Shown here: in pieces, positions 1-64,000 of the stretch
Layout of the letters: the number at the start of each line of letters is the position of its first letter
Position numbering within the stretch: position 1 is the stretch's first letter
Sequence record: PV660463
DNA: 64,000 bases
Reading direction: 5' to 3' (one strand)
DNA from: Escherichia phage LF82-41
The notes under the pieces: generated by a model
What the model was told of the DNA's origin: nothing
Seen by the model: the letters and a program-made list of their open reading frames with translations, nothing else
Databases searched by the model: none
Program-made: the position numbers and the translations under genes

Positions 1-383
1 TCAATATAAAAACGTGGTTTATTAGGGTCTGCAGTGATATTGAAATTGAATTCTACATCAAAAGCGCCGTCATATCCAGTGATATCTGTGATTAGAAAAT
101 CACAATCATAATAAGCAATTAATGAATCAACCACAAATTCATTTTCAGACCAAAAATATTTACGAGTATTATACGCGTTATCTTTATACCATAATGGAAC
201 AAACTTAAATTCTGGGAAAAGACGTTCGCATTCTTTAATATCAGATGCATTACGTGGATATGTAATCACATCACCCGGATTAGCACGGTGCAAATGAAGT
301 TGGAAGTTGCCATCCTTAAGGATAGCATACTGTCCAGTTTCATAAGACCGCATACTCAAGATAGGTACGCGGAAAATAGCCAT
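1..383 (-). CDS. hypothetical protein, truncated by window edge (N-terminal ~127 aa present)
   Basis: ATG at 383..381 overlaps gene 42 stop as TAATG; open minus-strand frame runs to position 1 (MAIFRVPILSMRSYETGQYAILKDG...). Sits where T4 has beta-gt but shows no resemblance to it. Confidence 0.6.
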   Translation of the reverse strand, partial: MAIFRVPILSMRSYETGQYAILKDGNFQLHLHRANPGDVITYPRNASDIKECERLFPEFKFVPLWYKDNAYNTRKYFWSENEFVVDSLIAYYDCDFLITDITGYDGAFDVEFNFNITADPNKPRFYI

Positions 384-1099
384 TAGTCAAGGAATCCTTT
401 AACATAATCAAAATCACGTTCAAACACATGGGCACTTACCATGGTATGAGTATAATCACCAACTTCTACACCACATTCGTTAGCGATATAATGAAGTAAT
501 TTTCCTTGGAGATAAAAATCCAACTGCATAACAACAGCACAGTTCTGGGAACGCATATGACAGTGGGTATAAAGCTTACCGTCACGAATATAATAAGTCA
601 CTGAGTCAGTACATGGATATTCAAGCGTTTCGTCCGAATCAAGCAAAGCCTGATCAGAACTTTCTAAAATTTGGAACACAACTCTTCGAGAGTTAGGCTT
701 CTCTTTAAGTTCTTTTAGAAGAGCCGGTAATTGGGCCGCAATGCGAGGACCATAGAAAGTGTTGAAGTTCGCCGGCAAAGCATCCGATTTTGGTTTAGAA
801 ATAAATTTAGCGACATTAGGATATGCCTTAAACGCTTCTTCTGCATCAGTACCACCAGAAATCATAAACTTCCAGAAGTCTTCAGCATATTCATAAGAGA
901 TGCGGTTAATACGTGGGTCGGTCATTTTGAATGATGATGGAGTGTCAACAACTACTGTCATAGACCCAATTTCATTACAACGTCCAATACGAGAATCAGT
1001 TACGAATTCTGGGTTTTCTAAAATTTCACGATTGACTGCTTTAAATGCGGATTGAAAATCTGCGGCTTTGATATATTTCATTGTGTTATGTTTTCCCAT
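383..1099 (-). CDS. 42: dCMP hydroxymethylase (thymidylate-synthase family)
   Basis: 238 aa ORF; motifs SRR, YYIRD, HMRSQN, HVFERDF align with T4 gp42; position next to gene 43 region. Confidence 0.8.
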   Translation of the reverse strand: MGKHNTMKYIKAADFQSAFKAVNREILENPEFVTDSRIGRCNEIGSMTVVVDTPSSFKMTDPRINRISYEYAEDFWKFMISGGTDAEEAFKAYPNVAKFISKPKSDALPANFNTFYGPRIAAQLPALLKELKEKPNSRRVVFQILESSDQALLDSDETLEYPCTDSVTYYIRDGKLYTHCHMRSQNCAVVMQLDFYLQGKLLHYIANECGVEVGDYTHTMVSAHVFERDFDYVKGFLD

Positions 1100-1141
1100 G
1101 TTTACCTCAATACAATTTATTATATACTCGATTCGTAAAGC

Positions 1142-1381
1142 TTATTTGAATTTCTTGGCAATGTTGGTATACCGTAAAGCTTCAGCATCGATACTTCCAA
1201 GAACACTGTGAAGAAATGCATCAGCGTAGTATTCCAATCGAACAGGTTCTTTAATCATTTTAGCCGCTTTGGTTTCAAACAGGCCCATAAGGGCCTTTTT
1301 AAGAATTTGTTCGCTGCTGTTAATTTTTATAGTCAAAATCTCTTCGTTAAGTTGGTGGTTAAAAGTTTTTCTAGAAATCAT
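1142..1381 (-). CDS. hypothetical protein (79 aa)
   Basis: ORF in same orientation, ATGA overlap with upstream gene; no recognisable motif. Confidence 0.55.
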   Translation of the reverse strand: MISRKTFNHQLNEEILTIKINSSEQILKKALMGLFETKAAKMIKEPVRLEYYADAFLHSVLGSIDAEALRYTNIAKKFK

Positions 1382-2538
1382 TCTGGGTACCTCAAAGCGT
1401 CATCAGAGTTAGTTATATCAATAATAGATATAGAGTTTTCTGCTAACCCGTTTTTAGATAACTGACGTTTATAATATCTTTCACAATATGTACACGTCGT
1501 CCCACAGATTTCATTAGCACAATCGAAATCTGGATGTCTGAACCACCTTTTTTCTAAAAAGCCATCTAACAAAGAGGTTTCAATATTTACTGTATGTGAA
1601 AACTCAGTTTCATTTTCAAGAGTGAAAATAGTCTCTAAAGGCTTCCACAGTTCTAACAAATTACCTTCAAACTTTTCAGAAGCGTATGCTTCAAGAACTT
1701 TCAAAATGTAGTCTGTGCTACCTGTACGTCCTGAAACTTTGAATTGAGTGATACCAATATCATTATAAAGTTTCAAATCTTGAGGACGAACAAAACGAGT
1801 TCTCAACCAGTTAAATGGGTCTGTATCACGAGCTTTAATACAGTGCTGCATAGGATACCCATTTAAGGATTTAGCATCATCAGCGGTAACATCAGTACTA
1901 TGGAAAATATAGCAAGAGTCACGATAACTACAATGTGTTGTATACCCTTTACCAGCATTAGAACAGAACTCATTTACAAGAACTTCAAATATTATATTGT
2001 TCTTATTGCAAAACTCTGCTGCACGCTTCAGGAAAGAAACTGAACGGTTCTTATGAATTCCGCAACAGACCTTTTTGATGTTATATTGGTCGTGCAAGTA
2101 TTTGATTTGAGTTACAGCATCGACATGTAGAATTGTTGAAACTTCAATCTCAATATCTTTATTGACTTCACGAACAATTTCCATAACAACAGGGTTAGCG
2201 ATAGTAATACGCCATACGCCTATTGACCAAAGATACTGAACATAATCCTGAATAGCTTTCTTCTTCCACTCAACTAGTTCTCTTTTTGAACCAGGATTTA
2301 TCGTGTTGAGTGTATAGTTAAAGCAAATACCTAATTCGTTACAACGTTTAACGTAGTCTTCTAACATCTTTTTGTCAACGTCAGGAAGCCTAAAATCAGG
2401 TCTGGCTGCTACAAAAGCCATTTCTCTTGTAGAGCCATATACTTCGTTTATCAAGCTATTAGGATAAGTTTTATTGAGCTCTACGATTTTATCAAGAAGA
2501 GCTAAATCAAAATTCGTTCCGATTTTAAAAGTATTCAT
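1378..2538 (-). CDS. Cys-rich enzyme of unknown function, possible peptidase-U32-family-like (Fe-S) fold
   Basis: 386 aa; segments NYTLNT, STILHVD, EVLVNEFCSNAGKGYTTHCSYRDSC, FKVSGR resemble U32-family blocks; C-terminal CxxxxCGTTCTYC cluster. Assignment by eye only. Confidence 0.85.
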   Translation of the reverse strand: MNTFKIGTNFDLALLDKIVELNKTYPNSLINEVYGSTREMAFVAARPDFRLPDVDKKMLEDYVKRCNELGICFNYTLNTINPGSKRELVEWKKKAIQDYVQYLWSIGVWRITIANPVVMEIVREVNKDIEIEVSTILHVDAVTQIKYLHDQYNIKKVCCGIHKNRSVSFLKRAAEFCNKNNIIFEVLVNEFCSNAGKGYTTHCSYRDSCYIFHSTDVTADDAKSLNGYPMQHCIKARDTDPFNWLRTRFVRPQDLKLYNDIGITQFKVSGRTGSTDYILKVLEAYASEKFEGNLLELWKPLETIFTLENETEFSHTVNIETSLLDGFLEKRWFRHPDFDCANEICGTTCTYCERYYKRQLSKNGLAENSISIIDITNSDDALRYPE

Positions 2539-2595
2539 TTTTTTTGCATCTCGCGTTAATTGATGCGATGGTTTTTGCAGGTCTTACTTAAATTA

Positions 2596-2982
2596 TTATA
2601 GATTCGGTTTATATGATTTAAATGTTTCGAATTCGCCTTTATTCATAAGAGCTTTGAATTCGTCAGGACGCATAGCTTTGTCGTCGATAATCCAATCATA
2701 TACTGGTTTATGTGTTAGCAAATTATGGTACTTCAAACCAATGTTTTCCAAGTTCTGAATCAGACTTGGGAGAATGTCAATTGCTATACGTCCAGGACCT
2801 ACTGACTTCATACCGCGAGCAGTGTAAAGCGTTATGGTATGCCCTGCATCATACAGGGCATTAATGGCGGTCACCATTTCGACGTCTGGTTTGAAGTTCA
2901 CGTAATCACGATTGTTATTCCACTCTGTTATACAATCATCGACATCAAAACAAAGATTAAGCATGTTTTCTACACGGTGCAT
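2596..2982 (-). CDS. HAD-superfamily phosphatase (small)
   Basis: Motif I FDVDDCIT near N-terminus, motif II ITLYTAR, motif IV WIIDD; start ATG at 2982 couples to upstream stop as TAATG. Confidence 0.75.
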   Translation of the reverse strand: MHRVENMLNLCFDVDDCITEWNNNRDYVNFKPDVEMVTAINALYDAGHTITLYTARGMKSVGPGRIAIDILPSLIQNLENIGLKYHNLLTHKPVYDWIIDDKAMRPDEFKALMNKGEFETFKSYKPNL

Positions 2983-4667
2983 TAGATTCGTTCCCATTGA
3001 TGAGTGATATCGCCACCGATTGGACGATAAGAAACACCAGTTTCTTTATCAGTTAGTACCCATTTACCAGGATTTTTTGTAATCAGAGTAGCCGTTACAG
3101 GTTCTGCTACGTCATAACTAATAGAGCCGTCTTGAAGTACACGGCCCATGTTATGTAATTGCTTAGTCAGAAGTTCCATACCTTTATAATATGCGGCTAC
3201 CGCTTTAAGTGGATTATTCTTGAAATAACCACCTAATGCAATCCAGATAATTGCTACAGCCAAATGATGATACTCGTTAAACGAACTCATCTTTCCATAT
3301 TTGTAAACTAATGGATTGATGTTAATAGTCACATTACAAGTTGTTTCATCAATAGTAAACTGTCCCCAGGTCGGATTAGCATTGAATTCATCATAACCTG
3401 AAACAGCATAAAGCACTTTAGCTTCATCATATAATTTTGGCCCGTAAATCTTGGTTTCACCAAAATATCCACGAGGGTCGATAAACTTGACTTCGCCGTT
3501 ATCAGTAATCATAGTATTACTGAAGTTTGGGTCGCCGTGAATAACAGAGTACTGTCCCTGAGAACGGTTATGATAACGAATAAGATGTTCTAAAGCTTGT
3601 TTCAACATTGGCTTCAGACGTCCAATCTTAGTGTAGTTCACGTGTGTGATTTTACCAAATGAATCAATCAATGGCTGAATGCTTTCACAACGATCAATAA
3701 CTTTCGTATAGAACTCTTTAGTGAAATCACGGCGAACAGTTTCAGGACTTACAAAATAAGTGTCTGTGCTGAATTTCAGTGCATCTAAAATTGCATCAAC
3801 AATTTGTGGACGAGCAAGACTTGATTTGGATTTAATATATTCAAATGCCGGCTTACCTTTAATACGTTCCATTTCAAAATTATTTTCATTTACCGAAACT
3901 AACTGTGGAACTGAATCTGATTTCACTTTCAAATACCACGAAATCTCATCTTTCTGAAGAGCCCGTCCCTGTTCGGTTAATGCGAATTTAGTTACAGTTT
4001 CTTCACCAATTTCAACTGCATTAAAACTACGATTAAGTTCACGAACTTCATGAGCTTTTTCAAGTTTAGGCATATCACCTAAATCAATTATATTCATAAG
4101 CTCTGATTTATTGAATGCGCCGCTGTAAAGGAATTCTACGAAATCACGTCCTTTGCAGTATTCATGAATTTCCTCATCAGTAGAACCCATATAGAATTCC
4201 CAGTCTTTGAACTGATAAATTCCTACAACATTACCACCTGTTGAACCTACGTTAGTGATATTTTCACCGTCGAAATTATATCGACATTCGTCACCCTTAA
4301 CATAGATTGCGTTAACATTCCAAGACCATGAACCAAAATCAGGAATAATATCGCACCAGTTAACAACTACGTTATGGCCGTCTAAATCTTTATGTAATTT
4401 AGCAAGAGCATAAGCAGAACCATACGCTTCATCAACTGTACGAATAGTCACATTGAACCCTTCTTGCTCACAATAAGCTCGAACGGTTTCAGCAAATTTT
4501 GAATGAACTACTACAATAATTTCATCTGCGCCAAGGTCAGAATAAATTGTATACAAATTGCTCAGAATAGTGTCTTGTTTATAGTTAACAAGCACCTTAG
4601 GAATATGGTGAGTAATTGGATATAAACGAGTTGCTAATCCAGCACCAAGAATAACAGCTTTTTTCAT
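2982..4667 (-). CDS. bifunctional sugar-1-phosphate nucleotidyltransferase (N-term) / APH-type anomeric sugar kinase (C-term)
   Basis: 561 aa; N-term AVILGAGLATRLYPIT (RmlA/MurU-type G-x-G-T-R-L loop); C-term VIHGDPNFSNTMITDNGEVKFIDPRG (kinase HGD..N and D motifs, AmgK/LicA-like). Confidence 0.85.
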   Translation of the reverse strand: MKKAVILGAGLATRLYPITHHIPKVLVNYKQDTILSNLYTIYSDLGADEIIVVVHSKFAETVRAYCEQEGFNVTIRTVDEAYGSAYALAKLHKDLDGHNVVVNWCDIIPDFGSWSWNVNAIYVKGDECRYNFDGENITNVGSTGGNVVGIYQFKDWEFYMGSTDEEIHEYCKGRDFVEFLYSGAFNKSELMNIIDLGDMPKLEKAHEVRELNRSFNAVEIGEETVTKFALTEQGRALQKDEISWYLKVKSDSVPQLVSVNENNFEMERIKGKPAFEYIKSKSSLARPQIVDAILDALKFSTDTYFVSPETVRRDFTKEFYTKVIDRCESIQPLIDSFGKITHVNYTKIGRLKPMLKQALEHLIRYHNRSQGQYSVIHGDPNFSNTMITDNGEVKFIDPRGYFGETKIYGPKLYDEAKVLYAVSGYDEFNANPTWGQFTIDETTCNVTININPLVYKYGKMSSFNEYHHLAVAIIWIALGGYFKNNPLKAVAAYYKGMELLTKQLHNMGRVLQDGSISYDVAEPVTATLITKNPGKWVLTDKETGVSYRPIGGDITHQWERI

Positions 4668-4708
4668 GTTGAAGTCCTCATCGGTAAGTAGGTGTATTGT
4701 ACACTATT

Positions 4709-4852
4709 CTAGTTAAAGCATTCATACTTTGCCTGTAGACCAATCATAATCCATCCAATTACAAGTGTTGGAATCATTACCGGAGCCGTTAAGCTCCAGT
4801 AGATAGTCATGACAAGCATCAATAGTAAAAGTCCTATTGTTATTGCTTTCAT
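4709..4852 (-). CDS. small hydrophobic membrane protein (47 aa), not in supplied ORF track
   Basis: ATG overlaps stop of isomerase gene (ATGA); translation MKAITIGLLLLMLVMTIYWSLTAPVMIPTLVIGWIMIGLQAKYECFN is predicted to span the membrane; fills otherwise empty 180 bp gap. Confidence 0.4.
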   Translation of the reverse strand: MKAITIGLLLLMLVMTIYWSLTAPVMIPTLVIGWIMIGLQAKYECFN

Positions 4853-5484
4853 TGCTCGCCTCGTAACATGGCACCTAGTGCACCGCCTGGATGGAACTTA
4901 AGGAAATCATTAGAGGTAAATCCACGTTCAGATGAAAGGTTGATAGCGAACGTATCGATAAGCGCTAACAACAATGTAGTAGACATCGTCGGAGCTAAAG
5001 AGTTCTCGTCAACTTCTACCGCGATACCGGTACAGAACGTATAATCAAAAAGAGCTTCGTATTCTTGTGGAATGTCAGGGTTACAATGTAACAGAATCTG
5101 TTTAACCTGAGGACGAATCATACGAAGATGTTTAGCAACACCTATCATTTCTTCAGTCTTACCGGAACGACTGATGTGAACTAATACATCATTAGGTGCA
5201 ATAAATCCTGCGTCACCATGAGAATAATGCCCAGTGTTCAAATACATGCTAGGAATACCTAGTGAAGCAAATGTCTCAGAAGCTTTAGTTGCAATATTAG
5301 CATTCTTACCAACACCTGTAATAATTACTCGGCTTTCATAATTACTCAGTCCAGGGCGTCGAAGAGTTTCTAGAATAGCATTATAACGAGCAGGGTTTTG
5401 ACTAATTACTTTGGCCATAGCGGCCAAAGAAGAAGCTTGTTTTATGATTGCGTCAATAGCGATAGTAATAGGAGTAGTTTTCAT
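4849..5484 (-). CDS. SIS-domain sugar-phosphate isomerase, KdsD/GutQ-like arabinose-5-phosphate isomerase (no CBS domains)
   Basis: 211 aa; VIITGVGKNANIATKASETFASLGIPSMYLNTGHYSHGDAGFI and C-terminal HPGGALG match KdsD SIS-domain blocks. Confidence 0.8.
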   Translation of the reverse strand: MKTTPITIAIDAIIKQASSLAAMAKVISQNPARYNAILETLRRPGLSNYESRVIITGVGKNANIATKASETFASLGIPSMYLNTGHYSHGDAGFIAPNDVLVHISRSGKTEEMIGVAKHLRMIRPQVKQILLHCNPDIPQEYEALFDYTFCTGIAVEVDENSLAPTMSTTLLLALIDTFAINLSSERGFTSNDFLKFHPGGALGAMLRGEQ

Positions 5485-5524
5485 ATTTCTCTCATTTAAT
5501 TAGTTTACCGTCCATGGCATTATA

Positions 5525-8236
5525 TCAAAAATCAAACATATCGAACAGAGATGCTTTCTTCTCGTAATCGAGTTTCGCTGCTGATGTGAATCCTTCAAGT
5601 GGTTTAATAAATGTCTTCTCAAGGAGAACAGTGTAGTCCATCCAATGAAGTACGTCGTCTTTAATTAAATCTGTGATTTCAGTACCAGAAGGCCATGCGA
5701 TACATTTATCACCGAACGGGTTTCCTTCACGTAAAGGCAGAACATATACTTTTTCACCTTCTACAACTTGTGGAGCATCAATATTACCTTTGATAGCTCG
5801 GTTATATGTCAGAATTCCACGAATATGGAACGGGCATTTGGGACCAGGGAATCCACCTACATCATATTTAGCAATGTTATTCGCAGAAGATACCGACGCG
5901 ATGCTAATATAATTCAATTGACGGAATTCTTTTTCAAACTCTTTAAAATATTCTTGTAATGATTCTTCACCTTCCTGAAGCATACGACGAATACATTCCT
6001 TAAGAGCTTTCTGTACTGCTTTAGGAGTCGAAGATTTCTGAGTCTCTAGACCCATGATTTTGAGTTTAGGCTCAGCGTAACGAGTACCTTCCATATCCCA
6101 CACGTTTAATGCATAACGTTTCTTACCAGTCCAGAATCCGCCAATACCTTTAGAACCAAGCGGAGGACCAGCGATAGCTTCTCGGTCCATGAACATTAAG
6201 TGTTGTTTATTGTTCATGTATTCACACATTTCACGGAAACCTTTATCAATAGCTGGTTCCATACGTTCACGTGCGAACTTATCTAAGAAGTCTACCCAAT
6301 GGTTGGTATCACGGAATTTAGATTCACCAACCTTATCGATAATTTTATCAGCAGATACGTAAATAGAGTCTGTATCACCATAAAGAACGAAAGCTTCACC
6401 TTCTGTACCACAAACTTCATTCAGATATTCATTAACTTTACGTTCAATCCACTGTAAAGCCATTTGACCAAATGTTGTGATTGCAGTAGCATTACGCAAA
6501 TCATAATAACGGAACCAAACGTTACCAAGTGCACCATAAAGCGAGTTGATGAGCAATTTACGGTTAATTTGTGCAGTCATACCTGCAACTTCAGTACGTT
6601 GAGCTCTAAACAACATTTCATTAAGAGATTTAGCAGACAACTTTTTAATCTTTTCTTTAATCTCATCGCTGAAGTCGAAACGATAATCAACATCTAATGG
6701 TTCGTCAACAGAAAGATTAGGATTATGCAATGCCTCTTTAATTATTTCACCATTACGTTGAGCTGCAAGCATGTAACCTTTATGTTCTTTACGTTGATTA
6801 AAGACCTTAGTGATTTCAGTTGGAACTACACCATCACGGTCTTTATAATACATCATGCCGTTAGGAGAGCAACTGTACACATCTGAAGGACGTTCAGCGA
6901 TTGCGTTAATATAATCATGCAGTGGAGCTACTTTAAACGTTCCTGCTATTGTTTCCGGGCTAATATTCACTTGGCGAATAATACTTGGATACAGGGATGT
7001 AAGGTCGAAACTCATTACATATTTGTATCGATTTGGAATAGGTTCCTTAACAAAAGCACCTGGATAAGGTTGAACCGGGTGAGAACGACCTTGTGGAATC
7101 ACCTTGCTCTGCTCTTTAAGGCTATTAAAAATAATAGCATCCCATGTTTTAATTGGGCTAAACACAGATTGAATCTGTATCTTAGCATAATAACCCATGT
7201 CCAAACTCAAGTTGATGAACTGACGCTTAGCATCAATTTGCAATACACGATACACGTCGATAATGTTATAAGAAATATACCGTTGGTGATTGCTTTCACG
7301 AAGCTTAGAAATAGGGCCGTCATATTTCAGTTTACCAACATTCAATTCAAATTCTGAAATGTAATCCAGAGAATACGACGGTTGATTGGTAAAAGAGAAT
7401 TTTTTGTAAAGGTCAATGTAATCAAGAACAGAGATACCGAACATTGTAATGATTTCACGAGAACCATACATGTTTTCGATAACTTTAACACGAGTTTTAC
7501 GATGTGGTGATAAACGTTTCGCAGTAGATTCGCCAAAAATATTCTTGATTCGGTTATACACATATGGAATATCAAATGACTCAACGTTCCATCCAGTCAA
7601 AATGACAGGAGTTTTCTGTTGCCAGAAGTTGAGATATTCCATCAACAATTCTTTTTCGTTATCGAACGGCATATAAATGATTTTATCGATAATTTCAGAT
7701 GGAACTTCATCACCGCCTTGTTCTTGAAGCTTAGCCGCAATTTCGATAGACCATTCTTCTACATTACCATACGGAGAATTCAATAGATCAAATACGTAGA
7801 ACCTGTCGTCAATTGAGTCATAATGGGTGATAGCATCAATCGGATGTTTTGCTTGTGACGGCTCAGGGAACCCATCCGGAGATGTTACTTCGATGTCGAA
7901 GTTAGCCACACGAATTTTTGTATGGTCGTATTTGATTTCATAGTTATAAGTGTCAGACAAATACGCCAATTTGAAATCGTCCATGCCAAGTGCTTCAAGT
8001 CCGATATCTTCCATGCGTTTAATCCATTGGGAGGCATCACGCATATTAGCGAACAACTTACGAGTACACGGTTTACCGTAGATATCGAAATATTTCGTAG
8101 CCTGACTTTCTGGACAATGAGCAAACAGTGATGGTTTATATTCTACTTCACGAGTACGTTCACGGCCATTAGAATCGATGTAACGTTCAAAAATTGAATC
8201 ACCAATCTGTTCAACCGTTAAGTAAAATTCTTTCAT
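5525..8236 (-). CDS. 43: DNA polymerase (family B)
   Basis: 903 aa; N-terminus MKEFYLTVEQIGDSIFERYID..., exonuclease and polymerase motifs (DIE, YGDTDS, KILINSLYG); synteny with regA/62/44/45. Confidence 0.97.
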   Translation of the reverse strand: MKEFYLTVEQIGDSIFERYIDSNGRERTREVEYKPSLFAHCPESQATKYFDIYGKPCTRKLFANMRDASQWIKRMEDIGLEALGMDDFKLAYLSDTYNYEIKYDHTKIRVANFDIEVTSPDGFPEPSQAKHPIDAITHYDSIDDRFYVFDLLNSPYGNVEEWSIEIAAKLQEQGGDEVPSEIIDKIIYMPFDNEKELLMEYLNFWQQKTPVILTGWNVESFDIPYVYNRIKNIFGESTAKRLSPHRKTRVKVIENMYGSREIITMFGISVLDYIDLYKKFSFTNQPSYSLDYISEFELNVGKLKYDGPISKLRESNHQRYISYNIIDVYRVLQIDAKRQFINLSLDMGYYAKIQIQSVFSPIKTWDAIIFNSLKEQSKVIPQGRSHPVQPYPGAFVKEPIPNRYKYVMSFDLTSLYPSIIRQVNISPETIAGTFKVAPLHDYINAIAERPSDVYSCSPNGMMYYKDRDGVVPTEITKVFNQRKEHKGYMLAAQRNGEIIKEALHNPNLSVDEPLDVDYRFDFSDEIKEKIKKLSAKSLNEMLFRAQRTEVAGMTAQINRKLLINSLYGALGNVWFRYYDLRNATAITTFGQMALQWIERKVNEYLNEVCGTEGEAFVLYGDTDSIYVSADKIIDKVGESKFRDTNHWVDFLDKFARERMEPAIDKGFREMCEYMNNKQHLMFMDREAIAGPPLGSKGIGGFWTGKKRYALNVWDMEGTRYAEPKLKIMGLETQKSSTPKAVQKALKECIRRMLQEGEESLQEYFKEFEKEFRQLNYISIASVSSANNIAKYDVGGFPGPKCPFHIRGILTYNRAIKGNIDAPQVVEGEKVYVLPLREGNPFGDKCIAWPSGTEITDLIKDDVLHWMDYTVLLEKTFIKPLEGFTSAAKLDYEKKASLFDMFDF

Positions 8237-8294
8237 TTAATTTCCTTTAGACGAGTTATTGTCTTTTGTTTGTTGATGAAATTATTATACTCCA

Positions 8295-8314
8295 AATGGG
8301 ACCGAAGTCCCATT
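8295..8314 (-). terminator. stable UUCG-tetraloop hairpin downstream of regA
   Basis: aatgggaCCGAAGtcccatt; third member of gggac-UUCG-guccc hairpin family. Confidence 0.45.
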
Positions 8315-8317
8315 GCT

Positions 8318-8686
8318 TTAATTACCAATTGTATATTTTGCTTTCAAAGTCCAGTCATCTTTCTGTTTAAAAGAGATAACACGGAAGTTATTAGTCAGGC
8401 CAAACAGATCTTCACGAGCAGAGTCTTCAATAACAATTAATCCCCAGTCTTCAAGCAACTGAGCAATCGAATCACGTCGCTGATAGTCTTCACCATCGAT
8501 ATCAACTTGTCGCCCGTCCATACGCAGCATTTCTTTAAAGTGGACGATGTAATATTTACCTTGCTTTTGGAGGATATGACAGGACTGATAAAGAACTTTA
8601 TCCTTGTTATTAGCGATGCCCATACGGGTCAAAGTCTCTTTGACTTTCAGAAAATCTTCAGGGTTCTTCAATTTAATTTCAATCAT
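8318..8686 (-). CDS. regA: translational repressor RegA
   Basis: MIEIKLKNPEDFLKVKETLTRMGIANNKDKVLYQSCHILQK... closely matches T4 RegA; start taken at internal Met of ORF 8318..8695. Confidence 0.9.
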   Translation of the reverse strand: MIEIKLKNPEDFLKVKETLTRMGIANNKDKVLYQSCHILQKQGKYYIVHFKEMLRMDGRQVDIDGEDYQRRDSIAQLLEDWGLIVIEDSAREDLFGLTNNFRVISFKQKDDWTLKAKYTIGN

Positions 8687-8688
8687 TT

Positions 8689-9252
8689 TTACCATTCCAA
8701 TGCTAATTTTTTAAATTGTTTTTGTTCTTTCACGTTTTTGGTAACTTCTTTGAGAAATTCATCAGTGACCATGGCCTTCAGTTCTTTAAGGACTATTGGC
8801 AACTTGTTATTTTTTTCAAGGAGCCGCTTATACTCGGTAGCATCGTTCATGTTGATTGTGTAATGTTTCATCAACAGTTTGATAACTAGTAACTCTGAAG
8901 TGTCTTCTACTAGTTTAGCCCATTTAGAGAATCGACGACCACGCGGAATTGCCGCCATCATATAGTTGAAGTGTGCTTCATCACTTAATTCAGAACCGAC
9001 TAAGTTCATCATGTAAACAGCTGGCATACATTCTGGGAACTGGGATAATGAGTTCTCAACCATAAATTTTGAGTAGTCGACCTGAGCAATTGACATCGAT
9101 TTCTTTTCATTAATAGCATTAATGATTTTAAAGAATTCATTCTCAGGTTTTTCTTTAAACATATCAGCACATTTTTGAATCGCATCAGCGTCATTAGACT
9201 TCCATGCAATTTGGTGCTCGTTAAGCTGGACGTCATCATCAAATAAGTTCAT
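8689..9252 (-). CDS. 62: clamp loader small subunit
   Basis: 187 aa, position between regA and 44 as in T4. Confidence 0.85.
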
Positions 9253-9253
9253 A

Positions 9254-10216
9254 TTATTTCCAAGTCAGTTCACAGGTCAGTTGAAGAAGCATATACATAA
9301 CATGTAATTCAATATTACTTGCTAATCCGTGAAACTTATTATTTTCGCCTGCAATTTCATAAAGCGAAATAATACTTTTACCAGGTGCAACTTGGTCATA
9401 ACATTCTGAAACTAATTTATCGATGAACCATGAATAATCTGCGGCATATTTTGGAGCTAATGCACGAAGCTGTTTTATATCTTTGTTCTTCATTGCTTCG
9501 ATAACATCAGAGACTGTGCCACGGTCATTAGTTACGATAGACAAAATACCAGCATCAAGAACACCTTTAGACGAGTACTGGTCTAATTGACCAATTGTAC
9601 GACGAAAGTCCGGGAAGTTCTTTTTAACCAGAGCTGCAACAACTTTCATATCAGCGATTTCGATATTTTCGTTCTTACAGATTTCAACCATACGATGAAT
9701 CATTTTCTTCATCATCGAGATTTTATCTTCTTCGGTTGGACGTCCGAATTCGATAACTCGACAACGGCTACGTAATGGTTCAATAATTCCATCAATATTG
9801 TTAGCAGTGATAATAATAGAGCAGTTACTAGAGAATTCTTCCATGAATGTACGAAGGTGACGTTGTGATTCGGCGAGACCACTACGGTCGAATTCATCAA
9901 TAACAATAACTTTAGGCTTGCCTTCCATTGAGACTGAACGAGCGAATGCAGTTAACGGACCACGCACAAAATCAATCTTACAATCAGAGCCGTTGACGAA
10001 CATCATTTCGGCATTGATATCATTACATAATGCTTTTGCTACGGTTGTTTTACCTGTACCAGGAGAAGGAGAGTGCAAAATAATATGAGGAAGTTTTCCT
10101 TTAGATACTAAAGACTTGAATGTTTCATGGTCATACGCAGGCAGAATACATTCGTCAATGGAAGAAGGACGATATTTCTGTTCTAGAATGTGTTCTTTGG
10201 AATTGATAGTAATCAT
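9254..10216 (-). CDS. 44: clamp loader ATPase subunit
   Basis: 320 aa; Walker [11 protein letters not shown], Walker B VIVIDEFD; synteny. Confidence 0.95.
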
Positions 10217-10291
10217 GTAATTTTCCTCATTATCATTAATCTGGAGGATTTCTCCTCCATAATCGTACTACATTAAACGTAAAGCTTTGAC

Positions 10292-10978
10292 TTAGAAGTC
10301 GTGAGTAGAATCGGCTTCCATTGCAATAACGTAACTTACTTGAGAGCTTTCAAACTTAGCTGCAACTTTATCACCAGCTCCCCACAACATTACTTTATAG
10401 TTACCTGGCTGGATTTTCATATTAGCCATATTGATTACGAAGTTAAAGTTATTAGAACCATCATAATCGGTAAGAGTCAAAGAATACTTAGGACGAGTCA
10501 AGCCAGAATCTTCAACTTTATTGTAACCATTGATAACAATTTTACCATCTTTATTTGTAATAGCAATTGTATCAATCTGGAGACCACGTGAAACTCGAAG
10601 CAATTGTTGAAGGTCTTCAGCTTTAATTTCAGTAATCACAGAAGCCACCGGGAATTGAATTGGCTTATTAGGAAAAACAATGGTGCTCTTGTCGGCAGCA
10701 GGCCAATAAACTGTGGAACGTGTATCTGCAATTTTAATATTGCCATCAGTGTGCATTGAAATTTCAGCATCGTCAGACACTAGACTCAAAATGCTTAAGA
10801 AGCTATTCAAATCATAAAGTGCTACGTCAAAATCAATTTCATCAGAGATATTTGCTTCCGCGTAAGTGGTGCCATTAACTGCACGGGTCATAATAAATTT
10901 ACCTTGACTCAGCAGAATACCGGAGTTAATAGAGGCAAAGTTTTTCAGAATAGCGATAGTATCTTTAGACAGTTTCAT
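10292..10978 (-). CDS. 45: sliding clamp
   Basis: 228 aa from MKLSKDTIAILKNF...; strong match to T4/RB69 gp45; start set at second Met of ORF. Confidence 0.95.
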   Translation of the reverse strand: MKLSKDTIAILKNFASINSGILLSQGKFIMTRAVNGTTYAEANISDEIDFDVALYDLNSFLSILSLVSDDAEISMHTDGNIKIADTRSTVYWPAADKSTIVFPNKPIQFPVASVITEIKAEDLQQLLRVSRGLQIDTIAITNKDGKIVINGYNKVEDSGLTRPKYSLTLTDYDGSNNFNFVINMANMKIQPGNYKVMLWGAGDKVAAKFESSQVSYVIAMEADSTHDF

Positions 10979-11020
10979 TTTATTTCCTTTCAAGACAATT
11001 CAAAGTTTATAACAAATTTA

Positions 11021-11437
11021 TTATGCAGCAACCATCTGCTTTTTAATAGCTTCAGGCAGTGATTCAATATATTCTGGAATTTTAGAAGCAACAATTTCGC
11101 CAGCTGCAATTAGTTGTTCGTCGGCATCAACACAATAGAAATCTTCCAGGCGCTCAGAACCATCTTTATCAAGAACGATTTTTCCACCAGCTTCAATAGA
11201 ATCTTTATAGTGCTTACGCATCAGATGAATCCACATATCAGATACATCATTATCAATAAAACCATAAATCATAAAACGAGTTTCTTGCGGCAAAGATTGA
11301 AGCTTTTTAGCACTTGCGTCATCACAATGCAGGACCCATGCTTTACGAACACGATTATGGTTATGTGGGTTAGCGTCAGTACGGATAGAAGTAACTTTCA
11401 GATCAGCAGCAGTGAAACCTTTAGCAGTAGTAAACAT
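11021..11437 (-). CDS. rpbA: RNA polymerase-binding protein RpbA (by position)
   Basis: 138 aa ORF immediately downstream of gene 45 as in T4. Confidence 0.6.
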   Translation of the reverse strand: MFTTAKGFTAADLKVTSIRTDANPHNHNRVRKAWVLHCDDASAKKLQSLPQETRFMIYGFIDNDVSDMWIHLMRKHYKDSIEAGGKIVLDKDGSERLEDFYCVDADEQLIAAGEIVASKIPEYIESLPEAIKKQMVAA

Positions 11438-11449
11438 ATTATTTCTCTC

Positions 11450-11650
11450 TTATTCGTAGAAGTCGGTAACTGTCCATGCGGAATTGCGATTAGACATTAT
11501 TTTATTATACTCATCTTTAAAAGCAGATTTGAGCATTTGTTCAGTAACAATATGTTCTTCACCTGAAAATGTATTGGTCAAAACATATTTTTTAATTTCA
11601 GGGACAACGAGAAGATGTTGTCCGGTTGAATACTCCATGTTGTTCTCCAT
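11450..11650 (-). CDS. hypothetical protein (45.2-like by position)
   Basis: 66 aa ORF between rpbA and 46. Confidence 0.5.
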   Translation of the reverse strand: MENNMEYSTGQHLLVVPEIKKYVLTNTFSGEEHIVTEQMLKSAFKDEYNKIMSNRNSAWTVTDFYE

Positions 11651-11692
11651 TTAATTTGATGTGGTCATTATAACCACATCGTGTTAAAGCGT

Positions 11693-13381
11693 TTATGAAA
11701 CAGTCATTACCGTAAATCGTCCAACTTTGCTCATCTGAAGATGTTGTCCATAAGCTTGTGGGTCATGGTCTCTGTGACTAATTATAAACACGTTTGCATC
11801 GGTTAGAGAGTTAAGAATTGTTGAAATAGCTTTAATACCTTCAGAATCAGTCGCGGAATCCATGACTTCGTCCATAATTAATGTATTGATTCTAACACCA
11901 GAGACCTTTTCAGCAATATCTCGCCATGTAAACAACAATGCGATATCGATACGTGCCTTTTCACCTTGACTAAATGAAGCATAACTAAAATCTTCACGAC
12001 CACGTGATTTTATAGATTCATTGAATTCTTCATCAATAGAAAACACGTAATCGGCTTCCATGATTTTAAGATAATGGTTAATCTGCTTGTTGAACAGAGG
12101 CACATATTTTTTAATGATAGCACCTTTAATACCAGAATCTTTTAACATATCTGTGATAATACCACGATGGTATTTTTCAAGAACGATATCTGATTTTGTT
12201 TTAATGATTTTATCAAGTTCTTTTTGAAGCAAAGCTATCTCATCGGCATGGTCGATAAATTCCGCCGAGGCTTGCTCTATTGCAGCTTTAACTTTCTTAG
12301 CTTTATCAATAGTGGCAATCATTGCTTGTTTCTTGGTACGGATATCGGATGCAAGGTCCTGTTTAGTCTTAACATTAGCTCGATATTCGTCCACTAGGAC
12401 ACTCAGATTATCTCTGTGGCAGGTAAGTTGCTCGAATGAGTGATTACATTCATGAAGCTTATCGGTAATCTTAGAGACAATAGGGTCACCCTGGTGCAAC
12501 TGTGATGCGCAAGTAGGACATGTACCGCCATCATGATACATCTTAATAACTTTGTTATATGAGTCAATTTTAGATTTAATCAAGAATGCCTCTTGTCCGA
12601 TCTTGTTGAATGCCTCAGTAGGGTCTTCGTCAAGAACGATATTAAGTAGACGCTCGTTAGCTTCTTCAATTTCTGCTTTTAATGAACGAGCTTCTTTGGC
12701 TAGGTCGTCATACATATTCTGTAGACGCGCTACATTATCGCCAGATAATTTCTTTTGACGTTCGATATTCTCGTTATAAATCTTAATTTGTTGGATAATA
12801 CCATCTTTCTTGGCATCGAGAACTTGTCCCTGGGAATTAAGTTCTCGAACTTGAGACTTATTGATTTTATCCATTTCAGCTAGTGTTCCAACTTCTAATA
12901 AGTCTTCAACAAGCTTTCTGCGAGCAGGGGTGCTAAGAGCCATGAAAGGGGTATACCCTGCCGTCCCAAGCACAACGATCTGTTTAAAAGACGCGTATGA
13001 CATTCCGATGCTACGTTCAAATTCTTCTTGGAAGTCACGACTGCTGGCAGATTCATCAAGACGAACACCGTCAACGGAGATTTCGAAAATATTGGGCTTT
13101 TGGCCTCGTTTAATGAAGTATTTTTTATCATCGAATTCCATCCAAAGCTCAACTAAGAGCTCTTTCTTGTTCGTGCTATTAATGATTTGTCCTTTCTTAA
13201 CATCACGAAATGGTTTACCGAAAAGTCCGAAAGTAATGGCTTCTAACATCGTAGATTTACCACCACCATTTTTACCAGTGATTAATGTCTTTTGGACTTT
13301 ATCTAATTGGATATCAATAGGATTCCCACCTACCGACATGATGTTTTGATAACGAACACGATTTAATTTAAATGATTTCAT
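11693..13381 (-). CDS. 46: recombination endonuclease subunit (SbcC/Rad50-like ATPase)
   Basis: 562 aa; Walker A GKNGGGKST, long coiled coil, C-terminal signature/Walker B region. Confidence 0.95.
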   Translation of the reverse strand: MKSFKLNRVRYQNIMSVGGNPIDIQLDKVQKTLITGKNGGGKSTMLEAITFGLFGKPFRDVKKGQIINSTNKKELLVELWMEFDDKKYFIKRGQKPNIFEISVDGVRLDESASSRDFQEEFERSIGMSYASFKQIVVLGTAGYTPFMALSTPARRKLVEDLLEVGTLAEMDKINKSQVRELNSQGQVLDAKKDGIIQQIKIYNENIERQKKLSGDNVARLQNMYDDLAKEARSLKAEIEEANERLLNIVLDEDPTEAFNKIGQEAFLIKSKIDSYNKVIKMYHDGGTCPTCASQLHQGDPIVSKITDKLHECNHSFEQLTCHRDNLSVLVDEYRANVKTKQDLASDIRTKKQAMIATIDKAKKVKAAIEQASAEFIDHADEIALLQKELDKIIKTKSDIVLEKYHRGIITDMLKDSGIKGAIIKKYVPLFNKQINHYLKIMEADYVFSIDEEFNESIKSRGREDFSYASFSQGEKARIDIALLFTWRDIAEKVSGVRINTLIMDEVMDSATDSEGIKAISTILNSLTDANVFIISHRDHDPQAYGQHLQMSKVGRFTVMTVS

Positions 13382-13632
13382 ATGTATTCTCTTCGAATGA
13401 AGTCCTCTACATATTTTAACATGTCATCCCTATCAGCAAAATATTCATCTAGTTCTGCATACATAACAACACCTGGTGCGTACTCACAGGTAACATACAT
13501 TGTTCCAAAGAAACGAGGAGTTGATTCCTCGTAATTCTCAGTCCATTCAACGATACCAATATAACCGTCACCAATACTAAATTCGTGACGATGGATTTCA
13601 TAGTCAGTCTTCGTCATTATACGCATCCTCAA
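13378..13632 (-). CDS. hypothetical protein (46.1-like)
   Basis: 84 aa ORF, ATGA-coupled, between 46 and 47. Confidence 0.6.
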   Translation of the reverse strand: MRMRIMTKTDYEIHRHEFSIGDGYIGIVEWTENYEESTPRFFGTMYVTCEYAPGVVMYAELDEYFADRDDMLKYVEDFIRREYI

Positions 13633-13861
13633 TACACGCTTCAGCCATTTTAAGAATAGAGCCAGGAGTATCGTTGTCCATTATATTAAAGCTAAATTCA
13701 ATAGCCCAGTCGGTACAGACATGAACGGCTTTAACTTCATTGCCTTCAACGCGTAATGGCTCAATCCAATACTTGATAGTGTTCTCGAATCCATCATCAT
13801 CTTTAACGTCTATTTCAACTTCAAGCCCAAGCCCAGCATTGTTAAATTCATCTAAAGTCAT
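13604..13861 (-). CDS. hypothetical protein (46.2-like)
   Basis: 85 aa acidic ORF between 46 and 47. Confidence 0.6.
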   Translation of the reverse strand: MTLDEFNNAGLGLEVEIDVKDDDGFENTIKYWIEPLRVEGNEVKAVHVCTDWAIEFSFNIMDNDTPGSILKMAEACIEDAYNDED

Positions 13862-14877
13862 TGTGTTGCCTCAATATAAAGTTCGTTGGAATATTTGACC
13901 AGCGCTTCTCTGTCTTCGTCTGAGATATCTGGAATCGCGTCAATATATTCTTTAATGATATCTTGAAGTGATTTAATCTCGATTTCCTGGTCGTCATCAG
14001 ATTCAACACTGTTATCAACTTTAGAAACCATACGAAGAGAGTGAACTACTTTTTCAAGTTCAGATTCAAACTTAGTCAACTCTGAATCAATTTCTGATAC
14101 TATAACACGTACGGCTAGATTAGTATAATCAGAATAATTGATTTTGCCTTTAAATGGATAAGTGATTCGTCGATGCCATGTCGTTTCATTAGGAATAAAT
14201 TCCATACGTTCAACATCAGTGTCAAATACCCAGAATCCACGTGGGTCGTTCTCGTCACCTGCAGTAAGGGTCCATGGTGTCCCAATATATTTGACGTTAG
14301 CAGCTTCAGAGATTGTGTGGAAGTGGCCGGACCAGACTTGTTTATAGGTCTTTAAGAAATCAGGTTCAAGCCCATGAGACTTCATTCCTTTATAGAAATA
14401 AAAGCCATTCAGTTCCCAGTGCCCAACACAATACGCAGCAGAAGAAGTCTTGATATGCTCTAAGATTTCACCTGTATTTTCTTCACACATCCATGGAACG
14501 ATATCAATCAGACATCCATCAAAATCTACAGTAGTTGGATGTTCGTAAATAGTAAAGTTTTCAAATTGAGTTAACAATTCAGAAACAGTGTTAGGTGTTA
14601 TTGTATTCTTAAACGCCATGTCATGGTTTCCTATCGTGACATGAACGTGAATGCCTGCTTTAGAAATCATATCAACGATTTCACGATTGAATTCCATTGT
14701 ACGATGTGTTATTGCTTTACGGACGTCGAACCAATCACCGTACTGAATCCAAGTTTTAATCCCGTGTTTCTTAGAGTATTCAATTGCTTGACGAATACCA
14801 TCACGTTGAATATCTTGAACCCATGGGTCATCTTGTTTGACTCCGATATGGAAGTCTCCTAAGTGCAAAATTTTCAT
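13858..14877 (-). CDS. 47: recombination endonuclease subunit (SbcD/Mre11-like phosphoesterase)
   Basis: 339 aa; MKILHLGDFHIG, GNHD, GHFH phosphoesterase motifs. Confidence 0.95.
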   Translation of the reverse strand: MKILHLGDFHIGVKQDDPWVQDIQRDGIRQAIEYSKKHGIKTWIQYGDWFDVRKAITHRTMEFNREIVDMISKAGIHVHVTIGNHDMAFKNTITPNTVSELLTQFENFTIYEHPTTVDFDGCLIDIVPWMCEENTGEILEHIKTSSAAYCVGHWELNGFYFYKGMKSHGLEPDFLKTYKQVWSGHFHTISEAANVKYIGTPWTLTAGDENDPRGFWVFDTDVERMEFIPNETTWHRRITYPFKGKINYSDYTNLAVRVIVSEIDSELTKFESELEKVVHSLRMVSKVDNSVESDDDQEIEIKSLQDIIKEYIDAIPDISDEDREALVKYSNELYIEATQ

Positions 14878-14921
14878 ATTATTTCCTCATTAGTTAATTC
14901 ATTCTATCATCCGTTTATAAA

Positions 14922-14948
14922 GCAAAAAAGGAACTCCGAAGAGTTCCT
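14922..14948 (-). terminator. intrinsic terminator candidate (UUCG-loop hairpin followed by U-run on minus strand)
   Basis: plus strand gcAAAAAAGGAACTCcgaaGAGTTCCt; on minus strand the hairpin precedes a U6 run; lies upstream of gene 47. Confidence 0.6.
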
Positions 14949-15159
14949 ATCCACATAGTACACCGTACAGAGGCTCATTTGGACTTTTAAATCGAATGGG
15001 CTTGTACGTAATAGTTCCTTCGGCTTTAGCTTTATCATAAGACTCTTTAAAACGTCTCATTCTTTCTGCTTTGCCTTTACGGATTTTATCGAAATTTTCA
15101 GAAGTCGGGATGTTCATCATGCATAAGCACCTCTCGGAAAATGCCTAAATCGATTTCTC

Positions 15160-15381
15160 TCATCGTTTCCACCATTTCTTAACTTGAAATGAATCAACCC
15201 ACACGAGTTGTTTTGGGTCTGCCTTTACAATAGGCGGACAAATTTCTGTAATAGAACCGTCGTGATATTCCTTTTCAGAAATTTTAACACAAAGAGGACC
15301 ACCCAATTTAACGGTGAACCCTGCGTTCAGCTTCAGACGTTTAAACTTTGTTTGAACTAGCGCCATTAATGATGTCCTCAA
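15160..15381 (-). CDS. hypothetical protein (73 aa)
   Basis: ORF in region where T4 carries alpha-gt/47.1; start uncertain. Confidence 0.4.
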   Translation of the reverse strand: MRTSLMALVQTKFKRLKLNAGFTVKLGGPLCVKISEKEYHDGSITEICPPIVKADPKQLVWVDSFQVKKWWKR

Positions 15382-15664
15382 TAGCCTGACGAGTAGTAAC
15401 CCACTGGATTTTAATTAACTTGTCATTATATGGTTGTCGTAGAATATCCCGAGATTTCTTAATAGCGTATTCGTAAGCTTCGAAGTTGTTTTGAATTGCT
15501 GCTTCTTGAGCATGAGCATAAAGACGGTTTAGTTCAAAACGATTCTTTTTAAGAATCTTTTCGGATTTTTTACGTGCTTCAGCTTCGTTTTTCTTTTGGA
15601 TTTCTTGTAGCATTTTAGCTACTGCATCTTCTGCTTCTTTATTTTCAATAATCTCGGTAGTCAT
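15341..15664 (-). CDS. hypothetical protein (107 aa), charged helical
   Basis: ORF; Lys/Glu-rich predicted helix. Confidence 0.5.
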   Translation of the reverse strand: MTTEIIENKEAEDAVAKMLQEIQKKNEAEARKKSEKILKKNRFELNRLYAHAQEAAIQNNFEAYEYAIKKSRDILRQPYNDKLIKIQWVTTRQAIEDIINGASSNKV

Positions 15665-15665
15665 A

Positions 15666-15880
15666 TTATCTCATTAAATTAAAATAAAAACGTCCGTCCT
15701 CTTCAATACAGAACTCGTACTCAACTGGAGTCCCATTTATCGAAAATGACACGTCATGTGGGTTCAAAGGGTCGATGTCAAAATTAATTTTAAATTCTCG
15801 GCCCAACAGTTTTACCAAATAAGGGATTGCTTCGTCAAAAGGTTCTTCTAAGTAGTTAGAGATATCAATTGTCATCCTCA
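15666..15880 (-). CDS. hypothetical protein (start uncertain)
   Basis: ORF 15666..15959 overlaps 3' end of gene 55; shorter version from internal Met proposed. Confidence 0.4.
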
Positions 15881-16440
15881 TATAAAAAATCCAAACTAGG
15901 CGAATCGCTAACAACTTCCTTCTTTTCAGCCCCAGGAGCTTTATAAGCGGATTCTTCATAATGCGTCATTTTATCGTAGATGTCTTGAATAAACGTTTCA
16001 TCTACCAACGCTACCATATCATCGTCATGACTGTCGTAGACGTTATGAACGAAGTAACTATATTTCTTTGCAACTTCCTTACGTTCTTTTTTGATACGTT
16101 GGACAAAAGCATTAAAACAAGCTCGAGTTATGTATGCATGTGGGTTATTGTACTTAGTTTCGTCGAAATTATGAAGTCCCTTAATAGAGGCTTCAATCCC
16201 ATCTGCAATCATCTCCTGCTTCCAAGACTGGGTATATCCTGAAAAGTTGAAACGTTTGGACAGGCCTTCGGCGATAAGCATAATTGCTAAACCGATGGTA
16301 TCATTCTGACGAATAATTTTGTTTGGGTCTTTATTATTTAAGAGCTCCTTTTTCCACTCGATTATAGCAGCGAGAAGCTCTTTATTATTCACATAGTTAT
16401 TTTTAGGTTTTTGTTCAGTCATAAGTACCTCTTGGCTCAA
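15865..16440 (-). CDS. 55: late-transcription sigma factor
   Basis: 191 aa; [23 protein letters not shown]...[45 protein letters not shown] nearly identical to T4 gp55. Confidence 0.92.
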
Positions 16441-16444
16441 TTCA

Positions 16445-16490
16445 TAGGTCTATTATATCATAATATTTAGAGACCTATCTTAAAGCACGA
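16445..16490 (-). promoter_or_regulatory. early-promoter-like element with palindromic spacer (PeSL-like)
   Basis: minus strand: CTTTAA - 17 nt (palindrome ataggtct..agacctat) - TATGAT; upstream of gene 55. Confidence 0.4.
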
Positions 16491-16494
16491 GATA

Positions 16495-16764
16495 CTATCG
16501 GAGCAAACAATACGCCTGGAATACTTTTTCCATTAAACGTTTGAACTCATGTATATCGATATAAAGCTCAGTAAGACCGACATTATAAAGAAAATCTAAA
16601 AAGTTCTCATGTGTTTCGTTATAGACGCCTTCGTTTAATTGAGATACATGAGTTTCCCAAAAACCGACACCTTTAACAAATGGAAAATACGTAACTTTCA
16701 TAAAGTTGTCGACGTAAAATTCGCCCAGCTTTTCTTCAGTTATACTGATTCGAGTTAATTTCAT
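16495..16764 (-). CDS. hypothetical protein (89 aa)
   Basis: ORF, co-oriented, tightly packed. Confidence 0.5.
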   Translation of the reverse strand: MKLTRISITEEKLGEFYVDNFMKVTYFPFVKGVGFWETHVSQLNEGVYNETHENFLDFLYNVGLTELYIDIHEFKRLMEKVFQAYCLLR

Positions 16765-16988
16765 TCTAGTTCCTTTGCTGCAAATAAGGCAGCATCCAAT
16801 GAATCAAATTGGTCAACGAAATCAATATTCAACGCATCGTCAACCGTAGCATATAACCACCATTGTTTGAATTCGTATTCTAGAATAAATCCAGGACCTT
16901 CAATCTGAGGAAGACCTAGACTATTTGTACCAACTTCGTAACCAGCTAGACGCAGGTCATTAATCAAAGTTTCTGTTAATACGCTCAT
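16761..16988 (-). CDS. hypothetical protein (75 aa)
   Basis: ORF with ATGA overlaps to neighbours. Confidence 0.5.
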   Translation of the reverse strand: MSVLTETLINDLRLAGYEVGTNSLGLPQIEGPGFILEYEFKQWWLYATVDDALNIDFVDQFDSLDAALFAAKELE

Positions 16989-17317
16989 TTTACCGCCTTA
17001 ACAATTTTAAGGTCAACGAATTTTTTCTTACGTTGATTTTTCATACGACGGATAGTCTTTTCAGAGATTTCATGTTTCTGATAAGCTTTAGATTCAACAC
17101 CAAATGCAGCAACGTCAAATTCAGAAAGAATATATTGTACTAGAATTTCACGAATAGAATTACGTCCAATTTTCTGGTCGTGTTTTTGCATGATTTCATA
17201 AAGACGGAATTCCCACGCGTCAAGAACTTGAGGAGTAACAATACCACCTTTTTCTAGAAGACTAACAACTTTATCGAAAGCGAAAGAGTTCACTACGTTT
17301 TTGATTTTAGTAGACAT
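16985..17317 (-). CDS. hypothetical protein (start at internal Met with GAGGA RBS)
   Basis: ORF 16985..17356; Met at 17317 preceded by GAGGAAAAT; promoter element just upstream. Confidence 0.5.
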   Translation of the reverse strand: MSTKIKNVVNSFAFDKVVSLLEKGGIVTPQVLDAWEFRLYEIMQKHDQKIGRNSIREILVQYILSEFDVAAFGVESKAYQKHEISEKTIRRMKNQRKKKFVDLKIVKAVK

Positions 17318-17340
17318 ATTATTTTCCTCTGTTATTTTAT

Positions 17341-17385
17341 TATCCAACGAGAGCATTATACTCTGCTCTCAAGAGTTTGTGCGTT
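17341..17385 (-). promoter_or_regulatory. early-promoter/stem-loop cassette (PeSL-like); near-identical copy at 47227..47272
   Basis: minus strand: -35 region, 17-nt spacer, perfect TATAAT embedded in palindrome GAGAGCA..TGCTCTC. Confidence 0.55.
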
Positions 17386-17623
17386 ATTTCGTGATAAGAT
17401 AATGTAAATAGTTTGCTTGACGAACACTGATATCAACACCCATATCAAAGATACCTTTATAGAACGGGTATTTGTTTTCAGTAGAATCTAGACTAAAAGC
17501 CTTTCCGCCACAACTAACGGTAATAGCATCAGTTAAAGTGTCATATACAAACTTAATAGTTGAGCCGTTCACTACAACTTCAAGACGTTTTTTCGATGTA
17601 ATAATGTCTAATTCTTGTTCCAT
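17384..17623 (-). CDS. hypothetical protein (79 aa)
   Basis: ORF. Confidence 0.5.
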   Translation of the reverse strand: MEQELDIITSKKRLEVVVNGSTIKFVYDTLTDAITVSCGGKAFSLDSTENKYPFYKGIFDMGVDISVRQANYLHYLITK

Positions 17624-17637
17624 GATATTCTCCTCAA

Positions 17638-17680
17638 ATTGGTAGGAAGAAGTGTTATCTTCCTACCATCATAAACTATT
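17638..17680 (-). repeat. stem-loop element (ggtaggaag..cttcctacc) in intergenic gap
   Basis: 9-bp inverted repeat between ORFs 17384..17623 and 17679..17891; possible promoter/terminator. Confidence 0.35.
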
Positions 17681-17891
17681 AACCGAACTTTTTAGCGCCT
17701 TTCCAGCCTTCGTACATAACTGCACAAGTCAATAGTACAGCATGTTGGCATTCTTTGTATTTGTAAATCCAGAACCAGCGTAAGAAGTCTTCATCCTCAA
17801 CGCCGTTGAGTTTCATATTGGCAAAGAATTCGGCACGTTCTTCACGAAGTTGCCATGACACAATATTTTCAGGATTCATTTTGTGTTCCAC
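17679..17891 (-). CDS. hypothetical protein (70 aa)
   Basis: ORF. Confidence 0.5.
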   Translation of the reverse strand: MEHKMNPENIVSWQLREERAEFFANMKLNGVEDEDFLRWFWIYKYKECQHAVLLTCAVMYEGWKGAKKFG

Positions 17892-18010
17892 GCCCCATTT
17901 TCATCGATGAACTTAATCCAGTCATTTACAGACCATTTAGTTGTATCACCCTTTGGATTAACATTTAAAGTATATAATCCCTGCTTAAAAAGCATTCGTT
18001 TGATATTCAT
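17876..18010 (-). CDS. hypothetical small protein (44 aa; from internal Met with GAGGA RBS)
   Basis: ORF 17876..18103 overlaps next gene; internal Met at 18010 has good RBS. Confidence 0.4.
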   Translation of the reverse strand: MNIKRMLFKQGLYTLNVNPKGDTTKWSVNDWIKFIDENGAWNTK

Positions 18011-18017
18011 AATTTCC

Positions 18018-18341
18018 TCAACTGTAACGATAACATTCGTTAGCTTTACGTTTGGCTTCAGTATGAGAAGTATTATAATCATACTCTTCTTTACTGTAAA
18101 CATCTTTTTTCAACTTACGAACTTCTTTGCGGAGTTGTCGATTCATTTCATTCTTGACTTCAGAATCAACTCCTTTCATACGTTTCCATTTATCTGAGCG
18201 GAAAATGTTTTCAACCATGTCTTTGTGGCTAACACCGTCAGGAGCTTTACGCTTACCAAAATAGTCATAATCGCGAACTTTCAAATCTTTACGACGATAT
18301 GTTTTACCCATAAGTACCTCAGAGGTTGATTGATACGACAC
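18018..18341 (-). CDS. hypothetical basic protein (107 aa)
   Basis: ORF; Lys/Arg-rich. Confidence 0.5.
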   Translation of the reverse strand: MSYQSTSEVLMGKTYRRKDLKVRDYDYFGKRKAPDGVSHKDMVENIFRSDKWKRMKGVDSEVKNEMNRQLRKEVRKLKKDVYSKEEYDYNTSHTEAKRKANECYRYS

Positions 18342-18567
18342 GTTTGATAAAATTCACTTCACTTACTGAAAGGTCTTTAAGACCGATTGATTCTAAACGC
18401 TGAGTAAGCGTCAACATCGGGATATAATCCCAATGAGTTTTATTTGCTTGATAAGTACGGACGCCATTAGCAATTTCAACATGTAAATCGGAAATGATAA
18501 TGAATACCAGTCGCTCGTCATTAACTTTAAGGGTTAGAACAACTTTCTTTGAGTCTAAACTAATCAT
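18319..18567 (-). CDS. hypothetical protein (82 aa)
   Basis: ORF. Confidence 0.5.
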   Translation of the reverse strand: MISLDSKKVVLTLKVNDERLVFIIISDLHVEIANGVRTYQANKTHWDYIPMLTLTQRLESIGLKDLSVSEVNFIKRVVSINL

Positions 18568-18746
18568 GGTTTAATTTCCTTTGCAATTGAACAGAAGATA
18601 CCACGGTCACAAAGCATTTCACCAATTTCCGGATATTTGATTGAACGGTACCAAACATCCAGGCTTGAAACTCTGGTTATCTGTACTGCATTACCGTTGA
18701 CAGAATAGTACTGGTCAACCTTAATTTCTTTATCTTCAATTGTCAT
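18564..18746 (-). CDS. hypothetical protein (about 60 aa from internal Met)
   Basis: ORF 18564..18866; Met MTIEDKEIK preceded by GAGGAAAAT. Confidence 0.45.
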   Translation of the reverse strand: MTIEDKEIKVDQYYSVNGNAVQITRVSSLDVWYRSIKYPEIGEMLCDRGIFCSIAKEIKP

Positions 18747-18757
18747 TTTATTTTCCT

Positions 18758-18805
18758 CTATAGTAGATGGTTTAATCTTAACACAACTATTGAGGATGTA
18801 AACTG
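18758..18805 (-). promoter_or_regulatory. early-promoter-like element (GTTTAC -35, 17-nt spacer)
   Basis: minus strand cagTTTACAtcctcaatagttgtgtTAAGAT; same family as other cassettes. Confidence 0.45.
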
Positions 18806-18911
18806 TTTTATGAAAATATTTTTGGTTTGAGAGGGGCACAAGGAGATAGTGAAGTGAAGATTCCAATAGATTATATTGGAAATGGGATAAAGAAGACCAG
18901 GCGGCACCTGG

Positions 18912-19245
18912 TCAATCTTCTATGATATCAGAGTCATATCCTAATGAAATCAAGGACTTTTTAAACTCTGCAATATTCTTTTGTTTCTTATCATTTAAAA
19001 ATATGACAGGATAACGAATATTAAGTGAAGTGAATCCTGCACGTTTAGCAAGAGATACGATTAAAGGACGGTCATATTCAATCTTACCATTATTAGTGAG
19101 GACTTTATAAAATGTATAAGGAGCATTGAGCTCCTTTAAAAGTTTTGTAACAGTATAACATCCTGGACAACGTCCAACTTCTTCAGGGATGCCATAAATT
19201 TCAATCTTGTTCTTTAAGTTCGAGTTTTGTTCCACGAGAAATAAT
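18912..19245 (-). CDS. nrdH: glutaredoxin-like NrdH redoxin (start codon uncertain, possibly non-ATG)
   Basis: KIEIYGIPEEVGRCPGCY redox motif; N-terminal part of ORF 18912..19364 overlaps another gene so true start lies near 19245. Confidence 0.6.
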
Positions 19246-19518
19246 TCCTTGGTAAGCCCAATAAGGAGGATTAACAGAATCCTCACCAGAGTTTTCTTCA
19301 GGAAAATAAACCTGGATAACGAAGCCGGATTCATCAAAGGTAAAATAAACCGTAGGCAGTTCACCTAACAAATCGGCACGAGCGTTGATTTCTTCGAGGT
19401 CTTGTTCACGTCCAGCCCAGAAGCTTGGGTTCAGACTACATTCATAGAAATAATAGTCATTACCGAACATATCAAAACCATTCCAACTCTCTACTACATA
19501 CCGCTCAAAACTAATCAT
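19201..19518 (-). CDS. hypothetical protein (105 aa)
   Basis: ORF. Confidence 0.5.
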   Translation of the reverse strand: MISFERYVVESWNGFDMFGNDYYFYECSLNPSFWAGREQDLEEINARADLLGELPTVYFTFDESGFVIQVYFPEENSGEDSVNPPYWAYQGIISRGTKLELKEQD

Positions 19519-19520
19519 AA

Positions 19521-19736
19521 TTAAGCCTTTTTATCAAGAACAGAATTCAGTTTATTAGTAATTTTGTCCAAACGTTCATTGAATTCGCTGGAGGATAAAC
19601 CCTTTTCTGGAGAAATTAAACTAATCACGAAAAATACACCAGTAAAAGGAATAAGAAAAATAGCTCCAACTGCCATAAACAAAAAGAACGTTACAGTTGT
19701 AAGAAAATCAGCTAAACCTTTACGAAATTTGTACAT
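19521..19736 (-). CDS. small membrane protein (71 aa)
   Basis: ORF with long hydrophobic segment FLFMAVGAIFLIPFTGVFFVISLI. Confidence 0.5.
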   Translation of the reverse strand: MYKFRKGLADFLTTVTFFLFMAVGAIFLIPFTGVFFVISLISPEKGLSSSEFNERLDKITNKLNSVLDKKA

Positions 19737-19846
19737 ATTTACCCTTAATTAACTAAGTATTGATAATCATTAAACTATATTGCGAATAAAATTCTGGACC
19801 AAAACGAAAAATCATATCATTTATAGTATCCATAATGTAATTCAAT

Positions 19847-20317
19847 TTAATCATGTTTCCACACCCCATCGGTATTTGACCAAAGCCGCTGATTATCTGA
19901 TCCTCGCCACAGCTTTTTAGTCGGAAGATTTTTCTCATACTTCCCATCAATAATAACATCAACATATTTAAGCATTTCTAGTTGTTTAATATCTTCAAAC
20001 TTATATCCTGTCCACAACCAAATGCTTTTATTGGGATAAAGATTTTTTACTGTTTGAGCAATGCAATGAATAACAACTCGGTTATCAGGATAGAGAGGGT
20101 CACCTCCGGTTATAGTTAATCCTTCTATATAATCATTATTCAAATATTCAATTAATTGTTCTAGTGTTTCACCAGTGAATGGAATACCATTTCTAGCATT
20201 CCATGTTGATTTATTATAACACCCTTCGCATTTATGCAAACAACCCGTAACGAAAAGAACGACCCTGCATCCCGGGCCATTCACAAAATCGCAAGGATAA
20301 AATCTATCATAATTCAT
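19847..20317 (-). CDS. nrdG: anaerobic ribonucleotide reductase activating protein (radical SAM)
   Basis: 156 aa; CxxxCxxC-type cluster (FVTGCLHKCEGCYN); directly downstream of nrdD. Confidence 0.9.
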   Translation of the reverse strand: MNYDRFYPCDFVNGPGCRVVLFVTGCLHKCEGCYNKSTWNARNGIPFTGETLEQLIEYLNNDYIEGLTITGGDPLYPDNRVVIHCIAQTVKNLYPNKSIWLWTGYKFEDIKQLEMLKYVDVIIDGKYEKNLPTKKLWRGSDNQRLWSNTDGVWKHD

Positions 20318-22131
20318 TGGTGTTTAACCCTATGCATGATTTCTTTATTTTTACCGAGATTAAATCCGCGTTCGTTCGGATTTCCTAAATAACCGCATGT
20401 TCTTCTTATGGTGTTCATCTTTTTAGGATCAGTTTCTCCGCAAACTGAACAAACAAATCCGTTTTCAGTAGGAGTCATTTCATGGGTACTTCCACATGTA
20501 AAACATTTATCCACTGGCATATTAACACCAAAATAATCTAAATGTTGTGCAGCATAATCCCAGACGGCCTCAAGTCCCTTTAAATTGTTTTTCATATCTG
20601 GAAGTTCAACATAAGAAATGTGACCACCTGTCGCAATGAAATGATATGGCGCTTCACGAGAAATCTTTTCAAACGGAGTAATATTTTCTTCTACTGAAAC
20701 GTGGAAACTGTTAGTGTACCAGCCTTTATCGGTAACATCTTTTACACTTCCATATTTTTCTGTATCGAGTTTACAGAAGCGATAACAAAGGTTTTCAGCA
20801 GGAGTAGAATACAAACTAAAAGCAAAACCAGTTCTTTCAGTCCACTGTTTAAGATGAGCATTCATTTTAGTTAAAATTTCTTGTCCAATATCACGACCAA
20901 CAAGAATATTCAATTCATGAATACCGATGTATCCTAAAGACACTGAACTTCTACCGTTTTTAAATAACTCAATTATATCGTCATCAGGTTTAAGACGAAC
21001 CCCGAATGCACCTTCTTGGTAAAGAATAGGAGCAACAGTCGCTTTAACTCCTTTTAAGGAACTAATTCTACATATCAAAGCTTCAAAACATAAATCCATT
21101 CGTTCATTGAATAATTCAACAAATTTCTGTTCATTGAACTGTGTTCCAATATAAGAATCTAATGCGATGCGAGGAAGATTCAGTGTTACAACACCGAGAT
21201 TATTACGTCCATCAAGAATTTCATTACCAGTCGAATCTTTCCATACGCTCAAGAAACTACGGCAGCCCATTGGAGAAACCGGAACTGAAGAACCAGTAAT
21301 AGCTTTATTATTCTTAACCGAAATAATGTCAGGATACATTCTTTTGCTTGCACATTCTAACGCAAGTTGTTTAATATCATAGTTCGGATCATCTTTATAA
21401 AGATTAACACCTTCTTCAACAAACATAACAAGTTTAGGAAAAATAGGAGTTATCCCATCACGACCAAGACCTTTAATGCGGTTTTTAAGAATTGCCTTCT
21501 GAATCATTCGTTCAGTCCAATCGGTTCCCGTACCAAATGTAATTGTTACAAAAGGCGTTTGTCCGTTTGAACTAAAGAGAGTATTTACTTCATATTCATA
21601 AGCTTGGAATGCATCGTATACGTCTTTTTCTGTTTTAGATTGAGCATAATTCAACGCATCAGCTATTTGCCATTTTTCTGCATCCTCAATATGTTTTGCA
21701 TAGGTGCGTTTAACATAAGGAGAAAGTACTTTATCTACATTAGCAAAAGTCGTTCCGCCGTATTGATGTGAAGCAACCTGTGCAGTAATTTGTGCCATAA
21801 TTGCAGTAGCAACACCAATCGATTTAGGCGTTTCAATTTGAGCATTGCCTAATTTAAATCCATTCTCAAGCATCCCCTTTAAATCGACTAAACAGCAATT
21901 AGTAAATGGAAGAGCAGGAGAATAATCAATATCATGCATATGAATGATTCCGCTTTCATGCGCATTCATAATAAAAGACGGGACCATATTTTTGGCAATG
22001 TGCTTAGACACAATACCAGCCATAAGGTCCCGTTGAGTTGGAAAAACACGAGAATCTTTATTAGCATTCTCGTTTAAAAGGTCTTTATTAGTTTTATGAA
22101 TTAATCCTTCAATTTCTTTTTCAATTTTCAT
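20314..22131 (-). CDS. nrdD: anaerobic ribonucleoside-triphosphate reductase, intron-less
   Basis: 605 aa; C-terminal CxxC...CxxC zinc site and glycyl-radical region; continuous ORF. Confidence 0.95.
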   Translation of the reverse strand: MKIEKEIEGLIHKTNKDLLNENANKDSRVFPTQRDLMAGIVSKHIAKNMVPSFIMNAHESGIIHMHDIDYSPALPFTNCCLVDLKGMLENGFKLGNAQIETPKSIGVATAIMAQITAQVASHQYGGTTFANVDKVLSPYVKRTYAKHIEDAEKWQIADALNYAQSKTEKDVYDAFQAYEYEVNTLFSSNGQTPFVTITFGTGTDWTERMIQKAILKNRIKGLGRDGITPIFPKLVMFVEEGVNLYKDDPNYDIKQLALECASKRMYPDIISVKNNKAITGSSVPVSPMGCRSFLSVWKDSTGNEILDGRNNLGVVTLNLPRIALDSYIGTQFNEQKFVELFNERMDLCFEALICRISSLKGVKATVAPILYQEGAFGVRLKPDDDIIELFKNGRSSVSLGYIGIHELNILVGRDIGQEILTKMNAHLKQWTERTGFAFSLYSTPAENLCYRFCKLDTEKYGSVKDVTDKGWYTNSFHVSVEENITPFEKISREAPYHFIATGGHISYVELPDMKNNLKGLEAVWDYAAQHLDYFGVNMPVDKCFTCGSTHEMTPTENGFVCSVCGETDPKKMNTIRRTCGYLGNPNERGFNLGKNKEIMHRVKHQ

Positions 22132-22601
22132 TTTAAACTCTTTCTAAGCTGCTTTTTGAATGAAGCTATTAATTGTGTTTTAGTATCAGATTCATTATAT
22201 TCAAATCCTCTTTGAAGCATCTCGGTCATCATTTCCTCTTTACCTAGTCTTGAGAACTCTTTAGTTTTGTCTGGAACAAAATTAGGATGGATATTATTAT
22301 CAGAATAATCTTGTTTCAAATAAGCAAGAAGAGCTTCAAGCCATTCGAGGTAATCAACGTTTTGACCTTTAAGACCAGAACGGTTGAACTTATGCTTCAT
22401 TTGACCTTCTGCTGCATTGCACAGGTTACATAGTAAACCACGAACCTTACCAGCTTTTGGCCCGTTTAATTCATGGTCGTGGTCAAGATGGTTACCTTGA
22501 ACATCAGGGTCTAATTCACGGTGGCAAATAGGACACTTACCGTTCTGTGCATCATAAAATTTTTGTTTTTCTTCTTTGTATAATTTGCCAGATAATAACA
22601 T
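22128..22601 (-). CDS. 49: endonuclease VII (Holliday junction resolvase)
   Basis: 157 aa, MLLSGKLYKEEKQKFYDAQNGKCPICHRELDPDVQGNHLDHDHELNGPKAGKVRGLLCNLCN matches T4 gp49. Confidence 0.95.
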   Translation of the reverse strand: MLLSGKLYKEEKQKFYDAQNGKCPICHRELDPDVQGNHLDHDHELNGPKAGKVRGLLCNLCNAAEGQMKHKFNRSGLKGQNVDYLEWLEALLAYLKQDYSDNNIHPNFVPDKTKEFSRLGKEEMMTEMLQRGFEYNESDTKTQLIASFKKQLRKSLK

Positions 22602-22631
22602 AATAAACCCTTACCTTAAATAGATAAGGGT

Positions 22632-22639
22632 ATTTATAA
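22632..22639 (-). promoter_or_regulatory. late promoter candidate (TATAAATA on minus strand) upstream of gene 49
   Basis: exact T4 late-promoter octamer about 30 nt upstream of gene 49 start. Confidence 0.5.
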
Positions 22640-22640
22640 T

Positions 22641-22820
22641 TTAGTAAACGTTATAAAAGCCTCGATGGAAACGCTTATACTGACGAATCATTCTTTTAGT
22701 AGGACGAGTTTCTGAAATAATTGAAGTCCTCATATTTGGATTGTTTGGGGCCCCAATCATAATAAATTTCCAAGATTTTTGCCCATTTTTTCTTTCACCA
22801 TAAAATAGTTCAGTTTTCAT
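22641..22820 (-). CDS. small basic protein (59 aa), paralog of 23245..23442; not in ORF track
   Basis: MKTELFYGERKNGQKSW...SETRPTKRMIRQYKRFHRGFYNVY; shares KNG..W..PN..RPTKR..R..KR.HR.FY..Y with the upstream paralog. Confidence 0.5.
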   Translation of the reverse strand: MKTELFYGERKNGQKSWKFIMIGAPNNPNMRTSIISETRPTKRMIRQYKRFHRGFYNVY

Positions 22821-22829
22821 AATAAACCT

Positions 22830-23243
22830 TTAACTTAAACGTCTTTCTAAGTATTCAATGTATTCCGCTGCGGCTTGCATCAGATTACCTTCATAACCGT
22901 CATTATTTTCTTGACCAGCTAATTTAGCTAAAGCATAAGAAATACGTTCACCTTCGAATTCGCCAAGTCCACCATCACAAACTACTTGGTCAATTTCTTC
23001 GAGTTCATCTATTGAATGGGATTCCCAGAAGCACCAAAGAGAAGTATCACGGTCATAGATGCAAAGTTTCTCACCTGTGTTCAACATCACTTCGATAATG
23101 CCATGGTCGCCATAACCATCTTCGGTAGTAGTACCAATTACCTTGAGGATTGTTCCTTTCTTTAATTCAGGAAACTTGACTTGTAGTTCTTCGTCTTCTT
23201 TAACAATCTTGAACCATTTACCGCGAGTTTCAGAAATATTCAT
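22830..23243 (-). CDS. hypothetical acidic protein (138 aa from internal Met)
   Basis: ORF 22830..23381; start set at MNISETRGKWF (ATG 23243) abutting stop of upstream gene. Confidence 0.55.
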   Translation of the reverse strand: MNISETRGKWFKIVKEDEELQVKFPELKKGTILKVIGTTTEDGYGDHGIIEVMLNTGEKLCIYDRDTSLWCFWESHSIDELEEIDQVVCDGGLGEFEGERISYALAKLAGQENNDGYEGNLMQAAAEYIEYLERRLS

Positions 23244-23244
23244 A

Positions 23245-23442
23245 TCAATATTCTCTATAAAAGTTACGATGAGAACGTTTAGCTTTGCGAAGCTGACGTT
23301 TAGTAGGACGAACTGTAAATGGTTGTCCAGAGAAAAAATTCGGATCGGTTTTAATAAGCAAATACCAATCATGCTTGCCATTTTTTAATAAACGGTACAA
23401 TAATTTAACTTGCATAATAATCTCTTCCCATTTCCATATCAA
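23245..23442 (-). CDS. small basic protein (65 aa), paralog of 22641..22820
   Basis: C-terminus FTVRPTKRQLRKAKRSHRNFYREY. Confidence 0.5.
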   Translation of the reverse strand: MIWKWEEIIMQVKLLYRLLKNGKHDWYLLIKTDPNFFSGQPFTVRPTKRQLRKAKRSHRNFYREY

Positions 23443-23543
23443 TTAATTCATTTATTGAAGGTTCATCATAACATGGTTCTTCGTCGTTGTAAACCGTTTC
23501 GACGTCTGGCTCGACAGTCTCCCATCGAGCAGAATACCACAGT

Positions 23544-23900
23544 TTAACCCCGGAGTTTATTGAGCTCTTCATAATCAATCCAGGATTCTAGCCCTGACGG
23601 CAGGTCACATTCAATGTTCCACAGAAGCTCTTCAATGGCTTGCAGGCGATTATATTCTTCAACAGTAATAGTAACCATTGGTGCAACCGGTTCTGCCTTT
23701 TTAACAATCATATCGTTCATCAGGATGTAAAGGTCATCACGAACGACAGTGTCGTTCCATCCCCATGATTTGGCTTCGTAAGCTAATGTTGAAGGTAGCA
23801 CATTTAAAACTTCAATAATAGTTGGAGCATCAGGACCAAGTTCATTGGCACAAACTTCGTATACATCCTGGAAATCTTTAAGATTTAATGAATATGTCAT
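23544..23900 (-). CDS. hypothetical protein (118 aa)
   Basis: ORF. Confidence 0.55.
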   Translation of the reverse strand: MTYSLNLKDFQDVYEVCANELGPDAPTIIEVLNVLPSTLAYEAKSWGWNDTVVRDDLYILMNDMIVKKAEPVAPMVTITVEEYNRLQAIEELLWNIECDLPSGLESWIDYEELNKLRG

Positions 23901-23918
23901 TTAAAATTTTCTCGCAGG

Positions 23919-24215
23919 TTATTGTTCTACCCATGAACAAGAGACTTCAAAATCAGGACCACCGTATTCCCAGTGATATTCACCAACAGGAATCCAGTCA
24001 CCGTGCTCGTTTTCTTCATAGTCCTCAGGCTCAAGGCCAACGAATCGCCATTGGACACCAATGATTCGATTACCCATCATTACTCGAAATTCGCCCCATG
24101 GATTATCGATAGCATACTGAATATCGTTCTTGGCACGAGAGCACATTTCTTGATATAATAAAGCTTCTAATTCACCCTGGTCATAAGGGCCAGGGAAAGT
24201 TAAATCAATACTCAT
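23919..24215 (-). CDS. hypothetical protein (98 aa)
   Basis: ORF. Confidence 0.55.
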   Translation of the reverse strand: MSIDLTFPGPYDQGELEALLYQEMCSRAKNDIQYAIDNPWGEFRVMMGNRIIGVQWRFVGLEPEDYEENEHGDWIPVGEYHWEYGGPDFEVSCSWVEQ

Positions 24216-24475
24216 TTAAAATATTCTCGTAGTTGGTCAAATCCACCAATGTGACTTCCGTCAGGAGCAAACACTTGAGGCATAGTCAATCCAACTTGTG
24301 ATTCACGTCCAAGCTTAACCAGAAGCTCAGCAATTTTCTCATCGTCGAACACACCTTTTTCCGGCATAACATTAATGAATTCGAATGGCTGTTTCTTAAC
24401 AGTCAGCAATCGTTTCGCATTATCACAATAAATGCATTTATGAATAGTAGAGTCATACCCGTACACTTTAAACAT
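24212..24475 (-). CDS. nrdC: glutaredoxin/thioredoxin
   Basis: MFKVYGYDSTIHKCIYCDNAKRLL... matches T4 NrdC; start at internal Met of ORF. Confidence 0.9.
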   Translation of the reverse strand: MFKVYGYDSTIHKCIYCDNAKRLLTVKKQPFEFINVMPEKGVFDDEKIAELLVKLGRESQVGLTMPQVFAPDGSHIGGFDQLREYFK

Positions 24476-24881
24476 TATTTTTCCTTTCATCGATTAAATA
24501 TGCAATGCCAAATACAATACATGTAATAAAACCTGTGATACAGATAGAAACCAACAACACTGTACCAAAGAACCAAATCAAGTTATCTTTAGTAGTTTGT
24601 TTGATATCCATCTCACGAATTTCTATAGCTATCGTATCACCTTTATTCAGAAGCGTATAAAACGATGGCGATACACGTCTGTCAAAAACTCGTCCTTGCT
24701 CATCTTTATAGACTGCAATAAATTCTAATTTAGAATATTTTCCTGTAGATTGGCCTGAGATTAATTCCACTACCTCCACAGGAATTACTTTAGTTTCCAT
24801 GTAAGTATTCTGGCTGTTCCAAATGAATGGAATAATAGCAAAAACTAAAGCTGTGATAAAACAACGAAGGCTATATCTCAT
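24468..24881 (-). CDS. membrane protein (2 predicted TM segments)
   Basis: 137 aa; hydrophobic N- and C-terminal segments. Confidence 0.55.
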   Translation of the reverse strand: MRYSLRCFITALVFAIIPFIWNSQNTYMETKVIPVEVVELISGQSTGKYSKLEFIAVYKDEQGRVFDRRVSPSFYTLLNKGDTIAIEIREMDIKQTTKDNLIWFFGTVLLVSICITGFITCIVFGIAYLIDERKNNV

Positions 24882-25186
24882 TATAATGTTCTCTCAAAAT
24901 TGTGGAAGCATTTACGGCATTTCAATTTCAAGTTATCAGTGGTCCAGTTAACCAGTTGGACTTGGATAGTTCCACATTCCGGACATGGGTGTTTTGCTGC
25001 CGATTTGGCAGCATTTTCACGTCGTTCAACCATTTTCATGATTTCGTTCCATGCCGGAGGAACGAACTCTTCTTCATCGTAGATATTATCTCGCTGAACA
25101 AATTCAATCTTTGAACTATCATCAATAAACTTAACTAAGCCATGATTAGTGCTCATATCAATATCCTCTAGAAGACGTAGTTTCAT
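24881..25186 (-). CDS. zinc-ribbon protein (CPECG...CRKC)
   Basis: 101 aa ORF; C-terminal four-Cys motif; exact start uncertain. Confidence 0.5.
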   Translation of the reverse strand: MKLRLLEDIDMSTNHGLVKFIDDSSKIEFVQRDNIYDEEEFVPPAWNEIMKMVERRENAAKSAAKHPCPECGTIQVQLVNWTTDNLKLKCRKCFHNFERTL

Positions 25187-26136
25187 TATAAAACCTCAAT
25201 GGCATTTCGTAAACCGTCCGCTTTCGCATTCAGAGCTTTTAACGATTTAGTTTGTTCTGCAATCTGGGCTTCGACTTCTTTCAGACGAGATTTGAGGTAC
25301 TCGCGTTCTTCAGCCATGATATCAACCTTTTCTGCTTTAGGTTCTTTAATAGTCTTAAGTTTATACTCGTTAGGGTTCTTCAGCTTAATTCGGGTGCGAG
25401 AACTGTATAACATTGAACCGTTATCTTCGGATTCGTCGAACGTTTCAACAACATCCATAGTCTCTAACAATGTAATAAGTTTATAAGACAATGAACGAAC
25501 GGTTTTGTTATGCTTATTAATTTCTTCAGCTTTCATGGTACCGAGATTACGTGAGTAGTAATAAGGAACCTGGATATCAATTGATAATGATGCGTTACCA
25601 TTACCAGTCGGTTTGAATACTGCAGTAACCCAATCTTTAACATGAACTTTATTTGTACGACCATCACCGCCCGTGAATAATTTACGAGAATGTTTAAAAA
25701 GCATATTCACTTGGTTATTGAATTCACAAGCAAATTTATCAGCAAATTTAGTTTCAGGAATGGTAGATAACCAATCAGCCAAATGAGTCTTTTTAACATC
25801 ATTAACAATAGTGAATTCAACCAAATCAGTTTTAGATGTCACAGATTTAATAAAGCTAGGCTTCATAAAGTTTTTAATGTTATCGCGAGCTACAGTAGAA
25901 GATAATAAACGAGAACGTTTGAACCATTGAAGCAGTGTCCCTAATGAATGAGAATACGCATTCTGAGTATCTTTACAAATATGATTTTCTTGGCCTGTGT
26001 ATGTACCAAAATCGCGAAGAATACCACTTACTACATCTCGGTGTGGAACATCAAATCCTAGTGCACCAACAGCGCGCTGGGCATGAACGTTAGCGATAAG
26101 ACCGGCAAAGTATTCAATGTAATGTGAACGTGTCAT
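25186..26136 (-). CDS. hypothetical protein with C-terminal coiled coil (316 aa)
   Basis: ORF preceded by repeated promoter cassette; no recognisable catalytic motif. Confidence 0.7.
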   Translation of the reverse strand: MTRSHYIEYFAGLIANVHAQRAVGALGFDVPHRDVVSGILRDFGTYTGQENHICKDTQNAYSHSLGTLLQWFKRSRLLSSTVARDNIKNFMKPSFIKSVTSKTDLVEFTIVNDVKKTHLADWLSTIPETKFADKFACEFNNQVNMLFKHSRKLFTGGDGRTNKVHVKDWVTAVFKPTGNGNASLSIDIQVPYYYSRNLGTMKAEEINKHNKTVRSLSYKLITLLETMDVVETFDESEDNGSMLYSSRTRIKLKNPNEYKLKTIKEPKAEKVDIMAEEREYLKSRLKEVEAQIAEQTKSLKALNAKADGLRNAIEVL

Positions 26137-26162
26137 AATATTTTCCTCTCGTTAAGATAGAT

Positions 26163-26195
26163 TCATTATACTCCAACCATCCTTGGTTGTAAACT
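26163..26195 (-). promoter_or_regulatory. early promoter cassette (TTTACA-17-TATAAT) with palindromic spacer; core repeated at 27182..27214
   Basis: minus strand cagTTTACAaccaaggatggttggagTATAATgaa; 27-nt core identical to next copy. Confidence 0.6.
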
Positions 26196-26198
26196 GAT

Positions 26199-27158
26199 TT
26201 ATGATTTTAATGCATTCATTGCGTTAAAAAGTTTAGAGTACTGCAACTGGAGATTCGTTACAACACTTTGAGCATCACGAAGCTTAGCTTGTGCTTTGTC
26301 AAGTTCAACGGACAGTTGGTCTACAGTAGCCTTGATTTGATTGTAATGGTAATCTTCGACCGGAAGAAGGTCATTAGAAACATTTAGTTTTACTGCAGAC
26401 AGTTTGCACACATTTGGCAAACCTTTAAACATTGATTTTCCCGAAGTAGAATATGAACCTAGAACTTCAGCATTACCAATCGGGGTTGCAGTAATTGACG
26501 CTTCAAATGTTGCATTTTCCTTTTTAAGATTTTGATAGTATTCAGAGTCTTTGTGCCACCACGGCGCAGGAACCTTTTTACCAATAGATACACGAGCCTG
26601 GATAGCGATATGGCCCTTATTCTTGATAGGGTAGATAATATTAAGCTCACGAGAATAAATTGCTTTAATCTGGTGGATATTATCACCTAAAACTTCCAAC
26701 GCTTGGTGGAATACACGAGCAACGTTATCATTCTTAGGTTTATACGTAAGAGTGAACTCGTTCTCACTGATAACCATGATTTCTAACTTATCGTAAGTAT
26801 ATTTCAAATGTTTCATGTTAATTGCTTGAGGACGAATACGAGAAGCAATGGCCATCAGATTGTTAAGGTTATTCCGGAACTGCTTAGCGAAATATTGACC
26901 TTCACCGCCAATACAAAAATTACGAAGTTTCTGTTTGGCCAATAAACGGCTGAACTCACCATTTTTAATGAACTCTTTAACGGGTGTGTTAGTAACGCAT
27001 TCAAATTGGGTAAACATACGAGAAGTAATCCCATAATATGAACAGATTTCCTCAATCTCTTCAGGAGTCTTTACAGGCATACGGATAGGATTAGGTCCTG
27101 GAGTGTATGCGTTCGAGGTAAATTCTTTGATAAGTTCTCTACGTGTAATAAAAGCCAT
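26199..27158 (-). CDS. hypothetical protein with C-terminal coiled coil (319 aa)
   Basis: ORF; same size and architecture as neighbours. Confidence 0.7.
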   Translation of the reverse strand: MAFITRRELIKEFTSNAYTPGPNPIRMPVKTPEEIEEICSYYGITSRMFTQFECVTNTPVKEFIKNGEFSRLLAKQKLRNFCIGGEGQYFAKQFRNNLNNLMAIASRIRPQAINMKHLKYTYDKLEIMVISENEFTLTYKPKNDNVARVFHQALEVLGDNIHQIKAIYSRELNIIYPIKNKGHIAIQARVSIGKKVPAPWWHKDSEYYQNLKKENATFEASITATPIGNAEVLGSYSTSGKSMFKGLPNVCKLSAVKLNVSNDLLPVEDYHYNQIKATVDQLSVELDKAQAKLRDAQSVVTNLQLQYSKLFNAMNALKS

Positions 27159-27181
27159 TTTATATTCCTCATGTTGAAAAA

Positions 27182-27214
27182 TTTATTATACTCCAACCAT
27201 CCTTGGTTGTACAT
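27182..27214 (-). promoter_or_regulatory. early promoter cassette (TGTACA-17-TATAAT), repeat of 26163..26195
   Basis: attatactccaaccatccttggttgta core identical. Confidence 0.6.
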
Positions 27215-28209
27215 CATTCCTTAAGAAGTTTTACTACTTGAATAAGATTAGCTCGTTCTGTTTTATTTTTACCGTTTAAGCCTGCTAATCGTGAGATTTC
27301 ATCGTCAGTCTGTTGAATAGTTACATTAAGTTCGTTAATCAAAGCTTCAAAGTATTTGATTTGCTCAGCATGTTTTGATTCAAATTTCTGAACAGGAATA
27401 ACATCTTGGTTCAGTTCATCAATAAGGTCTTTAAGAGCATCTTCTTGGTTGATATCATATTCAACTTCTTTTATTTCTTCAAAGAGCTCGTCTTTATATC
27501 TAACGTCTTTTAGTCCTGGAGCTGGTCCTGAAATCTCTTCTTTAAGAGTACAAACATACCCAATACGGTATCCAATGCAGTCTCGCTTGATATCAACTTC
27601 GTCGATAAATCCACAATGTTTAAGACCAGAGCCGATTATGTCAAAATATCCTTGACGTCGTCCTTCAAACGTTACACGAACTACTAAGACAGTTTTACCA
27701 CCAACCTTTTGAAGCTCACATTTATAAAAGTCTGTTGAACCTGAATAACGTGGATGAGTTTTAAAGTTCATCTGACGATCTAGGCCCATTTGTAAACGTG
27801 CTGTTACGGCCATAAAACGTGTTTGGTTCTCGTTAAGATGAGCAACAATCCATTTCAAAGGCATTTTACACTGTTCACGACCGAACAAATCAGTACGTCC
27901 TAGATTACGCAGGATGTTGTTAGAGTTAATCATCGACAGAACGTTAAGTTTATTCAGCGCGCTGAAGATTCCGTCAGCCATTGATTTCCCATAACCTTTA
28001 CACGCTTTAATAAGTGCTCGCGGCAGATTAGTATAGATTTCAGACGGCATATGAAAATCAAATTTACTAGTCAGTAATTGATGAACTTGGATAGCAATTT
28101 GCTCATAATTAAGTGCTCTGCGATCGTTATGGTCTTTAAACCACACTTTAATCTGTGAAGCACATAAACCGTTAATTTCATGTTTTACCGCATCAGATGT
28201 AATGCTCAT
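27214..28209 (-). CDS. hypothetical protein with C-terminal coiled coil (331 aa)
   Basis: ORF. Confidence 0.7.
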   Translation of the reverse strand: MSITSDAVKHEINGLCASQIKVWFKDHNDRRALNYEQIAIQVHQLLTSKFDFHMPSEIYTNLPRALIKACKGYGKSMADGIFSALNKLNVLSMINSNNILRNLGRTDLFGREQCKMPLKWIVAHLNENQTRFMAVTARLQMGLDRQMNFKTHPRYSGSTDFYKCELQKVGGKTVLVVRVTFEGRRQGYFDIIGSGLKHCGFIDEVDIKRDCIGYRIGYVCTLKEEISGPAPGLKDVRYKDELFEEIKEVEYDINQEDALKDLIDELNQDVIPVQKFESKHAEQIKYFEALINELNVTIQQTDDEISRLAGLNGKNKTERANLIQVVKLLKE

Positions 28210-28271
28210 AACTATTTCCTCAGATTGAATTGGAACTCAAAACCATTATAACCCGTCCTTGGGTAAAGCGT

Positions 28272-28799
28272 TTATGCGTGAACCGTCTTTAAACGTTCTT
28301 CAAATTTCCGAAGAGTACTAATACGTTCTGCTTTCTGTTTTGTATAGTTTGCAATACGTTCTGAAGTGAGAGCGTATCGTTCGTTTACTGTTTCTTTCAT
28401 GAAGTCAGGGATTTCACGAGAAGCTTTAATTTCATCAAACTTATCGAGTACTGCCTGGTCTTCAGCGATTAAATTTTCATACATCTCGATATCTTTCTTG
28501 ATAAACTCGATATCTTCCTGAGTTACTTTGGATAAACGAGATGCTTTATCCTTTTTGTACTGCTCGTTAGTTTCACGAGACCAGAATAATGTACGTTTTT
28601 TGTTAGTGTTTTTGTAGACTTCCACAATTCCAACTGAATCGATGATAACAATCCAATTCCAGCGAGATTTGAAAATCTGACCTCCATCCACAGTAATCTC
28701 GTTACCATAAGCAACGTCATTAAAGAACTTGCTCTGTGCTTCAGATTTAAATTTACCGTCGTTATAATTTACCAGGTTGAAAATATCTTTAGCGTTCAT
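28272..28799 (-). CDS. hypothetical protein (175 aa)
   Basis: ORF. Confidence 0.65.
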   Translation of the reverse strand: MNAKDIFNLVNYNDGKFKSEAQSKFFNDVAYGNEITVDGGQIFKSRWNWIVIIDSVGIVEVYKNTNKKRTLFWSRETNEQYKKDKASRLSKVTQEDIEFIKKDIEMYENLIAEDQAVLDKFDEIKASREIPDFMKETVNERYALTSERIANYTKQKAERISTLRKFEERLKTVHA

Positions 28800-28810
28800 G
28801 TTTTACCTCC

Positions 28811-28858
28811 AGTAGTTGATAGGTCTATAATAACATAACCATAGACCTTGTAAACAAC
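28811..28858 (-). promoter_or_regulatory. early-promoter/stem-loop cassette (PeSL-like)
   Basis: GTTTACA -35 on minus strand; palindrome aggtctat..atagacct. Confidence 0.5.
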
Positions 28859-29145
28859 TAAAAGAAACTTTTTTCGGTATTTTTTCCACTGAACCAAACA
28901 GACTTCGGGATTTTTTGTAATTTTTCAGATTTAAGTTTCTCTTCATGTTCTTTCTTATATACACTCTTGTCGTACTGGAGCATCTCTATGGCATTCTTTT
29001 GCAAATGATCTAAGGTAATTAAGGCTTTAGTTTTTCCTTTCAAGGAAGAGTCCTGGCGAACCTCCTCGCTATATTGCATTGTAGAACTAACCATACGATG
29101 TGCATAGAGTTCGACTGCGGCTTTAATTTTTTGCATAAAATCCAT
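28858..29145 (-). CDS. hypothetical protein (95 aa)
   Basis: ORF. Confidence 0.5.
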   Translation of the reverse strand: MDFMQKIKAAVELYAHRMVSSTMQYSEEVRQDSSLKGKTKALITLDHLQKNAIEMLQYDKSVYKKEHEEKLKSEKLQKIPKSVWFSGKNTEKSFF

Positions 29146-29283
29146 AACATATCCTCTTTGATTTGTACATCATTATTTTTAAATATTTCTATGCCCTCAG
29201 TAGGTTCCTGGTGTCCTTCTTTGAGGTAAGCCATATGATTATTCATCTTTATGGCTTTTGTTACCTCAGAACTTCCTATAAGC

Positions 29284-30285
29284 TTATTTCAGTAAAGTAA
29301 CTTCCGAGATTTCTTCCCAACCATCTTTATCAGTTGAAATAAAATCTGCTACATAAAGAGCCGTACGTAATGATACATTGCGAAGACGAGATACGTTAGC
29401 CTTCATCCAGGACAATGCTTTGTACGTTTCAGCATCAGTCAAGCCACGTTTCTGCATCATGTCAGTAGATAATATTACATCTTCAACTCGAACCATAATC
29501 TCTTCATTAGAGTGTACTCCAAGGTCGAGATACACTGAACGAGATACTAAAGCTTGAAGGTGCGGAGCAAGTTTCGAACCGCGTTCTAACTCTTTATCAA
29601 TATCAACGTTTGTAATGAAAACGATAGTACCTTCAAACTCAAATTCTTTATCGATACCCTTATCATCAAGATAAGATGACGCAGTGCTCCAACAAACTTT
29701 GCGTTTATCGCCGGTATCTAATGCGGCTTTAAGAAGGTTCAGGATGTCCATATCTGAGAATACGTCAACGTCATCGATTAAGAGAACGCTGTCTGCATCA
29801 CGGTTGAGCCAAAGTTGTTCGTAAAGGCCAATACCAGAGATTTTACCATTAATGCTTTTGTATTTGATGAAACCATTATCATTAGCATTACTAAGTGCTT
29901 TATCCAGAGAATACGTCTTACCAATACCAGCTGCACCTGAAATAATGAGTGAACGAATTTTGCCATCGATAATGCCATTCGTCATCATGTTCATTACTTT
30001 AAAGCGTTTGTTGATACGAGTTTTCATATCTTCAGTGCTTTCAACAACTGCAACTGGTGATGTCTCAACTCCTTCCATTACGATGTCTGATTTGAAGACC
30101 CATACTCCACGTTCAGAACCATCAATCATAACGAAAATTTTACCGTCACCTAAGTGGGAACATTCAGGATTAAGCTTTGCCGGGAACCATGTCTTTGTGG
30201 CAACATAAGAACCAGAGATTTCGTTATTACGATAAATACCTTTTTTGATTTGAACGTTGAACATTTTATTCTCCAATTTACTCAT
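29284..30285 (-). CDS. P-loop ATPase (AAA-like)
   Basis: 333 aa; Walker A GAAGIGKT, Walker B VLLIDDVD. Confidence 0.75.
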   Translation of the reverse strand: MSKLENKMFNVQIKKGIYRNNEISGSYVATKTWFPAKLNPECSHLGDGKIFVMIDGSERGVWVFKSDIVMEGVETSPVAVVESTEDMKTRINKRFKVMNMMTNGIIDGKIRSLIISGAAGIGKTYSLDKALSNANDNGFIKYKSINGKISGIGLYEQLWLNRDADSVLLIDDVDVFSDMDILNLLKAALDTGDKRKVCWSTASSYLDDKGIDKEFEFEGTIVFITNVDIDKELERGSKLAPHLQALVSRSVYLDLGVHSNEEIMVRVEDVILSTDMMQKRGLTDAETYKALSWMKANVSRLRNVSLRTALYVADFISTDKDGWEEISEVTLLK

Positions 30286-30288
30286 TTC

Positions 30289-30333
30289 GTTTCGATAGGT
30301 CTATAGTATCATATCCTAAAAGCATGTACACTA
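30289..30333 (-). promoter_or_regulatory. early-promoter/stem-loop cassette (PeSL-like)
   Basis: ttcgataggtctatagtatca...tgtacac; minus-strand TGTACA -35. Confidence 0.5.
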
Positions 30334-30362
30334 CTTTTTAAAAATATTTTAACCCCCTAAAG

Positions 30363-30378
30363 GGACCCGAAGGTCCCC
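30363..30378 (-). terminator. stable UUCG-tetraloop hairpin at 3' end of gene 30383..30649
   Basis: gggacCCGAAGgtccc; related hairpins at 8295 and 48150. Confidence 0.45.
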
Positions 30379-30382
30379 ACAT

Positions 30383-30649
30383 TTACTTATCGCACTTAGC
30401 AACATAATTAGGCATATCACAGAATACGGAGCGTGTAACTACTCGACCCTTTGACCATGCTTCAGTTGCTTGTCCTGCCGTGCTATTAATATAGCTTGAT
30501 TTAATGTTCTCAATACCCTGAGAATGTGATGCATTTACCGAACCATTTGAAGGCCCGGAAGACTGGCTACCACCAGCTCCTGCACCCGTGGTAGCACCAA
30601 CAGAGAACGCCATCATTACTGCGAATAAACCAATTACTAATTTTTTCAT
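30383..30649 (-). CDS. small secreted protein (signal peptide, Gly/Ser-rich, 2 Cys)
   Basis: 88 aa; MKKLVIGLFAVMMAFSVGA signal-like N-terminus. Confidence 0.6.
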   Translation of the reverse strand: MKKLVIGLFAVMMAFSVGATTGAGAGGSQSSGPSNGSVNASHSQGIENIKSSYINSTAGQATEAWSKGRVVTRSVFCDMPNYVAKCDK

Positions 30650-30680
30650 ATTTACCTCAAGTGAATGGTTATTTATCTAT

Positions 30681-31670
30681 TTATTTATAGTAAGAATTAT
30701 GATTTTCGAGATAGACTTGCTCAAGGAAATCATCCCAGAAACTCATATCTACTTTTTGTTGCATACCGTTCTTAGCGGCTTGTTCTGATGCTTGTTCAAC
30801 TTGGTCAACGATATCTTCTAGGAATTCTTGTACAGTTTTAAATGTATGTTTACCAAGCTTGACATCGAGAATAAATGGAGCATCCTGAAGCGGGTAAACC
30901 AGGTCGCCAGTTTTGTAAATTTCCAATAATTGAAGTCCACCACGACATGCATGACTCAATGCTTTCCAGTCAATACCTTCGTTAGCTTCTGCCTTACGAG
31001 CACGTTCACCATAGTTCTCTTCCAGTTTAACCAGGATGGCATTGAACTCTTTATTGGTTAACGTATCTTGGAATTTACGGTCCAACAGATTATAGAATGT
31101 TTGCTTACCTGTTTTCTCGTTTTCGGTTTCAACCCATGAAGCAAATTCACCTACAGGCAGAACATTCTTCATATGTGATAAACGAATTACTGCACCATTA
31201 TCAAAGTATTGTCCCCATTCATTAGAACGTTTAAGGGCTTGACGAAGAACAGCCAGTCGAGAACCCTTGACACCGTATTTAGAAGCTTGCTTACGGACAT
31301 ACCCTAAATAAGATTTCATGTTAGTGGTATAGAAACGAGACCTATTATCTTGAATATATTTCCATACATCAGGCAAATCAGATTTAACTACTAGACTTTG
31401 TGGAGTGTGAAGCATATCTAATGCGACGGTTTCACCATCCGCAGCTAGTTTAAAGAAATATTTGAGACTATACAACTCATGGTCTACGTCGTCTTTTGTG
31501 TTCTTAGAAGATGTGTTATTCGTGTTCTTGCTCATGTGTTCTTTAACGTTACCGGTCAAGATATCACGAGCATGAGGGACATAAATTTCTTTAAAATCGA
31601 CGTCAGATTCAGGAGTAGACGTTCCATAAAGGTGGCTACCAAAGTAGCTTTTCATAATTGTTTTCATCAT
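30681..31670 (-). CDS. nucleotidyltransferase-fold protein (Pol-beta-like NTase signature)
   Basis: 329 aa; GSHLYGTSTPESDVDF fits [GS]-x(9-13)-D-x-[DE] minimal NTase motif. Confidence 0.7.
   Translation of the reverse strand: MMKTIMKSYFGSHLYGTSTPESDVDFKEIYVPHARDILTGNVKEHMSKNTNNTSSKNTKDDVDHELYSLKYFFKLAADGETVALDMLHTPQSLVVKSDLPDVWKYIQDNRSRFYTTNMKSYLGYVRKQASKYGVKGSRLAVLRQALKRSNEWGQYFDNGAVIRLSHMKNVLPVGEFASWVETENEKTGKQTFYNLLDRKFQDTLTNKEFNAILVKLEENYGERARKAEANEGIDWKALSHACRGGLQLLEIYKTGDLVYPLQDAPFILDVKLGKHTFKTVQEFLEDIVDQVEQASEQAAKNGMQQKVDMSFWDDFLEQVYLENHNSYYK
30682..30689 (-). promoter_or_regulatory. late promoter candidate (TATAAATA on minus strand)
   Basis: octamer 33 nt upstream of start of secreted-protein gene. 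Confidence 0.4.
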
Positions 31671-32140
31671 TTAGCCTTATATTCAAGAGTAGGACAGACT
31701 TTTTCTTTACGAGCTTTAAGGTATTCACCTATTAATGATTTCTTACGTTCAATAGGCTCAAGTCCATTTTTAATTCGTTCTTGGTTTTGCGCAATGAGCT
31801 CAATTTCTTTATAATATTTTCTGTCGTTATATTTGTCTAACAACCAAGACGGACCAATTACCAACCCGGTAGCAATAAAAGCCATGACTGCTACAATTAA
31901 AATGCCTACACCAATTGAGGCTGGAACTAATGTCCATAGACTGCTAAAAACAAAGAATTTAGTTAAAATTTCGTGGCCAAAGATTGTGACTGCTGCTAAA
32001 ATCGCAAATCCAATAATTGAAACAGCCAATACCGGGATTAACGTTTTCCAAAAATAAGCACACAACGTTTTCGGACGATTCCATGTACTATTGAACGCGG
32101 CATAAATTTTAAAGTGCCAAGAGTTTTCATTGATAATCAT
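31667..32140 (-). CDS. membrane protein (157 aa, 3-4 predicted TM)
   Basis: ORF with multiple hydrophobic segments. Confidence 0.6.
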   Translation of the reverse strand: MIINENSWHFKIYAAFNSTWNRPKTLCAYFWKTLIPVLAVSIIGFAILAAVTIFGHEILTKFFVFSSLWTLVPASIGVGILIVAVMAFIATGLVIGPSWLLDKYNDRKYYKEIELIAQNQERIKNGLEPIERKKSLIGEYLKARKEKVCPTLEYKAK

Positions 32141-32149
32141 AATAATTCC

Positions 32150-32686
32150 TTATTTCAAAGTCGGGATAACAGAATCAAGATAAGCTTTAAGAGCAACAGC
32201 TTCGTCTTTGGTAAACGTAGTAATATGTGAACGTAAATCATCAATTTGACGAATAGTTACGACATCACCATCTTCATAAGAATTCCGTACATCCAACGTC
32301 GTGGTATAGTTTAGAGCTACCGGATTAATAATAAAAGCACCACGTCCTTTACCCCATTGAAGTTTAGCCTTTTCGGGTGTTTCAGGTGTTTCAGAATTCA
32401 AGAATTCTTTAACCTTATCAACGAATGTTTTCCAATTATCAATAGAAAGACACATATCTTCAGTTTCGATATTAGCACCACGTTCCCCGCGATAAAAATG
32501 AACTTGTAGCTCGTTGCCAATACTAGTTACGCTATTAAATCCTGAAGGAGCATAAGATAAAATCTCTTCCAGTTCCATAGGAAGAATAGTAATACTATCA
32601 TCTTCTTGAGTGAAAAGATAGGTATTACCGAGTTTTTCGATAGTCAAGTCACCGAACATTTCAGTTGTTTCAATTACAGTTTTCAT
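32150..32686 (-). CDS. hypothetical protein (about 178 aa)
   Basis: ORF 32150..32698; first ATG at 32686. Confidence 0.65.
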   Translation of the reverse strand: MKTVIETTEMFGDLTIEKLGNTYLFTQEDDSITILPMELEEILSYAPSGFNSVTSIGNELQVHFYRGERGANIETEDMCLSIDNWKTFVDKVKEFLNSETPETPEKAKLQWGKGRGAFIINPVALNYTTTLDVRNSYEDGDVVTIRQIDDLRSHITTFTKDEAVALKAYLDSVIPTLK

Positions 32687-32990
32687 ATTATTCACCAATT
32701 AAAGTTTCAACAAAATTCACCAAATCGTTCTGACGAGCATCAACTTGCTTTTCATAGAAGTCTCCGCTATCATTTACTGCGTGATAAGCTACATCATTTA
32801 AATCAGTATCGGCTTCACGTAAGTCACGGATAAGGTCCATCAATTTATTAGCTTGTTCACGGGTCATTTTACCATACTCGTTTCAATAAGATTCACTATG
32901 CCGTTTACCATGTTATAAGTAAACATCGGATAATTGTATTGTACTACAACATAAGCGATAAGCAAAAGTTTCATTTTGTTCTCCGTTTGT

Positions 32991-33035
32991 TTTGGTAGGA
33001 CTACTATAACATAGTCCTACCAAGATGTAAACTAC
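32991..33035 (-). promoter_or_regulatory. early-promoter/stem-loop cassette (PeSL-like)
   Basis: ggtaggactactataacatagtcctacc palindrome; minus-strand GTTTAC -35. Confidence 0.5.
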
Positions 33036-33238
33036 CGATTGTGTTTTAAATGTTGATAAAGTTCTTCAACTTGTTTTGGGTCTAAAACAATTAGATCATT
33101 TTCTTGGCGAAGATAAATCCATCCCTTATCCCCAGGACCATTTTTACAAAACATCGCCACCATATCATCATCTTCAGCGCTTTCAGGTAAAAGTTCAAGC
33201 ACACCGTCTTCAGATTTTCCAGTATAATCGTAAAGCAT
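33032..33238 (-). CDS. hypothetical acidic protein (68 aa from Met with GAGGAT RBS)
   Basis: ORF 33032..33265; internal Met has RBS. Confidence 0.5.
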   Translation of the reverse strand: MLYDYTGKSEDGVLELLPESAEDDDMVAMFCKNGPGDKGWIYLRQENDLIVLDPKQVEELYQHLKHNR

Positions 33239-33435
33239 AATATCCTCACATAATCTCGTTAACATACATTTGCAATTCGGTGTGAGCGTCGGCCATCTTT
33301 TTCATAGCTCTGTTAATGTCGATGTCTCCATCTTCGCACCCGTGAGCATTTTCCCAATCAGATACCGCATTAGCATACTCTTCAATCAAAAACATCAACT
33401 TAGAAATCTTTTCTTTACGTGTCATAGCGTTCTCC

Positions 33436-33483
33436 TATAGTAAGTAAGGACTACTATAACACAACCTGAGGAGAAGTAAACTG
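33436..33483 (-). promoter_or_regulatory. early-promoter cassette (GTTTAC-17-TATAGT)
   Basis: minus strand cagTTTACTtctcctcaggttgtgtTATAGT. Confidence 0.5.
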
Positions 33484-33492
33484 ATAGATGCC

Positions 33493-33520
33493 AAAAAGCC
33501 CCAACCATAAGGAAGGGGCT
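33493..33520 (-). terminator. intrinsic terminator (hairpin + U-run on minus strand) after rI
   Basis: agccccaaccataaggaaggggct preceded on plus strand by A-run; near-identical to 48842..48871. Confidence 0.6.
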
Positions 33521-33526
33521 AGTAAA

Positions 33527-33829
33527 TTAGATAGATGTAGGCTCTAATTTTATTTTCATGAACTCGGCAAATTGTCTGGCAGTTTTTATGCCTTGTTCAT
33601 GACATTCAAATGCATCATCACAGGGGCTATTTTTGTAATGCTTTGCCATATACTTATAGAATTTTTCAGAATTCTCAACATTTTGAATTTCAAACAAAGT
33701 ATATACGTTTTTAATCCCTGATTCCATAAAGTTATCAAAATATGGGTCAATATGTGCAGTACCAACGATAGGAGTTGTTGCTGCAAAAAACCCCAGCATC
33801 GCCATGACAGCTATCGCTCTTAAGGCCAT
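33527..33829 (-). CDS. rI: lysis-inhibition regulator RI (periplasmic antiholin)
   Basis: 100 aa; MALRAIAVMAMLGFFAA...DPYFDNFMESGIKNVYTLFE matches T4 RI. Confidence 0.85.
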   Translation of the reverse strand: MALRAIAVMAMLGFFAATTPIVGTAHIDPYFDNFMESGIKNVYTLFEIQNVENSEKFYKYMAKHYKNSPCDDAFECHEQGIKTARQFAEFMKIKLEPTSI

Positions 33830-33841
33830 ATAGGCCTCCTG

Positions 33842-34054
33842 TTAATTTTGGCCAGTATTTATTTTTCGCCTTTGGACGGCCTTAACATCTGTGAGGTATT
33901 TTTCCAGCTTGCGCTTGCGTGTATAATCAGCTTTAGAACCAGTTTGACGGATATCCTCGTTTAAATGAGAAATAGAATGTCCTAATTCTCTTCGGATTTC
34001 ATCTAATTGGGTTACAGTAAGATTACGAAGTTGTCTTTCGTTTAATTGCTGCAT
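33842..34054 (-). CDS. hypothetical protein (rI.1-like by position)
   Basis: 70 aa ORF between rI and tk. Confidence 0.5.
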
Positions 34055-34081
34055 ATATACCTCTTGGTTAGATATTAGTAT

Positions 34082-34663
34082 TTATAACAACCCTGTCAAA
34101 TCATTCCAATGCTTCCGGCATAATGACACATATCTATCGGTATCACCAATTTCAATTTGACTGCCATCTGTAATTGGAAGTCCGTCTTCCGTGACTCTAG
34201 CTACCATTGTGGCCTTTTTACCACAATGACAGACACCTTTAAGTTCAACAAGCTTATCGGCAATAGCCATTAATGCTTGAGAACCTTCAAATAGATTACC
34301 TTTAAAATCTGTTCGTAGTCCATATGCCATTACCGGCACATTGTATACGTCAACAATACGACTAAGTTGATACACCTTTTCAGTAGTTAAGAACTGAGCT
34401 TCGTCAACAAATACGCAGTGAATATCCTTTTGTGCTGCAGCCCATTTATAGAATTCAAAGATATCCATGTCTTTTGTAATTATATTGGCATCCTGACGAA
34501 TACCAATACGAGAGACTATTTCACCTTTTGAATCACGAGTATCAATAGCCGGTTTAAGAACTAATACACCCATGCCACGTTCTTTATAGTTATGTGCGGC
34601 AGTAAGTAATGAAGCAGACTTACCAGCGTTCATAGCGGCATAGGTAAAAATTAAACTAGCCAT
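34082..34663 (-). CDS. tk: thymidine kinase
   Basis: 193 aa; P-loop AAMNAGKS and CxxC zinc site characteristic of TK. Confidence 0.92.
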   Translation of the reverse strand: MASLIFTYAAMNAGKSASLLTAAHNYKERGMGVLVLKPAIDTRDSKGEIVSRIGIRQDANIITKDMDIFEFYKWAAAQKDIHCVFVDEAQFLTTEKVYQLSRIVDVYNVPVMAYGLRTDFKGNLFEGSQALMAIADKLVELKGVCHCGKKATMVARVTEDGLPITDGSQIEIGDTDRYVSLCRKHWNDLTGLL

Positions 34664-34672
34664 AAGAGTCCC

Positions 34673-34855
34673 TTATAGTGAATTCACGTAGTCAATGAGT
34701 TCTTGTTCTTTCCTGTCAAATGATTCCAACAATGCTTGATATTCTTCGTCCGTCAAAGGAGCATATTCATCATACGCATTGGTGGCTGCTTGCTCATCCA
34801 ATAGGTCATGGATAAGTTCAAACAGTTTAGTTTTCTCTTCTTTAGTCAATTTCAT
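34673..34855 (-). CDS. hypothetical acidic protein (60 aa)
   Basis: ORF. Confidence 0.45.
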   Translation of the reverse strand: MKLTKEEKTKLFELIHDLLDEQAATNAYDEYAPLTDEEYQALLESFDRKEQELIDYVNSL

Positions 34856-35079
34856 TTAGGTTCACCTTCTTTAACGAAATCTGGGTAAGGGTAAAATCCT
34901 GAGTAAAACCCTTCACCTTTATGATTGCTACAACCTTTGTTCGAACAGTAACACCAATAATCAAAATCACAAGCCATTTCGTCATTGCATAAAGCAAAAA
35001 CTACAGGCCATTCGCATTTTTCGCATTTAGCACCTGTAAGAATTTTTGTTTGACTCATAGCCATGTCACCTTTAAGCAA
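34852..35079 (-). CDS. Cys-rich small protein (75 aa)
   Basis: ORF with 9 Cys (CEKCEW...CNDEMACDFDYWCYCSNKGCSNH). Confidence 0.5.
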   Translation of the reverse strand: MLKGDMAMSQTKILTGAKCEKCEWPVVFALCNDEMACDFDYWCYCSNKGCSNHKGEGFYSGFYPYPDFVKEGEPK

Positions 35080-35282
35080 TATTCTTCTACATGTTGTTTA
35101 CGGCCTTTCTTATCAATAAAGGTATATTCAACGAATGTTCCGATGTAGTCTTTATCTACATCATGTGGACTATTAATTGGACATTTAGTACGACAAATGC
35201 GTTCCCATTGACGAATAATTACTGCCTTATTCTTTGGATCATATGGATGTGGATAATGTATATTCATAATAACGGTTCCCAA
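35055..35282 (-). CDS. hypothetical protein (75 aa)
   Basis: ORF. Confidence 0.5.
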   Translation of the reverse strand: MGTVIMNIHYPHPYDPKNKAVIIRQWERICRTKCPINSPHDVDKDYIGTFVEYTFIDKKGRKQHVEEYCLKVTWL

Positions 35283-35761
35283 TCAACAATCACAATTTCT
35301 AGTTTAGTGGAATACGTATCTAAAATCTCTTCGATGACATCCCAGTTTCCACCACCAATACCTGCACCAATTCTTGGCATATAAATTACAGGCTTTGTTA
35401 TCTTATTCTTTCCAAATTCATTTAATTCTATTATACAATTCATTAAAGCAGAGTACTCAAAATTAGGTCCCGGCTCAAACTGCGTATAAAGATTAAAGCA
35501 ATAAGCTTTATGGGTCTTAAAATATTTTTCATAAACCGAATAAGTCCCGAGTTTAGACTCGTCTCCGAATTCGGTTTGAAGTTTATCGGCTTCCAGAATT
35601 TTTGGATAAGCCTTTGCTAATTGTCCTGCCACACCGGCGCCCATTGTATGAAAACAATTACACCCATGAGCAATATTATTACCTTTAGAAAACAGGGCGA
35701 CAATATCGCCCTTGATATAGTTTTTAATCACTTGCTGCAAGTCCTCTAGTATAAGAGTCAA
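35264..35761 (-). CDS. macro-domain protein (ADP-ribose binding/processing)
   Basis: 165 aa; NNIAHGCNCFHTMGAGVAGQLAKAYP and RIGAGIGGGNW resemble macro-domain glycine-rich loops. Confidence 0.65.
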   Translation of the reverse strand: MTLILEDLQQVIKNYIKGDIVALFSKGNNIAHGCNCFHTMGAGVAGQLAKAYPKILEADKLQTEFGDESKLGTYSVYEKYFKTHKAYCFNLYTQFEPGPNFEYSALMNCIIELNEFGKNKITKPVIYMPRIGAGIGGGNWDVIEEILDTYSTKLEIVIVDWEPLL

Positions 35762-36071
35762 CTAGGCGGTCCACCATAGAATTGCATGCTGCCTTATCTT
35801 TAGGTTCCGCCACCGAGCATTCTAATATTTGCCATTTTTTATAGTATCTTTTAATTAAGGTAGACGCCTTGAACCTACTAGACGCCCCATCTTTTTCTCC
35901 GTCTTTATACGCATATAACAATTTTTGTGAAAAATCTACTTTACACTCTTGACTTTTACCACAATAATCAGACGCCGTTCTGTTTGTATACTCCGTTACA
36001 TCAGTATATGTAGTATTAGCAAGAGCGTTAAATGAAACCAAGCCAACTATTAAAGCTAACATTTTGGTCAT
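35724..36071 (-). CDS. secreted/periplasmic protein (signal peptide, 4 Cys)
   Basis: 115 aa; MTKMLALIVGLVSFNALA signal-like. Confidence 0.6.
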   Translation of the reverse strand: MTKMLALIVGLVSFNALANTTYTDVTEYTNRTASDYCGKSQECKVDFSQKLLYAYKDGEKDGASSRFKASTLIKRYYKKWQILECSVAEPKDKAACNSMVDRLVDSYTRGLAASD

Positions 36072-36610
36072 TCTTTTATTTCCAGTAGTTTATTTGATTT
36101 AAGGTAATTAGCCTTTTCTAGGACTTCAGAAGCATATTTACTTCCAGCACTTGTCTTCCATCCCGCATTATATGAGGATATAGCTTTTCTTATATCCCCG
36201 TTATGTATATTTAACCAATAAGAAAATTCGATATAAGCCCATCTTGCTGAATTAGACCGCTTAGATAGCATTTTCTTAATTTGGGCATCAGTCATATTAT
36301 AACCAAGCTGGTTAATTCTTGCCCTCATTGTTGGTAGATAATTTTGGAACATTCCATACGCATGGTGACCTTTCTTATCTTTAAGATTAATACCGGCAGA
36401 TGATTCCTGCCATAGTATTGCGGCCATTATGTATCCAAGTCCTTTCTTATGCATATTTTCATGCGTTTTAAATTTTCCATCCTTAGAAAACTGTTCCCCA
36501 AACTGATAAGCATAATTCAAGTTATCGAGTTGGACATTACTAAAAGTATGCTCGGAGCTATGTGCTGATAACGAAAGAGCAAATAGACCAGCGAGTAGTG
36601 CTTTTCTCAT
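36068..36610 (-). CDS. periplasmic lytic-transglycosylase-like (SLT-domain) protein
   Basis: 180 aa; signal peptide; WQESS..., YGMFQ, SYNAGW motifs typical of SLT domain. Confidence 0.65.
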   Translation of the reverse strand: MRKALLAGLFALSLSAHSSEHTFSNVQLDNLNYAYQFGEQFSKDGKFKTHENMHKKGLGYIMAAILWQESSAGINLKDKKGHHAYGMFQNYLPTMRARINQLGYNMTDAQIKKMLSKRSNSARWAYIEFSYWLNIHNGDIRKAISSYNAGWKTSAGSKYASEVLEKANYLKSNKLLEIKE

Positions 36611-36618
36611 GTTTACCT

Positions 36619-37077
36619 CTAGATTTTAATCACTGCTTTAGAAGCTTTTCCTGGTAGTCGTTTACTGTTAATAATAGCCATTCTGCATTGAAGAGTCTTC
36701 ATTTTGAATGCTGGATTTTCGCGACAGACTGTAAGTCCTAACCAAAGATTTCCGTCAGTTATTTCTAAACGGCCTGGGCGATATTCGACACCTTCGACAA
36801 AATCTTCATCAACATCTGGACGTGCCGGCATTGATAAAAATTCTGCAACTTCTTTAACATGATTTTTTACTTTATGAAATAATTCAAAAACGTAATTCTC
36901 ATCTATTTCTCTCTGGATGGCACGATCTAAGAGATGTTGAGAATACTTGATATGAAAGCCTGGTAGTCCAAGAGACTTTGCAGCATCTTTTATACCGGCA
37001 TTTATTTTGCGGAACTCCGTTTCAAAGATTCGACGGAGTTTATTACGGCGGATAAAAACTTCCGAATTGATAGTCAT
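36619..37077 (-). CDS. regB: endoribonuclease RegB
   Basis: MTINSEVFIRRNKLRR...LQCRMAIINSKRLPGKASKAVIK matches T4 RegB; start at internal Met. Confidence 0.9.
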   Translation of the reverse strand: MTINSEVFIRRNKLRRIFETEFRKINAGIKDAAKSLGLPGFHIKYSQHLLDRAIQREIDENYVFELFHKVKNHVKEVAEFLSMPARPDVDEDFVEGVEYRPGRLEITDGNLWLGLTVCRENPAFKMKTLQCRMAIINSKRLPGKASKAVIKI

Positions 37078-37085
37078 TTTGATTT

Positions 37086-37137
37086 CTCCTCTAGTTGACA
37101 AGTCTATAGTAACACAACTAGAGGAGAAGTAAACTAC
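37086..37137 (-). promoter_or_regulatory. early-promoter/stem-loop cassette with 12-bp inverted repeat
   Basis: ctcctctagttg...caactagaggag; minus-strand GTTTAC-17-TACTAT; upstream of regB. Confidence 0.55.
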
Positions 37138-37433
37138 TCTTTGAAAGGAATTAACTTTTTAACTGCTTTAGATACTTCGTCACGAACCTGATGGAAGTTC
37201 TTGAGCTGTTCAAGGCGTTGTTCGTAATACGCAATCTCATCTTCTTCAAGACAATCGTCAGCGTCTTCTTTCAGATATGCCTTGTACTCATTAAAGAGGG
37301 CCCATAGGCGGTTCTCAAAGTCATCAAGGCTTTGAATTTTCTTGTGCTTCGGAACAAGGCCAAAAGGATTGCTTTCAGTTATGCGTCTAGATGCTTCATA
37401 ATGAGTTCCAAAGCCTGATAGGATTTGAGCCAT
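37134..37433 (-). CDS. hypothetical protein (99 aa)
   Basis: ORF. Confidence 0.55.
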
Positions 37434-37699
37434 TAGTATTTTTCCTCAGGTCGAAATACTGCACGACAGGCCCACATGCTGGCTTCTTTTAGATGTTGCT
37501 TAGCATACTTAAGAGCCTGTACTGCATCCATATCTTCTTTGGTTTGTTGCTCTGTTTCATTTTCTTTCAAGATATATGCTTCTTCAATCAGAGCATCAAA
37601 CAACAATCCAAGACGGACTTCTGCATCTTTAATAGCGTTCACTTTACCGATTTTATCGTCGGTATGTGGCTTGTAGCCTTTAATATCTTCAATCGACAT
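37433..37699 (-). CDS. hypothetical protein (88 aa from internal Met)
   Basis: ORF 37433..37867 overlaps 37689..37913; internal start avoids overlap. Confidence 0.5.
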
Positions 37700-37913
37700 A
37701 AGGAATTTCCTCATCGGTGGCAAGGTCATATTCGACCAATTGGATAGGCTCATTAATACCATATCCACGTACAGTGATATCAGTTGCCGGATAGTTTCCA
37801 GTAATATCACCCATTCTAAATGCTTCAATGAATGATTGCTCGCCTGAGCAACTAAACCAGGCGGCAAAACATTTTAAAACATCTTCAGACCCTTCTATAA
37901 TCAATTTAGCCAT
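37689..37913 (-). CDS. hypothetical protein (74 aa)
   Basis: ORF. Confidence 0.5.
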   Translation of the reverse strand: MAKLIIEGSEDVLKCFAAWFSCSGEQSFIEAFRMGDITGNYPATDITVRGYGINEPIQLVEYDLATDEEIPYVD

Positions 37914-38275
37914 TATAGGCTCTCAGTAAAGGTACGAGCGATAACGTCACGCTGTTGTTCCGGCGTCAGAGAGTTAAAGCGAACTGCATAACCGGATACA
38001 CGGATGGTCAACTGCGGATATTTTTCTGGATGCTTAACTGCATCTTCCAGAGTTTCACGACGCAGAACATTAACGTTCAGGTGTTGACCACCTTCAATTT
38101 TAACTTTAGGTTGATGTTCAATTTCAATTTCACGGGCATTCAAACCGTAGAAAATTTCCGGGTCTACAATAGCGTCTTCTTTAAAAGTCTTAGAGACGAT
38201 AATCCGGGCTTGAGCACCGTCTTCAAAATAAATAGTGCCTTTATGTGCACCTTCAAGAATTTGATATGCTTTCAT
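37913..38275 (-). CDS. autonomous glycyl-radical cofactor (GrcA/YfiD-like)
   Basis: 120 aa; C-terminal ...[29 protein letters not shown] carries the glycyl-radical RVSGY motif. Confidence 0.8.
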
Positions 38276-38281
38276 ATAACC

Positions 38282-38590
38282 TCAATTAGAAAATAAATTT
38301 ATCCAAGTTTTTTCTTTAATCAAAAATGGGTCAGAATTAAACGCCATTAAACTTTGAGTGATTAATCCCTTAAATGGCCCATCAATAAATTCCATTTTGA
38401 AATGCGGAATACTAGTCATCAACCGTGCATTAGGAGCAGTACAAAGAACCTGCTGCCCTGCGAACGGACCTTTAGTCAAACGGTATCGTTTAGGTTTAAA
38501 ATGGTAAATCTCGTAATTTTCTACAAGAGCCCTTTTATTGCATACTGGGCTGTTATAACAATACTCAAAAACTTCAATAGTGGTCATCAT
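38282..38590 (-). CDS. hypothetical protein (102 aa)
   Basis: ORF. Confidence 0.55.
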   Translation of the reverse strand: MMTTIEVFEYCYNSPVCNKRALVENYEIYHFKPKRYRLTKGPFAGQQVLCTAPNARLMTSIPHFKMEFIDGPFKGLITQSLMAFNSDPFLIKEKTWINLFSN

Positions 38591-39126
38591 TGCATTCCAA
38601 TCACAAAAAATTGAGGACGAGCATTACCGCCGATGCAATATTTGCTTTTGCAACAGTGTTGGACTGTTTTAATATGTACATTGTAAATCTTATCCATATC
38701 AGGAGCTTTAATAGGCTCGTCAATTATATACAGAATACGAGAAAGCGTTAATCCACGGAATTTAGAACCTTCATTGCCAATAAAACTACGAACAGAATCA
38801 GTAAATAAACGGAATCGAATATCGTCGCTAGAATAACGAGAAAATTCTTTTTTAATGTTGCCAGCAGAAATTTTAGAATAAGCTGAAGTATTAGAAAGAA
38901 CAATAACTGTTCCACCATCATACAGCCAATTAACAGCAAAATTAGTTACTGCGGTCGATTTACCTGATTGTCGGCCGCCGTCTAAACGAAGTGTACAGTA
39001 CTGCTTGAGTACGTCTTCAAACGGTGGGATATAACCGTTCTTACAAATTTCTTCTACTCTAGCATCAGAATGGTGTGTAAAAGCATTCATCAGGGATAGA
39101 TAAGGTCCAGTTAAAAATGTTCTCAT
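38587..39126 (-). CDS. P-loop NTPase-like protein
   Basis: 179 aa; GGRQSGKST Walker-A-like motif. Confidence 0.6.
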   Translation of the reverse strand: MRTFLTGPYLSLMNAFTHHSDARVEEICKNGYIPPFEDVLKQYCTLRLDGGRQSGKSTAVTNFAVNWLYDGGTVIVLSNTSAYSKISAGNIKKEFSRYSSDDIRFRLFTDSVRSFIGNEGSKFRGLTLSRILYIIDEPIKAPDMDKIYNVHIKTVQHCCKSKYCIGGNARPQFFVIGMQ

Positions 39127-39298
39127 TTAGTTTCTCTTAAGGTTGGGGCCATTCCATGGCACATGTTAGGTCCTTCGACTCGCTATGTAAACCCATTACC
39201 GCATTGCGCTCGACCTTATTACAGGTTGGAAAAGGTACATCACTCAGAGGACTCGACGTTCATGAGGAGAGGTTGCGTTTCCCTTTATTAGGCAAGAA

Positions 39299-39628
39299 TT
39301 ATACTCTAGGCTTTTGAGCTTGTTTGGTATTGGATTCCCATGTGGCTTTGGTAATTTTGTTAGCGGCATAACCAAAGGCATTAGATAGAACACCTTTAGA
39401 GTTGAATACATCCAATCCAATAAGTACACCGGCTGTGTTAAATTTAGGAGCAAAGTACGCATTAGTTTTAGAAAGAGCTTTTTTCAATTCAGGGTCTTGA
39501 ACCAAGCCATCAAAAACGCCTTTACTATTTACTTTATATGTTACTTTGGGATTTTTACCTTCTTCGATAGCAGCTTTCTGTTCCGCAGATAATGTAACTT
39601 CAGTGATAAACTCCTGATATGTTTTCAT
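39299..39628 (-). CDS. internal-protein-like (capsid-targeting leader MKTYQEFITE)
   Basis: 109 aa; N-terminal leader shared with T4 internal proteins. Confidence 0.7.
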   Translation of the reverse strand: MKTYQEFITEVTLSAEQKAAIEEGKNPKVTYKVNSKGVFDGLVQDPELKKALSKTNAYFAPKFNTAGVLIGLDVFNSKGVLSNAFGYAANKITKATWESNTKQAQKPRV

Positions 39629-39636
39629 TTTGTTCC

Positions 39637-40050
39637 TTAGTAAATTGATTTACCATAGTATTTGTACCAAGTCGGACGTTGAGCAATTTTTTCATCTAAG
39701 CGTGCTTGACTTATCGCAATGGACGCTTCGGACGGGACATAATTATTACGAAATTCGGCAGGGATGTCGGAAATATCCTGGACTGTCGTGTCCTTGATTT
39801 TGAAACCACGTTTCAAACATTCAGCGATTAGCTCGATTTGACGTAAACGTAAAAATTCGAGTTTGTCGTAAAAGAACGTTACGTGGCCTGTGCCTAAGAT
39901 AAATGTTGGAGAGATTTTAAAATCCTTTACACGTTTACCGTTTTGAACATGTTTACGGACTGCACCAAATACGCGTGGTAATTCACGATACTCAGCCATA
40001 AGATGTTGGTCGGACAGTTCAGAAACAAGTGTTAAATTGATACGAGTCAT
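39637..40050 (-). CDS. denV: endonuclease V (pyrimidine-dimer DNA glycosylase)
   Basis: [34 protein letters not shown]... matches T4 DenV. Confidence 0.93.
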
Positions 40051-40054
40051 AATT

Positions 40055-40109
40055 TCCTCCAAGTAGTTGATGAATGTATAGTATCAAATCCCTTGGAGGA
40101 AGTAAACAC
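40055..40109 (-). promoter_or_regulatory. early-promoter/stem-loop cassette (PeSL-like) upstream of denV
   Basis: tcctccaag...cttggagga inverted repeat; minus-strand GTTTAC -35. Confidence 0.5.
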
Positions 40110-40390
40110 TATTTTTCTGAAGCGCCTGAAATATATTTTTCAAGACGTTGTTTCATCAGCGAGCCGTTCTTAGCGATTTCTTCTGGTTTATCGCACATAC
40201 GCAACAAGGCTTCAAGCTTAGCGATATCGCTGGTACGTTCAAATTTGCGAGTATCTATCTTACTAGCAAGTTCAGAAATACGTGCTAATAGACTTTCAGC
40301 TTCAACCAAAGCTGCACCTAGCTTAGTTGCAAATGTGTCAGTAGCTTCGTTAAGAATAGATTCTGATAAAAATTCACTATATGTTTTCAT
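40109..40390 (-). CDS. internal-protein-like (leader [10 protein letters not shown])
   Basis: 93 aa from internal Met of ORF 40109..40405. Confidence 0.65.
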
Positions 40391-40875
40391 ATATACGCTT
40401 TCCAAGTTCCTGTTTTAAATGTTGAGATTACGCGTTTCGCGCGATTAGGTGTCTGACGATACCATTTAGATTGAGCTAGATTTACTGCCGCTTCATCCCA
40501 ACGTTTCTGTTTAAGCATACGAAGAGAATTAGTAAAACCAGCGACGCCTGCTACACCCATTTGGAAGACCATATTGACCAATGCACACCGACGAACTGCA
40601 TCTAAAGAATCATATACCGGTTTAAGTTTAGCATTACCCAAGATTCCGCGGACGGCTTTATCAACGTCTTCATTAAATAGCTTTTCAGCCTCATCAAGGG
40701 TAATTGTACCGTTGCATTTACGACCGATCATTCTGTCAAGTTCAGCTTTAGCTACGGCTAAAGACGGGTTCTTTGTTACTAAATGGCCTATGCCAATCGT
40801 CCAAAAGCCTTCAGTGTCTTTGTATAAAGTCAGTCTAAGACCTTCGTCATTACGAAGCATTTCAAATATATTCAT
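40387..40875 (-). CDS. e: lysozyme (endolysin)
   Basis: [32 protein letters not shown]... matches T4 lysozyme. Confidence 0.95.
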
Positions 40876-40903
40876 AATACCTCCCACGTTTATAGGAGGT
40901 ATT
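40876..40903 (-). promoter_or_regulatory. RBS-sequestering hairpin with embedded late-promoter-like TATAAA upstream of e
   Basis: aatacctcc cacgtttata ggaggtatt: SD GGAGGT of e pairs with upstream ACCTCC, as in T4. Confidence 0.55.
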
Positions 40904-40909
40904 TATTAC

Positions 40910-41368
40910 TTATAGGAGGGTAGTGAGCACCTTATATAATGATTTGCCCATTACATATTCCCATTGAGAAGGTTTAATTAAAGCGAATGCATCAAATTCA
41001 GGAATCTGTCGTCCGTTTGGGAATGTATGATAGGAATTGCAAACACTGTTTCTGAATTGCTCGTGCTCTACAGGGATGGTATATAGGAACAGATGAATAT
41101 TCTTATTGTCTGAGTAATTATGTTCACCTAGGTCTTTCAGGAAGGCAGGGTCATATTGTGTAAACCCAGTTTCTTCTTCGCATTCACGAATAGCGGCTTC
41201 AATAGGAGATTCACCAGGTTCGACACGGCCTTTAGGAATATCCCACCGATGAGCTAATGCACCTTTAGGACGAGAACCAGTTACACGACCCATGAATAAT
41301 TCTTTATCTTTTGTCATGAAGATAATACCGGCTGATAGTTCTTTCACTTTATTTTTCTTACTCATCAT
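40910..41368 (-). CDS. nudE: Nudix hydrolase
   Basis: Nudix box GRVEPGESPIEAAIRECEEETG. Confidence 0.85.
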   Translation of the reverse strand: MMSKKNKVKELSAGIIFMTKDKELFMGRVTGSRPKGALAHRWDIPKGRVEPGESPIEAAIRECEEETGFTQYDPAFLKDLGEHNYSDNKNIHLFLYTIPVEHEQFRNSVCNSYHTFPNGRQIPEFDAFALIKPSQWEYVMGKSLYKVLTTLL

Positions 41369-41609
41369 CTCGGTCCCATGATTTGGCCATCAATTCGGAC
41401 ATAAATTCTTCAATGCGCGTTTCTTTAGATGGACTTTCACTATTAGAGACCGCAAGTTTGTAATCTGCAATAGGACAGAACATATCAAGGCCCGTATTAA
41501 GATCGTCTTTGATTTTTTCTTCTGACACATCTTTATCATATGTGTACAGATAACTATCACATGATTCTGATTTAATGTAAATTGCTATACTCATCTCAAA
41601 TTCCTGCAT
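41358..41609 (-). CDS. hypothetical protein (83 aa)
   Basis: ORF. Confidence 0.5.
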   Translation of the reverse strand: MQEFEMSIAIYIKSESCDSYLYTYDKDVSEEKIKDDLNTGLDMFCPIADYKLAVSNSESPSKETRIEEFMSELMAKSWDRDDE

Positions 41610-42082
41610 TCGGTAATAAAACGTTCAACTTCATTATTCTTGGCCTTTATCTTGTCTTTACGTTCCTGTAAACTACTTTTAACAAGATTAATAATTATGC
41701 CTATAGTACCTCCACCAATAATACCACCAATAATACTTACGATAGTAGATGCTAATAATATAGCGATAATATCTGGTATGGCAAAGGCACTTACTTTAGT
41801 ACTAAAAAACCATACCGACGGTACAAATATAATCCATCCTGTTATCCATTGGCACTTATTGAAAAACTTTTCAAGCTCAACTTGAGTTGTTCGTATTACT
41901 TCATCGATAGGTTGATATCCATTAATGTATCTGTTCACGATAATACCTGCTGGCTGGTCGATTTTAAATTCTTGGCAAATACGTTTCACTAAGTAGGATG
42001 GACATCCTGTCCAATCCACTGAATAGTACGAAATACCTTCATTACCGTCGTCAATATTAGACCAATATGTTTTGTTAATCAT
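41591..42082 (-). CDS. membrane protein (163 aa)
   Basis: ORF with two hydrophobic segments including Gly/Ile-rich stretch. Confidence 0.6.
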   Translation of the reverse strand: MINKTYWSNIDDGNEGISYYSVDWTGCPSYLVKRICQEFKIDQPAGIIVNRYINGYQPIDEVIRTTQVELEKFFNKCQWITGWIIFVPSVWFFSTKVSAFAIPDIIAILLASTIVSIIGGIIGGGTIGIIINLVKSSLQERKDKIKAKNNEVERFITECRNLR

Positions 42083-42768
42083 TACCAGCCTTCCATAGGG
42101 AATTCCAGATAAACTTGGGCATTGACACGAATTTCATTGGTAATCTTTTTAACTCGGTCTGTATTACGAGATACACGTCCGAACCAACGCCATCCATTAC
42201 TAATTGCACGAGAACCAGTGTGCCATGTTTGCCAATCGAACTGAAGAAGAGTACGGTCTGGAGCTTCCCATTTCTCTAGTTCACCTTTTTCAATTTTTTC
42301 GAGGACTTCTTTGTGCCACTGGCGATAGATAAGTTCGCCATCAGGAATCTGACTGAACTCTGCAGTTCCTGTTGCAAAATGAGTAGGACACACATCAGCG
42401 TTAACAAGACCAAGAATATGTTCAGACAAATAGCGAGGATTGTCATAGTCAGGTTGTCCTGCAGTAATAAAATGTTGACCAACCGGAATATCCGGGCGTG
42501 GTACGTCATCATGGTGATAACCAGGAATAGCAGGGTACCAGCCAGGCATCAGCATGTGGACTCGTGAATCAAATACAACCTGGTCGGTGTTCCAATCATC
42601 CGGCAAGTTCATGATGAAGCTGCGAGTAATAGGACCGCCGTTATTATAAGCAAATTCTAAACTACAGTTGAAGAACATAGGCTCGTTCTTGATTTTATCA
42701 TTAGAAATACCGCCGGCAAAACCACCTACTGCACGAGCTTGACTATTAAACACTTTAGAACTATTCAT
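42082..42768 (-). CDS. hypothetical protein (228 aa)
   Basis: ORF. Confidence 0.65.
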   Translation of the reverse strand: MNSSKVFNSQARAVGGFAGGISNDKIKNEPMFFNCSLEFAYNNGGPITRSFIMNLPDDWNTDQVVFDSRVHMLMPGWYPAIPGYHHDDVPRPDIPVGQHFITAGQPDYDNPRYLSEHILGLVNADVCPTHFATGTAEFSQIPDGELIYRQWHKEVLEKIEKGELEKWEAPDRTLLQFDWQTWHTGSRAISNGWRWFGRVSRNTDRVKKITNEIRVNAQVYLEFPMEGW

Positions 42769-42769
42769 A

Positions 42770-43075
42770 TTATTTTCCTCGACATTCTTTAATGAAATTT
42801 TCTAGATTGGTAGATTCAATAGCTTTTTTACGAGCTTCTGCGTGTTCTTCTTCGGACAATTTACGTTTATAATTGACCCAGACATTATGGTCGAAACCAG
42901 TCGTGGCATATAATATCAAAGCTCCGACGAATAATAAAAACGGTGATAAAAATATACAACCAGGAACACCATCCATATCGTAAGCCTTTTGTAATACTGC
43001 AACAGAAAGAGCTGCGTAAAAAAGTGATACAAATATTGTTAAAAGACCAATTCGGTTGGTTTCTGTTAATTTCAT
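42770..43075 (-). CDS. small membrane protein (101 aa)
   Basis: ORF with two TM-like segments. Confidence 0.55.
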   Translation of the reverse strand: MKLTETNRIGLLTIFVSLFYAALSVAVLQKAYDMDGVPGCIFLSPFLLFVGALILYATTGFDHNVWVNYKRKLSEEEHAEARKKAIESTNLENFIKECRGK

Positions 43076-43091
43076 AATATTCTCCTCATGT

Positions 43092-43134
43092 TTTAATAGG
43101 ACTACTATAACATAGTCCTATCAGTTTGTACACT
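43092..43134 (-). promoter_or_regulatory. early-promoter/stem-loop cassette (PeSL-like)
   Basis: gataggactactataacatagtcctatc palindrome. Confidence 0.5.
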
Positions 43135-43352
43135 TATTTTGACATTTCTTCGATGTCACGACGATACCCATCACGAACTTCACGAAGAGCTTCAAGGCCA
43201 CACATAGGCTCGATACCAGTAATGTGAACTTGATTAATCTGATACTCTACATCTTCTAACTGAGCGAAAACATAACGACGTTCTGCTGCACAACCAGGTT
43301 TAGCTTTACCGAAACGTTTATTCAAAGTAGTCATTTTTATATCTCCATTCAC
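43134..43352 (-). CDS. hypothetical protein (72 aa)
   Basis: ORF. Confidence 0.5.
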   Translation of the reverse strand: MNGDIKMTTLNKRFGKAKPGCAAERRYVFAQLEDVEYQINQVHITGIEPMCGLEALREVRDGYRRDIEEMSK

Positions 43353-43359
43353 TCATTTG

Positions 43360-43403
43360 TTTTGATAGGTCTATAGTATCAACAACTACAGACCTTGTAA
43401 ACT
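43360..43403 (-). promoter_or_regulatory. early-promoter/stem-loop cassette (PeSL-like)
   Basis: ttgataggtctatagtatcaacaactacagaccttgtaaactg. Confidence 0.5.
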
Positions 43404-43414
43404 GTTTTGTGAAA

Positions 43415-44371
43415 TTATTTGAAAGGTTTTACCATATGAAAGTTTTGTTTAAAACGTTTTACATAATCGTCATGTCCTAAGCTTTGGTACATACTTACAA
43501 CTTTGCTGTAGTTTTCCCAAGCGTATTCACGGAACCAGCCTGACGTGATTGAAGTACAGACCTTTTCAAGAGCCATCATAAAACTATCACGTGGATGGAT
43601 TTCAAAGTTATTAGGAATCTGAGAACGTTCTAACGCTAGTACACATGATTCTTCGTATACGCCAGCCAATTTGACCATTTCCGGTAATGATTCGAACTTC
43701 TCGCGTGAGGTCATGACTTCAGAACCATCTTTCATATAAAATGTATACGCTGGACGGTCCGTTAGTGCAATGGCTTCGTGAATAGTATCATGGTCATACG
43801 TATAGATGTCATCTTTAAAGAATGCGCTTTTAGAAGTGTCAAGAACTGGGTGAGCATAGTTCAAGGTTTCTTTCTGGCGTTTCAGCATAATTTCATTAAG
43901 TTCATCGTTCAGTGTAACACCTTTACCACGAAGATACTGAATATGGTTCATAGTCTTTAAAAAGAATGGATTATTTTTCTTGAAACGATGGGACATCTTA
44001 ATTGCAAGGCACATCTCAGGAGTTGCCCAGTAAAACCCGTTCAAACGGTCTTTAGTCAAATTTTTCTTGGCGTATTTTAAAAGGTCATAAGAAGACGTGA
44101 AATCTTCAGGAGTGAGTTCACCGACTAATTCACGGACATTAGTGATTGCCGGAACAATATATGCTTCAAAATGAGTTTCGCGCCCATTATGGAAGCATTT
44201 GAAAACTTGGACATCAGGGTTATCTTGGTGAACATATACACCCATCATTTGATTTTTGAATGCATTCCAAGAACCTTGGTCCGCAATAAAGTCCCAATCA
44301 CTATTTTTAATAGCGCTAGAATCAATAAGACCGTGATAGTGAAGTGCACGAGAACCAATAACTAACATCAT
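43415..44371 (-). CDS. hypothetical protein (318 aa)
   Basis: ORF; weak NTase-like GS...DxD spacing at N-terminus. Confidence 0.7.
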   Translation of the reverse strand: MMLVIGSRALHYHGLIDSSAIKNSDWDFIADQGSWNAFKNQMMGVYVHQDNPDVQVFKCFHNGRETHFEAYIVPAITNVRELVGELTPEDFTSSYDLLKYAKKNLTKDRLNGFYWATPEMCLAIKMSHRFKKNNPFFLKTMNHIQYLRGKGVTLNDELNEIMLKRQKETLNYAHPVLDTSKSAFFKDDIYTYDHDTIHEAIALTDRPAYTFYMKDGSEVMTSREKFESLPEMVKLAGVYEESCVLALERSQIPNNFEIHPRDSFMMALEKVCTSITSGWFREYAWENYSKVVSMYQSLGHDDYVKRFKQNFHMVKPFK

Positions 44372-44399
44372 AATATTTTCCTCGGATTAATTCATTAAC

Positions 44400-44651
44400 T
44401 TAAATTTCACGACATGCGATATTATATTCATCCCAGAGGTCATCATGTGAAGCCTCTACCAATGGAACGATTGTACCGTTTATGTCTTCATTATAAGGGC
44501 AAATTGTACAGTGCGCATCTTCGAATCGGATGCCTTTGTGTTCAGATTTTTTATAACGCATATCGAATATCTTTGCAAACTTTTCACGAGTAATGGTTTT
44601 ACCAACCACTTTGGTTCCGATACTTTCGTAATAAATCATTGTGGACTCCAT
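44400..44651 (-). CDS. hypothetical protein (83 aa)
   Basis: ORF. Confidence 0.5.
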   Translation of the reverse strand: MESTMIYYESIGTKVVGKTITREKFAKIFDMRYKKSEHKGIRFEDAHCTICPYNEDINGTIVPLVEASHDDLWDEYNIACREI

Positions 44652-44654
44652 TTG

Positions 44655-44699
44655 TTTTGATAGGACTACTATAACATAGCCCTATCTTGTTGTAAACTG
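44655..44699 (-). promoter_or_regulatory. early-promoter/stem-loop cassette (PeSL-like)
   Basis: ttgataggactactataacatagccctatc...tgtaaactg. Confidence 0.5.
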
Positions 44700-44701
44700 T
44701 T

Positions 44702-44899
44702 TTAGCAAGAATAACTAGATGATACCCAGCCTTGAACAGTGATACTATTGTGGGATAATGAGATCGCGTCCTGGAGATTCAGACCTGCGTTATCTTCAAT
44801 CCATAATGTAACTTCTTCGCGTTCTTCTGTTGCAATTTGGAACAGGTTTTCTAGAGCAGCTACTGCGGTACGTACAGCACAATCTAATTCACGAGACAT
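44702..44899 (-). CDS. small protein, member of tandem family with C-terminal GWVSSSxxC
   Basis: 65 aa ending QGWVSSSYSC. Confidence 0.55.
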   Translation of the reverse strand: MSRELDCAVRTAVAALENLFQIATEEREEVTLWIEDNAGLNLQDAISLSHNSITVQGWVSSSYSC

Positions 44900-44908
44900 A
44901 TTGTTTCC

Positions 44909-45181
44909 TTAGCAAGTGTGAGAAGATGCGACCCAACCACCAGTTTCGAGGCTCAGGTTGTAGTCGTATTGGTAAACGTCAGCCCATTCGGCATAACCGT
45001 TTTTTGTACAACGTTCAAGATCGGCTTTAAGATGTCCGGGTGAATGATAGGTTCCACCCATACCATAAGCTGGGTACAAGTTGAATGTTGTGTTTTGTTT
45101 ATCAGCAATTTCTTTGGCAGCCTCAATAGCGGCATAGATTTTTGCTACAGCTTCAGCCAGTTCGGTTTGTTCTTTAGACAT
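44909..45181 (-). CDS. small protein, member of tandem family with C-terminal GWVASSxxC
   Basis: 90 aa ending GGWVASSHTC. Confidence 0.55.
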   Translation of the reverse strand: MSKEQTELAEAVAKIYAAIEAAKEIADKQNTTFNLYPAYGMGGTYHSPGHLKADLERCTKNGYAEWADVYQYDYNLSLETGGWVASSHTC

Positions 45182-45190
45182 AATGATTCC

Positions 45191-45496
45191 TTAGCACAAC
45201 GCAGAAGACGAAACCCAAGCACCTTCAGTAATAACGTATCCATTACCTTCACGCTTAACATCGCCGCCATTATTTTCAATTTCATCTTTCATCCACTGGG
45301 ATACGATTTCACCCTTAGGATAATAAGTACGACCGCTACCATAATCACCTACAGAAAATGATACGGCATATTGGTCTGCGATCTTTGTTGCTTCTTCTTC
45401 GATACGTTCAGCTTGATTTAGAAGTTTATAAATTGCATCTGAAGCGGATTTGGCATCATTAAATTCTGGTACTTTAATTTCAATAATCTTACTCAT
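45191..45496 (-). CDS. small protein, member of tandem family with C-terminal AWVSSSxxC
   Basis: 101 aa ending GAWVSSSALC. Confidence 0.55.
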   Translation of the reverse strand: MSKIIEIKVPEFNDAKSASDAIYKLLNQAERIEEEATKIADQYAVSFSVGDYGSGRTYYPKGEIVSQWMKDEIENNGGDVKREGNGYVITEGAWVSSSALC

Positions 45497-45594
45497 TTTC
45501 TACATTCCTTAATAAAGTTTTCGATTGTTTCATTTTCACGTCTAGCTAGGAGTTCATTATAACTAATCATTTGAGAAGCGTAAACAGCATAAAT

Positions 45595-46017
45595 TCAGTT
45601 CAGGCTTTTGCATCTTATTTCCTTAACGAATTCCATAGCTTCTTCATATTCATACTTTTTAACAGCTTCATCATACTGAGCTTGGGCTTTTGCGCACTGA
45701 ACTTTCCATTCTCTTAATCTGGCTCTGTGATGACGGCCTTGGTGCCAATATCCCACCCAATTAATAGGCATTAATAAAAACGGTACAATAAGTGGTGCGA
45801 CGAACATTAATGAAAATGCTGCATCAGACGATATAACTTCACTAGAATCTAAAACAGCTCCTATAATCATAAAGATTAAAAATGCTAAAGCTAAAATAGG
45901 GCCAAATAGTACTTCATTTGGGATTAATTTACGCTTGTATTCATACGCCCAGGGCTTACTTGGCATGTATAGGGTTGGCTTTGACATATTCTCTACATTC
46001 CATAATAAATTGCTCAA
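45595..46017 (-). CDS. membrane protein (start uncertain)
   Basis: 140 aa ORF with two hydrophobic segments; overlaps upstream ORF so true start probably internal. Confidence 0.5.
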   Translation of the reverse strand: MSNLLWNVENMSKPTLYMPSKPWAYEYKRKLIPNEVLFGPILALAFLIFMIIGAVLDSSEVISSDAAFSLMFVAPLIVPFLLMPINWVGYWHQGRHHRARLREWKVQCAKAQAQYDEAVKKYEYEEAMEFVKEIRCKSLN

Positions 46018-46558
46018 GGATTAAATTGTTAGTGAAATTAGGACTAACAACCATAGTTTCATAAAGCGCATCAATAGCACTTAAAGCATCAACTCTTTTA
46101 AGCAAAGGCTTGCCTTCATACATAGTTTCAGAATCGATGATTAACGTAAAGTAATATTTTTTATTATCGACTAGAACTTCTGTATCGATATAAAACATAT
46201 TAGACCTCAGAAGCTTATCTCTAAAACCATAATAATCTTCAGAGCGTTCGCTGATATATTCCCATTCAGTGTTTAAACAACAAACAGACCACGTAGGAGC
46301 AACGAAATCAGTGAATCTAATATCATGGTCTGCAACTAGTTTAGCAATAGCTCCGATATCATGAATCATAATACCTGGGGCTAATAAAGATTTTCTGCTA
46401 TGGCTAGCCGTTTTCTCGGTGGTCTCATAAGAAGACGACCAGTACCATTTACGTCCGGTTGCAACATATCGTAATGAATCAACTAAGGACGTAGGTGGAT
46501 TTACCTTATCTCGGAACTCTTCGAACATTGAGTCAATATCATTATTTTGGTTTCGCAT
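45956..46558 (-). CDS. hypothetical protein (about 200 aa)
   Basis: ORF 45956..46579. Confidence 0.6.
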   Translation of the reverse strand: MRNQNNDIDSMFEEFRDKVNPPTSLVDSLRYVATGRKWYWSSSYETTEKTASHSRKSLLAPGIMIHDIGAIAKLVADHDIRFTDFVAPTWSVCCLNTEWEYISERSEDYYGFRDKLLRSNMFYIDTEVLVDNKKYYFTLIIDSETMYEGKPLLKRVDALSAIDALYETMVVSPNFTNNLILEQFIMECREYVKANPIHAK

Positions 46559-46607
46559 GTTAACTCCTTTATTATCCAAAAGGAGGACCGGAGTCCTCCG
46601 TATTATT

Positions 46608-47201
46608 TTATTTCAAAGAGTTAATATATTCTTGTACATCAGCAGAAGTGGTTTCGACACCAGCTGGAGTGCCATTGAACGTTTCAACACGAGTCAGAGT
46701 GTCTTCGATATCAACCTTAGTCAGTGCAGCGATTTCAATTACATCGTCAGCGGTAGAGATACCAAGGGCATTGGCTGCTCGAGTTTCACGAATGTATTCG
46801 AGTTTGATTGCCAGGTTCTGACGAGCATCGTCAAGTTCAACCACCTTACGAGCAATTTCAATTCGCATAGCGGCATACCCGTCAGCTTTTGTATTAAGTT
46901 GTTCGGCAGTTCGACGATACAGAAGACCAAGCTTAGCATGCATGGTAACATCTTGTCCTTCAGCCAGGAGCTTACGAATTTCACGTTCCTTAGAAGCGGC
47001 TTGTTTGTTCTTTTCATTAACAAGTTCGCGAATACGTTTTTCTTCATTAATAGATTTAACAGAAGCCGTTTTTAGTTCTTTGATTTGGGTAATCAACTTA
47101 TCTGCAGCTGCGTTATACTGTTCTTCGACAGTCAGATTTTTAGCCATAGCAGTACCCAGTTTAGTGCGGATAAATTCAACAAGTTTCTTCAGTGTGTTCA
47201 T
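46608..47201 (-). CDS. coiled-coil protein (about 197 aa)
   Basis: ORF 46608..47216; highly helical Lys/Glu/Ala-rich. Confidence 0.6.
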
Positions 47202-47226
47202 ATTATTACCTTTCAATTGGTGGTTT

Positions 47227-47272
47227 ATTATCCAATGAGAGCATTATACTCTGCTCTCAAGAGTTTGTAAAT
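47227..47272 (-). promoter_or_regulatory. early-promoter/stem-loop cassette; near-identical copy of 17341..17385
   Basis: ccaatgagagcattatactctgctctcaagagtttgtaa; minus strand TTTACA-17-TATAAT. Confidence 0.55.
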
Positions 47273-47499
47273 TATTTTTTAATCAAATTGACATAAAACT
47301 TGGCGTCTTCGGGGTGCATGCCTTCGCAGTATTCTTCAACCATGAAATTCTTAACAGCTTCATAAGGACCACTCAGATTAAGCTCAGTTGTCCAAAACTT
47401 GGAATCTTGGACTGAATCGATACGAACTTCAGGATGACGATTGCGAATAACTTCTTCGGTGTATTCATAATCAACGACATCAATACTAACTTTAGCCAT
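47272..47499 (-). CDS. hypothetical protein (75 aa)
   Basis: ORF. Confidence 0.5.
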   Translation of the reverse strand: MAKVSIDVVDYEYTEEVIRNRHPEVRIDSVQDSKFWTTELNLSGPYEAVKNFMVEEYCEGMHPEDAKFYVNLIKK

Positions 47500-47514
47500 T
47501 TTGTTTCTCCTCTT

Positions 47515-47558
47515 GATTTGATAGGTCTATAGTAACACCTTCCTTGGTGTTTGTACAT
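47515..47558 (-). promoter_or_regulatory. early-promoter/stem-loop cassette (PeSL-like)
   Basis: ttgataggtctatagtaacacc...gtttgtacatc. Confidence 0.5.
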
Positions 47559-48061
47559 CATTTATTTTTAATTTTGCAAATTTTTCCAGCTTCGATACAT
47601 GCAGCATAGATGATGCTCTGGGCAATTTTATTGCTAGTAGACCTTGCAATCACACTAAGAACAATTTCTTTTTCTTCACCACCACAACCCCAGGACCTTT
47701 GCCCATGAGTACCTTTAACTACGGCTGAAACTTCAACAGAACGTCCGCCATCAGAAGTTTTAACATCTACAACCCAATCACCATCTTTCTCTTCAATCTG
47801 TGGTTTATCCCAATAGATATTAATAAACGATGTCTCACCAATAGAAGTCGGCGGTTTTTTCTCTACAGTAAGACCTTCGCTTTCTAACCACTCAATGACT
47901 TTTGTAGATAAAGCTAAAGAAACATGTAATGGACAACGACAGTATTTTTCACCTTTAGCTGAAGACTCGTACATCTTTTCTAAAATACGCTTTTGCACGT
48001 TTTTAAAAATAGTTTCAGCAGATTCTTCAGATTTTTTATTCAGTTCAGTATAAAGACTCAT
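47558..48061 (-). CDS. hypothetical protein (167 aa)
   Basis: ORF. Confidence 0.6.
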   Translation of the reverse strand: MSLYTELNKKSEESAETIFKNVQKRILEKMYESSAKGEKYCRCPLHVSLALSTKVIEWLESEGLTVEKKPPTSIGETSFINIYWDKPQIEEKDGDWVVDVKTSDGGRSVEVSAVVKGTHGQRSWGCGGEEKEIVLSVIARSTSNKIAQSIIYAACIEAGKICKIKNK

Positions 48062-48074
48062 AGCATTTTCCTCT

Positions 48075-48120
48075 GTAGTTGATAGGTCTATACTAACACA
48101 TCTAGGGAAGAAGTAAACAA
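48075..48120 (-). promoter_or_regulatory. early-promoter/stem-loop cassette (PeSL-like)
   Basis: gtagttgataggtctatactaacac...gaagtaaacaac. Confidence 0.5.
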
Positions 48121-48149
48121 CTTTTTCAGTAAGTTATAGACCCCCTAAA

Positions 48150-48165
48150 GGGGACCGAAGTCCCC
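48150..48165 (-). terminator. stable UUCG-tetraloop hairpin at 3' end of gene 48171..48797
   Basis: ggggacCGAAgtcccc. Confidence 0.45.
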
Positions 48166-48170
48166 ATTCT

Positions 48171-48797
48171 TTACTTACGAGTTTTTGCATACTGAGCAGC
48201 GTCAGCAGCCAAACGACCTGCCTGACGAAGTTTTTCTTTAATCGCATCGTGAAGTGGTTGAGTATACTTCAAACCTTCGATAGTCAAATAAAGACGATAA
48301 AGGTCTGGGGTATCAAGGTTGTTGATATGTTGGCCATTACGAAGACTGTTGAATTCACGAACGAGTGAAGATGTATCAGATTCAATATCACGAACAAGCG
48401 AAGATAGTTGTTTATATTTTTTTTCCAGGCTAGAAGTATCAAACTTAAGAGCAGGAGCTTTAGGAGTTGCTTTTACTTCCGGCTTAGGCTCAGGTTTTGC
48501 TATTGCTTTAGGGGTCGCAGGTTTAGGAACGGTAGGAGCAGGTTTTACTTTAGGCGAGCCCGATTTAGCAGAAACACCACCACTAACAATATCTTTGAAT
48601 GCTTTAGAAGCTCTGTAATATTCTTTTTGGCTGGAAGTGTCGATACCGTACATGGCTTGAACGTTTTTGAAAAACTCTGTACTAGTTTTTGTACCAGAAA
48701 TAGCATCGTAAGCAGCTTGCCATTTCTCTTTTGTCATACGTACACCGGCTTCGGTGATTACTTCCGTTTCGGCTAAAAATTCATTAAAAGTATACAT
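48171..48797 (-). CDS. internal-protein-like with leader MYTFNEFLAETE and Lys/Pro/Ala-rich low-complexity linker
   Basis: 208 aa; N-terminal leader resembles capsid-targeting sequence; PKVKPAPTVPKPATPKAIAKPEPKPEVKATPKAP repeat region. Confidence 0.6.
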   Translation of the reverse strand: MYTFNEFLAETEVITEAGVRMTKEKWQAAYDAISGTKTSTEFFKNVQAMYGIDTSSQKEYYRASKAFKDIVSGGVSAKSGSPKVKPAPTVPKPATPKAIAKPEPKPEVKATPKAPALKFDTSSLEKKYKQLSSLVRDIESDTSSLVREFNSLRNGQHINNLDTPDLYRLYLTIEGLKYTQPLHDAIKEKLRQAGRLAADAAQYAKTRK

Positions 48798-48841
48798 TGA
48801 TGGTCCTTAGAAAGTAGGTTTATTGTTTACTATATTTATAC

Positions 48842-48871
48842 AAAAAAAGCCCCAACCTTTCGGAAGGGGCT
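48842..48871 (-). terminator. intrinsic terminator (hairpin + U-run on minus strand), repeat of 33493..33520
   Basis: A7 run then agccccaacctttcggaaggggct on plus strand. Confidence 0.55.
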
Positions 48872-48904
48872 ATATACCTTGTCGGGGTTTCCACCTACTA
48901 GGTA

Positions 48905-49000
48905 AGTGTTTGTACGAAACGCCGGGATTCGAACCCGGTTATTAAGCAGTTGACGCTACTCAATATTTTTAAAAGGCCGTATCTCTACCATATCCGAACG
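48905..49000 (-). other. tRNA-like remnant / possible small stable RNA (canonical T-arm, no clean cloverleaf)
   Basis: minus strand ccgggTTCGAATcccgg T-arm at 48921..48939 with 3' acceptor-like strand; anticodon/D arms could not be folded by eye. Confidence 0.3.
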
Positions 49001-49173
49001 TCCCGTCAAAAACGCTACTCGGCTTACGGCAAAGATATTTCCTCGAATCGATAATTCTGTGCGCCGTTTCTGCTGTGATGTAAGGGGATATTAACAAATC
49101 ATAAAGATTTATTAAGACCAATCCTTACTCAGGGAACATCAGTCCGACGTCTTGCCGGTAGCGACCCGGCTTC

Positions 49174-49518
49174 TTATTTTGGCATATCATCAATTTGCTC
49201 TCGACGCCGACGCCATAGATTAATCGCTTCATAGGCACATTCTGCGTTTGGTATATGACGGCAATAATATAATGATTCGCGTTTCTGGAACCGATGTTGT
49301 AATGGAATTTCGTTTAAAAGGTCTTTACGGTCAAAGTATTCAAAACTAGTTAACCCAGAACGGTTTTTAATGAACTTCCAATGATCAAATTCATTTTGAG
49401 CATAGATGTAATCGGCATGCTGATACAGCGAATTAATCAATCGATGAGAAATAACTGTATCATATTCGTTAAAATAAAACGTTAAATCATGAACTACCAG
49501 ATAAATATTGCCTTTCAT
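49174..49518 (-). CDS. hypothetical protein (114 aa from internal Met)
   Basis: ORF 49174..49566 overlaps tRNA-Arg; start moved to MKGNIYLVV at 49518. Confidence 0.5.
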   Translation of the reverse strand: MKGNIYLVVHDLTFYFNEYDTVISHRLINSLYQHADYIYAQNEFDHWKFIKNRSGLTSFEYFDRKDLLNEIPLQHRFQKRESLYYCRHIPNAECAYEAINLWRRRREQIDDMPK

Positions 49519-49536
49519 ATTTTCCTCACTTGAAGT

Positions 49537-49613
<77 letters not shown>

Positions 49614-49616
49614 AAT

Positions 49617-49691
49617 TGGTGACCCTGGCTGGTTTCGATCCAGCTACCTATCAGTTATGAGCTGACAGCTCTCCCATTGAGCTACAGGGCC
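49617..49691 (-). tRNA. tRNA-Met or tRNA-Ile2 (anticodon CAT), CCA encoded
   Basis: Manual cloverleaf: acceptor ggccctg/cagggtc, D-stem gctc/gagc, anticodon loop ctCATaa, T-arm gctgg-atcgaaa-ccagc. Confidence 0.8.
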
Positions 49692-49770
49692 TTAATAACT
49701 TTCTATTATGAAAGGCACTTTAGAGCACCTTTGGTAATAGAGGGTATGAATTAATAATAACACATAATTC

Positions 49771-50286
49771 TTAAAGCAAATCAATCATTTTAACAGTTGG
49801 CAAAACAATTTCTTCTTCAATATAAGCAAATTCGACACGTTCAACTACACGCAAGAAATCGTAATCATAGTATTCAGAAGCATAGCCAAGAATATCAATA
49901 AGTCCTTGAGATATCTCATCGCCTTTCACAAAGAACAGGTCGAATACGCGGGCTTCGTCTTCTTCAGATTTATCACCAAGGTCTACTTCGATGCCAAAGA
50001 CCTTTTTAATAAATTCTGGTCGGAGTTGGTCTGAGAACAGCCCTTCAACCAGATATTCGTAGATAATAAGCGAGCAGTCACTGAATGGTGTATTACCACA
50101 GTAACGTTCAGCTTTAGTGCTGGAATGACGACTCTTAAATTTCTTCAAGAGATATTTAAACTGTTGGAGCTCATGCTCTTCCACTTCAAACAATGTTTTG
50201 GTTTTATAGTTGTCCCCGTCATTTTCATAGGTAGTGACATCAATTACATAACCCTTAGGAATTGTACTGCCTAAACAAATATTCAT
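49771..50286 (-). CDS. hypothetical acidic protein (171 aa)
   Basis: ORF. Confidence 0.6.
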   Translation of the reverse strand: MNICLGSTIPKGYVIDVTTYENDGDNYKTKTLFEVEEHELQQFKYLLKKFKSRHSSTKAERYCGNTPFSDCSLIIYEYLVEGLFSDQLRPEFIKKVFGIEVDLGDKSEEDEARVFDLFFVKGDEISQGLIDILGYASEYYDYDFLRVVERVEFAYIEEEIVLPTVKMIDLL

Positions 50287-50290
50287 TTAC

Positions 50291-50581
50291 TCACCGTACC
50301 ATATTAATGTAATTATACTCAATACATTCAAGATTTAAAGGATTCTTGAAAATATCATATTCAAGAGGACCTTTTTCTGTTTCAATAAAGAAATCAAAGT
50401 TCACACTACTAAATTTGCGGTCTTCCCAAAGTAATTTAACCTGTGAAGATGAACGGTCGACGTAAACCTTTTCAACTTCAAAGTGGGTCAAAATACCATA
50501 GTAATCGACTAGTGCTTTAGCTGCACGTTGATCGCTTTCATATCCATTCTCAACGGATTTTACCTTAGCATAAAGAATCAT
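50291..50581 (-). CDS. hypothetical protein (96 aa)
   Basis: ORF. Confidence 0.55.
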   Translation of the reverse strand: MILYAKVKSVENGYESDQRAAKALVDYYGILTHFEVEKVYVDRSSSQVKLLWEDRKFSSVNFDFFIETEKGPLEYDIFKNPLNLECIEYNYINMVR

Positions 50582-50940
50582 GAATGTTCCACCACTTCAA
50601 AGGTATGAGCATCAACAATATGATACCAGTCAAAATTTTCTTCTGCGTTTTTATAAATTTCGCGAAGAGCTTCAACAGTTTTTCCTGTAGCAACAAGGTC
50701 GTCAATACCACCAAGAGGATAACAGTCATAACCAGCAAACAGAAGGAAATTAATAGTTTCTGTAGGTTCTGGATGCAAAACACCATTATCATCTACCACT
50801 TCAAAGAAAGTGTAAGAAGGAGTACAAGTTTTAATCCAGGCCCATGCTTGAGCTGCTGAATCAAACGGATTACGGAATAAACGACAATCCGGGTCTTTAG
50901 AAGGATTTGCTTCAAAATCCGCATATACGTGATATTTCAT
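50578..50940 (-). CDS. hypothetical protein (about 120 aa)
   Basis: ORF 50578..50973; start probably MKYHVYADF. Confidence 0.55.
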   Translation of the reverse strand: MKYHVYADFEANPSKDPDCRLFRNPFDSAAQAWAWIKTCTPSYTFFEVVDDNGVLHPEPTETINFLLFAGYDCYPLGGIDDLVATGKTVEALREIYKNAEENFDWYHIVDAHTFEVVEHS

Positions 50941-50941
50941 T

Positions 50942-51127
50942 TTACTCACCTTTTGCAATTTTATCCATAACAATAGCGATTAAACCGATTAGAAATGCTA
51001 CTACCAATGAGATAGAATTTTCAGTTGTTGTCAGTAGTCCACAAATGAATCCTACAAACATCGAAAAACTAAAAGCCATTGAAGCAATTACTACAGCAAC
51101 ATTACGAATCAGTTCAGCGCGTTTCAT
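50942..51127 (-). CDS. small membrane protein (61 aa)
   Basis: ORF with two hydrophobic helices. Confidence 0.5.
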   Translation of the reverse strand: MKRAELIRNVAVVIASMAFSFSMFVGFICGLLTTTENSISLVVAFLIGLIAIVMDKIAKGE

Positions 51128-51140
51128 TTTATTCTCCTCA

Positions 51141-51187
51141 GTAGTTGATAGGGTAATAGTATCACTACCCTATCTAAAAGTAAACGG
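51141..51187 (-). promoter_or_regulatory. early-promoter/stem-loop cassette (PeSL-like)
   Basis: gatagggtaatagtatcactaccctatc palindrome; minus-strand GTTTAC -35. Confidence 0.5.
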
Positions 51188-51196
51188 TTTTATAAA

Positions 51197-51505
51197 CTAT
51201 TTTATTCCGCGTGATGCAATCGTATTCTGCCGTTTAACGCCGGTTTGTTTAAAGTCATGACTGTCGATTTGATCGGTACGAGCAACTCCGAATGATGATT
51301 TAATCTTAGCTTTAGATCCTTTAACTATAGAAATAAACATCTCGGAAGACCCTTTCTTAAAGTCTGATGCAGATACTTCAACGCCGTTCTTAGCAAGTGA
51401 CCTCAGAATTGCATCCGCGTACTCATCATCAAGACTCGCTTGAGTATTAATAACGAATGTCTTTGGTGCAGCCGCTTCATTGATAAATTCTTTGAAAGTT
51501 TTCAT
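51197..51505 (-). CDS. internal-protein-like (leader MKTFKEFINEA)
   Basis: 102 aa basic protein with capsid-targeting-type N-terminus. Confidence 0.7.
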   Translation of the reverse strand: MKTFKEFINEAAAPKTFVINTQASLDDEYADAILRSLAKNGVEVSASDFKKGSSEMFISIVKGSKAKIKSSFGVARTDQIDSHDFKQTGVKRQNTIASRGIK

Positions 51506-51521
51506 TTTATTTTCCTAATTA

Positions 51522-51567
51522 ATTTTGATAGGACTACTATACCATAATCCTATCAGCATGTAAACTA
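51522..51567 (-). promoter_or_regulatory. early-promoter/stem-loop cassette (PeSL-like)
   Basis: minus strand GTTTAC-18-TATAGT; palindrome gataggact..agtcctatc. Confidence 0.5.
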
Positions 51568-51568
51568 C

Positions 51569-51856
51569 TTACAGAAGGGTTTTTGCAATAATTTTAAGCT
51601 GAGCTACAGAAATATGCTTAGCTTTAAACAGTGCAGTCTCTTCAGCCGGAGAGATAACAATAGTAGCGCCATCTTTCTTAGCAGACCATCCATCCCCTAA
51701 GTAAACAGTACCTTTTACTTCTTCGCCGTCAACCAGACTAATCATTGGTTTACCCTCACGTCCTTTATTTGCTTTAATAACTTCGGAAGTAAGGGTCGCT
51801 TCGGTCAGAGTAGAAACGTTAGCATCAGGTGATATAAATTCTTTATAGGTTTTCAT
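51569..51856 (-). CDS. ipI: internal protein I-like (leader MKTYKEFIS)
   Basis: 95 aa, same length and position (upstream of 57B) as T4 ipI. Confidence 0.7.
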   Translation of the reverse strand: MKTYKEFISPDANVSTLTEATLTSEVIKANKGREGKPMISLVDGEEVKGTVYLGDGWSAKKDGATIVISPAEETALFKAKHISVAQLKIIAKTLL

Positions 51857-51878
51857 TTTATTTCCTTGAGGTCGTTTA

Positions 51879-51922
51879 TTTGATAGGATGATAGTAACAC
51901 GCCATCATCCTTATGTAAACTG
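51879..51922 (-). promoter_or_regulatory. early-promoter/stem-loop cassette (PeSL-like)
   Basis: aggatgatag...catcatcct palindrome; minus-strand GTTTAC -35. Confidence 0.5.
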
Positions 51923-51932
51923 TTTTGTAAAA

Positions 51933-52618
<686 letters not shown>

Positions 52619-52622
52619 TTTA

Positions 52623-53357
52623 TTACCTTAAGATTGTTTCAATTTTAGAATAAAGCTCTTCTAAAGAGCCGTCGTTTGTAATAACTAAATCACCTTCTTC
52701 AATAGGCAACCCAGCTTCTGTAATATGTTTATCGGTGGATTCCGTACCAGAGCGAACCACATGAATAACTGTGGCACCCATCGCTCTAGCGGTTTCCATT
52801 TCATGGACTTGGCGTGTATCGGTTACGACATAGTAATCGAAATCACTTCCAATATAATCCATATAGTTTAATGCAAAAAGCTTAACCCAATACATACGGT
52901 CAAATAAATTAACGACAACATCCGTACCGAGGGCTTGCATAAGACGGCGGATTGACCATGTGTCGTTGATATTATTTATAGCTTCACGCAGGGCTTCATA
53001 TGGTTTAATATCTAGATATGAATATCCACCTTCTAATGATGATAATACTTTAACATTATTAATTGGTAAATATTGACTTTGTAAATAAATTATCGCTTCT
53101 TCCAATAATTCAATAACATCCAACTTATTGAGATTTAATGGTGTTTCACGGTCGTATCCAATGCCTTCAAAGTATTCGTATTTCAACTCGGTGAATACGT
53201 CGGGGTTTTCAGCATGTTTACGCTCCCAGGCTATTGCTAGAGCGTCTTTAATTGGATATGCTAATTGGTATTTTACGGATTTAAAGTTTGAATTGATGTA
53301 ATCAGCAGTAGTGTCTTTACCACTACGTTTGATGCCACTTAAAAAGATTAGCTCCAT
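52623..53357 (-). CDS. 1: deoxynucleoside monophosphate kinase
   Basis: 244 aa; P-loop GIKRSGKDT; synteny. Confidence 0.88.
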   Translation of the reverse strand: MELIFLSGIKRSGKDTTADYINSNFKSVKYQLAYPIKDALAIAWERKHAENPDVFTELKYEYFEGIGYDRETPLNLNKLDVIELLEEAIIYLQSQYLPINNVKVLSSLEGGYSYLDIKPYEALREAINNINDTWSIRRLMQALGTDVVVNLFDRMYWVKLFALNYMDYIGSDFDYYVVTDTRQVHEMETARAMGATVIHVVRSGTESTDKHITEAGLPIEEGDLVITNDGSLEELYSKIETILR

Positions 53358-53410
53358 AGGTTTTCCTCATATAATTTATAAGTGATTATAACATACGGAG
53401 CTAGAAGCGA

Positions 53411-54001
53411 TTAACGCAAGGAAGGGTGTCTAGAAATGGATTTAGATTCGGCTGCTTGACGAGGCTGTTGAGATACAATGACTTCACCGTCTTTTTCTAT
53501 CGTCATATACGCGTAGTGAATAGTTGCTACGCACGTAACGGCAGGATCAGAATCTTCAGTGTAACTAAATTCAATTTCGCTCAAATCAGAAATCCATGGT
53601 TTATAGAAATTCGCAGTCAAAACTACTTCGGTCTTATTGTTGTTTAAAATGTGCAAAGTAACAAACTCAGGACCATCGGCATGTGCCGTATTATGTCCGG
53701 TTATATAGTTATTAGTGCTGAGCATCCATTTATACATGTTCATCCAGGACGTCATGTCTTCATCAACTATAAATCGTACAATAAAAGGGTCATATTCAAA
53801 TGTGGTGCCTGCACGCATTGCACGACCTAGCCCCATTGTGCCTGTCACAGTTTCAACAACAGGAATTCTCACACCTGGCAGTGGAGCCGTTTGGGCATTG
53901 AGCACAAAACCTGAAGTTCGTGTACTATCCGGGATATCCACAACAAAGTTTGTTATATTTGTTTGGTTAAAAATCTGTCTCGTTGGACGAGTCATAAGCA
54001 C
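53411..54001 (-). CDS. 3: tail completion / sheath stabiliser protein (by synteny)
   Basis: 196 aa ORF between genes 1 and 2. Confidence 0.65.
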   Translation of the reverse strand: MLMTRPTRQIFNQTNITNFVVDIPDSTRTSGFVLNAQTAPLPGVRIPVVETVTGTMGLGRAMRAGTTFEYDPFIVRFIVDEDMTSWMNMYKWMLSTNNYITGHNTAHADGPEFVTLHILNNNKTEVVLTANFYKPWISDLSEIEFSYTEDSDPAVTCVATIHYAYMTIEKDGEVIVSQQPRQAAESKSISRHPSLR

Positions 54002-54097
54002 CTCAAAAACGCTTTAATAAAAATGCAGTATAATGGTTTTAGGTCTCTTCCATTAATCTGGTTCAACAGAATATCAGAAGAACGGAAGAGAATAGAA

Positions 54098-54919
54098 TTA
54101 AGATTTCCAAACAGTATTCGCAGAGAAACGTTTTCCTTTTGACATAAACTGCTGAGTAGGTAACATGATTATGTTAGCCCAGTCTTTAGGAGCGATTTCT
54201 GTTATTGTTCCTCTAATGTGGCCTGGCAGGTATGCTTTAATCATTTTGTCAGCACCTTGAAATCCTTTCACCTTGCTCCAGTCTATCTTCAACTTTGTGT
54301 TATTAGTAATAGTAGTTGTGCTAGCATATTGCTTCAGCAATTCTTCAAGAAACTGTTGTCGTGCTTTAGGTGGGATATAGTGCAAGTTTAACCCGTACAT
54401 CAAATTATGTTTACCTAATCCTAAATAAATAATCAAAGGATATCGGTCCCAGTATGGCAGAGTATCTTTATGTTTAGCATCATACACGTAAGTATAAATT
54501 TTGCCTGGCGTAGGCTTGACTACTTTATGACCTTTTACACTTTTCTTAATTGTTTCAACAAACCACTTAGATGATTTGTTGTTTACTGCTGCACCTTCAT
54601 TTCTAATCTTTTCTCGTATTGAACTGCGAAACGAGTTTATCATCAGAAGTTGACGTTCTTGCTTATTGAGTTTATTTTTAGGTTTAGATTCAAGCGTTTC
54701 AATTTTCTGTGCAGTCTTAATAGATGATGCATATCTAGACATTGCAGATGTAAACGACGAGTATTTTATTCCTTTTGATTCTGCAAATGCTTTTGCAGTG
54801 ATTCCTTTCTCTTTAGCTTTCTTGTATTCTAATCCTATCTCAATCCATTTTCTTTCATTCATAGACTGGGCAATCTTAGGGGCTTGTACGCCTTCAGATA
54901 TAATTTGGAATATGCTCAT
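54098..54919 (-). CDS. 2: DNA end-protector protein
   Basis: 273 aa basic protein; synteny with genes 3 and 4. Confidence 0.8.
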
Positions 54920-54921
54920 AA

Positions 54922-55371
54922 TTACCCCTTGTATCCGAGTTTTCTAAGACCATCTTCGGTTAGAACTCGAAATTTTATATTTCTCTTTTCAGCAACAGCT
55001 GAGGCAGCTTTCCATTTGTCACAGTTCACAGACCATGTGTAGATTTCATTCATATAACGTTTCTTAGCCGCAGTTGTAAGATTCACCGGTTTAATAGGTG
55101 GCTGAGTTTCTTTCTTTGGTTTTATTTCTACAAAGAACTCTTGACCTGATGCATCTTTCATCCATATGTCCATATAGTATCGACGTTTCTTACCTTCAGC
55201 ATTACAAAAATATGGAATTACTGCTGTTTCACTACCCCATGCAATAATTTCTGGATTTTTATCCAACCATTCGAAAAAGAATTTTTCCCAGTTTGAACGA
55301 TACGTTATTTTGGTATGGTCTCCACGGTATTTTTTTAAATTTTTTGGGACCCATTTACCAGAGTAGGCCAT
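54922..55371 (-). CDS. 4: head completion protein
   Basis: [70 protein letters not shown] matches T4 gp4; AGGAGG RBS before ATG 55371. Confidence 0.9.
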
Positions 55372-55382
55372 GTTGTCCTCCT

Positions 55383-55390
55383 TATAAATA
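55383..55390 (+). promoter_or_regulatory. late promoter (TATAAATA) for gene 53
   Basis: exact octamer 43 nt upstream of gene 53 ATG. Confidence 0.55.
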
Positions 55391-55397
55391 GTATTAT

Positions 55398-55405
55398 TAT
55401 TTATA
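55398..55405 (-). promoter_or_regulatory. late promoter (TATAAATA on minus strand) for gene 4
   Basis: exact octamer on minus strand; divergent partner of 55383..55390. Confidence 0.5.
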
Positions 55406-55432
55406 CCAATTTCATATTGGAAGGAGACTATT

Positions 55433-56008
55433 TTGTTATTTACATTCTTCGACCCAATAGGATATAGTGCTAAAACAGTTGATAAGAATGCACCTACTAT
55501 TCCTATGACAGACATATTTCGTAACTATAAAGAGTACTTTAAGCGTGTGGCTGCCAATTATAGATTACGTTCTTATTACATTAAAGGCTCTCCACGTCCT
55601 GAAGAACTAGCAAACATAATTTATGGCAACCCTCAATTATACTGGGTCCTTTTGATGTGTAATGATAACTATGACCCATATTATGGTTGGATTACATCTC
55701 AGGAAGCAGCGTATCAAGCGTCTATTCAGAAATATGCAAATGCTGGTGGAGACCAAATTCTTTACCATATTAACGAGAACCGTGAGAAATTTTACAATTT
55801 AGTTTCATATCCAGACGAGCCTTTAGTGTGGTACGACAAAGGTGACGAAGCTCGTAAGTATCCGCAATATAAAGGGCCTTTAGCTGCAGTAGATACTTAT
55901 GAAGCGGCAGTATTAGATAATGAAAAACTTCGTAAAATAAAAATTGTTGCAAAAGAAGATATAAACTCGTTTATTACTGATTTGATTCGTGAGATGGAGA
56001 TTGCATAA
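55433..56008 (+). CDS. 53: baseplate wedge protein
   Basis: 191 aa; immediately precedes gene 5. Confidence 0.85.
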   Translation: MLFTFFDPIGYSAKTVDKNAPTIPMTDIFRNYKEYFKRVAANYRLRSYYIKGSPRPEELANIIYGNPQLYWVLLMCNDNYDPYYGWITSQEAAYQASIQKYANAGGDQILYHINENREKFYNLVSYPDEPLVWYDKGDEARKYPQYKGPLAAVDTYEAAVLDNEKLRKIKIVAKEDINSFITDLIREMEIA

Positions 56009-57741
56009 TGGAAATGATTAGCAGTAGCCTTAATTGGTTCGTGGGTGTTGTCGAGGACAGAATGGACCCATTAAAACAAGGGCGAGTTCGAGTTCGAGTC
56101 GTTGGTCTTCATCCAGCACAGAGAGCACAAGGTGATGTACAAGGTATTCCTACAGAAAAACTTCCATGGATGACTGTTATTCAACCTATTACGTCTGCGT
56201 CAATGTCAGGTATTGGTGGTTCTGTTACAGGTCCTGTTGAAGGAACTCGAGTATATGGTCATTTCTTAGACAAATGGAAAACAAACGGGATTGTACTTGG
56301 TACATACGGTGGAATCGTACGTGAAAAGCCTAATAGACTTGAAGGTTTTTCAGACCCGACAGGCCAGTATCCGCGACGTTTAGGTAATGATACGAACGTA
56401 TTAAACCAAGGTGGTGAAGCTGGTTATTATTCGAACTCTAACGTAATTCAAGATAACAACTTGGATTATGGTATAAACCCAGACGATACAGATTTAGCAA
56501 ATATTCCAGAAGATGATGACCCTAATTTTACAATAACAGAAATGTTGCGACGTGACGAAGGTCTTCGTGATAAAGTGTATTGGGACCATCTCGGGTATCC
56601 TACAGTAGGTATTGGACACCTTATCGTAATGGAAAAGACCCGAGATATGTCTCGAATTAATAAATTGTTATCTGATCAAGTAGGGCGTGAAGTAACAGGA
56701 AATCCGGGAACTATTACATTAGAAGAAGCAACAGCGTTATTTGAGAAGGACCTTGCTAAGATGCAGAAAGATATTCGTTCTAATTCTAAAGTAGGTCCTG
56801 TTTATGCTAAAATGAACAGGTCTCGTCAAATGGCATTAGAAAACATGTGCTTCCAAATGGGCGTTGGTGGTGTAGCAAAATTCAATACTATGCTTAAAGC
56901 AATGGCCGAAGGTGATTGGAAAACTGCATACAAATCTGGGCGCGATTCATTATGGTTCCAACAGACTAAAGGACGTGCTTCACGCGTAACAACAATTATT
57001 TTAACTGGTAACATGGAATCGTATGGTGTTCCTGTTAAAACACCACCTTCACCAGGAGTTGGTGCCGATTTAGTTACTAGAAATACCGATTCAGAAGACC
57101 CGGCTGGTCCTCCTGTTCCATTAGATTCACGCATCCTTTTTAAAGAACCGGAATCAAGTTATCGTGGTGAGTATCCATATGTTCATGCTATGGAAACAGA
57201 AAGTGGTCATATCCAAGAATTTGATGACACTCCAGGTAATGAACGTTATCGCTTAGTTCATCCAACAGGGTCATATGAGGAAGTTTCTCCATCCGGTCGT
57301 CGTACTCGTAAAACTGTAGAAGACCTTTTTGACATCACTAATGGTGATGGGAACTTCTTGATTTCTGGTGATAAACTTGTTAACGTTGGTGCTAATGAAA
57401 TATATTATAACATGGCAGACCGCCTCCATCAAATAGACGGTAATGACACAATCTTTATTCGTGGTAACCAATCTAAAACTGTTGAAGGTGACGGAACTCT
57501 TTACGTTAAGGGCAATATCAAAATAGTTGTTGACGGAAATGCAGATATTCTTGTTAAAGGTGATGCTAAAACTCAGGTTGAAGGGAATCACGATTACACC
57601 GTCAACGGAAACGTTAAATGGACTGTTAATGGTAATGTTGATATGACTGTTGCCGGGGATTGGGCAGAAACAATGTCCACAATGAGCTCAGTAGCTTCAG
57701 GACAATACACTGTTGACGGATCTCGTATTGATATTGGGTAA
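56008..57741 (+). CDS. 5: baseplate hub / cell-puncturing protein with lysozyme domain
   Basis: 577 aa; OB-fold N-terminus, lysozyme block DEGLRDKVYWDHLGYPTVGIGHL, C-terminal beta-helix VxGxxxxx repeats. Confidence 0.95.
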   Translation: MEMISSSLNWFVGVVEDRMDPLKQGRVRVRVVGLHPAQRAQGDVQGIPTEKLPWMTVIQPITSASMSGIGGSVTGPVEGTRVYGHFLDKWKTNGIVLGTYGGIVREKPNRLEGFSDPTGQYPRRLGNDTNVLNQGGEAGYYSNSNVIQDNNLDYGINPDDTDLANIPEDDDPNFTITEMLRRDEGLRDKVYWDHLGYPTVGIGHLIVMEKTRDMSRINKLLSDQVGREVTGNPGTITLEEATALFEKDLAKMQKDIRSNSKVGPVYAKMNRSRQMALENMCFQMGVGGVAKFNTMLKAMAEGDWKTAYKSGRDSLWFQQTKGRASRVTTIILTGNMESYGVPVKTPPSPGVGADLVTRNTDSEDPAGPPVPLDSRILFKEPESSYRGEYPYVHAMETESGHIQEFDDTPGNERYRLVHPTGSYEEVSPSGRRTRKTVEDLFDITNGDGNFLISGDKLVNVGANEIYYNMADRLHQIDGNDTIFIRGNQSKTVEGDGTLYVKGNIKIVVDGNADILVKGDAKTQVEGNHDYTVNGNVKWTVNGNVDMTVAGDWAETMSTMSSVASGQYTVDGSRIDIG

Positions 57742-57744
57742 TAT

Positions 57745-58260
57745 ATGGCACAAATACTTCCTTTAAATACCGACTTAGGAGAAGACATGGAAGGGGCGTC
57801 TATTGACGTCCTTTTTACTCCACAGTTAGAAACGTCCGAAACTTTAGTGTCAATAAATATAATAGATTATGAACCAACACAAGGCATTACGGTAGATGGT
57901 AATCGTTTATATGGGACATATGAAAGTGTGTTTAGCTTTTCTTCAGATGCATTGAAATATCGATTAAATGATGATTTTAAAACTGCATCTTCATGGGATG
58001 ATTTACCAAAAGATGAGTCCACACAGTTATATTTGTGGAGAGCTCCTCAGAATCTTCGTAAAGTGTTTAGTTATACGGTTGAAATGATTTATAACTACCA
58101 AGAAGAAAGTTCATCAGGCGGTTCTAGAAGTGACTCTGGTACAGAACCTCCACCAGCTCCAGTACAAAAAACTCTTACTAAGGTTTATACAAAAACTATA
58201 GTAGGAAATTGGAGCAAATGGGCTCATCAATTACGAAACTATGTTTATGTGAGGCCGTGA
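57745..58260 (+). CDS. 5.1: hypothetical protein 5.1-like
   Basis: 171 aa ORF between genes 5 and 5.4. Confidence 0.7.
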
Positions 58261-58262
58261 AA

Positions 58263-58556
58263 ATGTCTGGCTTAAGTTACGACAAGTGCGTTACAACAGG
58301 TCATGAAGCATGGCCTCCTACTGTAATAAATGCTTCCCAATCTAAAGTGTTCACCGGCGGTATTCCTGTTCTTGTGGCGGGAGACCAAATAACACCTCAT
58401 ACAGAAATTAAAAAACCATACGAGACTCATGGAGGTGTTACTGAACCTCGTACATCTAAAGTATACGTCACCGGTAAAAAGGCCGTTCAAATGGCTGACC
58501 CAATTTCATGCGGGGATACTGTTTCTCAGGCCTCGTCAAAAGTCTTTATAAAATAG
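58263..58556 (+). CDS. 5.4: PAAR-repeat spike-tip protein
   Basis: [48 protein letters not shown] matches T4 gp5.4. Confidence 0.88.
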
Positions 58557-58564
58557 GAATTAAA

Positions 58565-60538
58565 ATGGCAAACACTCCTGTAAATTATCAATTAACACGA
58601 ACAGCGAATGCTATTCCCGAGATTTTTATCGGGGGCACATTTGCCGAAATCAAACAGAACATTATCGAATGGCTCAATGGACAGAATGAATTTCTTGATT
58701 ATGATTTTGAAGGTTCACGCTTAAACGTATTGTGCGACCTTTTAGCATATAACACTCTTTACATCCAACAGTTCAGTAATAGTGCAGTGTATGAAAGTTT
58801 TATGCGTACTGCAAACTTGCGTAGTTCTGTTGTACAAGCGGCTCAAGATAACGGATATCTGCCTTCATCTAAATCAGCAGCACAAACAGAAATTATGCTC
58901 ACATGTACAGATGCATTAAATAGAAACTATATCACCATTCCACGTGGCACTCGTTTCTTAGCATACGCTAAAGATACTTCTGTTAACCCGTATAACTTTG
59001 TTTCTACTGAAGATGTCATTGTAGTTAAAGACAAAAATAACCAATATTTCCCACGTCTTCGATTAGCTCAGGGTCGTATTGTTCGCACTGAATTAACATT
59101 TGATAAATTAAAACCTATCATTATTCGTGATAAGAACATTGACCGTAATTTGGTTAAGTTGTACGTTGATGGAGCAGAATGGATTAACTGGACTCGTAAG
59201 TCGATGGTTCACGCTGGTTCTACGTCAACAATCTATTATATGCGTGAAACAGTTGATGGGAACACCGAATTTTATTTTGGTGAAGGCGAAATCTCTATTA
59301 ACACATCAGAAGGCGCGTTAACATCCAACTATATTGGTGGCCTTAAACCTGTTCAGGGTTCTAAAATCGTAATTGAGTATATTTCTACTAATGGCGCAGA
59401 TGCTAACGGTGCTGTAGGATTTTCTTATGCAGATACATTAGCTAATATCACGGTAATCGATATTAACGAGAACCCTAGCAATAACCCAGACTTTGTCGGG
59501 GCTGATGGTGGCGGTGACCCTGAAGATATTGAACGTATTAGAGAATTAGGCACAATTAAACGCGAAACTCAACAACGTTGTGTAACCGCTTCCGACTATG
59601 ACACATTCGTCTCTGAGCGGTTTGGTTCTATTATTCAAGCGGTTCAAACATTCACAGATTCATCTAAACCAGGGTACGCATATATTGCCGCTAAGCCTAA
59701 ATCTGGATTGTATTTGACTTCTGTCCAACGTGATGATATCAAAAATTATTTGAATGATTATAACTTAGGGACTATTACACCTGTTGTTATTTCGCCTGAT
59801 TATTTGTTTATCAAAATGAATATCAAAGTTACGTACGCGTTGAATAAACTCCAAGAATCAGAACAATATCTTGAAGGGCAAATTATTAATAAAATTGACC
59901 GATATTATATTGAAGATGTAGAAATTTTTAACTCATCGTTTGCAAAATCTAAAATGCTAACTTATGTCGATGATGCAGATATTTCTATTATTGGTTCTTC
60001 AGCTACTATTCAAATGGTTCGCGAAGTACAAAACTTCTATAAAACGCCTGAGGCCGGTATTAAATACAATAATCAGATTAAAGATAGATCGATGGAATCT
60101 AATATATTCTCGTTTGATTCGCACAGACCTAATCCAGAAAATGCAAACGAAACTATTAAATACGGTGTTCGCATAGTATCTTCTGACCGTAATGACCGTG
60201 GCATAGGTCAAGTTATTATTGGTCCATTTGCAGACGGTGATGTTGTTGAAAACGAAAATATACAACCTTATACAGGTAATGATTTTAATAAACTTACTGT
60301 TACTGACGGACGAAACAAATACTATTCAATTGGTGAAGTGAATTATCCTGCCGATTCGATTTATTGGAATATTGCTAAAATTGACCTCACTTCAGACCGT
60401 TTTGAAGTTCAAACAATTGAACTTTATTCCGACCCTGCAGATGATATTATTTTTACAAAGGATGGTTCTTTAATCGTATTCGAAAATGACTTACGTCCTC
60501 AGTACTTAACTATAGATTTGGAGCCTATTTCACAATGA
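58565..60538 (+). CDS. 6: baseplate wedge protein
   Basis: MANTPVNYQLTRTANAIPEIFIGGTFAEIKQNIIEWLNGQ... matches T4 gp6; start at internal Met of ORF 58508..60538. Confidence 0.95.
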   Translation: MANTPVNYQLTRTANAIPEIFIGGTFAEIKQNIIEWLNGQNEFLDYDFEGSRLNVLCDLLAYNTLYIQQFSNSAVYESFMRTANLRSSVVQAAQDNGYLPSSKSAAQTEIMLTCTDALNRNYITIPRGTRFLAYAKDTSVNPYNFVSTEDVIVVKDKNNQYFPRLRLAQGRIVRTELTFDKLKPIIIRDKNIDRNLVKLYVDGAEWINWTRKSMVHAGSTSTIYYMRETVDGNTEFYFGEGEISINTSEGALTSNYIGGLKPVQGSKIVIEYISTNGADANGAVGFSYADTLANITVIDINENPSNNPDFVGADGGGDPEDIERIRELGTIKRETQQRCVTASDYDTFVSERFGSIIQAVQTFTDSSKPGYAYIAAKPKSGLYLTSVQRDDIKNYLNDYNLGTITPVVISPDYLFIKMNIKVTYALNKLQESEQYLEGQIINKIDRYYIEDVEIFNSSFAKSKMLTYVDDADISIIGSSATIQMVREVQNFYKTPEAGIKYNNQIKDRSMESNIFSFDSHRPNPENANETIKYGVRIVSSDRNDRGIGQVIIGPFADGDVVENENIQPYTGNDFNKLTVTDGRNKYYSIGEVNYPADSIYWNIAKIDLTSDRFEVQTIELYSDPADDIIFTKDGSLIVFENDLRPQYLTIDLEPISQ

Positions 60539-63500
60539 CAGTAAAAGCGCCAGCAGTCACAAGTCTCAGAATATCCAAGTTGTCCGCTAACCAAGTTCAA
60601 ATACGCTGGGATGACGTTGGTGCTAATTTCTACTATTTCGTAGAAATCGCTGAGACTAAAACGGCAGACGGGGAAATAATTCCTCCTGCCAGCTACAGAT
60701 GGATAAATTTAGGATATACTCCTAATAGCAACTGGTTCGAAAGTAGCTTAGACCCATTAACTTCTTATATTATTCGTGTATCAACTGCCGCTGAAGGCTT
60801 CGAGAGATCCGATTGGGTATATACCGAAATATTTGAATCATTTCAGACTAACGCGTATACATTTCAACATATGATTGAAATGCAATTGGCTAACACTTTT
60901 ATTAGAGAAAAATTTACAAATAACAACATGGCTTATGTCGATTTTAATAACGACACTATAATGGCAGCTCTAATGAATGAATCGTTCCAATTTAGCCCTG
61001 CTTATGCGGATATTTCATCTATTAAAAATTTCATTATTGGCGAAAATGAGTATCATGAAATTCAAGGTTCGATTCAACAGGTGTGTCATGATATAAACCG
61101 TGTTTATTTGATGGAATCTGAAGGAATTCTTTATTTGTTTGAACGGTATCAGCCTGTGGTTAAAGTCTCTAATGATAAGGGACAAACCTGGAAATCGGTT
61201 AAATTGTTTAATGACCGTGTAGGGTACCCTGTATCAAGAACAGTGTATTACCAGACAGGTTATACCACGTATGTTCTTGGGTATGATAAATTATTTTACG
61301 GCCGTAAATCAACTGACGTTCGTTGGTCTGCTGATGATGTGAGATTTAGTTCTCAAGATATAACATTTGCTAAAATTGGTGACCAGTTAAATTTAGGATT
61401 TGATGTAGAAATATTTGGTAACTACGCATCATTACCTGCTAACGTATCACGTATTGCAGAAGCTATCGTTTGCAACGACGATTATGTATACGTTGCTGCT
61501 CGAGATAAAGTTCGTTTTATTAAAACTAGTAATGCCCCTATTGATTCAGACCCGTTATCTCCGACATATTCCGAACGTTTGTTTGAACAAGAAACATTTA
61601 ACATCACAGGTAACCCTAAAGCAGTTTGCTATAAAATGGATTCTGTCGGTGGTAAAATATTTGCACTGATTATCGGTGAAGTTGTTAATCTTAATGACGA
61701 CCCGAGGACCACTCCTATTGTTGATTCCGCTGATAAGGGTGTTTACGTTCTAGACCATGATGCTGGCACATTTAAACGTGTGTTTGGTAATACTGAAGAA
61801 GAACGCCGTCGTATTGAACCTGGGTACACCAGTATGTCTACTGATGGTGTTGAGTTATCTATTTCATCTAGTAATTTTAAATTTTTAGAATCAGATATTG
61901 TTGATGACCCAAAAACACAAGTCAAGTACGGTTTAATCGGTGCTGTTAAATATGAGTATCCTCGTGAATGGCTGGCTGATAAACATTATCATATGATGGC
62001 ATTTATTTCAACTGAAGACTCTCAATGGGAATCGTTCACTCCCCAACCGATGGAATACTACGCTGAGCCATTCTTTAGTTATTCTAGAAAGTCTGGTACT
62101 CGTTGTTGGATTAATAACTCAGACAAGGCCGTTGTAATTTATTCTGATTTACTTTACACTAAGGTTATTGAGAATCATCCACTTAGTTCTTCAGACCGTG
62201 AAGTTCATGAATATTGGAAGGACGGTGACTGTACAATAGTGATGCCTAACGTAGATTTCACCGGATTTAAAAAATATGCGTCCGGCATGATTTTCTATAA
62301 ATCATCAGGTGAGATTATTTCTTATTATGATTTTAGTTATCGTGTTAGAGATAATGTTTCTATAATTTGGAAGCCTACTAATATATTCTTAACAGCATCA
62401 TTACAAAACCAAGAAAAAGATACCACATGGACTCCTGTAGAAGAGAACGGTATTGCAGACCCAGATTTACGACCCTTGCTCACTACAATGATGCCAGAGT
62501 CTTATCTTTTAGATAATACAAACTTCGAAGCATTCTGCGAGGCTTATATTCAGTATCTTTCTGACGGTTATGGGACTCATTATAACAACCTTTTAAATCT
62601 TATTAAAAATCAATATCCACGCGAAGAACATGCGTGGGAATATTTATGGTCTGAGATTTATAAACGAAACATTTACTTAAACGCCGAAAAACGCGATTTA
62701 GTGTCTCGTTTCTTTGAATCAAGAAGTTATGACTTCTATTCAACTAAAGGAACTGAAGCATCATATAAATTCTTGTTTAAAGTGCTTTATAACGAAGATG
62801 TTGAAATTGAAATTGAATCTAGTTCCGGGACCGAATATGATATCATCATTGAATCTGATTCGTTGACAGAAGATTTGGTCGGACAAACCATATACACCGC
62901 TACAGGACGTTGTAATGTGACGTATATCGAGAGAAGTTACTCTAAAGGTAAATTACAATGGACTGTAACAATTCACAACCTCTTAGGTCGTTTAATCCAA
63001 GGACAGGAAGTTAAAGCTGAAAGACTCCCTGGTTTTGAAGGTGAAATTGTTCGTGGTATTAAAGGTAAAGAGCTTTCTCAGAACAACATCGATTACATAA
63101 ATCGTGGTAGAGCATACTACGTAATGAAGATTAAATCTAAACTTCCATCGTCTCGTTGGAAATCAGACGTATTACGTTTTGTTCATCCGGTTGGATTTGG
63201 ATTTATCGCAATTACCCTTCTCACAATGTTTATTAACACCGGATTAACACTTAAACATGTTGAAACCATTATTAATAAATACAAAAACTATAAGTGGGAT
63301 TCTGGATTACCGACTAAATATGCAGACCGAGTGGCTAAATTAGACCCACAAGGAAATGTTGAGTTTGACCCTATTACAGGTAAAGCGATATATGAAATAG
63401 GCCCTATGGCTGGTCAAGATTATCCATTGCCTGAAGATTATAACGCTGAAAACAATAACTCTATATTTCAAGGTCAACTTCCATCGGAACGTCGTAAACT

Positions 63501-63633
63501 GATGAGCCCATTATTTGATGCGTCCGGAACAACATTCTCTAGATTTAGAGATTTGGTTGAACAGCGGTTAATCGATAATGTAGGAAATCCAAGAGACCCC
63601 GTGAATCCACCACAGGTTAAATTAGATGAATGA
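60535..63633 (+). CDS. 7: baseplate wedge protein
   Basis: 1032 aa, ATGA-coupled to gene 6. Confidence 0.92.
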   Translation: MTVKAPAVTSLRISKLSANQVQIRWDDVGANFYYFVEIAETKTADGEIIPPASYRWINLGYTPNSNWFESSLDPLTSYIIRVSTAAEGFERSDWVYTEIFESFQTNAYTFQHMIEMQLANTFIREKFTNNNMAYVDFNNDTIMAALMNESFQFSPAYADISSIKNFIIGENEYHEIQGSIQQVCHDINRVYLMESEGILYLFERYQPVVKVSNDKGQTWKSVKLFNDRVGYPVSRTVYYQTGYTTYVLGYDKLFYGRKSTDVRWSADDVRFSSQDITFAKIGDQLNLGFDVEIFGNYASLPANVSRIAEAIVCNDDYVYVAARDKVRFIKTSNAPIDSDPLSPTYSERLFEQETFNITGNPKAVCYKMDSVGGKIFALIIGEVVNLNDDPRTTPIVDSADKGVYVLDHDAGTFKRVFGNTEEERRRIEPGYTSMSTDGVELSISSSNFKFLESDIVDDPKTQVKYGLIGAVKYEYPREWLADKHYHMMAFISTEDSQWESFTPQPMEYYAEPFFSYSRKSGTRCWINNSDKAVVIYSDLLYTKVIENHPLSSSDREVHEYWKDGDCTIVMPNVDFTGFKKYASGMIFYKSSGEIISYYDFSYRVRDNVSIIWKPTNIFLTASLQNQEKDTTWTPVEENGIADPDLRPLLTTMMPESYLLDNTNFEAFCEAYIQYLSDGYGTHYNNLLNLIKNQYPREEHAWEYLWSEIYKRNIYLNAEKRDLVSRFFESRSYDFYSTKGTEASYKFLFKVLYNEDVEIEIESSSGTEYDIIIESDSLTEDLVGQTIYTATGRCNVTYIERSYSKGKLQWTVTIHNLLGRLIQGQEVKAERLPGFEGEIVRGIKGKELSQNNIDYINRGRAYYVMKIKSKLPSSRWKSDVLRFVHPVGFGFIAITLLTMFINTGLTLKHVETIINKYKNYKWDSGLPTKYADRVAKLDPQGNVEFDPITGKAIYEIGPMAGQDYPLPEDYNAENNNSIFQGQLPSERRKLMSPLFDASGTTFSRFRDLVEQRLIDNVGNPRDPVNPPQVKLDE

Positions 63634-64000
63634 TTCAAGTGTTATCTATCGTGCAATAGTTACATCAAAATTTAGAACAGAGAAAATGCTGAATTTTTAT
63701 AATTCAGTTGGGGATGGAGATGATAAGAACTCCATTTATATTACGTTTGGACGTTCAGAGCCTTGGGCGTCAAATGAAAATGAGGTGGGCTTCGCCCCAC
63801 CTTATCCTACAGATTCTGTTCTTGGTGTTACTGATATGTGGACCCATATGATGGGTACCGTTAAAGTTTTACCTTCAATGTTAGATTCTGTTATTCCTAG
63901 ACGTGATTGGGGAGATGTGCGATATCCAGACCCTTACACGTTTAGAATTAACGATATAGTCGCATGTAATACTGCTCCGTACAACGCGACAGAAGTTGGA
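63626..64000 (+). CDS. 8: baseplate wedge protein, truncated by window edge
   Basis: MNDSSVIYRAIVTSKFRTEKMLNFYNSVGDGDDKNSIYITFGRSEPWASNENEVGFAPPYPTDSVLGV... matches T4 gp8 N-terminus; open to window end. Confidence 0.9.
   Translation, partial: MNDSSVIYRAIVTSKFRTEKMLNFYNSVGDGDDKNSIYITFGRSEPWASNENEVGFAPPYPTDSVLGVTDMWTHMMGTVKVLPSMLDSVIPRRDWGDVRYPDPYTFRINDIVACNTAPYNATEVG

What the first reader, a model, noticed from the sequence alone, without database searches (positions are those of the whole stretch)
22641..23442. Pair of paralogous small basic proteins flanking an acidic gene downstream of endonuclease VII region
A 59-aa ORF (not in the supplied track) and a 65-aa ORF share K-N-G-x-x-x-W ... 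P-N ... R-P-T-K-R-x-x-R-x-x-K-R-x-H-R-x-F-Y-x-x-Y at the C-terminus. They bracket a 138-aa acidic protein. The basic tails look nucleic-acid binding. A duplicated basic pair with an acidic partner could be a small regulatory or anti-defence module.
Basis: seen in the sequence. Interest (0 to 1): 0.5.

Follow-up and report, generated by a model that had tools for sequence, protein, structure and literature searches.

The report
Two mini-TifA genes flanking pinA
The two small basic genes on either side of the phage's Lon-protease inhibitor gene (pinA) are real, conserved, shortened paralogues of TifA, a T4 RNA-binding protein that disarms the bacterial ToxIN defence, so they are probably extra RNA-binding counter-defence proteins and not partners of the acidic gene.

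Summary
On the minus strand of this RB69-like (Mosigvirus) window the order is gene 49.1, B (56 aa, 23245-23415), pinA (137 aa, 22830-23243), A (59 aa, 22641-22820), a hairpin, then gene 49. A and B are 37% identical (E = 1e-11). Both are under purifying selection (dN/dS about 0.02-0.3).

Both are members of Pfam DUF7279. I show that this family also contains T4 gp61.4, known as TifA, the experimentally characterised RNA-binding inhibitor of the ToxN toxin. TifA scores 2.3e-20 against DUF7279, and a profile-profile comparison gives 97% probability.

A and B keep the Pro-Thr helix cap and the K/R/R residues whose mutation abolishes TifA's RNA binding. AlphaFold2 gives TifA's three-stranded sheet plus basic helix. 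Part of the loop that contacts ToxN, and about 10 N-terminal residues, are missing.

The acidic gene is PinA, a known Lon inhibitor. It is not an obligate partner:
- T4 has pin without A or B.
- Some Dhakaviruses have A without pin.
- Two Mosigviruses carry a B::A chimera with pin deleted.

T4 PinA's C-terminal tail is a copied fragment of an A-type gene.

Verdict: new, untested members of a known family. The target is unknown. Interest is moderate.

The parts
23245..23415 (-). Gene B: 56-aa mini-TifA paralogue (DUF7279, phrog_3272). ATG at 23415, stop TGA at 23245-23247, 1 nt before the pin ATG. Overlaps the 3' end of 49.1 by 11 nt.
   Evidence: ORF. Annotated as a 171-nt CDS in WFL6982. Pfam DUF7279 1.1e-14. 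phrog_3272 5.8e-27. dN/dS 0.10-0.16 against KAW3E185 and F27. AF2 gives three strands plus helix 39-55, pLDDT 74.
23248..23310 (-). B residues 36-56: RPTKRQLRKAKRSHRNFYREY, a Pro-Thr-capped basic helix (putative RNA-binding surface).
   Evidence: Motif scan. Aligns to TifA 52-68. The TifA mutants P53A/T54A and K55A/R56A/R59A lose RNA binding (PMC10853763).
22830..23243 (-). pinA: 137-aa acidic inhibitor of host Lon protease. A neighbour, not a member of the paralogue family.
   Evidence: Pfam Inhibitor_I24 1e-48, profile positions 2-136 of 136. phrog_2167 1.5e-51. Annotated as pin in ATK47. pI 4.43.
22641..22820 (-). Gene A: 59-aa mini-TifA paralogue (DUF7279, phrog_3272; RB69ORF087c / RB32ORF078c type). 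A variably present cassette placed just before the gene 49 hairpin.
   Evidence: ORF. Pfam DUF7279 4.9e-13. phrog_3272 8e-29. dN/dS 0.02-0.3, for example 13 synonymous against 3 non-synonymous changes versus WFL6982. AF2 gives three strands plus helix 42-58, pLDDT 87. Clean indel in FP43 and KAW3E185.
22644..22706 (-). A residues 39-59: RPTKRMIRQYKRFHRGFYNVY, a Pro-Thr-capped basic helix. Its last codons (CTTTTATA, Phe-Tyr) are the crossover point seen in the natural B::A chimeras.
22607..22631 (-). Hairpin between A and gene 49. Its 3' arm contains the gene 49 Shine-Dalgarno sequence. It marks the 3' boundary of the cassette.
   Evidence: Terminator-like scan. RNA fold -13.6 kcal/mol, z = -2.85. 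Annotated as a terminator in related records. Conserved in T4, RB32 and FP43.
22128..22601 (-). Gene 49 (endonuclease VII): the constant downstream neighbour of A-type genes in three genera.
23405..23572 (-). Gene 49.1 homologue (55 aa, acidic): the upstream neighbour of B.
   Evidence: phrog_2382 2.8e-26. Annotation in ATK47 and WFL6982.

Best explanation
A and B are two anciently diverged, shortened paralogues of TifA (T4 gp61.4). TifA is the small phage RNA-binding protein that neutralises the ToxN endoribonuclease of the type III toxin-antitoxin defence ToxIN.

Shown here:
- Both belong to the same Pfam family as TifA (DUF7279).
- Both are real genes under purifying selection, translated from the tightly packed minus-strand operon that runs from nrdC to gene 49.
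- Both keep every residue known to be needed for TifA's RNA binding: the Pro-Thr helix cap and K, R/K, R.
- Both are predicted to fold as a three-stranded beta-sheet packed on a C-terminal basic helix.

Inferred:
- They bind RNA through that helix.
- Like TifA, they neutralise an RNA-directed host defence effector by holding it on bulk RNA. Target specificity would be set by the beta-sheet and the loop.
- That region is shorter than TifA's and unlike it, and A and B differ there from each other. Their targets are therefore probably not the ToxN variants TifA handles, and may differ between A and B.

PinA between them is an independent Lon inhibitor. The adjacency makes a small cluster of counter-defence-type genes, not a three-part machine.

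A side effect of the pair is that they act as direct repeats. Recombination across their tails has deleted pin in some phages. A copy of an A-type tail has been grafted onto PinA in T4-type phages.
For: Family membership:
- A and B hit Pfam DUF7279 at 49.2 and 54.5 bits (cutoff 24.5), covering the full-length model.
- T4 TifA hits the same model at 2.3e-20. The RB69, vB_EcoM_005 and PM2 TifA proteins hit it at 2.4e-17 to 5.7e-20.
- The PHROG matches are reciprocal. TifA hits phrog_3272 at 5.2e-8. A and B hit TifA's phrog_2375 at 2.8e-3 and 2.2e-5.
- hhalign of the A/B family against the published TifA panel gives probability 97.1%, E = 4.8e-11, over 39 columns from the conserved Trp to the end of the helix.
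- The joint alignment is colinear from Met1.

Functional residues:
- TifA P53A/T54A and K55A/R56A/R59A lose RNA co-purification and ToxN neutralisation (PMC10853763).
- The equivalent R-P-T-K-(R/K)-x-x-R is invariant in all A and B homologues.

Fold:
- The AF2 models of A (pLDDT 87) and B (pLDDT 74) both give strand-strand-strand-helix.
- This matches the published description of TifA.

Real genes:
- dN/dS is 0.02-0.3 for A and 0.10-0.16 for B.
- The genes are tightly coupled in the operon.
- They are annotated in related genomes.

Independence from pin.

Multi-copy family: WFL6982, which is 97% identical to this locus, carries canonical tifA as well as A and B.
Against: - No experiment exists on any A- or B-type protein. 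RNA binding and anti-defence activity are inferred from homology only.
- The N-terminal ~10 residues and 4-7 residues of the loop that carries TifA residue 41 (a ToxN contact) are missing.
- Even full-length TifA homologues from other phages failed to neutralise any ToxN or TenpN tested. Family membership therefore does not predict a target.
- TifA binds ssDNA and dsDNA in vitro as well as it binds RNA, so the in vivo ligand of A and B is open.
- A and B have their own invariant H-R-x-F-Y near the C-terminus. T4 and RB69 TifA lack it, and it is unexplained.
- The AF2 model of B has only moderate confidence and rests on 4 sequences.
Confidence: 0.6

Rival explanations
1. A and B are general RNA- or ribosome-binding modulators of gene expression during infection. 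They might act on mRNA stability, on translation, or on 16S rRNA. They would not be inhibitors of a host defence effector.
For: The same homology and basic helix as above. TifA itself binds RNA non-specifically and enriches 16S rRNA. Many TifA homologues have no known toxin target. A always sits directly before the regulatory hairpin of gene 49.
Against: A is dispensable and variably present among near-identical phages. That pattern is typical of accessory host-range or counter-defence genes rather than core expression factors. The only characterised family member is a counter-defence protein.
Confidence: 0.2
2. A and B work together with PinA as a Lon-directed module. They might act as decoy substrates or adaptors that deliver PinA to Lon.
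For: Adjacency to pin or pin-like genes in Mosigvirus, Tequatrovirus and most Dhakavirus loci. T4 and RB32 PinA carry a C-terminal tail (MIQQYKRLHQMFYNT) copied from an A-type gene, lying outside the Inhibitor_I24 domain. The charges are opposite.
Against: Every combination occurs in nature: pin alone (T4), A-type alone (L012), B and pin without A, and a B::A chimera without pin. The constant neighbour of A is gene 49, not pin. The tail on T4 PinA lacks the RPTK part. The tails lack the terminal histidine that defines the SulA-type Lon degron.
Confidence: 0.1
3. The pair is a decaying duplication or a recombination scar with no function of its own. Alternatively, the similarity reflects duplicated regulatory DNA.
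For: The locus is a recombination hot spot, with chimeras, indels and grafted tails.
Against: There is strong purifying selection on both genes. The frames are intact in hundreds of genomes across three genera. DNA similarity is lower than protein-motif conservation and ends at the stop codons. The 37% identity implies an old duplication that has been retained.
Confidence: 0.03

Closest known systems
TifA (T4 gp61.4; RB69 gp61.4), the ToxN inhibitory factor A (Srikant et al. 2022, PMC9391042; Guegler et al. 2023, PMC10853763)
   Same: Same Pfam family (DUF7279). Same predicted three-stranded sheet plus C-terminal basic helix. Identical Pro-Thr cap and K, R, R RNA-binding residues. Small, basic, T-even accessory genes in the leftward-transcribed part of the genome. 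Variably present among close relatives.
   Different: 56-59 aa against 67-98 aa. They lack about 10 N-terminal residues, the extra FKALIA segment, 4-7 loop residues including the residue-41 ToxN contact, and the C-terminal extension. They carry their own invariant H-R-x-F-Y. They lie at the pin/gene 49 locus, not next to dmd. They are present in addition to canonical tifA in some genomes. No A- or B-type sequence is in the published test panel.
PinA (T4 pin), inhibitor of host Lon protease, Pfam Inhibitor_I24
   Same: It is the gene lying between A and B in this window. T4-type PinA ends with 15-17 residues copied from an A-type gene tail.
   Different: An unrelated acidic fold with a different activity (Lon ATPase/protease inhibition). 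The Mosigvirus PinA here has no such tail. It is not homologous to A or B over its domain.
Dmd (T4 gp61.5), a phage antitoxin against RnlA/LsoA
   Same: Another small T-even protein that directly neutralises a host endoribonuclease toxin. It is the neighbour of canonical tifA.
   Different: No sequence relationship (phrog_2102). It binds the toxin directly, with no RNA-binding helix.
Uncharacterised 54-75 aa proteins of other T4-like phages (Salmonella S16 M1HDH2, Citrobacter Merlin A0A0K1LNJ9, Serratia CBH8)
   Same: The best structural matches to the A and B models (TM up to 0.83-0.90, Foldseek probability 0.99-1.0). They are similar in size.
   Different: 22-33% identity. Function unknown. 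Their genomic position was not examined.

Membership tests
Pfam DUF7279 (PF23945), the TifA family | Score above the curated gathering threshold of the family model | tested here: met
   A scores 49.2 bits and B 54.5 bits against a cutoff of 24.5, both covering model positions 1-53 of 53. T4 TifA scores 72.7 bits on the same model. RB69, vB_EcoM_005 and PM2 TifA score 63-71 bits.
TifA family | Conserved Pro-Thr motif capping a C-terminal helix, immediately followed by a cluster of basic residues (the feature the authors use to define homologues) | tested here: met
   R-P-T-K-(R/K)-x-x-R-x-x-K-R is invariant in all A- and B-type sequences. It aligns to TifA P53, T54, K55, R56 and R59.
TifA family | [quoted passage not shown] | tested here: met
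   AF2 model of A: E2-9, E15-24, E27-36, H42-58, pLDDT 87. AF2 model of B: E3-9, E15-24, E27-33, H39-55, pLDDT 74. The comparison is with the published description of TifA. There was no superposition, because a TifA model could not be built here.
TifA family | A loop of about 20 residues carrying the ToxN-contact position 41 | tested here: not met
   The loop is 4-7 residues shorter and unrelated in sequence. The authors note that this loop is not conserved across the wider family either.
TifA family | Gene lies next to dmd in the 41-61 region | tested here: not met
   A and B lie between 49.1 and gene 49. The dmd locus lies about 5 kb beyond the window's left end. No third copy is in the window.
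TifA family | Binds RNA through the basic helix | not testable with these tools
   Inferred only, from conservation of the mutated residues.
TifA family | Neutralises ToxN and allows growth on toxIN+ hosts | not testable with these tools
   No A- or B-type protein was in the published panel (Table S2). Several full-length homologues were inactive on all the toxins tried.
PinA / Inhibitor_I24 (for the middle gene) | Full-length match to Pfam PF10465 above threshold | tested here: met
   165.2 bits against a cutoff of 27, model positions 2-136 of 136.
SulA-type C-terminal Lon H-degron (considered for the HRxFY tails) | Terminal histidine preceded by hydrophobic residues (x-L/I-L/I/V-H) | tested here: not met
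   A ends ...FYNVY, B ends ...FYREY and T4 PinA ends ...FYNT. The terminal His is the principal determinant of the degron (PMC11986505).

The most novel reading that the evidence does not exclude
A and B are specificity-diverged mini-TifAs, each neutralising a different RNA-targeting defence effector that canonical TifA does not cover. Candidates are other type III toxins such as TenpN- or CptN-like RNases, or other abortive-infection RNases. With PinA blocking Lon-dependent activation of type II toxin-antitoxin systems, the 49.1-to-49 stretch of T-even phages would then be a compact, recombination-shuffled anti-toxin-antitoxin island. In addition, the TifA-derived tail on T4 PinA could be a functional graft giving PinA an RNA- or Lon-tethering handle.
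Probability: 0.3. Interest if true: 0.6.

Novelty: new member of a known kind. Interest (0 to 1): 0.42.

Why it matters
TifA is one of very few phage counter-defences known to work by trapping a toxin on RNA, and only its dmd-linked copy has been studied.

Many T-even coliphages carry one or two extra, shorter family members at a second locus. These copies have the RNA-binding residues intact and the specificity region changed. They are ready-made candidates for new toxin or defence targets, and they form a natural series for working out which part of TifA sets target specificity.

The result also gives a name and a testable function to genes annotated as 'hypothetical protein' in hundreds of therapeutic-candidate phage genomes.

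It explains two structural oddities at this locus:
- Natural pin deletions arose by B x A recombination.
- The C-terminal tail of T4 PinA is non-homologous to the rest of the protein, which may matter for interpreting the biochemistry done on T4 PinA.

Tried and rejected
- **Duplicated promoter or UTR.** Rejected. DNA identity is only 71% over 56 nt, it is confined to codons, and it ends at the stop codons.
- **Obligate module with the acidic gene.** Rejected on comparative synteny.
- **Lon degron mimicry by the H-R-x-F-Y tails (SulA-like).** Recalled from memory, then checked against PMC11986505. The defining terminal histidine is absent.
- **Exhaustive HMM search of 1.8 billion representatives with an A/B profile.** It found only 2 hits. 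The short query cannot reach TifA at library-wide E-values. The link came instead from a weak locus hit in IMG/VR (L019) and from Pfam and PHROG cross-hits.
- **Sequence search of PDB.** Nothing meaningful.
- **Foldseek against viral models.** It returned only other uncharacterised small T4-like proteins.
- **NCBIfam.** No model.
- **Literature.** No paper mentions DUF7279, RB69ORF087c or RB32ORF078c.
- **A third copy in the window.** None found.
- **T4 gp49.2 as a relative of the 118-aa upstream protein.** By eye, its translated sequence shows no resemblance to that protein; no comparison was run.

Full report
**What is there.** The window is a Mosigvirus (RB69-like T-even phage). Positions 22100-24500 match phages ATK47 and ATK48 at 98% and WFL6982 at 97%. 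On the minus strand the genes run in this order:
- nrdC (24212-24490)
- a 98-aa ORF
- a 118-aa ORF
- 49.1 (23405-23572)
- B (23245-23415)
- pin (22830-23243)
- A (22641-22820)
- a hairpin (22607-22631)
- gene 49, endonuclease VII (22128-22601)
- nrdD

The packing is tight. 49.1 overlaps B by 11 nt. B's TGA lies 1 nt before the pin ATG. Annotated relatives and the alignment with A point to the ATG at 23415, which gives 56 aa.

A and B are 37% identical over their full length (E = 1e-11), and each is the other's only significant match in the window. The DNA of the tails is only 71% identical, and the likeness ends at the stop codons. The similarity is therefore maintained at the protein level.

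Both frames are under purifying selection.
- For A, the window against WFL6982 shows 13 synonymous and 3 non-synonymous changes (dN/dS 0.04). Comparisons across genera give 0.1-0.3.
- For B, the window against KAW3E185 shows 15 synonymous and 8 non-synonymous changes (dN/dS 0.10).

A and B have pI 10.8. The middle protein has pI 4.4.

**What they are.** Both match Pfam DUF7279 well above threshold and both fall in PHROG 3272. An IMG/VR locus picked up with the family motif (L019) turned out to be the gene next to dmd, between genes 41 and 61 of a T4-like phage. The T4 gene at that position is 61.4. Its product reads ...FAVRPTKRQIRQCKRYFRK....

Gene 61.4 is tifA. TifA is the inhibitor of the ToxN endoribonuclease of the type III toxin-antitoxin system ToxIN (PMC9391042; PMC10853763).

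The evidence that A and B are TifA relatives:
- T4 TifA hits DUF7279 at 2.3e-20, and three other published TifA homologues hit it at 1e-17 to 1e-20. DUF7279 is therefore the TifA family.
- TifA also hits A and B's PHROG at 5e-8.
- A profile-profile comparison of the A/B family with the published TifA panel gives 97.1% probability, E = 4.8e-11.
- A joint alignment is colinear from the first residue.

**Which functional features are kept.** In TifA the Pro-Thr pair caps a C-terminal basic helix. The P53A/T54A and K55A/R56A/R59A variants lose RNA co-purification, ToxN binding and ToxN neutralisation. The corresponding R-P-T-K-(R/K)-x-x-R is invariant in every A- and B-type sequence I collected.

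AlphaFold2 predicts three beta-strands followed by one long helix for both proteins. The pLDDT is 87 for A and 74 for B. This is the architecture the TifA authors describe.

What is missing:
- About 10 N-terminal residues.
- An extra segment present in T4 and RB69 TifA.
- 4-7 residues of the loop that carries residue 41, a ToxN contact.

The authors already observed that this loop varies between clades. They also found that homologues from other phages neutralise none of the toxins they tested. Their panel contains only 67-98 aa forms, none of the A or B type. A and B also share their own invariant H-R-x-F-Y near the C-terminus, which is unexplained.

**The relation to the acidic gene.** The middle gene is PinA, the Lon protease inhibitor (Inhibitor_I24, 1e-48). 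Reviews list PinA as an anti-toxin-antitoxin strategy, because Lon degrades antitoxins (PMC10286901). The neighbourhood is therefore thematically coherent.

The genes are separable, however:
- T4 has pin only.
- RB32 has pin plus an A-type gene.
- FP43, KAW3E185 and F27 have B plus pin.
- A QL01-type Dhakavirus has an A-type gene and no pin.
- JS98-type phages have an A-type gene after a split, permuted pin.

In all 17 loci with an A-type gene whose downstream sequence held a gene 49 match, that gene lies directly before the gene 49 hairpin.

**Recombination at the locus.** In phiE142 and SHSML-52-1 a single gene reads as B up to ...CATCGTAACTTTTATA and then as A (ACGTTTACTAA plus the hairpin and gene 49). 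The crossover lies in the 8-nt CTTTTATA shared by the two Phe-Tyr codons. It removed 604 bp, including pin.

In RB32 and T4, PinA is 161 aa. The Inhibitor_I24 domain ends at residue 141. The last 15-17 residues (MI(R/Q)QYKRLHQMFYNT) are a copy, about 87% identical at DNA level, of the 3' end of the A-type gene.
- In RB32 the copy is bracketed by a 22-bp direct repeat (AACTCAAAATTCTTTTTCTGAC), and the intact A-type gene follows.
- In T4 the tail is joined directly to the hairpin.

The A cassette itself is a clean indel among Mosigviruses.

**Copy number.** The canonical tifA locus lies about 5 kb beyond the left end of the window, so I cannot say whether this phage has it. WFL6982 (97% identical here) carries tifA, A and B. 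ATK47 (98%) has no tifA beside dmd. About 69 records carry RB69-type tifA, about 145 carry B and 54 carry Mosigvirus-type A.

**Mechanism and confidence.**

| Claim | Basis | Confidence |
|---|---|---|
| Membership of the TifA/DUF7279 family | Shown | about 0.95 |
| A and B are real, selected genes | Shown | not scored separately |
| Nucleic-acid (probably RNA) binding through the capped basic helix | Strong inference | about 0.65 |
| A counter-defence role by trapping an RNA-directed effector on RNA, with a target other than TifA's | Reasoned guess | about 0.4 |

The main rival is a general RNA- or ribosome-binding role. A Lon or PinA partnership is unlikely. A SulA-like degron reading of the tails fails its defining test, the terminal histidine.

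**Novelty.** The family is catalogued in Pfam and PHROGs, and the genes are annotated as hypothetical proteins. I found no paper that mentions DUF7279 or these ORFs, and the two TifA papers do not discuss paralogues.

The finding is therefore a new pair of members, a short subfamily at a second locus, of a known kind. Two small evolutionary by-products come with it: pin deletion by B x A crossover, and the TifA-derived tail of T4 PinA. Interest is moderate. It is directly testable and useful to counter-defence researchers, but it is not a new principle.

Noticed in passing
window 22607-22631 (-): A 10-bp hairpin (ACCCTTATCT / AGGTAAGGGT) whose 3' arm contains the gene 49 Shine-Dalgarno sequence, followed by TTATTATG. 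It is conserved in T4, RB32 and FP43. It looks like the translational/termination control element described for T4 gene 49 (that attribution is from memory, not checked).
   Followed up: partly
window 23544-23900 (-): The 118-aa ORF is composite. Its C-terminal ~55 aa equal a free-standing 56-aa gene in RB32 (ORF081c), in phrog_3402 labelled 'antitoxin from a toxin-antitoxin system'. It has a weak likeness to the T7 Gp5.9 RecBCD inhibitor (Pfam 0.016; phrog_6234 9e-4). It may be another counter-defence candidate in the same operon.
   Followed up: partly
L005 (JS98) 1023-1504; also L013, L015, L017: In JS98-type Dhakaviruses pin is split and permuted. The gene for the C-terminal half (orf78, PinA profile positions 92-145) precedes the gene for the N-terminal half (orf77, positions 5-75).
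   Followed up: partly
L003 (T4) 2898-2954; L004 (RB32) 1408-1464: T4 and RB32 PinA residues ~145-161 lie outside the Inhibitor_I24 domain. They are a copy, about 87% identical at DNA level, of the 3' end of the A-type mini-TifA gene. In RB32 the copy is bracketed by a 22-bp direct repeat.
   Followed up: yes
L007 (phiE142) 1501-1671; L023 (SHSML-52-1) 1501-1671: Natural B::A chimeric genes. The crossover lies in the shared CTTTTATA. 604 bp, including all of pin, have been deleted.
   Followed up: yes
L021 (ATK47) 6500-8100: ATK47, the closest relative of the window, has no tifA next to dmd. A 122-aa lipoprotein-like gene follows dmd instead. WFL6982 and RB69 do have tifA, so canonical tifA is also variably present in Mosigvirus.
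   Followed up: partly
window 22830-23381 (-): The mechanical ORF list extends pin to 183 aa from an upstream ATG that overlaps B in another frame. The Pfam match and the annotations show the true start at 23243 (137 aa).
   Followed up: yes
L012 (QL01-type Dhakavirus) 2365-2686: 49.1 is followed directly by the A-type gene and then by gene 49, with no pin-like gene at all.
   Followed up: no

What the first reader, a model, noticed from the sequence alone, without database searches (positions are those of the whole stretch)
25186..28209. Three consecutive ~320-aa proteins with C-terminal coiled coils, each behind its own repeated promoter
Genes 25186..26136, 26199..27158 and 27214..28209 are of equal size and end in amphipathic helices, and two are preceded by identical promoter cassettes. 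No catalytic motifs were recognised. Equal-sized, independently promoted neighbours in a hyperplastic region suggest a diversifying paralog set (anti-defence or host-takeover candidates).
Basis: inference. Interest (0 to 1): 0.45.

Follow-up and report, generated by a model that had tools for sequence, protein, structure and literature searches.

The report
Paralogous T4-like accessory genes on promoter cassettes
Three neighbouring genes of a T4-like coliphage are very divergent copies of one phage-only protein family, one branch of which is known from phage T4 to switch off a bacterial immune protein, and one of the three is gained or lost precisely at a repeated 26-base promoter cassette.

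Summary
On the minus strand lie three ORFs of 316, 319 and 331 aa. They are the Mosigvirus counterparts of T4 NrdC.3, NrdC.5 (Pfam DUF7235) and NrdC.6; the window is about 98% identical to phages OLB35 and ATK47.

Pairwise BLASTP between the three finds nothing. Profile-profile comparison joins all three through a bridging family of syntenic genes from more distant T4-like phages (E 9e-12, 7e-8, 3e-5; reversed-sequence controls 0.03-0.5).

They are far more diverged from T4 (26-56% identity) than their neighbours (77-92%). T4 NrdC.5 was shown experimentally to counteract the Dsr1 sirtuin defence (Srikant 2022).

An exact 26-nt repeat precedes the NrdC.3-type and NrdC.5-type genes. It holds a T4-type early promoter with a covariation-supported hairpin in its spacer. 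The NrdC.6-type gene has the same hairpin in a MotA-box-like promoter.

Twenty related phage genomes lack the NrdC.5-type gene, with the breakpoint exactly inside the cassette, as in PeSL-type shuffling.

AlphaFold models were poor, so the fold is unknown. The coiled coil is well supported only for the NrdC.5-type protein.

Verdict: a diversifying counter-defence-candidate paralog array, a new member of known kinds.

The parts
25186..26136 (-). wA: 316-aa ortholog of T4 NrdC.3 (Pfam PF26897 on its close homologs)
   Evidence: ORF. 56% identity over the full length to T4 nrdC.3. PHROG 1435. Homologous to NrdC.4 (hhalign 98%, E 4.5e-14) and to the bridging K family.
26199..27158 (-). wB: 319-aa DUF7235 protein, the Mosigvirus type of T4 NrdC.5 (the anti-Dsr1 family)
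   Evidence: PF23882, 405 bits, full length. 26% identity, E 1e-11, to T4 NrdC.5, which is itself PF23882 at 421 bits. C-terminal helix 267-318 is confident in AlphaFold. Heptad p = 0.01.
27214..28209 (-). wC: 331-aa protein, the Mosigvirus type of NrdC.6 (PF26899 on its close homologs)
   Evidence: 29-33% identity to T4-, VR7- and VR5-type NrdC.6. hhalign to the bridging K family 94.5%, E 7.4e-8, over 193 columns.
26165..26194 (-). Early-promoter/hairpin cassette upstream of wA. -35 TTTACA at 26193-26188, hairpin at 26174-26189 (loop AGGA), GGAG, -10 TATAAT at 26170-26165
   Evidence: The hairpin is the minimum-free-energy fold. Covariation.
27185..27213 (-). Second copy of the cassette, upstream of wB. 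-35 TGTACA at 27213-27208, hairpin at 27194-27209, -10 at 27190-27185. It is a direct repeat of the first, 1020 bp away, so the two bracket wB
   Evidence: A precise wB-less junction is found in 20 phage genomes.
28245..28270 (-). Cassette upstream of wC. MotA-box-like CGCTTTA at 28270-28264, hairpin ACCC-AAGGAC-GGGT at 28251-28264, TATAAT at 28250-28245 (13-nt spacing)
   Evidence: Not called as a canonical sigma-70 promoter. The same layout, GCTTTA-N12-TATAAT, lies upstream of T4 nrdC.7 and VR7 nrdC.6 and of the K-type genes. Mot-box description in PMC4122927.

Best explanation
The three genes are the NrdC.3-, NrdC.5- and NrdC.6-type members of one fast-evolving protein superfamily. It is confined to T4-like phages and sits in the nrdC-tk hyperplastic region of a Mosigvirus.

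Shared plan of the proteins, from alignment and predicted secondary structure:
- an N-terminal helical part with a conserved helix pair, roughly '..SRLLS...R..L.NF' followed by 'F..xFR.N...IL..ASR';
- a small beta-beta-alpha-beta-beta core;
- a variable linker;
- a C-terminal amphipathic helix ending in 'L..A...LK'.

Shown: homology, synteny, rapid divergence, the repeated promoter-hairpin cassettes, and the precise presence/absence of the middle gene at the cassette.

Inferred mechanism. The genes are transcribed soon after infection. wA and wB use T4-type early promoters; wC uses a MotA-type middle promoter plus read-through. The proteins oligomerise through the C-terminal helix, and the divergent N-terminal domain binds a host immune protein. 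For the NrdC.5 type the target would be a Dsr1-like SIR2 NADase, as shown genetically for T4 NrdC.5. The paralogs would cover different targets.

The 26-nt cassette is both the promoter and a short homology. Recombination between its copies excises or inserts the gene with its own promoter, as in PeSL-type modular shuffling. This lets related phages swap members of the array.
For: Identity and synteny. The window is 98% identical to Mosigvirus genomes. Gene order is nrdC, nrdC.2, [wA wB wC], nrdC.8.9.10.11.

Family assignment.

Superfamily.
- NrdC.3 vs NrdC.4: 98%, E 4.5e-14. NrdC.4 vs NrdC.5: E 3e-5.
- NrdC.3+4 vs NrdC.5: 83%, E 9e-6.
- The bridging K family links NrdC.5 (E 8.7e-12), NrdC.6 (7.4e-8), NrdC.3 (3.3e-5) and NrdC.3+4 (1e-11). 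Reversed and unrelated controls give 0.03-0.5.
- Q7622_338 hits both the NrdC.5 and the NrdC.6 HMMs.
- The order of predicted helices and strands is the same in wB and wC.

Diversification. 26-56% identity to T4, against 77-92% for neighbours.

Function. T4 nrdC.5 expressed from a plasmid restores plating of a deletion mutant on MG1655 carrying ECOR17 dsr1 (PMC9391042).

Cassette.
- Exact 26-nt repeat with promoter matches.
- Hairpin: 90% of cells paired, 4 of 6 pairs with compensatory changes, 0 of 500 shuffles reach this, and slid controls collapse.
- 20 genomes carry wC + one cassette + wA in a single 657-nt alignment at 96.6-98.6% identity. The p000v junction was read directly.
- The PeSL precedent is in PMC2839356 and PMC4122927.
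Against: - No usable 3D model was obtained (pLDDT 40 and 48). Foldseek found only own-family hits. A shared fold is therefore inferred from sequence profiles, not seen.
- wA's own profile links to the bridge only at 72% probability.
- NrdC.6 does not align directly to NrdC.3, NrdC.4 or NrdC.5 above control level.
- An exhaustive HMMER search with the DUF7235 profile did not reach NrdC.3, NrdC.4 or NrdC.6.
- wB is only 26% identical to the tested T4 protein. Nothing is known experimentally for NrdC.3 or NrdC.6.
- How NrdC.5 acts on Dsr1 is unpublished in the library searched.
- The coiled coil is not significant for wC.
- The hairpin is thermodynamically unremarkable (z about 0). It has no U-tract, so it is not an obvious terminator as in classical PeSLs.
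Confidence: 0.6

Rival explanations
1. The array is a counter-defence array, but the Mosigvirus NrdC.5-type protein no longer targets Dsr1. Each lineage's copy has been retuned to another immune sensor or host factor.
For: wB is only 26% identical to T4 NrdC.5, with large indels in the middle of the protein. The family is very narrow and splits into lineage-specific types. The eLife paper describes the same kind of 'tuning' for TifA homologs.
Against: The most conserved blocks between the T4 and Mosigvirus types are long: residues 52-141 and the C-terminal helix. This fits a retained core function. Both types are full-length members of one Pfam family.
Confidence: 0.25
2. The paralogs are subunits of a single hetero-oligomeric early complex, joined through their homologous C-terminal helices. 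The complex has one host-takeover function unrelated to immunity.
For: The C-terminal modules of NrdC.3, NrdC.5 and NrdC.6 resemble each other more than reversed controls do (E 5.7e-5, 1.5e-3, 7e-3). They end in the same L..A...LK pattern. The genes are adjacent and co-oriented.
Against: - Gene content varies freely. Mosigvirus lacks nrdC.4. Dhakavirus and Gaprivervirus lack nrdC.3. Twenty Mosigviruses lack wB. More distant genera carry a single copy.
- That is hard to reconcile with an obligate complex.
- T4 NrdC.5 alone complemented the Dsr1 phenotype.
Confidence: 0.12
3. The three proteins are not true paralogs. They are unrelated orphans of similar size that converged on a helical N-terminus plus a C-terminal coiled coil, and the profile matches are driven by composition.
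For: - No pairwise BLASTP signal.
- No direct NrdC.6 link to the other families.
- HMMER does not cross between families.
- Coiled coils inflate profile scores.
Against: - The bridge alignments cover 190-250 columns, including the non-coiled core.
- Reversed-sequence controls, which keep composition, score E 0.03-0.5.
- NrdC.8, which is also helical at its C-terminus, scores 0.18.
- The bridging genes occupy the same genomic slot, directly upstream of nrdC.2.
- All three genes carry the same covarying hairpin upstream.
Confidence: 0.07
4. The repeated 26-nt element is only a strongly selected promoter sequence. The wB-less genomes arose by unrelated deletion, and the cassette has no role in gene mobility.
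For: Promoters are under selection and can be similar. Homology of 26 nt is short for T4 recombination.
Against: - The spacer, which promoters normally leave free, is identical between the two copies and contains a covarying hairpin.
- In the wB-less genomes the left flank is the wB-type and the right flank the wA-type. The crossover therefore lies inside the cassette.
- A T/C polymorphism in the hairpin switches between the two cassette copies in close relatives.
- Recombination between such cassettes has been shown physically in RB49 and phi1.
Confidence: 0.06

Closest known systems
T4 NrdC.5 / Pfam DUF7235 (PF23882), the Dsr1 counter-defence gene of Srikant et al. 2022
   Same: wB is a full-length DUF7235 member. 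It sits in the same genomic slot, has the same early-gene context and the same C-terminal helix.
   Different: Only 26% identity, with a shorter N-terminus and a different middle region. No activity data exist for the Mosigvirus type. The mechanism of the T4 protein is itself unknown.
T4 NrdC.3, NrdC.4 and NrdC.6 (uncharacterised T-even ORFs; PF26897 and PF26899 as precomputed on homologs)
   Same: wA is 56% identical to NrdC.3. wC is about 30% identical to NrdC.6-type proteins. Gene order is the same.
   Different: Mosigvirus has no nrdC.4. Its NrdC.7-like gene sits elsewhere. T4's own NrdC.6 has lost the C-terminal helix through a frame change.
PeSL cassettes (promoter-early stem-loops) of T4-type phages, Arbiol 2010 and Comeau 2014
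   Same: They are short repeated units of a sigma-70-like early promoter plus a stem-loop, in intergenic gaps of a hyperplastic region. They bracket accessory genes that are gained or lost at the repeat.
   Different: - Here the stem-loop lies inside the promoter spacer, between -35 and -10. Published PeSLs have it just upstream of the promoter.
- Its stem and loop (NCCA-AGGA-TGGN) differ from the published T4/PST motif AGNA-loop-TCNT.
- It has no U-tract and no unusual stability, so terminator function is doubtful.
- The motif is restricted to this one gene cluster.
DSAD1, the SPbeta-phage inhibitor of the DSR2 sirtuin defence
   Same: It is a phage protein without catalytic motifs that neutralises a SIR2-domain NADase defence (abstracts listed). 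It is a functional analogue for the proposed mode of action.
   Different: No sequence relationship was found. The defence protein differs (DSR2, not Dsr1), as do the phage lineage and the host.

Membership tests
DUF7235 / NrdC.5 family (wB) | Full-length match to the Pfam PF23882 model above its gathering score | tested here: met
   405 bits against a cut-off of 30, covering residues 15-318 and model positions 1-307. T4 NrdC.5 scores 421 bits on the same model.
DUF7235 / NrdC.5 family (wB) | Direct sequence homology to the experimentally tested T4 NrdC.5 | tested here: met
   BLASTP gives 26% identity over 308 columns, E 1e-11. 58 columns are invariant across the Mosigvirus and T4 types.
DUF7235 / NrdC.5 family (wB) | Counteracts Dsr1 (restores plating on dsr1-carrying E. 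coli) | not testable with these tools
   Known only for the T4 protein (PMC9391042).
NrdC.3 family (wA) | Full-length orthology to T4 NrdC.3, in the slot directly upstream of nrdC.2 | tested here: met
   56% identity over residues 2-316. The gene overlaps the nrdC.2-like ORF at 25186. Close homologs carry PF26897.
NrdC.6 family (wC) | Homology to NrdC.6-type proteins across core and C-terminus, in the slot next to nrdC.8 (or nrdC.7) | tested here: met
   29-33% identity, E 1e-18 to 1e-26. 42 invariant columns. Close homologs carry PF26899.
One NrdC.3/4/5/6 superfamily (all three genes) | Significant profile-profile similarity over the non-coiled core as well as the C-terminus | tested here: met
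   Through the bridging K family: E 8.7e-12, 7.4e-8 and 3.3e-5, and 1e-11 for NrdC.3+4, with controls at 0.03-0.5. Directly: NrdC.3-NrdC.4 E 4.5e-14 and NrdC.4-NrdC.5 E 3e-5. NrdC.6 is not linked directly.
One NrdC.3/4/5/6 superfamily (all three genes) | Same three-dimensional fold | tested here: inconclusive
   AlphaFold pLDDT was 40 and 48. Foldseek matches were own-family only, with TM 0.2-0.36. Only the order of secondary-structure elements agrees.
Coiled-coil C-terminus | A long uninterrupted helix with hydrophobic a/d heptad positions beyond chance | tested here: inconclusive
   wB: helix 267-318, a/d 1.00, p = 0.01. wA: a/d 0.90, p = 0.09. wC: helix broken at GLNG, and the best heptad window is not at the C-terminus, p = 0.21.
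PeSL (promoter-early stem-loop) cassettes | A repeated sigma-70-like early promoter in intergenic gaps of a hyperplastic region | tested here: met
   TTTACA-17-TATAAT and TGTACA-17-TATAAT fit the T4/PST consensus TTTACW-N17-TAYWAT. Exact 26-nt repeat.
PeSL (promoter-early stem-loop) cassettes | An associated conserved stem-loop | tested here: met
   A 5-6 bp stem with an AGGA loop. 90% of cells are paired, 4 of 6 pairs show compensatory changes, and 0 of 500 shuffles reach this. It lies inside the spacer, not upstream of the promoter as published.
PeSL (promoter-early stem-loop) cassettes | The stem-loop acts as a transcription terminator | tested here: not met
   By sequence criteria only: there is no U-tract after the stem, the terminator scan does not call it, and the fold is -6.9 kcal/mol with z about 0. 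No experiment was possible.
PeSL (promoter-early stem-loop) cassettes | Gene gain or loss with breakpoints at the cassette | tested here: met
   20 genomes match the predicted wB-less junction in one piece at 100% coverage. The p000v junction was read directly.
PeSL (promoter-early stem-loop) cassettes | Formation of excised minicircles | not testable with these tools
   Shown only for RB49 and phi1.

The most novel reading that the evidence does not exclude
The covarying AGGA-loop hairpin built into the promoter spacer could be more than short homology. It could be a dedicated recombination or processing signal that travels with each copy of this counter-defence family. The nrdC.3-nrdC.7 cluster of T-even phages would then be an integron-like array in which promoter-plus-gene cassettes against different host immune sensors are excised, captured and reshuffled between co-infecting phages. 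The adjacent GGAG-UAUAAU might serve as a RegB cleavage site on read-through RNA.
Probability: 0.15. Interest if true: 0.7.

Novelty: new member of a known kind. Interest (0 to 1): 0.4.

Why it matters
The finding places three 'hypothetical' genes, often mislabelled 'thioredoxin', into one superfamily. That superfamily contains the only known phage antagonist of the Dsr1 sirtuin defence. NrdC.3-, NrdC.4- and NrdC.6-type proteins, and the single-copy relatives in Klebsiella, Enterobacter and Edwardsiella phages, therefore become concrete candidates for further counter-defence factors.

The natural pairs of near-identical Mosigviruses with and without the NrdC.5-type gene are ready-made isogenic-like material for host-range tests. 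This is relevant to choosing therapeutic coliphages.

The precise cassette-bounded indel is also a clean new example of promoter-cassette-mediated gene shuffling in T-even phages.

Tried and rejected
- Pairwise BLASTP among the three proteins found nothing.
- Word-indexed homolog searches returned only close relatives. They did not return all families placed in the query alignments.
- An exhaustive HMMER search of 1.84 billion representatives with the DUF7235 profile gave 16 hits, all T-even-type or coiled-coil noise. It did not cross to NrdC.3, NrdC.4 or NrdC.6.
- AlphaFold2 of wB with a 43-sequence superfamily alignment gave pLDDT 40. AlphaFold2 of wC with 5 sequences gave pLDDT 48.
- Foldseek against BFVD therefore gave only sequence-driven own-family hits. 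One weak hit, to the IME523 protein, later proved to be a bridging-family member.
- I ran no further search on such poor models.
- PDB sequence searches, NCBIfam and Rfam on 24000-31000 found nothing.
- Direct hhalign of NrdC.6 against NrdC.3, NrdC.4 and NrdC.5 stayed at control level.
- The GenBank label 'thioredoxin' for these ORFs, and the ATK47 note 'possible binding site of StbAB' inside wC, have no support in any search. I rejected both.
- Reading the hairpin as an intrinsic terminator was rejected on sequence grounds.
- Literature searches found no mechanism for NrdC.5 and nothing on NrdC.3, NrdC.4 or NrdC.6 function.


Full report
**What the window is**

The 4.1-kb stretch around the finding is 97-98% identical to complete genomes of Mosigvirus phages, which are RB69-like T-even coliphages such as OLB35, ATK47 and SHSML-52-1. 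The surrounding ORFs are nrdD, endonuclease VII, nrdC, then a run of 'nrdC.N' genes up to the nrdC.11 nucleotidyltransferase. All lie on the minus strand. This is the nrdC-tk hyperplastic region of T4-like phages.

**Checking the observation**

The three ORFs exist exactly as given: 25186..26136 (316 aa, here wA), 26199..27158 (319 aa, wB) and 27214..28209 (331 aa, wC). Each has a GAGG ribosome-binding site about 8 nt upstream of the start codon.

The 26-mer ACAACCAAGGATGGTTGGAGTATAAT occurs exactly twice in 64 kb, at 26165-26190 and 27185-27210. None is expected in shuffles. Each copy sits in the gap directly upstream of wA or wB.

Both copies score as sigma-70-type promoters:
- TTTACA-17-TATAAT (11 of 12 positions) upstream of wA;
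- TGTACA-17-TATAAT (10 of 12) upstream of wB.

This fits the T4/PST early consensus TTTACW-N17-TAYWAT quoted by Comeau et al. (PMC4122927).

No enzyme domain was found by Pfam, NCBIfam or PDB-sequence searches.

**Which genes they are**

- wA is the ortholog of T4 NrdC.3, with 56% identity over the full length.
- wB is a full-length member of Pfam DUF7235 at 405 bits. It is 26% identical (E 1e-11) to T4 NrdC.5, which is itself DUF7235 at 421 bits.
- wC is about 30% identical to NrdC.6-type proteins of Tequatrovirus, Gaprivervirus and Dhakavirus.

Mosigvirus lacks nrdC.4. Many GenBank records call these ORFs 'thioredoxin'. Nothing supports that label, and it appears to be name propagation from 'nrdC.N'.

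**Are they paralogs?**

Pairwise BLASTP among wA, wB and wC shows nothing. With small family profiles built from T4, VR7, VR5, Sf25 and IMG/VR loci, local hhalign gave:

| Comparison | Probability | E-value |
|---|---|---|
| NrdC.3 vs NrdC.4 | 98% | 4.5e-14 |
| NrdC.4 vs NrdC.5 | 72% | 3e-5 |
| NrdC.3+4 vs NrdC.5 | 83% | 9e-6 |
| NrdC.6 vs any of these | control level | – |

An exhaustive HMMER search with the DUF7235 profile against 1.84 billion representatives found only 16 proteins. All were T-even-type or coiled-coil noise.

The link came from synteny. More distant T4-like genera carry a single 309-338-aa gene directly upstream of nrdC.2. These are Kanagawavirus (Q7622, IME523, PEi26, Entb_45), Mosugukvirus PM2, Marfavirus Marfa and Jiaodavirus Mineola. 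I call this the K family.

The Q7622 protein hits both the NrdC.5 and the NrdC.6 HMMs. A profile of the K family matches the other families as follows with the session's hhalign tool:

| Family vs K | Probability | E-value | Columns |
|---|---|---|---|
| NrdC.5 (A5) | 97.5% | 8.7e-12 | 240 |
| NrdC.6 (A3) | 94.5% | 7.4e-8 | 193 |
| NrdC.3 (A10) | 72% | 3.3e-5 | 226 |

In the local run, NrdC.3+4 vs K gave 97.4%, E 1e-11. Reversed-sequence controls gave E 0.03-0.5, and the unrelated helical neighbour NrdC.8 gave 0.18.

The alignments cover the non-coiled core, for example 'F..xFn.N.R.iLalgSRl', as well as the C-terminus. I therefore accept that all three window genes belong to one superfamily. 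wA has the weakest direct link to K. Its membership rests on the NrdC.3-NrdC.4 match (E 4.5e-14) and the combined NrdC.3+4 profile's match to K (E 1e-11).

**Structure**

Both AlphaFold2 runs gave poor models: wB pLDDT 40 and wC pLDDT 48. Foldseek against BFVD returned only own-family hits at low TM-score. A weak wC hit to the IME523 protein later proved to be a K-family member.

What can be used is the secondary structure. Both proteins show the same order:
- N-terminal helices, including a conserved helix pair;
- two or three strands, a long helix, then two strands;
- a disordered linker;
- a C-terminal helix.

The wB C-terminal helix (267-318) is the only confident part. Its heptad a/d positions are all hydrophobic, with shuffle p = 0.01. 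For wA the value is 0.90 with p = 0.09. For wC the helix is interrupted at GLNG and no significant heptad signal was found. The C-terminal modules of NrdC.3, NrdC.5 and NrdC.6 resemble each other above reversed controls.

**Rate of change**

Identity between the window and T4:

| Gene | Identity |
|---|---|
| gp49 | 91% |
| NrdC | 92% |
| NrdC.8 | 83% |
| NrdC.10 | 77% |
| NrdC.11 | 77% |
| NrdC.3 | 56% |
| NrdC.6 | 29% |
| NrdC.5 | 26% |

Gene content also varies:
- T4 has nrdC.3, .4, .5, .6 and .7.
- VR7 and VR5 have .4, .5 and .6.
- Mosigvirus has .3, .5 and .6.
- Several genera have one copy.

**Function**

Srikant et al. (eLife 2022, PMC9391042) found that an evolved T4 clone with deletions could not plate on ECOR17. 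Deleting dsr1 in ECOR17 restored plating. Plasmid-borne dsr1 protected MG1655 against the mutant. [quoted passage not shown]

No mechanism is published in the library searched, and nothing is published on NrdC.3, NrdC.4 or NrdC.6.

My mechanistic proposal is inference, by analogy with DSAD1 acting on DSR2. In it, the protein oligomerises through the C-terminal helix. The variable N-terminal domain binds the immune sensor and prevents NADase activation. The paralogs cover different targets.

**The cassettes**

The core CCAAGGAYGG occurs three times in the window, only in the three gaps upstream of wA, wB and wC, against 0.05 expected. The same motif lies upstream of nrdC.3.4.6 and .7 in T4, VR7, VR5 and other loci.

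It forms a 5-6 bp stem around an AGGA loop. Across ten distinct versions:
- 90% of cells are paired;
- four of six pairs show compensatory changes;
- no shuffle out of 500 reaches the observed covariation;
- sliding the partner by one to three columns collapses the signal.

The hairpin is the minimum-free-energy fold but is not unusually stable (z about 0). It has no U-tract, so it does not look like a terminator.

In the wA and wB cassettes it lies inside the promoter spacer and is followed by GGAG and then TATAAT. Upstream of wC it lies between CGCTTTA and TATAAT with 13-nt spacing. That is the layout of a MotA-dependent middle promoter: a Mot box TGCTT followed by a -10 (the 11-13 nt spacing is from my own knowledge of T4 middle promoters). 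The K-type genes have clean TGCTTTA-N12-TATAAT promoters without the hairpin. So 'each behind its own promoter' is right, but wC's promoter is of a different class.

**Test of cassette-mediated mobility**

The two identical cassettes are direct repeats 1020 bp apart that bracket wB. I built the junction expected if they recombined: the wC 3' end, one cassette, then the wA 5' end, 657 nt in all.

Twenty phage genomes match it in a single piece at 100% coverage and 96.6-98.6% identity. One more covers 82% of it. In p000v the 331-aa gene is followed directly by the 316-aa gene. The junction reads wB-type left flank, cassette, wA-type right flank.

A T/C polymorphism in the hairpin sits in the wA copy in ATK47 and in the wB copy in an IMG/VR relative. 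This suggests exchange between the copies.

This is the behaviour described for PeSL cassettes in RB49/phi1 and in T4/PST. The differences are that the stem-loop here is inside the promoter and that the motif is private to this gene cluster.

**Verdict**

The region is a diversifying array of paralogous early and middle accessory genes. One branch of the family is an experimentally shown counter-defence factor. The genes are carried on repeated promoter-hairpin cassettes that mediate gain and loss.

The genes, the Pfam families, the Dsr1 link and the PeSL concept are all already known. New here are three modest points: the superfamily unification through the bridging family, the covarying hairpin inside the promoter, and the precise wB indel. 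I file it as a new member of known kinds, with moderate interest.

Noticed in passing
L005 (Shigella phage Sf25) 4896-8623: The NrdC.4, NrdC.5 and NrdC.6 genes of Sf25 each carry an internal tandem duplication of about 83 aa (416, 424 and 378 aa, against 333, 340 and 295). Three equal-sized duplications of about 250 bp in adjacent genes look more like an assembly artefact than biology.
   Followed up: partly
P0113 (metagenome protein, 299 aa): A natural NrdC.5::NrdC.3 fusion protein. The NrdC.5 middle region is joined at a 'VN' microhomology to the NrdC.3 C-terminal two-thirds. This implies a deletion that removed nrdC.4 and parts of both neighbours.
   Followed up: no
P0119 (173 aa): A protein with an unrelated N-terminal 120 aa fused to a near-identical T4-type NrdC.5 C-terminal helix (E 1e-19). 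Its N-terminal part has no good match in the phage collection. It may be a module swap or a chimeric contig.
   Followed up: partly
L002 (T4) 3461-4288: T4's own NrdC.6 (275 aa) ends in a different, frame-shifted tail (…ELIFLFNNMMMKFSDYLD). It lacks the C-terminal helix present in other Tequatrovirus NrdC.6 proteins of 295 aa.
   Followed up: no
window 24468-24881 (-): The 137-aa membrane-protein gene next to nrdC is 41% identical to T4 NrdC.7. It sits where T4 has nrdC.1, so the NrdC.7-type gene has a different position in Mosigvirus.
   Followed up: no
window about 28800-28860 and 30286-30340 (-): The gaps upstream of the nrdC.8-like and nrdC.10-like genes share a different conserved block just after the -10 (TATAGACCTATC). 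T4 has its own shared block at the same two genes (GGTACTATACAACTATCAACT). This is a second promoter-cassette family.
   Followed up: no
window 26165-26174 and 27185-27194 (-): On read-through RNA the cassette reads GGAGUAUAAUG/A. That partly matches the RegB/S1 target consensus GGAGRAYARAA (PMC1702504). RegB might cut just 3' of the hairpin. This is untested.
   Followed up: no
L001 7386 and 8406; L007 5954 and 6974: A T/C polymorphism at the loop-closing position of the hairpin is found in the wA-upstream copy in ATK47 and in the wB-upstream copy in an IMG/VR relative. This is consistent with gene conversion between the two cassette copies.
   Followed up: no
window 30383-30649 (-): An 88-aa ORF between the nrdC.10-like and nrdC.11 genes has a signal-peptide-like N-terminus and a Gly/Ser-rich region (MKKLVIGLFAVMMAFSVGATTGAGAGGSQSS…). 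T4 has no gene there.
   Followed up: no
L001 8752-8762 (ATK47 annotation), inside the wC ortholog: The ATK47 record annotates an 11-nt 'direct repeat sequence1 possible binding site of StbAB' inside this coding region, and labels several nrdC.N ORFs 'thioredoxin'. Neither label is supported by any search here.
   Followed up: partly

What the first reader, a model, noticed from the sequence alone, without database searches (positions are those of the whole stretch)
29284..31670. AAA-like ATPase and a minimal nucleotidyltransferase-fold protein in the accessory region
29284..30285 has clear Walker A/B motifs; 30681..31670 carries GS-x10-DVD, the Pol-beta-like NTase signature shared by cyclic-oligonucleotide synthases, OAS-like enzymes and antitoxin-type NTases. 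Phage NTases are candidates for manipulating or mimicking host immune nucleotide signalling.
Basis: partly seen in the sequence, partly recalled or inferred. Interest (0 to 1): 0.5.

Follow-up and report, generated by a model that had tools for sequence, protein, structure and literature searches.

The report
T4 nrdC.10 and nrdC.11 orthologues
The two genes are the already catalogued T4-type genes nrdC.10 (an AAA+ ATPase of unknown role) and nrdC.11 (an RlaP-family enzyme that most likely adds a nucleotide or two to broken RNA ends during tRNA repair); nothing links them to immune nucleotide signalling or to each other.

Summary
Both ORFs are real minus-strand genes carrying the stated motifs: Walker A GAAGIGKT and Walker B VLLIDD in one, GS-x10-DVD in the other.

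The window is a Mosigvirus, an RB69-group T4-like coliphage. The ORFs are orthologues of T4 nrdC.10 (77% identity) and nrdC.11 (78%). Both were predicted to be an AAA ATPase and a nucleotidyltransferase in 2006.

[quoted passage not shown] Pseudomonas members of that family were shown in 2025 to add one or two NMPs to RNA 3'-OH ends in tRNA repair. It has no sequence or fold match to CD-NTase, SMODS, OAS or cGAS. Bacterial members of its own subfamily sit beside RtcB, Pnkp/Hen1, Ro60 or a second RlaP in 24 of 48 well-flanked loci. The closest complete phage genome encodes Rnl1, Pnk and Rnl2 elsewhere.

The ATPase has a complete AAA+ core plus an N-terminal beta domain, with no clade-specific relative. 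It is not a conserved partner of the NTase: adjacency holds in 37 of 74 NTase-seeded viral loci and 4 of 32 ATPase-seeded ones. In divergent T4-like contigs it lies among uvsX, gp32 and uvsW.

Verdict: ordinary, already known genes. The immune-signalling idea is unsupported.

The parts
29284..30264 (-). Orthologue of T4 nrdC.10: AAA+ ATPase, 326 aa from the likely start. The first in-frame ATG at 30285 would give 333 aa.
   Evidence: 77% identical to T4 NrdC.10. PHROG 1250, E 2e-161. RefSeq relative annotated as 981 nt. SD GGAG lies before the second ATG.
30073..30264 (-). N-terminal beta-rich domain of the ATPase (residues 1-64 of the 326-aa form), followed by a low-confidence linker.
   Evidence: AF2 secondary structure shows five strands, E2-11 through E61-64, with pLDDT 81-88. 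The linker at 66-73 has pLDDT below 50. Jumbo-phage relatives lack this part: tblastn matches begin at query residues 80-90.
29287..30036 (-). AAA+ module (residues 77-326): alpha/beta core plus helical lid.
29914..29937 (-). Walker A motif, GAAGIGKT.
   Evidence: invariant in alignment A2.
29770..29787 (-). Walker B motif, VLLIDD.
   Evidence: D164/D165 (326-aa numbering) invariant.
30383..30649 (-). Intervening 88-aa ORF with a signal-peptide-like N-terminus. It is not part of either enzyme. T4 has no ORF here, only a 115-bp gap.
   Evidence: PHROG 2243, E 2e-38; T4 map. TATAAATA lies upstream at 30682-30689 and a GC hairpin downstream at about 30351-30378.
30681..31670 (-). Orthologue of T4 nrdC.11: long-form RlaP-family Pol-beta nucleotidyltransferase, 329 aa.
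   Evidence: 78% identical to T4 NrdC.11. Pfam PF10127 RlaP, 49 bits against a cut-off of 23. PHROG 388, E 4e-126. 100% identical proteins are already deposited.
31272..31670 (-). NTase core (residues 1-133).
   Evidence: HHalign to canonical RlaP covers residues 4-132 at probability 95%. The Pfam match covers 4-138. AF2 pLDDT is 92-98 over residues 1-120 and 88 for 121-130.
31596..31640 (-). GS-x10-DVD motif (G11, S12 ... D23, V24, D25).
   Evidence: invariant in 94 relatives; aligns with the GS and DxD of canonical RlaP.
31482..31484 (-). D63, the probable third catalytic carboxylate.
   Evidence: Invariant. Lies at the start of strand E62-68. Aligns with the conserved D of canonical RlaP.
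30684..31271 (-). Subfamily-specific C-terminal domain (residues 134-329): helices plus a three-stranded beta insert at 177-201.
   Evidence: AF2 model. This region does not align with canonical RlaP in HHalign.
30942..30971 (-). DWKALSHACR motif (residues 234-243) with invariant K236 and R243. These are candidate RNA or NTP phosphate contacts (inference).
   Evidence: This was the signature peptide that retrieved 156 bacterial and archaeal relatives.

Best explanation
These are two separate, already catalogued accessory genes of T4-like phages.

The NTase (nrdC.11 orthologue) is a long-form member of the RlaP family. It most likely uses three aspartates (D23, D25, D63) and divalent metal to add one or two untemplated nucleotides to the 3'-OH of broken RNA. 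In the phage it would act between end-healing by polynucleotide kinase/phosphatase and sealing by RNA ligase 1 or 2. That would let tRNAs that have lost a nucleotide to a nucleotide-excising anticodon nuclease (RloC type) be restored, not just rejoined one base short.

The ATPase (nrdC.10 orthologue) is an independent, probably oligomeric AAA+ motor with an N-terminal beta domain. Its substrate is unknown. Its gene neighbourhood in distant T4-like phages points to DNA replication or recombination, not to the NTase.

Shown here: family membership, fold, conserved catalytic residues, RNA-repair gene context of bacterial subfamily members, and lack of conserved linkage between the two genes.

Inferred: the RNA 3'-tailing activity of this protein (by homology to the Pseudomonas enzymes), the order of steps with Pnk and Rnl, the RloC-type target, and the role of the ATPase.
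For: Identity: the window is a Mosigvirus. The proteins are 77% and 78% identical to T4 NrdC.10 and NrdC.11.

Family: PF10127 RlaP above the gathering score, and 93 of 94 diverse relatives also match it. HHalign to canonical RlaP gives probability 95% with GS, DxD and the third D in register. The AF2 model has pLDDT 94, and its best solved matches are Pol-beta NTases.

Biochemistry of the family: P. fluorescens and P. aeruginosa RlaP add 1-2 NMP to RNA 3'-OH, prefer cleaved-tRNA mimics, do not use DNA or protein, and improve aminoacylation of a tRNA missing one anticodon-loop nucleotide. T4 NrdC.11 is placed in cluster 5 of that family (PMC12776372).

Context: of 48 bacterial loci of the NrdC.11 subfamily with at least 3 kb on both sides, 24 carry an RNA-repair gene within the locus: canonical RlaP 18, RtcB 8, Pnkp 7, Hen1 7, Ro60 2. 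Identities were confirmed by Pfam.

Partners: the closest complete genome encodes Rnl1, Pnk and Rnl2. These are 5'-phosphate ligases, which need the 3'-OH end that RlaP leaves (PMC12776372).

Target: RloC excises the wobble nucleotide, and whether phage repair can reverse that lesion was left open (PMC2610378).

Independence of the ATPase: NrdC.10 lies within 10 kb in 37 of 74 NrdC.11-seeded viral loci, in 4 of 32 of the reverse set, and in 0 of 80 bacterial loci. Its recurrent neighbours in divergent contigs are UvsW (51 loci), RecA/UvsX (25) and gp32 (10).
Against: No experiment exists on NrdC.11 itself or on any phage RlaP.

Only the N-terminal 130 residues align with the characterised type. 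The C-terminal half, which should bind the substrate, is different, so substrate and product could differ.

In phages the gene is usually not next to RNA ligase or Pnk: 4 of 79 loci have one within 10 kb.

nrdC.11 is deletable in T4 under laboratory conditions (PMC9825161). That fits a conditional anti-defence role but gives no positive evidence for one.

Untemplated addition restores the correct base only in a fraction of molecules (PMC12776372).

For the ATPase, the replication/recombination idea rests on gene neighbourhood alone, and no AAA+ clade could be assigned.
Confidence: 0.55

Rival explanations
1. One reading: the NTase makes, mimics or depletes immune signalling nucleotides. It would act as a CD-NTase or OAS-like synthase or decoy, for instance producing oligodeoxyadenylate to keep a Hailong-type channel closed.
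For: It has the Pol-beta NTase fold and an intact triad. The Hailong NTase HalB is among the better structural matches, with probability 0.99 over about 150 columns. HalB makes oligo-dA that holds the effector off (PMC13434031).
Against: No HMM match to SMODS, Mab-21 or OAS in the protein or in 94 relatives. No PADLOC hit at E<=1. No cGAS, DncV or OAS chain in the top 50 Foldseek hits, and the HalB match has TM only 0.25-0.36, confined to the shared core. Family members tested use RNA 3'-OH as acceptor. Bacterial subfamily members sit in RNA-repair operons, not defence operons.
Confidence: 0.05
2. MntA-like antitoxin-type NTase: the enzyme AMPylates and neutralises a protein, for example a host HEPN RNase toxin.
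For: There is a weak match of the GS...DxD segment to the NCBIfam MntA model (E 0.064, 13 bits against a cut-off of 60). The MNT-HEPN complex 7ae9 appears at rank 36 in Foldseek.
Against: The match covers an 18-residue motif only. The protein is 329 aa with a large extra domain, whereas the MNT chain in 7ae9 is 147 residues. No HEPN partner is detected among the neighbours. RlaP enzymes did not label E. coli proteins.
Confidence: 0.06
3. The ATPase and the NTase form one two-component system, with the AAA+ motor delivering or remodelling the NTase substrate.
For: In Tevenvirinae the ATPase gene lies downstream of the NTase gene on the same strand in 36 of the 37 NTase-seeded loci that contain both, at distances of 7-2272 nt.
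Against: The pairing is missing in half of the NTase loci, in 28 of 32 well-flanked ATPase loci and in all 80 bacterial loci. Record counts by host genus differ: Klebsiella 286 against 149, Vibrio 59 against 121. The junction is variable and here holds an unrelated ORF followed by a hairpin. Elsewhere it holds endonuclease genes.
Confidence: 0.08
4. The NTase tails RNA for a purpose other than anticodon-loop repair. Examples would be mending tRNA 3' CCA ends, marking host or phage transcripts for decay or stabilisation, or blocking 3' exonucleases.
For: Pseudomonas RlaP also labelled rRNA-sized and full-length tRNA species and single-stranded RNAs, with little NTP specificity. The phage gene is unlinked to the ligase genes. 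The subfamily-specific C-terminal domain could confer a different RNA preference.
Against: Bacterial subfamily members are embedded with ligases and end-healing or modifying enzymes (RtcB, Pnkp, Hen1), which points to break repair. The tested enzymes preferred the broken anticodon-loop end over the acceptor end.
Confidence: 0.2

Closest known systems
T4 NrdC.11 (NP_049709), with deposited Mosigvirus orthologues
   Same: 78% identity over the full length, same motifs, same map position between the mobD.1/rI/tk block and nrdC.10. Proteins 100% identical to the window product are already in public databases.
   Different: In T4 the homing endonuclease gene mobD lies upstream. Here a 157-aa membrane-protein gene overlaps the start codon. 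T4 has no ORF between nrdC.11 and nrdC.10.
Characterised RlaP enzymes of Pseudomonas fluorescens and P. aeruginosa (PF10127; PMC12776372)
   Same: Same Pfam family. The NTase core is homologous, with GS, DxD and the third Asp in register. The overall plan is an N-terminal NTase domain plus a C-terminal helical domain. Cellular relatives show RNA-repair gene context.
   Different: A different cluster of the family: cluster 5 against 1a. It is about 70 residues longer than the short canonical RlaPs found next to it in bacteria, which are about 255-270 aa. The C-terminal half does not align and carries a beta insert and the DWKAxSHAxR motif. Activity is untested.
Kanamycin nucleotidyltransferase ANT(4') and related two-domain NTases (1kny, 3c18)
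   Same: These are the best solved structural matches: an NTase domain followed by a helical domain.
   Different: Weak match: E 2e-3, TM 0.33-0.40, 8-10% identity. There is no evidence for small-molecule substrates.
T4 NrdC.10 (NP_049708)
   Same: 77% identity, with identical Walker A and Walker B segments. An AAA match was reported in 2006 (PMC1524935).
   Different: None of note. The function is unknown in T4 as well.
Generic AAA+ ATPases (MoxR-type NorQ/CbbQ, sigma54 activators, RFC clamp-loader subunits, Hda/DnaA, Cdc6/Orc, MCM)
   Same: alpha/beta core plus lid. Walker A and B are present, and the asparagine and arginines at the sensor 1, arginine-finger and sensor 2 positions are conserved.

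Membership tests
[quoted passage not shown] | Match to the family HMM above the curated gathering score | tested here: met
   49 bits against a cut-off of 23, E 8e-13. 93 of 94 diverse relatives also match.
[quoted passage not shown] | Pol-beta NTase core with GS, DxD and a third conserved aspartate | tested here: met
   G11, S12, D23, D25 and D63 are invariant. They are in register with canonical RlaP. The AF2 model has pLDDT 94, and the NTase fold was recovered by Foldseek.
[quoted passage not shown] | C-terminal helical domain homologous to that of the crystallised enzyme, forming the substrate cleft | tested here: inconclusive
   A helical C-terminal domain is predicted. However, HHalign and Pfam align only residues 4-138. 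No PfRlaP chain was found in the PDB copies searched.
[quoted passage not shown] | Gene neighbourhood with RNA ligase or RNA-repair genes | tested here: inconclusive
   Not met in this window: no Rnl1, Rnl2 or Pnk. In the closest genome they lie far away, and they are rare in phage loci, 4 of 79. Met for bacterial members of the same subfamily, 24 of 48 loci.
[quoted passage not shown] | Adds one or two NMP to RNA 3'-OH | not testable with these tools
   Shown only for the two Pseudomonas enzymes (PMC12776372).
CD-NTase / SMODS / cGAS-OAS signalling synthases | Sequence-profile match to the family models | tested here: not met
   No such Pfam family at E<=0.1 for the protein or at E<=0.01 for 94 relatives. 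No PADLOC model at E<=1.
CD-NTase / SMODS / cGAS-OAS signalling synthases | Fold similarity to cGAS, DncV, CdnE or OAS | tested here: not met
   None appears among the top 50 Foldseek PDB matches.
MNT/MntA antitoxin-type minimal NTases | Small single-domain protein with an adjacent HEPN toxin gene | tested here: not met
   329 aa with two domains. MntA model 13 bits against a cut-off of 60. The neighbours have no HEPN match.
AAA+ ATPases (for the nrdC.10 orthologue) | alpha/beta P-loop core plus helical lid, with Walker A, Walker B, sensor 1, arginine finger and sensor 2 | tested here: met
Clamp-loader / initiator clade of AAA+ (RFC, DnaA/Hda, Cdc6/Orc) | Specific sequence or structural affinity to that clade over other AAA+ clades | tested here: inconclusive

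The most novel reading that the evidence does not exclude
The NTase is not a repair enzyme but a phage counter-defence synthase. Its subfamily-specific C-terminal domain would redirect the RlaP core to make a nucleotide or oligonucleotide product, for instance oligodeoxyadenylate that keeps a Hailong-type DNA-gated channel shut, or a decoy for another nucleotide-sensing defence. A milder and more likely version of novelty is that it supplies a third, nucleotide-restoring step of T4-type tRNA repair that defeats wobble-excising anticodon nucleases such as RloC. I put that version at roughly 0.35-0.4 and include it under the best explanation.
Probability: 0.05. Interest if true: 0.75.

Novelty: already known. 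Interest (0 to 1): 0.2.

Why it matters
As a finding it is ordinary. Both genes have been named and given these fold predictions since the T4 comparative genomics of 2006. The NTase family was named RlaP before 2019 (cited as recently described in PMC7824862) and given a biochemical activity in 2025, with T4 NrdC.11 explicitly placed in it.

What remains open is biological: no phage RlaP has been tested. If the T4-type enzyme restores nucleotides removed by RloC-like tRNases, it would answer a question posed in 2008, namely whether wobble-nucleotide excision defeats phage tRNA repair. It would also add a third enzyme to the classic Pnk/Rnl1 pathway.

Two by-products of this check may help anyone following up. 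First, in bacteria the long NrdC.11-type RlaP is commonly paired in tandem with a short canonical RlaP inside RtcB or Pnkp/Hen1 operons. Second, the nrdC.10 ATPase travels with uvsX, gp32 and uvsW in distant T4-like phages, which suggests where to look for its function.

Tried and rejected
- Sequence searches of the PDB, with single proteins and with profiles, gave nothing significant for either protein. The PfRlaP crystal structure was not retrievable.
- The original RlaP description (Burroughs and Aravind 2016) is not held in the paper library, so I relied on later papers that cite it.
- AF2 model coordinates are not exposed, so distances within the acidic triad could not be measured.
- The weak HTH_37 hit in the ATPase C-terminus (E 0.0016, below cut-off) falls in the AAA+ lid helices of the model. 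I rejected it as a DNA-binding call.
- MadB, SspF and STAND hits for the ATPase are P-loop-only matches far below cut-off.
- The sigma-70 promoter scan found fewer sites than shuffled sequence (10 against 13.2).
- The late-promoter consensus TATAAATA is not enriched in the window (7 against 7.3 expected). The hairpin after the 88-aa ORF is not exceptional in stability (z -1.1). Statements about transcription units therefore stay tentative.
- My first neighbour count in bacterial loci missed overlapping downstream RlaP genes. It was redone: 18 rose to 24 of 48.
- The 'thioredoxin' labels on many database relatives are annotation errors carried over from the gene names nrdC.x. They are not evidence of function.
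Full report
**What is there**

Listing ORFs between 26 and 35 kb shows a long run of minus-strand genes. It includes 29284..30285 (333 aa) and 30681..31670 (329 aa), separated by an 88-aa ORF at 30383..30649.

A regular-expression check confirms the stated motifs:
- Walker A GAAGIGKT at residues 117-124 of the first product.
- Walker B VLLIDD at residues 167-172 of the first product.
- G11-S12, ten residues, then D23-V24-D25 in the second product.

Such short patterns are weak evidence alone. Six of 109 long stop-free stretches in the window have a Walker A pattern, and three have GS-x(9-13)-DxD/E. What makes them real is conservation and fold, described below.

The ATPase probably starts at the second ATG, giving 326 aa and coordinates 29284..30264. 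That ATG has a GGAG 7-8 nt upstream. RefSeq relatives annotate 981 nt, and homologues align from residue 8.

**Where the window comes from**

The 3.2-kb region is 98.3% identical to Escherichia coli O157 typing phage 3, genus Mosigvirus, Tevenvirinae. It matches 756 phage records.

Comparison with the T4 reference map and proteins shows the two ORFs are orthologues of T4 nrdC.10 (77% identity) and nrdC.11 (78% identity). The surrounding genes correspond to nrdC.3-nrdC.9 on one side and mobD.1, rI and tk on the other. Proteins 100% identical to the window NTase are already deposited.

A 2006 comparative paper already reported nrdC.10 as matching the AAA ATPase motif and nrdC.11 as matching the COG3541 nucleotidyltransferase domain (PMC1524935). 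Many database relatives are labelled 'thioredoxin'. This error is carried over from the gene names.

**The nucleotidyltransferase**

Family assignment:
- It matches Pfam PF10127, RlaP ('RNA repair pathway DNA polymerase beta family'), at 49 bits against a gathering score of 23.
- It matches the PHROG 388 nucleotidyltransferase family at E 4e-126.
- A full HMMER scan of 1.84 billion representatives found 3287 relatives.

In an alignment of 94 relatives of 34-52% identity to the window protein, the invariant residues are G11, S12, S22, D23, D25, D63, Y132, K236, R243 and G273. Ninety-three of the 94 match RlaP, and none matches SMODS, Mab-21 or OAS models.

The AlphaFold2 model built on that alignment is confident (mean pLDDT 94, pTM 0.83). 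It shows an N-terminal alpha/beta NTase core followed by a large helical domain with a three-stranded insert.

Foldseek against the PDB finds only distant matches:
- Kanamycin NTase at E 2e-3, TM 0.33-0.40.
- An uncharacterised NTase-like protein, 3c18.
- The Hailong NTase HalB.
- Lincosamide and aminoglycoside NTases.
- The MNT antitoxin.
- No cGAS, DncV, CD-NTase or OAS chain in the top 50.

PADLOC defence-system models give nothing at E<=1. The MntA model scores 13 bits against a cut-off of 60.

A profile-profile comparison with twelve short canonical RlaPs gives 95% probability over residues 4-132. The GS, the DxD and D63 are in register with the conserved residues of the canonical enzymes. 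The C-terminal half does not align. The protein is therefore a long, divergent subfamily of RlaP, not a minimal NTase.

**What RlaP enzymes do**

A December 2025 preprint purified RlaP from two Pseudomonas species (PMC12776372). It reported the following:
- Among E. coli macromolecules, only RNA is labelled.
- One or two NMPs are added to RNA 3'-OH ends. Ends carrying 3'-phosphate, and DNA, are not substrates.
- The broken anticodon-loop end of a cleaved-tRNA mimic is preferred.
- Mn2+ works best.
- Treatment with the enzyme before ligation partly restores aminoacylation of a tRNA lacking one anticodon-loop nucleotide.
- The crystal structure is an N-terminal NTase domain plus a C-terminal helical domain forming a cleft.
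- T4 NrdC.11 falls in cluster 5 of the family, whereas the enzymes studied are in cluster 1a. NrdC.11 itself was not assayed.
- The proposed role is an antidote to 'smart' ribotoxins such as RloC that remove nucleotides as well as cutting.

A 2021 review of jumbo phages makes the same prediction for phage RlaPs (PMC7824862). The RloC paper of 2008 left open whether wobble-nucleotide excision defeats phage tRNA repair (PMC2610378).

**Independent context evidence gathered here**

Using the subfamily signature DWKAxSHAxR, a scan of one genome per prokaryotic species found 156 relatives of 33-52% identity. Many lie on megabase-size chromosomal contigs of Desulfobacterales, Nitrospirota, Alphaproteobacteria and others.

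I clustered their neighbours and named the clusters with Pfam. This identified RtcB, Pnkp (kinase-phosphatase-ligase), Hen1, a Ro60/TROVE protein and a short canonical RlaP (E 3e-51, full-length match).

After correcting a first count that had missed overlapping downstream genes, 24 of 48 loci with at least 3 kb on each side carry at least one of these. The breakdown is canonical RlaP 18, RtcB 8, Pnkp 7, Hen1 7 and Ro60 2. The canonical RlaP is typically immediately downstream on the same strand. So the NrdC.11-type subfamily is RNA-repair-associated in cells, often as one half of a long-plus-short RlaP tandem.

In phages the association is looser:
- The window has no RNA ligase or Pnk gene.
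- The closest complete genome encodes Rnl1 (gp63 type), polynucleotide kinase and Rnl2, all far from this locus.
- Only 4 of 79 viral NrdC.11 loci have Rnl1, Rnl2 or Pnk within 10 kb.

The phage ligases are 5'-phosphate ligases that need a 3'-OH, which is what RlaP leaves. T4 nrdC.11 can be deleted without loss of viability in the laboratory (PMC9825161). That is what one expects of a conditional counter-defence gene, but it is not positive evidence for one.

**The ATPase**

Sequence hits are weak and generic:
- AAA_22, AAA_16 and AAA_14 below cut-off.
- PHROG clamp loader at E 2e-4.
- Cdc6 at E 0.09 with a profile.

PHROG 1250, its own family, has no assigned function.

The AlphaFold2 model (pLDDT 89.5) shows a five-stranded N-terminal domain (residues 1-64), a disordered linker, and a complete AAA+ module from residue 77.

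Invariant residues are K116/T117, D164/D165, N219, R242 (in an S-R-S triplet) and R295/R300. They fit Walker A, Walker B, sensor 1, arginine finger and sensor 2, so an active, oligomerising ATPase is likely. That assignment is inference from position. From my own knowledge, the DD Walker B and the L-x-S-R motif recall DnaA, Hda and DnaC-type proteins. The structure searches do not single out that clade, so I leave clade membership open.

**Are the two genes a unit?**

They are not conserved as one.
- Starting from NrdC.11, 37 of 74 well-flanked viral loci have NrdC.10 within 10 kb. In 36 of the 37 it is downstream on the same strand, 7-2272 nt away. This is synteny of enterobacterial and related Tevenvirinae.
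- Starting from NrdC.10, only 4 of 32 well-flanked loci contain NrdC.11, and three of those are close Tevenvirinae.
- None of 80 bacterial NrdC.11-type loci has an NrdC.10 relative.
- Counts by host genus differ: Klebsiella 286 against 149 records, Vibrio 59 against 121.

In divergent environmental T4-like contigs, the recurrent same-strand neighbours of NrdC.10 are a UvsW-type helicase (51 loci), a RecA/UvsX protein (25 loci) and gp32 (10 loci).

The junction between the two genes is variable. T4 has a 115-bp gap, and some relatives have endonuclease genes there. This window has an 88-aa signal-peptide ORF, preceded by TATAAATA and followed by a GC hairpin. Neither signal is statistically exceptional, so I draw no firm conclusion about transcription units.

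**Conclusion**

The fold-level interpretation is right. The proposal of immune-nucleotide manipulation has no support, and a better-supported function exists.

The most likely mechanism for the NTase is untemplated addition of one or two nucleotides to healed RNA 3'-OH ends before ligation. This would extend the T4 Pnk/Rnl repair pathway to lesions that remove a nucleotide. My confidence levels:
- Family membership: about 0.9.
- RNA 3'-tailing activity: about 0.6.
- The specific anti-RloC role: about 0.35-0.4.

The ATPase is an independent AAA+ protein of unknown substrate. A role near replication or recombination is a lead from gene neighbourhood only.

Both genes are already known, so interest is low. 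The open experimental question is whether any phage RlaP actually counters nucleotide-excising tRNases.

Noticed in passing
window 30383..30649 (-), with 30682..30689 and about 30351..30378: An 88-aa ORF with a signal-peptide-like N-terminus and a Gly/Ser-rich stretch (PHROG 2243) sits between the nrdC.11 and nrdC.10 orthologues, where T4 has only a 115-bp gap. It is preceded by the T4 late-promoter consensus TATAAATA and followed by a GGGGACC-TTCG-GGTCCC hairpin. Neither signal is statistically exceptional.
   Followed up: partly
L170, L179, L182, L207, L232 and others among L162-L241: In bacterial chromosomes the long NrdC.11-type RlaP is very often followed immediately, on the same strand and often overlapping, by a short canonical RlaP of about 255-270 aa. 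Some of these pairs lie inside operons with RtcB, Pnkp, Hen1 and Ro60; L182 has all of them. A two-RlaP tandem is not described in the papers I read.
   Followed up: partly
L003-L082, e.g. L082 7967..15292: In divergent environmental T4-like contigs, the nrdC.10-type AAA+ gene lies between uvsX/gp32-like genes upstream and a UvsW-type helicase about 1 kb downstream. An unassigned protein of about 350 aa lies directly next to it in 24 loci.
   Followed up: partly
window 31667..32140 (-): A 157-aa predicted membrane protein (PHROG 944). Its stop overlaps the NTase start (ATGA), which suggests translational coupling. A homologue lies just upstream of the NTase in 47 of 79 viral loci. T4 has the homing endonuclease mobD at that position instead.
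   Followed up: no
window 25186..28209 (-): Three consecutive ORFs of 316-331 aa each end, by eye, in a coiled-coil-like segment. They correspond to T4 nrdC.3 (56%), nrdC.5 (26%) and nrdC.6 (29%), and one is DUF7235. They are not detectably similar to each other by BLAST, and they diverge far more from T4 than nrdC.8, nrdC.10 and nrdC.11 do.
   Followed up: partly
window 49537..49691 (-): Two adjacent tRNA genes, tRNA-Arg(TCT) and tRNA-Met(CAT). They may be relevant to tRNA-targeting defences but were not examined.
   Followed up: no
window 32150..32698 (-): Orthologue of T4 mobD.1 (46% identity) matching the Pfam y05I-like putative transcription factor N- and C-terminal domains (E 5e-33 and 2e-16).
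   Followed up: no
public records matched: Many GenBank and UniRef entries label the nrdC.10 and nrdC.11 orthologues 'thioredoxin'. The label appears to be propagated from the gene names nrdC.x. Others call nrdC.10 a 'processivity clamp loader' or 'RarA'.
   Followed up: no
window about 54000..58000: GC skew changes sign from negative to positive near 56 kb. This may reflect a switch in the coding strand. Not examined.
   Followed up: no
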